Source: Thermoplasmatota archaeon (GTDB taxonomy: Archaea > Thermoplasmatota > E2 > DHVEG-1 > B18-G2). From it: a DNA stretch of 22,117 nt. The notes beneath the pieces were generated by a model that saw nothing but the letters and a program-made list of their open reading frames with translations, made no database searches and was not told the DNA's origin. This document shows positions 1 through 22,117 of the stretch, one piece after another (position 1 is the first letter of the stretch; every line of letters begins with the position of its first letter). The DNA lies in NCBI GenBank assembly GCA_029259115.1, contig JAPDJO010000094.1, positions 1 to 22,117 of the forward strand, read 5' to 3'. A program made the position numbers and the translations under genes.

Positions 1-1
1 A

Positions 2-319
2 AGGGAGAAGGATTCCAACATAGGTGTATATCCAGGCATAGCTGTTCTCTCGCTAATCATAAAGGGAAGGAATAAATTTGATATCATTTTGGTCAGAAGT
101 AAAAAAGGAATCATATTTTCTGATGATATTCCACCTATCCATATTCTCTTCGTTATCGTTTCCTCTCAAGATCAACAGAGTTTTTACCTCCACTCGATTA
201 TGTGGATGATTCAAATCTCAGAGGATAAAAGTTTTGAGGAAAGATGCCTTAACGCAAAAAGTGACGAAGAATTGAGGAAAGTTATCTTATCTTCGTGGAG
301 AAGTAGAGTTCTAAGATAA
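2..319 (+). CDS. C-terminal part (5'-truncated by window) of a protein with a PTS EIIA type-2-like domain, probably an amino-acid permease-EIIA fusion
   Basis: Frame is open from base 2: REKDSNIGVYPGIAVLSLIIKGRNKFDIILVRSKKGIIF...IHILFVIVSS...FEERCLNAKSDEELRKVIL. This follows the EIIA(Fru/Ntr)-type pattern RE...GxA(IPH)...GIxF...vhlxFvl...AksxeEl. The ORF-track start at 89 is internal. Confidence 0.65.
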   Translation, partial: REKDSNIGVYPGIAVLSLIIKGRNKFDIILVRSKKGIIFSDDIPPIHILFVIVSSQDQQSFYLHSIMWMIQISEDKSFEERCLNAKSDEELRKVILSSWRSRVLR

Positions 320-320
320 C

Positions 321-1841
321 TCACAAGATCTTTATCTCCTTTTCAACCTCCTTTACTATAGTTCCTTTTTTGATAAGGTTTTTAACTAGTTCTATATCTT
401 TCTTCATTGACCTATCAACATCCAATTTTGGGACGTTTTTTCTTATTAGATCATAAGCTAACTGTATCGCTGGAGATGGTTTCAATGGCTTCAAAAACTC
501 TAAGGCTTGAGATGCAGTGAGAAACTCGATTGCTATTATACATTGCACATTATCTATGATCTTCATAAGTTTTCTTCCAGATGTCGCCCCCATACTTACA
601 AAATCTTCTTGATTTGCAGATACCGGAATAGAATCACAACTCGCCGGATGAGCTAAGATTTTATTTTCATTAACAAGAGATGCAGCAAGGTAATGCGGCA
701 TCATGAATCCAGAGTTTAGACCACTATCTTTAACCAAAAATGGGGGTAACTCTGATAACTTTTCATCAACCAATCTTGCTATTCTTCGCTCACTGAATGA
801 TCCAAGAGTAGCAGCAGATATTGCAAGCATATCCATTACTAGAGCTAAAGGTTGACCATGGAAGTTCCCACCAGACAGAACCTCCTTTTTTTCTGGAATA
901 ACTATTGGATTATCTGTTACGGAATTTATCTCTATCTCAGCGATCTTCCTAGCAAAATCCAGAGAATCATAGATTGCACCAAAAACTTGAGGCATGCATC
1001 TTAAAGTATATGCATCTTGAACTTTTGGACAGTTTTTATGGGATTTTATTATCTCACTATCTCTAGTTAAACTCCATAGATTTTTTGCAGCTTTTAACTG
1101 CCCAGAATAGGGTCGAAGCTTATGGATCTCTTCCCTGAAAGCTTGATCCGTACCTCTCAAAGCTTCCAAGCTCATTACTCCAGCGATCTGAGCGTTCTTC
1201 AGAAGAACCTCGAGGTCATAGATAGAAATACATAGATAAGCAGAGAGGAGCTGGGTTCCATTTATAAGTGCAAGACCTTCCTTCGCCTTAAACTTTATCG
1301 GCTTCAATCCCTTTCTTTTCAACCCTTCTATAGAGTCTAGAACTTTTCCATCGACCTCTACCTTTCCTTCACCCATCATGGTCAAGGCTATATGAGATAG
1401 AGGAATCAGATCCCCACTCGCACCGAGAGAACCCTTCTCTGGGACGGTTGGATGAACCTTTTTATTTAGCATGTCCAGAAGCATCTTTATCGTCTCTAAT
1501 CTTACACCAGAGTAGCCTTTGGCAAGGGAGTTTGCTCTCAGAAGCATCATTGCCCTAACTATTTCTGTTGGCAAATTTTCTCCAGCTCCACAGGAATGAC
1601 TCCTTATCAGATTTTCCTGAAGTTTCTCTACATCTTCCTTGCTTATCTTTATCTTGGCAAGTTCTCCAAATCCTGTAGAAACACCATAAACAACCTTCCC
1701 TTCATCTATAATCTCCTCTATAACCTCTCTTGATCTTTTTATTCTCTCTTCCACTCCCTTTGCTAGTCTAACTTCCTCAAAATCTCTGGCAACAGAAATA
1801 ACATCTTCTATCTTCAGATTCGATCCATCAATCTCTATCAT
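321..1841 (-). CDS. hutH: Histidine ammonia-lyase
   Basis: 506 aa; [17 protein letters not shown] (His-specific SH), MIO-forming [39 protein letters not shown] overlap with hutU. Confidence 0.97.
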
Positions 1842-3484
1842 TTTAACATCGGCGCCTTCAGATCACTTTTCTTAATAAGCTCGATAGCTTCTTCATAACC
1901 AGCATCCGCATGCCTTATTACTCCAAGTCCAGGATCAGCCTTGAAAACTCTCTTTATCCTCTCATCAGTTTCTTTGCTTCCATCACAGACAACAATCATT
2001 CCGGCATGCGTTGATAATCCAATACCAACTCCTCCACCGTTGTGTATCGCTACCAGATCTGCGCCTGCTGCACAATTTAGTAGAGCATTTAGCAAAGGCC
2101 AATCCGCGATAGCATCACTTCCATCTTTCATTCCTTCCGTTTCCCTGAATGGAGAAGCAACGCTACCTGAATCTAAATGATCTCTAGATATAGATATTGG
2201 TCCTATCTCTCCTTCCCTTACCATTCTATTTATCTCTAGAGCGAATTTCTCTCTTTCTCCATATCCGAGCCAGCATACTCTAGCTGGTAAACCCTCCCAT
2301 GGAAGATACTTCTCTGCTAGAGTAATCCAATTCCTCAAGACATCATCCTCTGGAAAGAGTTCAAGAACTTTCTTGTCAGTCTTTATGATATCTTCAGGAT
2401 TTCCAGTTAGTGCAATCCATCTAAAGGGTCCTCTTCCAATGGCGAGCATGGGCCTTACATATGCTATGACAAATCCCGGATAGCTAAAGGCTTCCTCGAA
2501 TCCAGCTTTCTTTGCCTGACCCCTGAGATTATTTCCATAATCAAAAACAACAGATCCTCTCTTCTGGAACTTTACCATCGCCTTGCAGTGCTCCTTCATG
2601 CTCTTCATAGATAACTCTATGTACTTCTTTGGATCACTCCTCCTAAGCTCATAGGCTTCTTCAACATTATCTCCATAGTAACCAGCCGGAACATAGCCAT
2701 TTAGTTCATCATGAGCAGAAGTTTGATCTGTAACAACATCTGGCTTGAAACCTTTTTCAACAAGATAAGGATGGGTATCTGCACAATTACCAACAACAGC
2801 TATCGATTTTGGCTCTCCCTCCTCTTTAGCCTGCTCCGCTATCTCTATAGCCTCGTCGATATCTTCTACAACCATATCACAGAATCCAGCCTTGATCCTC
2901 CTCTCTATCCTCTTTCTATCGCACTCCACAGCTATACATATACCTTGATTCATCTTTATCGCTAATGGCTGAGCTCCTCCCATCCCACCTAATCCGCCTG
3001 TTAGAACTATCTTTCCCTTCAGGTTACTCTTAAAATGCTTTCTTGCGCATGCCGCAAACGTTTCGTATGTACCTTGTATGATTCCCTGAGTACCTATATA
3101 GCACCACGATCCAGCAGTCATCTGACCATACATTATCAGTCCTTTCCTCTCTAGCTCATGGAACACCTCCCAATTGCTCCACTGCGGAACCAGGTTTGCA
3201 TTTGCTATTAGTACTCTAGGAGCATTTTTCCATGTCTTGAATATAGCTACGGGTTTTCCAGATTGAACTATGAGAGTTTCATCATCTTCTAAATTCTTCA
3301 AGGCATCAACTATGGCATAAAAGCACTCCCAATCTCTAGCTGCCTTGCCAGAACCTCCGTAGATTATGAGCTCGTCTGGTTTCTCTGCATTTTCAAGATT
3401 ATTTTCTAGCATTCTTAAAATTCCTTCCTGTCTCCAGCTTTTACATCTTAATTCATATCCTCTGGCAGCTTTTATCTTCGGCAT
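1838..3484 (-). CDS. hutU: Urocanate hydratase
   Basis: [86 protein letters not shown] at 3484 (MPKIKAARG) preferred over the TTG at 3496. Confidence 0.97.
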
Positions 3485-3512
3485 AAAAATCAACAAAAAA
3501 TCTTGTAATCTC

Positions 3513-3526
3513 TACTTAAACTTTGT
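3513..3526 (-). promoter_or_regulatory. Putative BRE/TATA promoter of hutUH
   Basis: Minus strand reads ACAAAG TTTAAGTA, about 29 nt upstream of the hutU ATG. Confidence 0.5.
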
Positions 3527-3550
3527 GAGATCGAACATCAAGATATTGAA

Positions 3551-3567
3551 TCATAGTAAAACTATGA
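3551..3567. promoter_or_regulatory. Perfect palindrome, candidate transcription-factor site upstream of hutU
   Basis: TCATAGT-AAA-ACTATGA (7-bp arms, 3-nt spacer), about 30 nt upstream of the hutU TATA. Confidence 0.4.
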
Positions 3568-3622
3568 AAATTTGTTTATTTTTGCAAGAAAATCAAAAAT
3601 TCATACTTTGAACTTTATACAT

Positions 3623-3640
3623 AAGGAAAGGAAAAAGAAG
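3623..3640 (-). terminator. Oligo-pyrimidine/U-rich terminator-like tract after the hairpin
   Basis: Minus strand CTTCTTTTTCCTTTCCTT immediately 3' of the stem; archaeal intrinsic terminators are U-rich tracts. Confidence 0.45.
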
Positions 3641-3715
3641 TTGGAAGGAGGCTGGCCTCAAACTAGGAGGGGATGGGATGCACTCAAACAACTACCAGCC
3701 CTGTTCCTTCCAATT
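3627..3715 (-). ncRNA. Candidate small RNA: long hairpin with a C-rich anti-SD loop and U-rich 3' tail
   Basis: Stems 3641-3649/3705-3713 (9 bp) and 3650-3655/3695-3700 (6 bp) with a 4-nt bulge; 53% GC (39/73) inside very AT-rich flanks; BRE/TATA about 22 nt upstream; CUUCUUUUUCCUUU directly after the stem. Confidence 0.65.
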
Positions 3716-3734
3716 AGTAAATAGTGAAATTCTA

Positions 3735-3749
3735 TATATAAAGCTTTCG
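3735..3749 (-). promoter_or_regulatory. Consensus archaeal BRE + TATA promoter for the candidate sRNA
   Basis: Minus strand CGAAAGC TTTATATA; the expected start site (~3712-3716) coincides with the 5' end of the hairpin. Confidence 0.7.
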
Positions 3750-3765
3750 TTTCGATTTTTGGATT

Positions 3766-3981
3766 TTAAACAACAGATATACTCACGACGTTACTGCCCC
3801 TTATTATCACTGTACCAAGCTTCTTCCTCGTATCTTCTATTCTCTCCTCAGTATCTTCGAGAACAAGATTCATATGTTCATCGTAGCCAGAAAGTTTTCC
3901 TTCCAAGATTCTACCATCCTTGAGCAGGAGAATCGTTCTTTGATTGATAGATTTCTGGAGTACGTCTAGAGGTAGTGCCAT
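3766..3981 (-). CDS. Sm-like archaeal protein (SmAP1/LSm), RNA-binding
   Basis: 71 aa from ATG 3981; PLDVL...LKDGR...GKL.GYDEHMNLVL.D.EE (Sm1 motif) and LGTVIIRGSNVVSIS (Sm2 motif); TATA-like TTTAAGAA about 23 nt upstream. Confidence 0.95.
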   Translation of the reverse strand: MALPLDVLQKSINQRTILLLKDGRILEGKLSGYDEHMNLVLEDTEERIEDTRKKLGTVIIRGSNVVSISVV

Positions 3982-4012
3982 AAGAGAAGGATACAATAAC
4001 CCCTTCTTAAAT

Positions 4013-4516
4013 TTAATCCATGTAGAGCCTTTTTACCCTGCTTTCTCCGTCAATCTTTTCTATAATCTCTGCAACCTCCTTGGGAACCAGAGATCTCCAA
4101 TCCTTACCTTCTGCTATCAGTTTTCTAATGATCTTGCCATGACAATTTTTTCCTCCGAAGAGAGGTATCCTCTTAACCTTGTATCCTTTCTCCTTGAATA
4201 GTCTTAGAGTGACTGGGTTTCTAGCTAAAACTATATCAAACTTGGGAACCATCGATTCGACATGCTCAACCCATTTTGAATAGTTGTGGATATCGGGTAT
4301 AAAATATATCTCGATGTTTTTTATTCCAAGATTCTCGAGAGTTTTTCTTATCATCATCTCTCTTTCTTCTGCAGTAAAAGGATTCTCTTTTGTATAAGAG
4401 TATTGTGACGAGCCTATACCAATAACGATCTTATCAAATTCCTTAGAGAATCTCTTTATGGCTTCAAGATGTCCGTTATGGAAAGGTTGAAATCTACCAA
4501 TAAATAGAGCTATCAT
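4013..4516 (-). CDS. nadM: Nicotinamide-mononucleotide adenylyltransferase (archaeal NadM type)
   Basis: FIGRFQPFHNGH (HxGH), IGIGSSQ.S.T.ENPFTAEER, WVEHV, WRSLVP. ATG at 4516 preceded by a GTGAT SD-like motif overlapping the lon stop. Confidence 0.9.
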   Translation of the reverse strand: MIALFIGRFQPFHNGHLEAIKRFSKEFDKIVIGIGSSQYSYTKENPFTAEEREMMIRKTLENLGIKNIEIYFIPDIHNYSKWVEHVESMVPKFDIVLARNPVTLRLFKEKGYKVKRIPLFGGKNCHGKIIRKLIAEGKDWRSLVPKEVAEIIEKIDGESRVKRLYMD

Positions 4517-4521
4517 TAAGA

Positions 4522-6489
4522 TCACTTCTTTGGTTCAACTATCTTCTTCTCTGACTCAAGCTCAACTTTTCCTACCACTTCTGGAGGTCTCATTCTTGAC
4601 AATCTCTCTAAGAGTTCTTTCTTTCCTTTCCCAACTAGAACATGTTCCAAAGCTTCACTTAGGGTTTCTACGGGTATAATCTCTATCTTATCTTTGTATC
4701 TCTCATCAATTAGAACATCCTTTAAGTTTGATTTTGGTATTATTACTCTCTTTAATCCAGCCTCTGCTGCTGCCTCAACCTTTGCTGTGATTCCTCCAAC
4801 AGGTAGAACATTACCTCTTATGCTCAAAGAACCTGTTATGGCTGTATCTTGCCTTACCTTTACATTTTCGAGAGCTGATATTACTGCAGTAATAACAGAT
4901 AGGCTTGCAGAATCTCCCTCGACTCCTTCATATGTCCCTATAAACTGTATATGGATATCATGGTCTGAAATATCTTTGCCCATATACTTCTTGATTATAG
5001 CAGATATGTTTTGAACAGACTCCTTTGCAATCTCTCCAAGTTTTCCTGTCGCTATGATTCTCCCCTCTGATCTTGACCCTGCAGGAGTAACTTCAGCAAC
5101 TATCGGTAAGACAAGACCTGCATACTCGCTCAAAGAGGGATCTGCAGAGTAAACAGCCAAACCATTGACTACGCCAACCTCTGCTCCTTCTGTTTTGAAG
5201 GATTTGTATTCTTTTCTCATCTCTATCGTTCTAGATGCAACCTGGTGTTCAAGAGATCTTGCTATCTCCTTTGCTCTTATGACATGCTCTCTTGTAACCA
5301 CCTTCGCTCCTTCTCCAGCAGCTATATCTCCGGCTACCCTTATCAAACCTCCAAGCTCTCTCAATCTCAAGGATAATTTTCCTTTTCTTCCCGCCCTGCG
5401 CTGGGCTTCTCTTATTATCTCAGCAACAGCCCATTTATCAAAATGAGGGATCCTCCCATCCTTAACAACTTCCTGGGCAACGAACCTTATCAGTTTCTTT
5501 CTATTTTCATCGGTATCATCCATTGTGCTGTTGAGATAGACTTCATATCCATAACCTCTTATTCTAGATCTAAGGGCTGGATGCATACCTTGGAGAGCAT
5601 CTAGATTTCCTGCTGATACTAAAATGAAATCACATGGAACAGGTTCGGTTTTGACCATTGCTCCAAAACTTCTCTCAGATTGACCAGTAATCTGAAACTT
5701 TTTCTCCTGAATCGCTGTTAGCAAATGCTGCTGAGATTGTAAGCTAAGGGTATTGATCTCATCTATGTATAATACTCCTTTATGGGCTTTATGGATAGCT
5801 CCAGCTTCAACGAGCTGATGCGGAGGCGTCTCTAAACCTGCTGATTGAAAAGGATCATGCCTGACATCTCCAAGTAAAGCTCCAGAGTGGGCAGCGGTTG
5901 CATCGACAAATGGAGGTTTGTCATCTTTTTCATGCCCCACTAAGAGCTTTGGAGTGTTTTGCAACTCTATTCTACTTGGAGACATGGCTCCTCTTGCCAG
6001 AAATGCGTACACCAATATACCAGCCAATACTCCAAATAAGGCGTATTCTGCATGCTTTGATAAAACAGCATAAAAAATGGAAGTCAAGATTATCATTATG
6101 GATAATGTTAGAATTACGCTACTCTGTTGCTCGCTCTTCCTTCTGGCTTCGGCTTTCTTCTCTTTCACAATCTCTTTACCCTTCCCAGCAGGGACAACCC
6201 TTATGAGCGGAGTATTTGGATCCTCAGGATTAGGATATACCAATATATCCTCAAGCTCTTCCTTTGGTAGAAACTCTGTCATCGCTCTAGCCATCATTGA
6301 TTTTCCTGTTCCTGGATCTCCTATGAGCATAACGTGTCTCTTTTGCTTAGCTGCTTTTTTTATAACTTCAACAGCTTTATCCTGACCTATAACCTGATCT
6401 ATAAGCTTCTCCGGAACTTTTATCTCTGCAGTTGTCTCAAAATCTTGATTTTTTATCCATTCGTCTATCGGTGGGAGTCCTTTACTCAT
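4522..6489 (-). CDS. lonB: Archaeal membrane-anchored ATP-dependent protease LonB
   Basis: 655 aa; Walker A GDPGTGKS, two hydrophobic TM segments inserted in the AAA+ domain, [12 protein letters not shown], Walker [18 protein letters not shown], catalytic VEGDSAS and GGITAK. Confidence 0.97.
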
Positions 6490-6513
6490 AACTCTCTCTT
6501 CAAAATGATATCC

Positions 6514-6566
6514 TATATAAAAATGTTGGTGTGTAGAGATTAATAGGTCTAAAAAGGATTTATTAA
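6514..6566. promoter_or_regulatory. Divergent promoters of lonB (-) and glnA (+)
   Basis: Minus-strand TTTTTATATA at 6523-6514 (25 nt before the lon ATG); plus-strand AAAAAGGA TTTATTAA at 6551-6566 (about 22 nt before the glnA ATG). Confidence 0.65.
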
Positions 6567-6588
6567 CCGATTTTGTATTATCTCTTAC

Positions 6589-7905
6589 ATGGACATCAAC
6601 AAGATTTTAGATGATTTCAAGGAAAACAACGTCAAGTTTGTGAGACCAATATTTGTAGACATTCTAGGTAGGATGCTGGATTTTACAGTACCGATAGATG
6701 AGTTTGAAGGACTAGTAAAGGATGGAAAAGGATTTGATGGATCATCGGTGGAGGGTTTTGCAAGAATCGAAGAGAGCGATCTTAGATTTGTTCCTGACTT
6801 AGATACTTTGAGAATTCTTCCTTGGGAATACAAAGGTCTAGAAAAGAATTGGAGAGAGGCTATCGTTTTTGGATACATCTACGACTCTTCCGGAAATATT
6901 TATGAGGGGGATACGAGGGCTCTACTGAAGAAAACTATTGAGAAACATAAAGACATAGGAACAATGAAATGTGGAGTAGAGATGGAATTCTTTATTTTTG
7001 AAAATGATAAGAATCCCTGTCACACGGACTCAGGAGGATATTTTAGATCTGGATTGTATGGAGAGATAAGGAAGGAGGCACAGCTTCTCTTGAATGAGAT
7101 GGGAATAAAAACAGAGTTTGATCACCATGAAGTCGCCCAGAGTCAGCATGAGATAGATATCACATATTCAGATGCCCTCAGAATGGCTGATTATGTTATA
7201 TTAACAAAATACATTGTAAAGAAGATTGCAAGAGAGCATGGCGTGTATGCATCGTTCATGCCTAAACCTTTAGACAACATAAATGGGAATGGGATGCACA
7301 CACATATATCTCTGTGGAAGGATGGAAAAAATATATTTTTTGATGAGAAGAAAAAAGGGATTAGCGAGATAGCCAGATCATATATAGCTGGACTGATGAA
7401 GTACGGGAAAGAGATACAGGCTGGATTAAATCAATGGATAAACTCCTACAAGAGATTAACTCCTGGTTACGAAGCTCCGACTTATCTCGTCTGGGGAACA
7501 AAGAATAGATCAGCCTATATAAGGGTACCTGAGTATCAGAAGGGAAAGGAAAATGCGACAAGGATAGAACTAAGAAGTCCTGATCCAGCATGCAATCCAT
7601 ATCTAGCTTTCTCTCTCATCCATTCTGCTGGTATACAAGGTATAAAAGAGAAGTTGGACCCTCCCAGTCCTGTAGAAATCGATGTTTTTCATATGCCAGA
7701 GTCTGAAAGGAGAAAAATGAAGATAGATGAGCTTTCTCCCTCCTTAGAGAAGGCGCTTGAATATTTTATGAACAGCGAGTTGGTTAAGAAAAGCTTGACC
7801 GAACATATATTCAGAAAGTTCATCGAAAACAAAACAATAGAGTGCAGGAACTTCAACAGATCTGTTACAGATTATGAGATAAAACACTACTTCGGTATAC
7901 TTTGA
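6589..7905 (+). CDS. glnA: Glutamine synthetase type I
   Basis: 438 aa; [36 protein letters not shown]...[42 protein letters not shown]. Confidence 0.93.
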
Positions 7906-9046
7906 TACCATAAATTATCAGCATAATTGATGAGATCGAAGCGAGCGCTGCAGAGTACAGAAACGTTGCATTATAAGAGAAGACCTTCCAGAGGTATCCA
8001 GCTATCATACCTGCCGGCAGGGCTGTTATACCTATAAGTGTGTGGAAAATCCCAAGAGCTGTTGCCCTAATCTTTCTATCTGATAGATCAGACACAAACG
8101 CCCTTTGGTTCCCATCGAACATAGCAAAGGATACTCCATACAGAGAGAACAAGACAGCTAGAATCACTTCTGAATTGACAAAGGCAAAACCTAGAGAAGA
8201 GAGAGAAAACAGAAGATAGCCTGCAGATAAAACCTTCCATCTTCCTATCCTATCAGATAGAATTCCTGACGGGTAAGAGAATAATGCATAGAAGATGTTG
8301 AAGATTACATACATGGATAGGAACATATTTGTTCCGAATACGTCCTGTGCCCTTCTTAGGAAAAACATGTAACTTATGTTTGATAGGGAGAATATCGTCG
8401 CTATAATCAGAAAAATCTTCAAAGAAGGATCAAGTTCCTTTATACTTGTACGAAATTCTATCGTTTCTTTTCTACCTCTGGTCTCTTTAACCCAGATGAA
8501 CGGTATTAAGGAAAAGAATGAGATAAGAGCTGCTATAATTAGAACATTTCTTATGGGAATCTCGAGATTGTAAATTAAAATAAAGGCAAGTACTGCACCT
8601 ATTATAGCTCCAAGAGTATCTAAAGCCCTATGGATACCGAATCCTTTGCCTTTTTCCTTAGGCATTGATTCTGAGATCATCGCATCCCTAGGTGCTGTTC
8701 TGATCCCTTTTCCAACTCTTTCTAAGCTTGTGAATGCTAAGATATGCTGCCATATCGTAGAGAGAGCGAGTAAAAACTTGAAAAGGGCTGACAATAGATA
8801 ACCTGAAAAAACTATAGGTTTTCTTCTTCCAAGCTTATCCGATAAAAAACCAAACAAGGCTTTGATAGTGCTAGAAACAAAATTCATAGATCCGCTGACG
8901 AGGCCTATTACGATCTCATCCCCGCCAAGAGAAATGATAAAAAGAGGAAGTATGGGCATTATTATCTCACTACTTGCATCATTCAGAAAACTAACAAGAC
9001 TGAGCAAAAGAACGTTAATACCTATCTTTCTAGCTGTCTTTCGCAT
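7865..9046 (-). CDS. MFS transporter, substrate unknown
   Basis: About 12 hydrophobic segments; motif A GFLSDKLGRRK and its repeat GILSDRIGR; SFLND.SSE and ERVGKGIRTAPRDA. ATG 9046 fits the TATA spacing; 9055 is an alternative start. Confidence 0.9.
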   Translation of the reverse strand: MRKTARKIGINVLLLSLVSFLNDASSEIIMPILPLFIISLGGDEIVIGLVSGSMNFVSSTIKALFGFLSDKLGRRKPIVFSGYLLSALFKFLLALSTIWQHILAFTSLERVGKGIRTAPRDAMISESMPKEKGKGFGIHRALDTLGAIIGAVLAFILIYNLEIPIRNVLIIAALISFFSLIPFIWVKETRGRKETIEFRTSIKELDPSLKIFLIIATIFSLSNISYMFFLRRAQDVFGTNMFLSMYVIFNIFYALFSYPSGILSDRIGRWKVLSAGYLLFSLSSLGFAFVNSEVILAVLFSLYGVSFAMFDGNQRAFVSDLSDRKIRATALGIFHTLIGITALPAGMIAGYLWKVFSYNATFLYSAALASISSIMLIIYGIKVYRSSVLSHNL

Positions 9047-9105
9047 AAGTTTCATTCAGATTTCAACTATAAACCTTTTTATTATTCCAATTCTTATCAT
9101 AACCA

Positions 9106-10029
9106 ATGCCCTTTGACAGAAAGACCTTAGTAATACCTGATGAAACGAAATTCGAGGAGCATCTTATAGTTACAAACGGAGATATTATAGTAGCTGACAA
9201 CGCCGGAACAGATTTTGGATTCAAGACATATGGAAGAATATTTGTAGGAGAGAGGGCGCAGGTTAAAGGAGAGATATCATCTGAGGGAGACATCTATATA
9301 GATATGTTTTCCAGAGTTGGAGGAAATGTATCAAGTAATGGTAACGTTTATCTTGGGGACAAAGTGGTAATAGAGGGCAAACTCTCTGTCAAAGGAGACC
9401 TAGATGTTGGTGATAATGTTGAAATAAGAGATGGTTTCGAAGCAAAGGGATGGATAAACATAAGAAGTCCAATTCCCCTGATAATATACATCTTCATATA
9501 TCTCTTGCAACTGTTGAGACTAGGAAGGAGTGAAGAGATAGAGAAGATACTGGAAGAGTTAGAAAAGAGTGAAAACAGATTCATACCAATATCTGAAAAA
9601 TTCCTGTTCATCCCAAGTAATGCTTACCTTGGTATTCAGAACTCAAAAACATCCAGCAATCTTTTGATAGGGAAACAATGTAGAGTCATAGGAAACTTTA
9701 ATGCTCCCGGCTTGGTAAATGTTGGAGAGGAATCTGTGATTTATGGCTCCATAAAGACAGATTCTGATATTGTTATTGGCAAAAAGGTAGAAATACATGG
9801 AAATCTTGAGGCTGATGGTGATATATATCTAGGAGAGAGAGTAAAGATTCACGGGGATGTTGAAGGAGATAGGGTCTTTATCCCAAGATCCTCTCATATA
9901 GGGGGTAAACTACTCGCTAGAAAAGGAGTTTTATTTGAAAAGGTAGACAGAGAGAAAATAGAGGAAAAATTGATAAGGTTTAACTCTGGTGCAGATGTTG
10001 TTGATGAAATAAAGGATGCATTGGAGTGA
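9106..10029 (+). CDS. Beta-helix repeat protein (polymer-forming/bactofilin-like, COG4801-like) with a central hydrophobic segment
   Basis: Repeated ~17-aa units (V.G.I.S.GDIYI, VGGNVSSNGNVYLG, IEGKLSVKGDLDVG, IHGNLEADGDIYLG) in two blocks separated by IPLIIYIFIYLLQLL. Confidence 0.7.
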   Translation: MPFDRKTLVIPDETKFEEHLIVTNGDIIVADNAGTDFGFKTYGRIFVGERAQVKGEISSEGDIYIDMFSRVGGNVSSNGNVYLGDKVVIEGKLSVKGDLDVGDNVEIRDGFEAKGWINIRSPIPLIIYIFIYLLQLLRLGRSEEIEKILEELEKSENRFIPISEKFLFIPSNAYLGIQNSKTSSNLLIGKQCRVIGNFNAPGLVNVGEESVIYGSIKTDSDIVIGKKVEIHGNLEADGDIYLGERVKIHGDVEGDRVFIPRSSHIGGKLLARKGVLFEKVDREKIEEKLIRFNSGADVVDEIKDALE

Positions 10030-10035
10030 TAGTTA

Positions 10036-11247
10036 ATGAGTATGCAGATTGGTATAGTTGGTAAACCTAATGTCGGAAAATCAACCTTTTTCTCTGCAGC
10101 AACTGAAGCAACCGTAGATATAGCCAGCTACCCTTTCACAACCATAGATGCAAACGTTGGCGTGATGTACGTGAGAGCTAAATGTCCATGCAAAGAGTTT
10201 AACGTGAAATGCAACCCAAATAATTCAAAATGTATAGATGGAACCAGACTAATACCCATAGAAGCCATAGATGTCGCGGGTCTTGTTCCTGGGGCTCATG
10301 AGGGAAGAGGTCTAGGAAATAAATTTTTAGACGATCTAAGGCAGGCCGATGCATTCATACATGTTATCGATGCCTCTGGCGGCACAGATGATGAAGGTAG
10401 ACCTTGCGAGATAGGAAGTCACGATCCTCTAAAAGATGTTGAGTTTCTCGAAGAAGAGATCTGCTATTGGTTTGCCGGGATTTTAGAGAAGGATTGGAAG
10501 AGAATAGCGAGGCAATGTGAGGTTGGAAAGATAAAATTTGAGAAAATGCTGGCAGAGAAGATGGCAGGCCTGAAGATAAGCGAAGTCCAGATACACAGAG
10601 CTATCATGAATCTAGGCTTAAATCCTGACAAACCATCAGATTGGAATGACAGAGATATTCTCAACTTCGCATTCGAACTTAGAAGGATAAGTAAACCCAT
10701 GATTGTAGCTCTAAACAAATGTGATCTTGTTCCCAAGGAGGATATTGAGAAGATTATTTCAAGGTTGAAAGAGAAAGGATACATGGGCGTACCAACATCT
10801 GCTGAGGCAGAACTTGCTCTGAGAAGAGCCTCAAAAGCTGGACTCATTAAATACACGCCTGGTGCAGGAGACTTTGAGATATTCGATCCCCAAAAACTTG
10901 ATGAGGAACAGAAGAAAGCCTTAGATTTCATAAAAGAAAAGGTCTTGGATACATACGGATCAACTGGTATTCAGGAGTGTATAGAAAAGGCTGCATTCGA
11001 TCTTTTGAAATTGATAGTTGTCTATCCGGTAGAGGATGAACACCATTTGACGGATAAGCAAGGAAGGGTTTTACCGGATGCATATTTGATGCCAAAGGGT
11101 AGTACAGCTAGAGATTTAGCATACAAGGTTCATACTGATCTTGGAGAGGGCTTCATAAAAGCCATAGATGCAAGAACCCACAGGGTAGTTGGAGCAGATT
11201 ATGAGCTAAAAGATGGAGATATAATAAAGATTGTTGCTAAAGCATAG
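10036..11247 (+). CDS. ychF: Archaeal YchF/Obg-family translation-associated GTPase with C-terminal TGS domain
   Basis: G1 [10 protein letters not shown]2 YPFTTI, G3 [18 protein letters not shown]4 NKCD, Cys-rich insert CPC..C..C, TGS-like C-terminus (VHTDLG.GF..AID...LKDGDIIKI). Confidence 0.88.
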
Positions 11248-11248
11248 G

Positions 11249-12256
11249 ATGGAAAAGAGAGATGTAGTTATAATAGGCGGAGGTCTTGCCGGTCTAACTA
11301 CAGCAAAGTTTCTCGCAGAGAAAGGTATAGATTTTGTACTCTTAGAGGAGGATAAAAGTTTTTTCAAGAAACCTTGCGGAGAAGGAATACTTCCCATAGA
11401 AGTTGAACCTAATTTCTTTGATCTATATGGCAGTAAAGCTGGCATAGAAGGAGAGATCAATGAAGTTGTTATGATGATTGGAAATGGAACTTTGAATCTA
11501 CCCATAACATTTTTCATGATGGACAAGAAGAAAGTGGAAGAAGAAATAGCTAGGCAGATAAAGAAGCTAGGTGGAGAAATAAGATTGGGAGAGAAGGTTG
11601 AAAGTGTTGATGGAAATATGGTTTATCCACAGAACATAAAAGCTAAGGTTCTAGTTGGAGCAGATGGAGTAAGATCTATCGTGAGAAGGTCAAAGAGAGT
11701 TAGATCTCCAAAAATAGGTATAGGAATAGAAGGTCATGTAGAGGAGTTAGAAGAATTTGAAAAAGAAAAAGCTTACATCTGGTTTGGAAGAGATATTGTT
11801 CCCAATGGATATGCGTGGGCTTTCCCAAAAAAGGATCACTGGAATATTGGCATAGGAAGTTCGAATGTAAAGAATTTTAGACCATACTTAGAAAGATTCA
11901 AATCTAGATTTTCGGACATAGAAGATTTAAGAGGTGCAGGCATACCCTTCTCACTTCCTGTGAAAACATATGGTAAAGACTTTGTTCTCGTTGGAGATTC
12001 AGCATCCCAGATAATGACTTCTGTTGGAGCTGGAAATCTTACTTCTATGATATGTGGACATGCAGCTGCGGAGGCAATATTTGATCATCTTGAGGGAAAA
12101 TGCAGCTTATCCAGATATGAATATATTTGGAAAAAGAGACTTGAAAAATTATTTTGTGAAAGTTTGATGATATGCAAACTTGCTGAAATTCTTTCAAGAG
12201 CTAATACCAATCTTTCTCGAGCTATGATAAAAATCATGGCAAAGGTGTTCACATAA
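11249..12256 (+). CDS. Geranylgeranyl reductase-family FAD-dependent oxidoreductase
   Basis: DVVIIGGGLAG (FAD), KPCGEG, VGADG..S.V, P.GYAWAFPK, LVGDSA. ATG 11249 lies 1 nt after the ychF stop. Confidence 0.82.
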   Translation: MEKRDVVIIGGGLAGLTTAKFLAEKGIDFVLLEEDKSFFKKPCGEGILPIEVEPNFFDLYGSKAGIEGEINEVVMMIGNGTLNLPITFFMMDKKKVEEEIARQIKKLGGEIRLGEKVESVDGNMVYPQNIKAKVLVGADGVRSIVRRSKRVRSPKIGIGIEGHVEELEEFEKEKAYIWFGRDIVPNGYAWAFPKKDHWNIGIGSSNVKNFRPYLERFKSRFSDIEDLRGAGIPFSLPVKTYGKDFVLVGDSASQIMTSVGAGNLTSMICGHAAAEAIFDHLEGKCSLSRYEYIWKKRLEKLFCESLMICKLAEILSRANTNLSRAMIKIMAKVFT

Positions 12257-12304
12257 TAATTTTATACCAAAAATGCATACCACTTATGACTAGGAGGGTG
12301 ATGG

Positions 12305-12676
12305 TTGGTACCAAAGAAGAAGCTTATTCCAAAGAAGAAGGTCAAGCTGAGAAAGCCAGTTAGAATAAAGTTCAAAACAAATAAGAATCTTTCCAGAAAC
12401 ATCTTCTGTGAGATACCAACAAAAACTTTAACGATAACTATCTATGCTGTCAGATGGTTTTTGTTCCTGATTCTCATCTACATAGTTATAAGCGTAACAG
12501 CTATGTTCTTTACAAAGAGCTATGAATTTTTACAACAGATAGTAACATTAAGTCTGGGTGGATTTTTTGGATTTTTCATGGGATATTTCGGATGGTTATT
12601 TGCTCACCAGATAACAATGTGGTTAAGTGGAAAGAAAAAAGAAAAGGATGTTTTCAGAAAACTACAATCATACTAG
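12305..12676 (+). CDS. Hypothetical membrane protein (2 TM) with a highly basic N-terminus
   Basis: 123 aa; TTG start with a strong SD AGGAGGGTGA at 12292-12301; TATA-like TTTTATAC at 12260-12267; two hydrophobic helices. Confidence 0.7.
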   Translation: MVPKKKLIPKKKVKLRKPVRIKFKTNKNLSRNIFCEIPTKTLTITIYAVRWFLFLILIYIVISVTAMFFTKSYEFLQQIVTLSLGGFFGFFMGYFGWLFAHQITMWLSGKKKEKDVFRKLQSY

Positions 12677-12714
12677 GCTAACTTTAAAGTATAACATTGC
12701 ATTACAGCATCTTG

Positions 12715-13809
12715 ATGAACAATATATCATCGAATCTCGCTGAATATATATCAAGAGAGTTAAACGCACCACCAGTAGTGGGAGAACTGATTGTATCCGC
12801 AATATTATTTGCAATAGCAATAGTAGCAGGGTGGATTGTTTACTTTATCTTTGAGAGATATCTTAAGAGATGGGCAGAGAAAACCGAGACAAAACTTGAT
12901 GACATGATCCTTCAGAACATCAAGGCGCCTATATATGCTCTTGTTTTTATCATAGGCGTATACTATGCTATATCTCCTTTGTCTATACTTCAACCATACT
13001 CTGGATTGATATCTATCTTATTCTCTGTAGCCCAAATATTGGTTGTAGCATTTATAGCTACTAGGGTAATCAACGTTCTCGTTGAATGGTATGCTGAGAA
13101 GAGAATAAAAAGAGGAAAAAGATTGAGCGAGCATCTACTCTTCATCTTCAAAAAATCGCTTCAAGCGGTTGTTTATATATTTGCCTTTCTAGCAATACTC
13201 GCTGCATTTAATATTGATCTAACCAATGTAGTCGTTGGTTTAGGGGTAGGAGGTATAGCCATAGCTCTAGCTTTACAGAACATTCTCAGTGATGTATTCA
13301 GTGCATTCTCCATATACTTCGATAGACCTTTCGAAGTTGGAGACTTCATAGTTATTGGAGACTATATGGGAACCGTAAAAAAGATAGGCATTAAGTCTAC
13401 GAGGATAGAGCTTCTGCAGGGGGAAGAACTTGTAGTTTCAAACAGGGACTTGGTTAGCGAGAAGATAAGAAACTTCAAGAAGATGAAAAGGAGAAGGATA
13501 TCTTTTGTTATAGGTGTGACCTATGATACGCCCATAGAAAAATTGAGAAAGATACCTGAAATTATAAAAGAGATAATAGATCCTAAAAAAATTCCCGATG
13601 TTGACCACCTGGAGAGAGTTCATTTCAAAGAGTTTGGACCTTACAGCTTGAACTTCGAAATTGTATATTACATGAAGACCAGAGACTACATCAAATATAT
13701 GGACACTCAGCAAGCAATAAACTTCGCAATCAAGGAGGCTTTTGAGAAGGAAGGAATAGAGATGGCATTCCCAACTCAAACCATATACTTGAATAGAGCA
13801 GAAACATGA
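12715..13809 (+). CDS. mscS: Small-conductance mechanosensitive channel (MscS family)
   Basis: GLGVGGIAIALALQNILSD, DRPFEVGDFI, GTV..IGI.ST, IGVTYDTP, F.EFG..SL.F, GIE.AFPTQT. ATG 12715 lies about 24 nt after the TATA-like TTTAAAGT (12683-12690). Confidence 0.93.
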   Translation: MNNISSNLAEYISRELNAPPVVGELIVSAILFAIAIVAGWIVYFIFERYLKRWAEKTETKLDDMILQNIKAPIYALVFIIGVYYAISPLSILQPYSGLISILFSVAQILVVAFIATRVINVLVEWYAEKRIKRGKRLSEHLLFIFKKSLQAVVYIFAFLAILAAFNIDLTNVVVGLGVGGIAIALALQNILSDVFSAFSIYFDRPFEVGDFIVIGDYMGTVKKIGIKSTRIELLQGEELVVSNRDLVSEKIRNFKKMKRRRISFVIGVTYDTPIEKLRKIPEIIKEIIDPKKIPDVDHLERVHFKEFGPYSLNFEIVYYMKTRDYIKYMDTQQAINFAIKEAFEKEGIEMAFPTQTIYLNRAET

Positions 13810-13825
13810 ATATAATTTGCTAAGT

Positions 13826-13852
13826 TCGCCACAGGCGACATTTTTATATAAT
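13826..13852 (+). promoter_or_regulatory. GC-rich palindrome abutting the TATA box of the secreted-protein gene
   Basis: TCGCC-ACA-GGCGA (13826-13838) followed by TTTTTATATAAT (13841-13852), about 23 nt before GTG 13875. Confidence 0.45.
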
Positions 13853-13874
13853 AGTTTACATATTAAATAGAATT

Positions 13875-14369
13875 GTGAGAAAAGTGAAGATTTGTATAGC
13901 TCTGCTAATCGTGATGTCAGTCTTTCTTCCAGCGAACTTAATTCAATCGAAGTTTTGTAATACAGGATTGATAGAAAGAGAGAACAATCTCTATCACTTT
14001 TCCTTCTGTGGATACGTAAAAACTTTATCTGGAAAACCTGTGGCTAATGCTAGTGTTCATGCCTTCATCAAATACCCATACAGTTACCATACAAGGACAG
14101 ATTCTTCTGGATTTTATTATTTAGAGGTAGAGATACCAGGATACTATATATTCAGGGTGAGTGCTAAAGGATACACTACAAAAGTCAGAGGAGTACTAAC
14201 TGGAGAACCGAATACAACAAAATGGGTGAATTTTACATTGTATAAAATACCAAACTCATCAAAAGCACATGAAATCCAGCAAGAACATAAAACATTCAGA
14301 TCAAAATTATTCAATGACAAGAATATAGCAACACAGATTCTTAACCAAGTGATGCCTTACCTCTCATAA
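13875..14369 (+). CDS. Secreted protein with a carboxypeptidase-regulatory-like (transthyretin-like beta-sandwich) domain
   Basis: Signal peptide MRKVKICIALLIVMSVFLPA; G.V...G.PVANA.V...TRTD.SGFY.L...PG.Y...VSA.GY pattern. Confidence 0.72.
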   Translation: MRKVKICIALLIVMSVFLPANLIQSKFCNTGLIERENNLYHFSFCGYVKTLSGKPVANASVHAFIKYPYSYHTRTDSSGFYYLEVEIPGYYIFRVSAKGYTTKVRGVLTGEPNTTKWVNFTLYKIPNSSKAHEIQQEHKTFRSKLFNDKNIATQILNQVMPYLS

Positions 14370-14420
14370 AAGTAGAAAATTAGTTAAGCAGTATGTAAAT
14401 ACGATTTCTCGGAAGATAAA

Positions 14421-14621
14421 ATGATAGAAATACCTATATGGCTATTAGCTGTAATCTTTATAATTTTGGCATACGTAGGATGGAAGATCTTGAAGTTTGC
14501 AATAAAGGTCTTTCTGATAATACTGGCTGCATTAATCGCGGTATTCCTCTTGGATTACTTCCATATCTTTTCTTTAATAAAGAGTTTTTTAGCGGGATTT
14601 CAAATTCTCTCGAGAATATAA
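14421..14621 (+). CDS. Small hypothetical membrane protein (2 TM)
   Basis: 66 aa, almost entirely hydrophobic with a WKILKFAIK linker; ATG start. Confidence 0.65.
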   Translation: MIEIPIWLLAVIFIILAYVGWKILKFAIKVFLIILAALIAVFLLDYFHIFSLIKSFLAGFQILSRI

Positions 14622-15337
14622 TTACATAATTCTCCTATTTCCTCGGGTTCCAACTCCTCTATCCTCTTTTTATAGAATTTTTCACCTATCTCTATGCCAT
14701 AGTAGTTTTTGACTATTTTCCCCAATGTCTTCCTTCTGTTGGAGAAAACTCGATTTAGGAACTCGTAGAAAAAATTCTCATCCATAACAAAAAAGGCTGG
14801 ACTCTCTCTAGGTACTATCTCAACTATCGCTCCATCAACTTTGGGTATAGGTCTGAAAGCGGTCTTTGGAACTGTCTCTAATATTCTCGATATGGTTTTG
14901 TAATACATAACAACACTCAGTCTCGAGTAATCTTTTGATCTAGGCCTTGCAACAATGCGCTTGGCGAATTCTTTTTGATAGATAATAACAGCTTTCGAAA
15001 AATTCGTTTCAAGAAGTTTAAATGTTATTGGTGATGATATCTCAAAAGGAAGATTCGAAACCACTTTGTCAAATTGTATCTCCCTAAGATCAATATCCAT
15101 CACGTCAGCATGAATTATCTCTACATTTTCTGGTAAAATCTTCTCGAGGTAATTAACGAATCTCTTGTCTATCTCTATAGCTATTACTTTGCTTGCTCTC
15201 TCAGCCAATATCTTGGTCAAAATTCCTTTGCCGGGACCTATCTCTAAAACAGTATCTGATTTCGTAATCTCAGCATAATCTACCTCTCTCTTGGCTACTC
15301 TCTCATCTATCAGCAGATGTTGTCCCCACTTTCTCAT
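14600..15337 (-). CDS. rsmA: 16S rRNA m6,2A dimethyltransferase (RsmA/KsgA/Dim1)
   Basis: WGQHLL, VLEIGPGKG.LT, AIEID, VVSNLPF.ISSP, QKEFA.R, F.P.PKVD; ATGA overlap with the DUF655 gene. Confidence 0.96.
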   Translation of the reverse strand: MRKWGQHLLIDERVAKREVDYAEITKSDTVLEIGPGKGILTKILAERASKVIAIEIDKRFVNYLEKILPENVEIIHADVMDIDLREIQFDKVVSNLPFEISSPITFKLLETNFSKAVIIYQKEFAKRIVARPRSKDYSRLSVVMYYKTISRILETVPKTAFRPIPKVDGAIVEIVPRESPAFFVMDENFFYEFLNRVFSNRRKTLGKIVKNYYGIEIGEKFYKKRIEELEPEEIGELCNYILERI

Positions 15338-15900
15338 CTTTCTCTCTTAAAGAACGGTCTCGTAAAAAGGTGATACTTCTCATTCGGATCCGATAACTCT
15401 ATCTCTACCCTCTTGGCTATCAGTTTTTCCGGATGTTTAAGGAAGGGTACCCTATTTGCTATGTCTTCAAAACTTTCGAATGGTTTTTTCTTCCTTTCCT
15501 CAAGAATCTCGAAAAGTATCTTCTTTCCTAGTCCTGGAAGTAACTCCAAAGAATGAAACCTAGATGTTATAGGTGGAGCTTCATTGAAGAATTTTACAAA
15601 CTTCTCTTCGTTCTTCTTCACTATTTCTTCAATAATATAGGGAAGTTCTCCATGAGCTGTAGCTGTAAGCTTATCATAGCTTATTCTGCCTTTTATTTTA
15701 GCTACCTTTTCTCTTTTTGCAAGATCTTTTCCTACATAGATTCTCTCGCCTATGGTAAAGTTGACTCCTGATTTTGGCATTATTTCCAGCAGAGTGAACT
15801 GGTCCTCTCCTATTCCGTAAACGACAGGATATCTCTTGTGTGGAGGGAGATCGCTTCTTCCTTCTGGTAAGTAATCCAAAACATAGACGTAATCCTCCAT
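15334..15900 (-). CDS. DUF655 (COG1491) putative RNA-binding protein
   Basis: VLDYLPEG, GE..FTLLE, FFN.A.PIT.R.H.LELLPG.GKK, PFESF.DI; conserved position between rpo4 and rsmA; SD GGAGGGAG upstream. Confidence 0.9.
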   Translation of the reverse strand: MEDYVYVLDYLPEGRSDLPPHKRYPVVYGIGEDQFTLLEIMPKSGVNFTIGERIYVGKDLAKREKVAKIKGRISYDKLTATAHGELPYIIEEIVKKNEEKFVKFFNEAPPITSRFHSLELLPGLGKKILFEILEERKKKPFESFEDIANRVPFLKHPEKLIAKRVEIELSDPNEKYHLFTRPFFKRER

Positions 15901-15920
15901 GATCTCCCTCCCTCAAATCC

Positions 15921-16253
15921 TTACTCCAAATACCTCCCAACTATCTCCAATATCTTCTTTATATCCTCATCATCCAAACTAACTCTCTCCTTTGCAAATA
16001 TAACTTTAACATCATCTTCATGAGTTGGTAGGAGATCAGCTATCTTATATGCGTGCTTTTCTTCTAACTTTTCAACTTCTTCCATTAATTCCTTAATCAG
16101 TTTCTTCGTTTGGGTTACGGATAATCTGGCAAAGGCTTCAGCATGTTTTAAAGCGGTTTTCTGCTCGTAGGTGAGCTCTCCTCTCTCCTTCTGAATCCTT
16201 TTCAGGATATTTTTGACTTCAGCGATTGATACGAATCTTTCATTCTCTTTCAT
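15921..16253 (-). CDS. rpoF: DNA-directed RNA polymerase subunit Rpo4 (RpoF)
   Basis: VSIAEVK.IL...ELTYEQ..AL.HA..F, KIADLLP..DDVK.IF.KER; synteny with rpl21e. Confidence 0.95.
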   Translation of the reverse strand: MKENERFVSIAEVKNILKRIQKERGELTYEQKTALKHAEAFARLSVTQTKKLIKELMEEVEKLEEKHAYKIADLLPTHEDDVKVIFAKERVSLDDEDIKKILEIVGRYLE

Positions 16254-16540
16254 TACATCACCCTTTTGAGATGTTCAGGAAACACCAGTAAAACCTTATG
16301 TTTACCACCAACTTTTACTCCAACTTTATACGCATTCCCTTGCTTTCCCTCTATCTCTCCTGTAAATCCCTGATATCTTGGATGTGGCATACCCTTGTGG
16401 AAAGAGGGATCTATATCTATACAGACTTTTTCCCCTATCTCAAATTCCTGTAACCCTCTGGTTATAGGTCTCTTTTCTCTTATCTTCTTCCTAAGTTTTC
16501 TTCTTGTCTTGCTTCTAAATCCTTTCGATCTTCTAACCAT
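16253..16540 (-). CDS. rpl21e: 50S ribosomal protein eL21 (L21e)
   Basis: MVRRSKGFRSKTR.KL.K, F.IGEKV.I.IDPS.HKGMPHPRY.G.TG, PEHLK; TAATG overlap with rpoF. Confidence 0.97.
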   Translation of the reverse strand: MVRRSKGFRSKTRRKLRKKIREKRPITRGLQEFEIGEKVCIDIDPSFHKGMPHPRYQGFTGEIEGKQGNAYKVGVKVGGKHKVLLVFPEHLKRVM

Positions 16541-16542
16541 TT

Positions 16543-17670
16543 TCACTCACCTTCCACGGCTACTACATCGAGTTCTTTAACCTCACATCTTGATCCCAAC
16601 ATCTCGGCTATGCTTGGTCTTGTTCTTCCTTCGTCGCCAGATACTAACTCTTTTATGTATGTTCCTGACTCTGCTTTTATCTCTATTAAAGCTTCTCTTC
16701 CTTTAACCCATATCGGCTTACATCCATATATCTTTTTTTCTCTTATCTTGCCCGCTCTTCTATGAGCCACTCTGAGAGGAGTCTTCTGCTTTATAATCTT
16801 TCCTTCCAGAGAAGACAAAACCTCTTTTAATCTTTTCTCCTGGATTTCTACATCTGAAACTATCCTTGCATGATAAACCTTTGAAAAACTCTCCTCTTTC
16901 AATCTTCTTATCTCATCTTTATTTGAGTATCTAAGGTTCACAACTTTGACCTTTCCTTTAGCGTACTCATTTATCTTTTCTTCCAATTTTCTAATATCTA
17001 CTCTCCTTTTCTTAGGATTCTTAATCTCTAAAACAAAAGGTCTTCCATTCCCCAACATCCTAGCATCTATATCCTCTCTACCACATCCATGAAATGATTC
17101 ATCATCTCCCTGAAACTCTTCTAGAGCTTTTTTAGCTATGATTTCTTCGACGCTTTCGAAGTATTGCTTTCCGGTATAGTTGCATTTTCTACATCCAATA
17201 CCTCTACATATCCTACAAGGCCACTTAGTCTGAGGAATTCCTCTAACAAGTTTCAGATATCTGCCATATAGGTATACTGGAGTTACTTGCAAAGTTACAT
17301 GATCAAATCTGGTATCAATTATGACATTAATATCATAATCAGAGTAAACGAGTTTTTTTCCTGTCCTTCTCTCCAACTCCTTTCCTATCTTTCTGTTAAG
17401 CCACGTCTTTATATCTCTGAAATCCTCCGATATACTTCTTCTTATCTTCTCCTCCTTCTCTATTATATCTGCATCGATCTTTGTTCCTATAGAGAAGGTG
17501 TCAAACTCGTACCCATCCAATTTTTCTTCAATAAGGTCGACAAACTTTTCTATCTCTCCAGATAAGCCTTCACACACATTGCACTCTACAGGATCAACTA
17601 TTCTTATGTCTCCTTTTCCTCTAAATATCCTAAGAAAACATTCTCTACACAATCTCTGAACAGTTATCAT
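16543..17670 (-). CDS. pus10: tRNA pseudouridine(54/55) synthase Pus10
   Basis: GRYLKLVRGIPQTKW, FHGCGREDIDARMLG.GRPF, Q.TP.RV.HRR, GTYIKELV.GD.GRT.PS, V.ELDV; N-terminal CxxC...CxxC. Confidence 0.95.
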   Translation of the reverse strand: MITVQRLCRECFLRIFRGKGDIRIVDPVECNVCEGLSGEIEKFVDLIEEKLDGYEFDTFSIGTKIDADIIEKEEKIRRSISEDFRDIKTWLNRKIGKELERRTGKKLVYSDYDINVIIDTRFDHVTLQVTPVYLYGRYLKLVRGIPQTKWPCRICRGIGCRKCNYTGKQYFESVEEIIAKKALEEFQGDDESFHGCGREDIDARMLGNGRPFVLEIKNPKKRRVDIRKLEEKINEYAKGKVKVVNLRYSNKDEIRRLKEESFSKVYHARIVSDVEIQEKRLKEVLSSLEGKIIKQKTPLRVAHRRAGKIREKKIYGCKPIWVKGREALIEIKAESGTYIKELVSGDEGRTRPSIAEMLGSRCEVKELDVVAVEGE

Positions 17671-17672
17671 TA

Positions 17673-18797
17673 CTACATCTCGTCAATCTTTCTTGCAACT
17701 TCTTCAGCCACTTCTAGGGTTGAGCTGTTTCCTCCCATATCATATGTTCTTACTTTCCCTTCCTCTATGACCTTAGCTATTGCATTCTCTAGCTTCTCGG
17801 CCCAATTTTTCTCTCCAAGCCAGTCAAGCATAAGTTTTACAGATAGAAGCATTGCCATAGGATTAACCTTGTATTGTCCAGCATACTTTGGAGCTGAGCC
17901 ATGGGTAGGTTCAAAGAGAGCATAGTTTTCCCCCATATTTGCGCTAGCCGCAAATCCTAGACCGCCAACAAGCTGTGCTGCAAGATCAGATATTATATCT
18001 CCAAACATGTTGGAGCATACCAGTATATCATAATTCTGTGGATTTTTCACCAACCACATAGCCATCGCATCTACATTAACCTCTCTGTACTCTATATCAG
18101 GATATTCCTCTGCTATTTTCCTAGCTTCTCTAACCATAAGACCCCCTGTCTCTCTGAGAACATTTGGTTTTTCAACGAGGGTTACGCTCTTTCTGTTGTG
18201 CTCTCTTGCATACTCAAAAGCCTTTCTTACTATTCTCTGGCAAGCTTTCTTTGTAAAAACTCTGCATGTTATTGCCATCTCATCATTTGGCACATCCTTG
18301 AATCTCTTCATCTTCTCATTCAGCATCAAAGCATTTTTAACCTCATCTGGGACAGGATGAAACTCTACGCCTGCATAAAGACCCTCGGTATTTTCTCTAA
18401 AAACGATTATATCTATATCATCTCTATAATTCAGAGGATTTCCCTTATATGCCTTACAAGGTCTCATATTAACATAGAGATCAAACTCCTGTCTTATCCT
18501 GACTATGGCACTGGAATACTTTATTCCTTTACCTCTCAGCTCTGGAGATAGTTCCTTTTCAGCATCTTCTGGAGGTTTAGAAGTTATGGCTCCAAACAGG
18601 CAACAATCTGTTTCTCTCAACAGTTCTAGGGTTCTATCTGGTAAAGGATTTCCTTCCTTTTTCCAGAACTCCCATCCAACATCTCCATATATATACTCTG
18701 CATCTATGTCGATGTGATCAAGGACAAGCATCGCTGCATCCATAACGTCCTTCCCTACTCCATCTCCTGGTAGTACAGCTATATGATACTTGGCCAT
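17673..18797 (-). CDS. Isocitrate/isopropylmalate/homoisocitrate dehydrogenase family enzyme
   Basis: IAVLPGDGVG, R..FDLY.N.RP, FRENTEGLY, K.NV, NMFGDIISDLAA.LVGGLG, FEPTHGSAP, NP.A, TYDMGG. Substrate uncertain. Confidence 0.9.
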   Translation of the reverse strand: MAKYHIAVLPGDGVGKDVMDAAMLVLDHIDIDAEYIYGDVGWEFWKKEGNPLPDRTLELLRETDCCLFGAITSKPPEDAEKELSPELRGKGIKYSSAIVRIRQEFDLYVNMRPCKAYKGNPLNYRDDIDIIVFRENTEGLYAGVEFHPVPDEVKNALMLNEKMKRFKDVPNDEMAITCRVFTKKACQRIVRKAFEYAREHNRKSVTLVEKPNVLRETGGLMVREARKIAEEYPDIEYREVNVDAMAMWLVKNPQNYDILVCSNMFGDIISDLAAQLVGGLGFAASANMGENYALFEPTHGSAPKYAGQYKVNPMAMLLSVKLMLDWLGEKNWAEKLENAIAKVIEEGKVRTYDMGGNSSTLEVAEEVARKIDEM

Positions 18798-18812
18798 CGG
18801 AGAGTGAATAAG

Positions 18813-18827
18813 TTTATATTTTAAAAA
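18813..18827. promoter_or_regulatory. Overlapping bidirectional TATA elements for the dehydrogenase operon (-) and the flippase-like gene (+)
   Basis: Plus-strand TTTATATT 18813-18820 (about 23 nt before ATG 18844); minus-strand TTTTTAAAA 18827-18819 (about 21 nt before ATG 18797). Confidence 0.5.
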
Positions 18828-18843
18828 TGATGTGCATGGTCGA

Positions 18844-19815
18844 ATGTTGAATGACAGGAAAGGAGAGATACTGGAAATATCAATATCTTTGGTAGGGATA
18901 TTTCTGCTTTTTTATCTTCTCTGGTCAATAGATTTTAGAAAAATTATTGATACGATATCTAAAGCCAATCTTTATCTGATAATACTATCAACACTACTAC
19001 TCTTGGTAAGGATTCCTCTAAGTGTTTATAAGTGGAATATTTTGGCTAGGGATCAAGGCGTGGATGTTGGATATCTAAAAATGATGAAATTCTATCTCAT
19101 TGGATTCTTTTTCACGAACGTGACGCCTGGCGGTGTAGGGAATTACATAAGAGTAAAATTTTTACATGACCTTGGGAGAGATTTTAGCGTAGCTATATCT
19201 AATATTGTTATAGACAATCTAATAGAGCTGATATCACTTCACACCTTAGCACTTATCGCTTTATCTGTGTTTTTTCCAGAAAAGACGGGTCTGATTCTTC
19301 TGATTCTACTTTTGATGGGAACCGCTGTTATACCTTTATTACTTCTTCTTGGAGGCAAAATAGGTGGGAGATTGACAAAAAGTCTTGTTCTTTCTTTTGT
19401 TCCAGCAGAGTATAGAAAGTTAGTCAGAGAAAATATAGACAAAATATTCGGTAAACCTCCATCTGTTAGGTCTATAGCTATTTCGTTCGCTATATCTATA
19501 TTTACTTGGATGGTATGCTTCATCCAAATATATCCAATTTTCCTGTCTCTTGGTATAGGTATCGATATTTTCGATTCCCTTTCTCTATGGTCCATCTCTA
19601 TATCACTGTCAGCCCTTCCAATAACAGTGGGGGGTCTTGGTGTTAGGGAGTGGTTTATGATATATTTATCATCGAAATATGCTATATCAAGAAGTTTGGC
19701 CATCTCTGCTTCCCTTCTTGGATATTTCATCGCTTTCTTTGTTCCTTCGATAATCGGTGGTCTACTGTTTATACCTCGTCTTTTTCCAAACCTCAGAGAC
19801 GACAGGAGGAGGTAG
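18844..19815 (+). CDS. Lysylphosphatidylglycerol synthase TM-domain / flippase-like membrane protein (UPF0104 type)
   Basis: About 8 TM; KW.IL, IGFFF.NVTPGGVG...R, D.L..L, LPITVGGLGVRE. ATG 18844 preferred over the GTG at 18832. Confidence 0.82.
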   Translation: MLNDRKGEILEISISLVGIFLLFYLLWSIDFRKIIDTISKANLYLIILSTLLLLVRIPLSVYKWNILARDQGVDVGYLKMMKFYLIGFFFTNVTPGGVGNYIRVKFLHDLGRDFSVAISNIVIDNLIELISLHTLALIALSVFFPEKTGLILLILLLMGTAVIPLLLLLGGKIGGRLTKSLVLSFVPAEYRKLVRENIDKIFGKPPSVRSIAISFAISIFTWMVCFIQIYPIFLSLGIGIDIFDSLSLWSISISLSALPITVGGLGVREWFMIYLSSKYAISRSLAISASLLGYFIAFFVPSIIGGLLFIPRLFPNLRDDRRR

Positions 19816-21102
19816 CTCTCTCCCATAGTTATCGACTTTATCTACGATCTTTGCATCGACATCCAAGTTTAATTCTCTCGAGAAGACTTCCCTAGTTTTT
19901 CTCAATATCTCTTCATGATTTTTGCATTCCTCATCTAATACCAGTTTTATAGACAGATCGTTTCTACTCCTTTGTACTATCTGGAATTGCCTGAGATCCT
20001 CAGATCTTAGTTCTCTCATTACGTTCATTATTAGCGTCGTGGCAACGAAAGGAGATATTACTCTTCCATCTGGAAGAACGATCGCATCTGCGGCTCTGCC
20101 CTCTATCCTTTTCACAACCTCTGTGTTGATTCCACAGTTGCATTTCTCATCCGTAGTTGTAACTATATCTTCTAGACCAGAGTATCTTATTATCGGCGTA
20201 TCTCTCCCATAGAGTCGTGTTGCAACAACCTTTCCACCTTCTCCCGGAGAAACAGGTTCTCCATAGCTATCAAGGATCTCAAGATATATGAGATCAGAGT
20301 TAATGTGATAAAAACCTTCCTTGCATTGGAACATTGCAGTATCAATTTCTATACTTCCATACACATCCACAACCTTTACACCATAGGCATCTTCTAAAAA
20401 ATTTCTGGTGTAGTTGTCCAAAACATATCCAGACGATCCAACGAACTTTACCTCGCTAAGGTCTAATCCTTTTTTCATAGCCTCTCTAGCCATCTCGGCT
20501 AATACAACAGGATAGCCAAATATAGCAGTCGGTTTAAATTTTCTGAAGATTTCAACCATATCACCAATATCTTTATCAAATGGTACAAAAATGAAATTCC
20601 TGTAAAGTTTCGTTACACCAATTCTGTCTAAAAGGTTTATACTCTTGTAATCGTAACTATTCTCTACCGCGAAATCTCCTATTACCATTATTCTTTCTTT
20701 TCGATAATTGATACCATGCGCCTTAAATACTCTTAAAGAAAGGATGTACCCTCTTATGATACTTGCCAGGTCTCGATATATTCTCGTTGGTTTTCCCGTC
20801 GATCCGGAGGTACTCATCAATACCAGATCACATCTTTTCCTGTTGTCTATAATATCATCTGGGAAACCTCTTTTTATCTCTCCTTTGCTTACCAAAGGAA
20901 GTTTGCGAATATCTTTTATTGTTCTAACCCCTGGGATATCTCTATACTTCTCTCTATAGAGAGGAATTCTCTTGGAATACTCAAAAATTTTCCTGAACAT
21001 GCGATTCCTGTATTTTTCTATCTCCTTCTCGTTTTCCCATATTCTACCAATATCAAAAATCGCCGATTCCACTATATCTACAATACTGGAAAATCTAAGC
21101 AT
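19762..21102 (-). CDS. Phenylacetate-CoA ligase / CapK-like adenylate-forming enzyme (ANL superfamily)
   Basis: P-loop STSGSTGKP, IFGYP, DVYGSIE, LEILD..G.PV.PGE.G.VV.T.L, PIIRY..D, C.CG, IEGR..D, QFQIVQ. Confidence 0.85.
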   Translation of the reverse strand: MLRFSSIVDIVESAIFDIGRIWENEKEIEKYRNRMFRKIFEYSKRIPLYREKYRDIPGVRTIKDIRKLPLVSKGEIKRGFPDDIIDNRKRCDLVLMSTSGSTGKPTRIYRDLASIIRGYILSLRVFKAHGINYRKERIMVIGDFAVENSYDYKSINLLDRIGVTKLYRNFIFVPFDKDIGDMVEIFRKFKPTAIFGYPVVLAEMAREAMKKGLDLSEVKFVGSSGYVLDNYTRNFLEDAYGVKVVDVYGSIEIDTAMFQCKEGFYHINSDLIYLEILDSYGEPVSPGEGGKVVATRLYGRDTPIIRYSGLEDIVTTTDEKCNCGINTEVVKRIEGRAADAIVLPDGRVISPFVATTLIMNVMRELRSEDLRQFQIVQRSRNDLSIKLVLDEECKNHEEILRKTREVFSRELNLDVDAKIVDKVDNYGRELPPPVVSEVWKKTRYKQ

Positions 21103-21103
21103 C

Positions 21104-21132
21104 CTAACAGTGAATGTTAGATTTCATTAAAA
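21104..21132 (-). promoter_or_regulatory. Promoter of the PaaK-like gene with an inverted repeat between TATA and start codon
   Basis: Minus-strand TTTTAATG at 21132-21125; CTAACA-GTGAA-TGTTAG at 21104-21120. Confidence 0.45.
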
Positions 21133-21135
21133 TAT

Positions 21136-22008
21136 TTATCTCCTTAATTCTCCTAAGGTCGTTATTCTTTCAGCAAATGCGTTGAACTTATGGATGGATT
21201 CCTCGCTTTCACTTCTTACCACAACCAGAGTATCGTCTGGTAGATGTCTGTATTCGCTAACAATATGATTCAGCACATCTCTGACAACATCCTCAACAAA
21301 TTTTGGATTTTTATGAGCCTTTATAACGAGCTCGCCTTCCTCCTTCCTCTTCAAAATACCATATGTTGGGCTGCTAAATGACTTCTCTACCATCTCTATA
21401 AGGTCATTTGCCTCGATATCCGTATTTTCTGGAACCTCTATCATAAGGGTTGTGATATTTCTTTGGTTATGGGTAGGGGTTATAGCATGATTTTCACCAA
21501 GTAAGGCCTTAACAACTTCCATTGCACAAGGACAGGTGGTCATACCTATAACCTCTACTCCTATAAGCTTTCTTACGCTTTCCCCTCTTTTTCCTCTAGC
21601 CTCAGCTATCAGCTTGTATGGTTCTGTTTCTTTTCTGCCAGATATGCTTTCTCTTTCCAAAAAATAGTCTGCCTTTGCCCTTACCTCGGCGAATGTTGCA
21701 TACTCGTGTCTGTCCAATAACTTTCTAACTAGAGATGCACAGAAATTCTCTAGAGAGTCTATGGGTCTCTTTCTGCTAGTTTCTACTAAATCAGTAGCAA
21801 GTTCCACGTTTCTAGACATATGGCTTCCTTTTTGAGATGCCGGAAGATCAACGAACATATCTATCTCTGTTGGTAACGTTATGATCTCATCTGATCCTGG
21901 TCTTTTAACATAAACAAGTTTCTTTATCCCCTTAACACCAACTCTAGTGAGCTTAAATTTAAGATGGGATGGCTCAGATTGTATATCTGGGATATCTATG
22001 CTTCTCAT
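21136..22008 (-). CDS. mptA: GTP cyclohydrolase MptA (FolE2/type IV family)
   Basis: PDIQ, LTRVGV.G, VDLP..QKGSHMSR, GMTTCPCA, HNQR, LKR.EE, NPKFVEDVVR, ESIH. ATG 22008 (MRSIDIPDIQ) preferred over 22083. Confidence 0.92.
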   Translation of the reverse strand: MRSIDIPDIQSEPSHLKFKLTRVGVKGIKKLVYVKRPGSDEIITLPTEIDMFVDLPASQKGSHMSRNVELATDLVETSRKRPIDSLENFCASLVRKLLDRHEYATFAEVRAKADYFLERESISGRKETEPYKLIAEARGKRGESVRKLIGVEVIGMTTCPCAMEVVKALLGENHAITPTHNQRNITTLMIEVPENTDIEANDLIEMVEKSFSSPTYGILKRKEEGELVIKAHKNPKFVEDVVRDVLNHIVSEYRHLPDDTLVVVRSESEESIHKFNAFAERITTLGELRR

Positions 22009-22066
22009 CAATTCATGATAAAAAGATAAGTTGATTAATCTTCCTATAAGAGCATCAACAAAAGAT

Positions 22067-22079
22067 AAAAAGTATAAAT
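22067..22079 (+). promoter_or_regulatory. BRE/TATA promoter of the tRNA gene
   Basis: AAAAAG TATAAAT about 22 nt upstream of the tRNA-like 5' end. Confidence 0.55.
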
Positions 22080-22101
22080 GCACTTTCTATTCTGCTAGCA
22101 A

Positions 22102-22117
22102 GCCGCTGTGGCTCAGC
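22102..22117 (+). tRNA. 5' end of a tRNA gene (truncated by window; isotype not determinable)
   Basis: GCCGCTG (acceptor 5' strand) - TG (U8,G9) - GCTC (D stem) - AGC (A14,G15), preceded by a TATA box. Confidence 0.75.

Follow-up and report, generated by a model that had tools for sequence, protein, structure and literature searches.

A predicted small RNA of Thermoplasmatota archaea with two blocks complementary to the ftsZ leader

DicF of Escherichia coli is a trans-encoded small RNA described as pairing with ftsZ mRNA at or beside the ribosome-binding site and repressing its translation, an effect that is reduced when the Sm-fold chaperone Hfq is missing (PMC5069750). A second E. coli RNA, StfZ, is a cis-antisense transcript of the ftsA-ftsZ region that has been proposed to tune FtsZ through its complementarity upstream of ftsZ (PMC9628754). 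Among archaeal small RNAs, sRNA162 of Methanosarcina mazei has a trans-encoded bicistronic mRNA as its reported target (PMC3510493). In Halobacterium salinarum, a small RHH gene, cdrS, lies directly upstream of ftsZ2 and is co-transcribed with it, and this gene pair is described as syntenic in many archaeal clades (PMC7439475). The words "intergenic" and "UTR" occur 0 times in the main text of the same article (PMC7439475), and it is not known to describe a small RNA or structured intergenic leader for cdrS-ftsZ2.

The small RNA (sRNA) considered here is encoded in the genome of a Thermoplasmatota archaeon (assembly GCA_029259115.1, contig JAPDJO010000094.1), of which a stretch of 22,117 nucleotides is referred to below as the window. 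It resembles DicF in being a small, trans-encoded RNA complementary to ftsZ mRNA, and is known here from sequence alone. It differs from DicF in having no sequence or structure homology with it: there was no Rfam match, and the DicF model (RF00039) gave no gathering match in the window and was not among the seven matches obtained there in E-value mode. DicF is prophage-borne and limited to some enterobacteria, whereas the archaeal sRNA is chromosomal and spread over a phylum, with pairing predicted at two blocks, one on each side of a hairpin in an intercistronic leader. StfZ is transcribed opposite its target, whereas the archaeal sRNA lies at a separate locus and its complementarity must, therefore, be maintained by selection. 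The sequence and target of sRNA162 differ from those of the ftsZ-complementary sRNA; to our knowledge, sRNA162 is known from a single genus, whereas the present family spans a phylum and has a division gene as its predicted target. The likeness to the cdrS-ftsZ2 operon lies in the target leader, which sits in the same kind of RHH-ftsZ gene pair, and what is new here is that both blocks of an sRNA are complementary to such a leader. The sRNA family is absent from Rfam 15 and was not found in the literature searched.

All the features of the sRNA gene lie on the minus strand, as does the Sm/LSm gene that is its upstream neighbour (76 aa, positions 3766-3996; Pfam LSM, E 2.1e-23). A BRE-like element, CGAAAGC (3743-3749), can be read from the sequence, and its equivalent (CGAAAAG or CGAAAT) is kept at the matching position in relatives. 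It is followed by a TATA box, TTTATATA (3735-3742), placed 21 nt before the first base of the hairpin, and A/T-rich TATA-like boxes are found at a similar spacing upstream of copies throughout the order and in distant families. The gene body (3638-3713) is matched by covariance model R1 with 79.4 bits, and its computed GC content, 0.53, agrees with the 53% of the original prediction. The 5' strand of the outer stem, TTGGAAGGA (3705-3713), pairs with TCCTTCCAA (3641-3649), and a 4-nt bulge (3704-3701) lies between this stem and the inner one, in which GGCTGG (3695-3700) pairs with CCAGCC (3650-3655), closing 39 nt. Block A, CTGGTAGTTG (3689-3698), shows perfect complementarity over 10 nt to CAACTACCAG of the ftsZ leader, and Block B, GAGTGCATCCCATCCCCTCCTA (3664-3685), is complementary to the 5' part of that leader. 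The two-stem hairpin spans 73 nt (3713-3641) and is followed by a T-rich tail, CTTCTTTTTCCTTTCCTT (3623-3640), which contains five consecutive T residues (3636-3632) and is a putative archaeal oligo-T terminator; T-runs also follow the 3' stem in most relatives. The 5' end of the sRNA is predicted to lie near 3713 and its 3' end within the T-run. The original prediction had described the BRE and TATA elements, both stems, the bulge, the enclosed region and the tail; each was found in place on the minus strand, and the two-stem hairpin proved to be the minimum-free-energy structure.

The element falls into no known class. Searches with Rfam 15 gave 0 gathering-score matches across the window; the seven matches in E-value mode (best E 1.4) were all far under gathering and at chance level. 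The view that there is no tRNA cloverleaf and no C/D box here also held. ARAGORN detected 0 tRNAs in the window and in 15 related loci, Rfam detected none at the element, and a tRNA, split or permuted tRNA or tRNA-like RNA was rejected after attempts to fit a cloverleaf by eye on both strands. The motifs RUGAUGA and CUGA are absent from the 73 nt between 3713 and 3641, and no Rfam snoRNA model matched. A coding function on the plus strand was considered for an 81-aa open reading frame that starts at 3678 after an SD-like AGGAGGGG, and was rejected because relatives show frame-shifting length changes and the frame would run antisense through the Sm gene. The length of the T-rich tract changes among relatives by +2, +3, +4 and +8; because there are length changes that are not multiples of three, the element is taken to be non-coding on either strand. 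A dispersed repeat was rejected on copy number, the R1 search having found one significant copy in the genome of the window, with one to five in relatives. With a candidate promoter, a putative terminator and no reading frame, the element qualifies, on sequence evidence, as a transcription unit of its own. Folding energy alone is not better than chance for this sRNA (z = -1.08 for 98 nt, 27 of 200 shuffles being as good, and z = -1.58 for 73 nt, 15 of 200 being as good); the case for more than chance is made by conservation and covariation, not by thermodynamics.

The core of the element is conserved in 58 of the 61 genomes of the order (E <= 2.8e-11), and model R1 has matches in 138 of the 151 genomes of a class-wide sample and in 108 of the 151 of a phylum-wide one. 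In an alignment of 82 sequences, which was fitted to the model and so leans towards structure, 96.6% of stem cells are paired and 11 of the 12 pairs have changed on both sides. This degree of pairing is reached by 0 of 500 shuffles, and slid controls pair at 39-64%. In the same sequences, all five modelled pairs of the outer helix have changed on both sides (98.3% of cells paired), as have six of the seven pairs of the inner helix, and the T:G pairs of CCGGCC variants fit only the minus strand as the RNA. The loop GAGTGCATCCCATCCC is invariant among copies, the first 16 nt of Block B are identical in 21 copies drawn from further families of the phylum, and a TATA box and a T-run still accompany the copies on either side in distant families. 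The T-rich tract that follows CTGGTAG in the window and most relatives ranges from TTGTTTG up to TTGTTATTTTGTTAG, and this U-rich tract, a conceivable Sm site, is replaced by non-U sequence in GC-rich relatives (e.g. L064, L082 and L041). Conservation and covariation, to which the original prediction had looked for support, are thus both present in relatives, and no outcome that it had named as a refutation emerged from the conservation and covariation searches, the Rfam scans or the copy counts. The joint conservation of BRE/TATA, hairpin and T-run, together with the covarying stems, argues for the complete, independently promoted sRNA gene that had been proposed. On these comparisons, the hairpin is a genuine sRNA gene that occurs in much of the archaeal phylum, and the observation from which the work started is confirmed.

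The candidate partner of the sRNA is the intergenic leader between a cdrS-like RHH gene and ftsZ (Pfam domains RHH_8/DUF5388 and Tubulin plus FtsZ_C, respectively), at C7:52004-52078, on a different contig from the sRNA. Both of the conserved single-stranded blocks of the sRNA are complementary to it; the Block A site, CAACTACCAG, lies at G000:C7:52051-52060 in the leader of the same genome, and the Block B site, with one bulged base, at G000:C7:52004-52021. In a seed-filtered duplex scan of the genome with the 36-nt loop as query, this leader was the best trans site (-49.3 kcal/mol when centred, -42.3 in the scan window). The next site, C7:34561-34650 (-41.0), and a further good one, C1:112981-113070 (-37.6), are both ribosome-binding-site-like. 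Shuffled leaders had a mean of -23.5 kcal/mol, and 0 of 500 reached -49.3. In an earlier seed-filtered scan, for which the query was the whole 52-nt inner region including the stem strands, the ftsZ leader came about sixth among distinct sites. A site within the window itself, in the glutamine synthetase gene (7275-7293, encoding NGNGMH; a 14/15 complement of the loop), was tried as an mRNA target and taken as chance.

In L040, L055, L060 and L080, an exact antisense copy of the 20-nt core stands immediately before ftsZ. One pair is variable, formed by the third base after CTGGTAG in the sRNA and the third base before CTACCA in the leader. Among the 51 genomes of the order from which both sRNA and leader were recovered, it is G:C in 24, T:A in 22 and unpaired in five (46 of 51 paired). 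The last base of Block A covaries with the leader throughout the order, and in 11 g7 genomes a leader C that was predicted from the sRNA before the leaders were fetched was correct in all 11. A quick FtsZ tree places the T:A state in one 19-row clade plus G022, so few changes that a single evolutionary event, or two at most, probably underlie the trans co-variation. Three extension pairs are incompletely formed in nine of the 51 genomes. In G054, the leader has CTATTAG against CTGGTAG in the sRNA, giving two G:U wobbles of a kind that only RNA tolerates: G:U pairing is kept and DNA identity is broken. The leader is itself structured, with two hairpins in which 91.8% of cells are paired and seven of 15 pairs have changed on both sides, and its Shine-Dalgarno sequence (SD) and AUG are predicted to be open. 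Leaders carry tandem GGGAT-like repeats, some of them within the loop of the second hairpin. A conserved upstream open reading frame was also sought there and rejected, as the frames that begin at the two ATGs in the first hairpin vary in length; over the 55 leaders compared, those from the first ATG either run for five to 26 codons or remain open. The leader model, R2, is strong only in the order of the window and in G066; it has matches in 20 of 151 genomes of the phylum, most of the others being the antisense of sRNA loci.

Complementarity upstream of ftsZ is also found in three families besides the order of the window, and reaches 25 nt. In another class, 13 of 20 loci have a complement to the loop, 8 nt or longer, in the 250 nt before ftsZ, versus 15 of 487 control windows. 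The complement covers the apparent ftsZ start codon in 10 of 10 cases in family f33, and is shorter than 8 nt at four of seven loci in family f15. In family f12, the complementarity of G208 to its own lineage-specific sRNA is perfect over 25 nt (controls <=9), a match that extends into the 3' stem strand of the sRNA; G245 has 13 nt (controls <=10), and the 9 nt of G241 and 8 nt of G249 are not above their controls (12 and 11, respectively). Ribosomal RNA and tRNA were rejected as partners of the loop, since the sRNA locus is the only place with an exact 13-nt complement in four complete f12 genomes, where one-mismatch matches to the loop complement fall in unrelated coding DNA or in a repeated element. 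Further partners, whether other mRNAs or a protein, are likely, because the invariant 16-nt loop exceeds the shared complementarity in some lineages.

The sRNA probably regulates the translation of ftsZ as an antisense RNA acting in trans, as DicF does. A discrete non-coding RNA of about 75 nt would be made from its own BRE/TATA on the strand of the Sm gene and would end in the oligo-T run, with the two covarying stems enclosing about 40 nt of largely single-stranded RNA that carries CTGGTAGTTG and GAGTGCATCCCATCCCCTCCTA. In the cell, Block B would pair with the first leader hairpin, engaging its loop, ATGGGATGCA, and its G-rich 5' strand, and Block A would pair with CAACTACCAG, which directly precedes the Shine-Dalgarno sequence of ftsZ; between the two pairings, the second leader hairpin would be looped out. 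We infer that the resulting duplex would occlude or restructure the ribosome-binding region of ftsZ, and that the outcome would be repression rather than activation, with less FtsZ made and its synthesis uncoupled from that of the upstream gene. A more ambitious version, in which an ancient division riboregulator as old as the phylum, chaperoned by Sm, clamps the cdrS-ftsZ leader at two sites and switches FtsZ synthesis, is put forward only tentatively.

The best-placed alternative is global regulation through a C-rich seed: CCCATCCCCTCCTA would pair with many G-rich SD and start regions, ftsZ being one target of many or not the main one. RsaE/RoxS of Firmicutes has C-rich single-stranded motifs of this kind, able to pair with G-rich Shine-Dalgarno regions; it belongs to another domain of life and has another architecture, and Block A is not SD-like. 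The loop of the archaeal sRNA is the complement of an idealized SD-plus-AUG, the other good sites in the genome (-41.0 and -37.6 kcal/mol) resemble ribosome-binding sites, and pairing with many targets at once would force the loop to stay invariant across a phylum. A weak cmscan resemblance to RsaE (RF01820) was also seen on the shifted stretch 3586-3662; with 17.5 bits (E 1.5), where gathering requires 79, it does not make the element a member of that family. However, Block A is complementary to the ftsZ leader and covaries with it despite being unlike an SD complement, the G208 match reaches into lineage-specific sRNA sequence, and the best site in the genome is that of ftsZ. A global role as the main function, therefore, seems rather unlikely. 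It would be compatible with the main reading, in which ftsZ is regulated.

Regulation of ftsZ by pairing leaves the invariance of the 16-nt loop over the phylum greater than is needed for pairings of 8-13 nt in some lineages, and this excess, the T-rich tracts and the synteny with the Sm gene in several lineages count in favour of a structural or protein-binding RNA. Such an RNA, acting as a component of a ribonucleoprotein or as a decoy, possibly with Sm, would have its loop read by a protein, and its complementarity to ftsZ would be secondary. We regard this as improbable: no protein partner is indicated by any analysis made, and complementarity upstream of ftsZ in four deep lineages, tracking lineage-specific changes, is not predicted by it.

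The co-variation between sRNA and leader could also arise if GGGATGGGATGCA plus CTACCAG were a double-stranded DNA operator bound by a single transcription factor, such as the RHH protein encoded nearby, with RNA complementarity as a by-product. The motif would then be oriented one way in the ftsZ leader and the other way in the sRNA locus, and the observed pattern would follow from the same double-stranded DNA being present twice, including the joint changes from G:C to T:A; the tandem GGGAT-like repeats of the leaders and the adjacent RHH regulator gene fit this idea as well. Against it, the motif lies within a transcribed hairpin whose stems covary as RNA and which has its own promoter and terminator, and the leader motif likewise lies in covarying RNA hairpins. 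The two-position difference in G054 keeps G:U pairing while breaking DNA identity, and the 25-nt match of G208, running into the 3' stem strand, is long for an operator. An operator is, thus, a very improbable explanation, and antisense regulation of ftsZ remains the preferred one.

The neighbourhood of the sRNA gene varies across the phylum. An Sm gene lies upstream in 72 of the 101 copies judged in an exact-core scan and in 25 of the 27 best matches in relatives, and the order Sm, element, hutU on one strand is found in 59 of these 101 copies and 25 of these 27 relatives; in 13 Sm-linked copies from the scan, no hutU was detected downstream within the fetched DNA. In distant lineages, Sm is nearby in only five of 21 copies, and there is none nearby in the other 16. 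Neither neighbour is on its expected side in 29 of the 101 judged copies, which carry their own promoters, and 28 copies have neither gene. The hutU gene has a TATA-like box of its own, TTTAAGTA (3513-3520), about 29 nt before its ATG at 3484, and a GTTTAAGTA box of this type recurs downstream of the sRNA in relatives. Because of this box, hutU is considered to be a separate transcription unit, and the earlier view that the element need not be a hut leader is upheld: it is taken not to be one. The association with Sm is one of synteny only, and Sm may act as a chaperone; the original interpretation, of an sRNA encoded beside its likely chaperone, is partly supported. The complementarity to the distant ftsZ leader, which best explains the RNA, formed no part of the original description.

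The stretch is present in three RNA-library runs from one sample, in which contigs cover 3300-4198 at similar depth, with neither discrete ends nor strand, and may include DNA; they bridge Sm, the element and hutU. A further contig of 556 nt (depth 51.5) shares only 3674-3703 and differs beyond, and presumably comes from a related organism. A cis-acting element, belonging either to the Sm mRNA as its 3'-UTR or terminator or to hutU as its 5' leader or attenuator, would account for the position between the two genes on their strand in most scan copies and relatives and for the bridging contigs, but is scarcely credible given the conserved BRE/TATA between the Sm stop codon and the element, the separate hutU box beyond the T-run, the copies with own promoters and neither neighbour, and the 16 distant copies with no Sm gene nearby.

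Very few archaeal sRNA-target pairs are conserved beyond the genus, and the dealings of archaeal Sm proteins with regulatory RNAs are still little defined. An sRNA family with an ftsZ-leader target defined by its sequence provides a model, open to direct test, of how archaeal cell division might be controlled after transcription, in which the complementary blocks and natural compensatory variants specify the bases to mutate and the neighbouring Sm protein is a candidate cofactor. The sRNA and the two-hairpin ftsZ leader also add two RNA motifs for the annotation of mostly uncultured genomes. If the sRNA does prove to be an Sm-chaperoned riboregulator, no earlier conserved combination of Sm protein, sRNA and mRNA would precede it in archaea; it would run deeply parallel to Hfq with DicF in bacteria, and archaeal Sm proteins would gain a defined regulatory client.

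On the minus strand of the window, Lon (6489–4522) is followed by a cytidylyltransferase-like gene (4525–4013), the Sm/LSm gene (3996–3766; Pfam LSM, E 2.1e-23), the hairpin element, hutU and hutH. A BRE-like CGAAAGC (3749–3743) and a TATA box TTTATATA (3742–3735) can be read from the sequence on this strand. An outer stem (3713–3705 paired with 3649–3641) begins 21 nt after the TATA box and is separated by a 4-nt bulge from an inner stem (3700–3695 paired with 3655–3650) that encloses 39 nt; a T-rich tail (3640–3623) follows. The BRE-TATA, hairpin and tail of the original prediction were each found in place. In agreement with the original prediction, hutU has its own TATA-like box (3520–3513, minus strand); the element is therefore no hut leader. 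This box precedes ATG 3484 by about 29 nt, suggesting a leaderless or near-leaderless hutU mRNA; this ATG is probably the hutU start, rather than the TTG at 3496 given by the ORF tool.

The folding energy of the hairpin is unremarkable (z-scores of -1.08 and -1.58), and thermodynamics alone could not establish it as real. ARAGORN found no tRNA in the window, in line with the predicted lack of a cloverleaf, and Rfam 15 gave no match in the window at gathering score, the element included, and chance-level matches only in E-value mode; it has no family for this sRNA or for its distant copies. The central ~70 nt were matched at E <= 2.8e-11 in a DNA search in 58 of 61 genomes of the window's order (the three others are 59–87% complete), and the aligned loci jointly conserve a BRE/TATA about 22 nt upstream, two stems and a downstream T-run. 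The T-rich tract between the stems varies in length among aligned relatives (+2, +3, +4 or +8 nt), which excludes a reading frame on both strands. At least 119 stretches of public genomes carry the exact 20-nt core, and nearly all of 80 among the matches listed are titled as uncultured Thermoplasmata/Thermoplasmatota MAGs. One contig with the exact core (L099) bears the record title of a Candidatus Saccharibacteria MAG and is in all likelihood archaeal DNA placed in the wrong bin.

A covariance model (R1) made from 56 distinct copies (alignment A1) found one significant copy in the window's own genome, one to five copies per genome in 138 of 151 genomes of a class sample, and copies in 108 of 151 genomes of a phylum sample, including several single-contig genomes. 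The loop GAGTGCATCCCATCCC is identical in copies from 21 distant genomes, both stems vary by compensation, and most of these copies are preceded by a TATA-like box at the appropriate spacing. A tRNA gene (L278:906-978, minus strand; Rfam tRNA, 69.2 bits) lies about 110 nt from one distant copy. Across 82 sequences, in an alignment that leans towards structure because it was fitted to the model, 96.6% of stem cells are paired and 11 of 12 pairs have changed on both sides, values attained by none of 500 shuffles, with 39–64% pairing in slid controls. The T:G pairs of CCGGCC variants are compatible only with the Sm-gene strand as RNA. The independently transcribed sRNA gene of the original prediction is thus well supported by the conserved promoter, T-run and covarying stems, and the element is very probably such a gene.

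Synteny was scored when an Sm gene lay 100–520 nt upstream on the same strand as the sRNA. Among the matches listed in the exact-core scan, this was so for 72 of the 101 copies with enough flank to judge, 59 of which also have hutU downstream, and the other 29 are located elsewhere with their own promoters; the figures were 25 of 27 for the best matches from relatives and 5 of 21 for distant lineages. The adjoining Sm gene, internal T-rich tract and T-tail are consistent with an Sm-bound sRNA. The synteny does not extend through the whole phylum, and GC-rich relatives lack the T-tract. Dependence on the Sm protein, argued from synteny, must be regarded as rather doubtful. Paralogous copies (L070:4503-4751, L031:1181-1441, L032, L062, L085 and L101) have a different promoter, which reads GCGAAAAA, one variable base and GTACTTAAA; about 100 nt 3' of them lies a conserved ORF of ~85 aa with YT(I/V)EDAIK, then KKYN and GAFIHGLIFA, which has no match in Pfam.

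Five loci among the matches listed in the exact-core scan did not resemble sRNA genes. In three of them (L040, L055 and L060), and in L080, the antisense core immediately precedes an ftsZ-type gene and follows a small RHH gene. Another contig (C7) of the window's own genome has the same kind of locus, with an aIF2-beta-like gene, an RHH gene (RHH_8/DUF5388), an 80-nt leader and ftsZ (Tubulin + FtsZ_C). The first part of this leader (within C7:52004-52078), CTAGGAGGGATGGGATGC, complements sRNA block B (window 3685–3664, minus strand) except for a single bulged base. After it come a GC-rich hairpin, CAACTACCAG, a perfect complement of block A (3698–3689), and then GGAGGGG and ATG. This block order is what a single antiparallel duplex with the leader hairpin looped out would require. 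When the query is the 36-nt single-stranded part, the leader outranks every other trans site of the 1.4-Mb genome (-49.3 kcal/mol centred, -42.3 in the scan window; next site -41.0), and none of 500 shuffled leaders (mean -23.5) reached the actual duplex energy; with the 52-nt inner region as query, stem strands included, it ranked only about sixth. In the glutamine synthetase gene (6589–7905), the codons of the conserved NGNGMH motif provide a 14/15 complement of the loop (7275–7293, plus strand), which was taken as chance, although some sRNAs of other archaea have targets related to nitrogen.

The leader itself is structured. In leaders from 55 genomes of the window's order (alignment A3; C7:52000-52082, or L151:1001-1083, in the window's own genome), a first hairpin with the common 10-nt loop ATGGGATGCA is followed by a second closed by GAAGG/CCTTC, a CTACCAG block, and a Shine-Dalgarno TAGGAGGAAT with start codon. 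Of the stem cells, 91.8% are paired and 7 of 15 pairs have changed on both sides, matched by none of 500 shuffles; SD and AUG are mostly unpaired in predicted folds of three leaders. None of the reading frames that begin at ATGs in the first hairpin is conserved, and Rfam has nothing at this leader. The comparative pattern identifies the RHH-ftsZ intergenic leader as a conserved two-hairpin RNA element without an Rfam family. In many genomes the loop of the second hairpin contains a second GGGATGG-like motif, giving the sRNA two possible landing sites.

The block-A duplex would be lengthened if the sRNA base that follows CTGGTAGTT paired with the leader base that precedes AACTACCA. In the 51 genomes with both parts recovered, this position is G:C in 24, T:A in 22 and unpaired in 5; since T:A is nearly confined to one clade (19 rows plus G022 in a quick FtsZ tree), the co-variation may reflect no more than one or two events. 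All three extension pairs are formed in 42 of the 51. For genus g7, a leader C was predicted from the sRNAs before the leaders were fetched, correctly in 11 of 11 genomes. One genome (G054) has leader CTATTAG and sRNA CTGGTAG, retaining pairing through two G:U wobbles.

Outside the order, the full leader model (R2) scores strongly in one further genome only (G066), most other matches being antisense of sRNA loci. In another class, a perfect complement to the loop, 8 nt or longer, lies within 250 nt upstream of ftsZ at 13 of 20 loci versus 15 of 487 control windows; family f33 has it in 10 of 10 cases, over the apparent SD and start codon, and f15 at 3 of 7 loci. None of four loci of f30 and f49 has such a complement within 250 nt, and R1 finds no sRNA in the single f30 genome of the phylum sample. 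Family f12 includes a 25-nt perfect complement reaching into lineage-specific sRNA sequence (G208; controls at most 9), one of 13 nt (G245; controls at most 10) and two no longer than their controls (G241, 9 nt; G249, 8 nt). A GC-rich MAG contig (L052) has the full 20-nt complement at the 5' end of ftsZ. These counts from beyond the order overstate the evidence, because the genomes are related and do not sample it independently. Pairing with the ftsZ leader is, on this comparative evidence, probably the best explanation of the conserved sRNA blocks. In family f3, the Sm-sRNA-hutU locus (G011:C44:1127-1285) lies about 1.5 kb from ftsZ and its leader (G011:C44:2794-3885) on one contig, so that sRNA and target are nearly adjacent there. 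Nine genomes (G025, G030, G034, G035, G037, G040, G041, G050 and G052) carry a second sRNA copy on the contig of the second ftsZ paralogue, about 4 kb away from it (for example, G035:C4:13212-13283 with G035:C4:8156-9118).

In three RNA-library runs from a single marine-sediment sample, contigs cover 3300–4198 at similar depth and without ends, and they may include DNA; the window's own contigs have a depth of 6–9. A 556-nt contig from run X2 (record 5; depth 51.5) shares only the conserved 30-nt stretch at window 3674–3703 and then diverges. This contig probably represents the copy of a related organism, and it hints at an abundant RNA.

Nothing relevant emerged from literature searches on archaeal sRNAs that act on ftsZ or from full-text searches for the motif. 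In haloarchaea, cdrS is transcribed together with ftsZ2, and the two are syntenic across many clades (PMC7439475); the 53-nt DicF of E. coli represses ftsZ by pairing at the RBS, helped by Hfq (PMC5069750). The present RNA would resemble DicF functionally, in its proposed action, and is no relative of it. By sequence, the locus is a promoter-to-terminator sRNA gene whose covarying two-stem structure presents about 40 nt, with complementarity to the ftsZ leader that is conserved and partly co-varying. An activating effect, or a change in mRNA stability, is possible. In the repressive mechanism that we propose, the sRNA would pair with the cdrS-ftsZ transcript in two places: the first leader hairpin, probably starting loop to loop, and the block adjoining the SD. 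This pairing would hinder ribosome access and may thereby reduce how much FtsZ is made, independently of the upstream gene.
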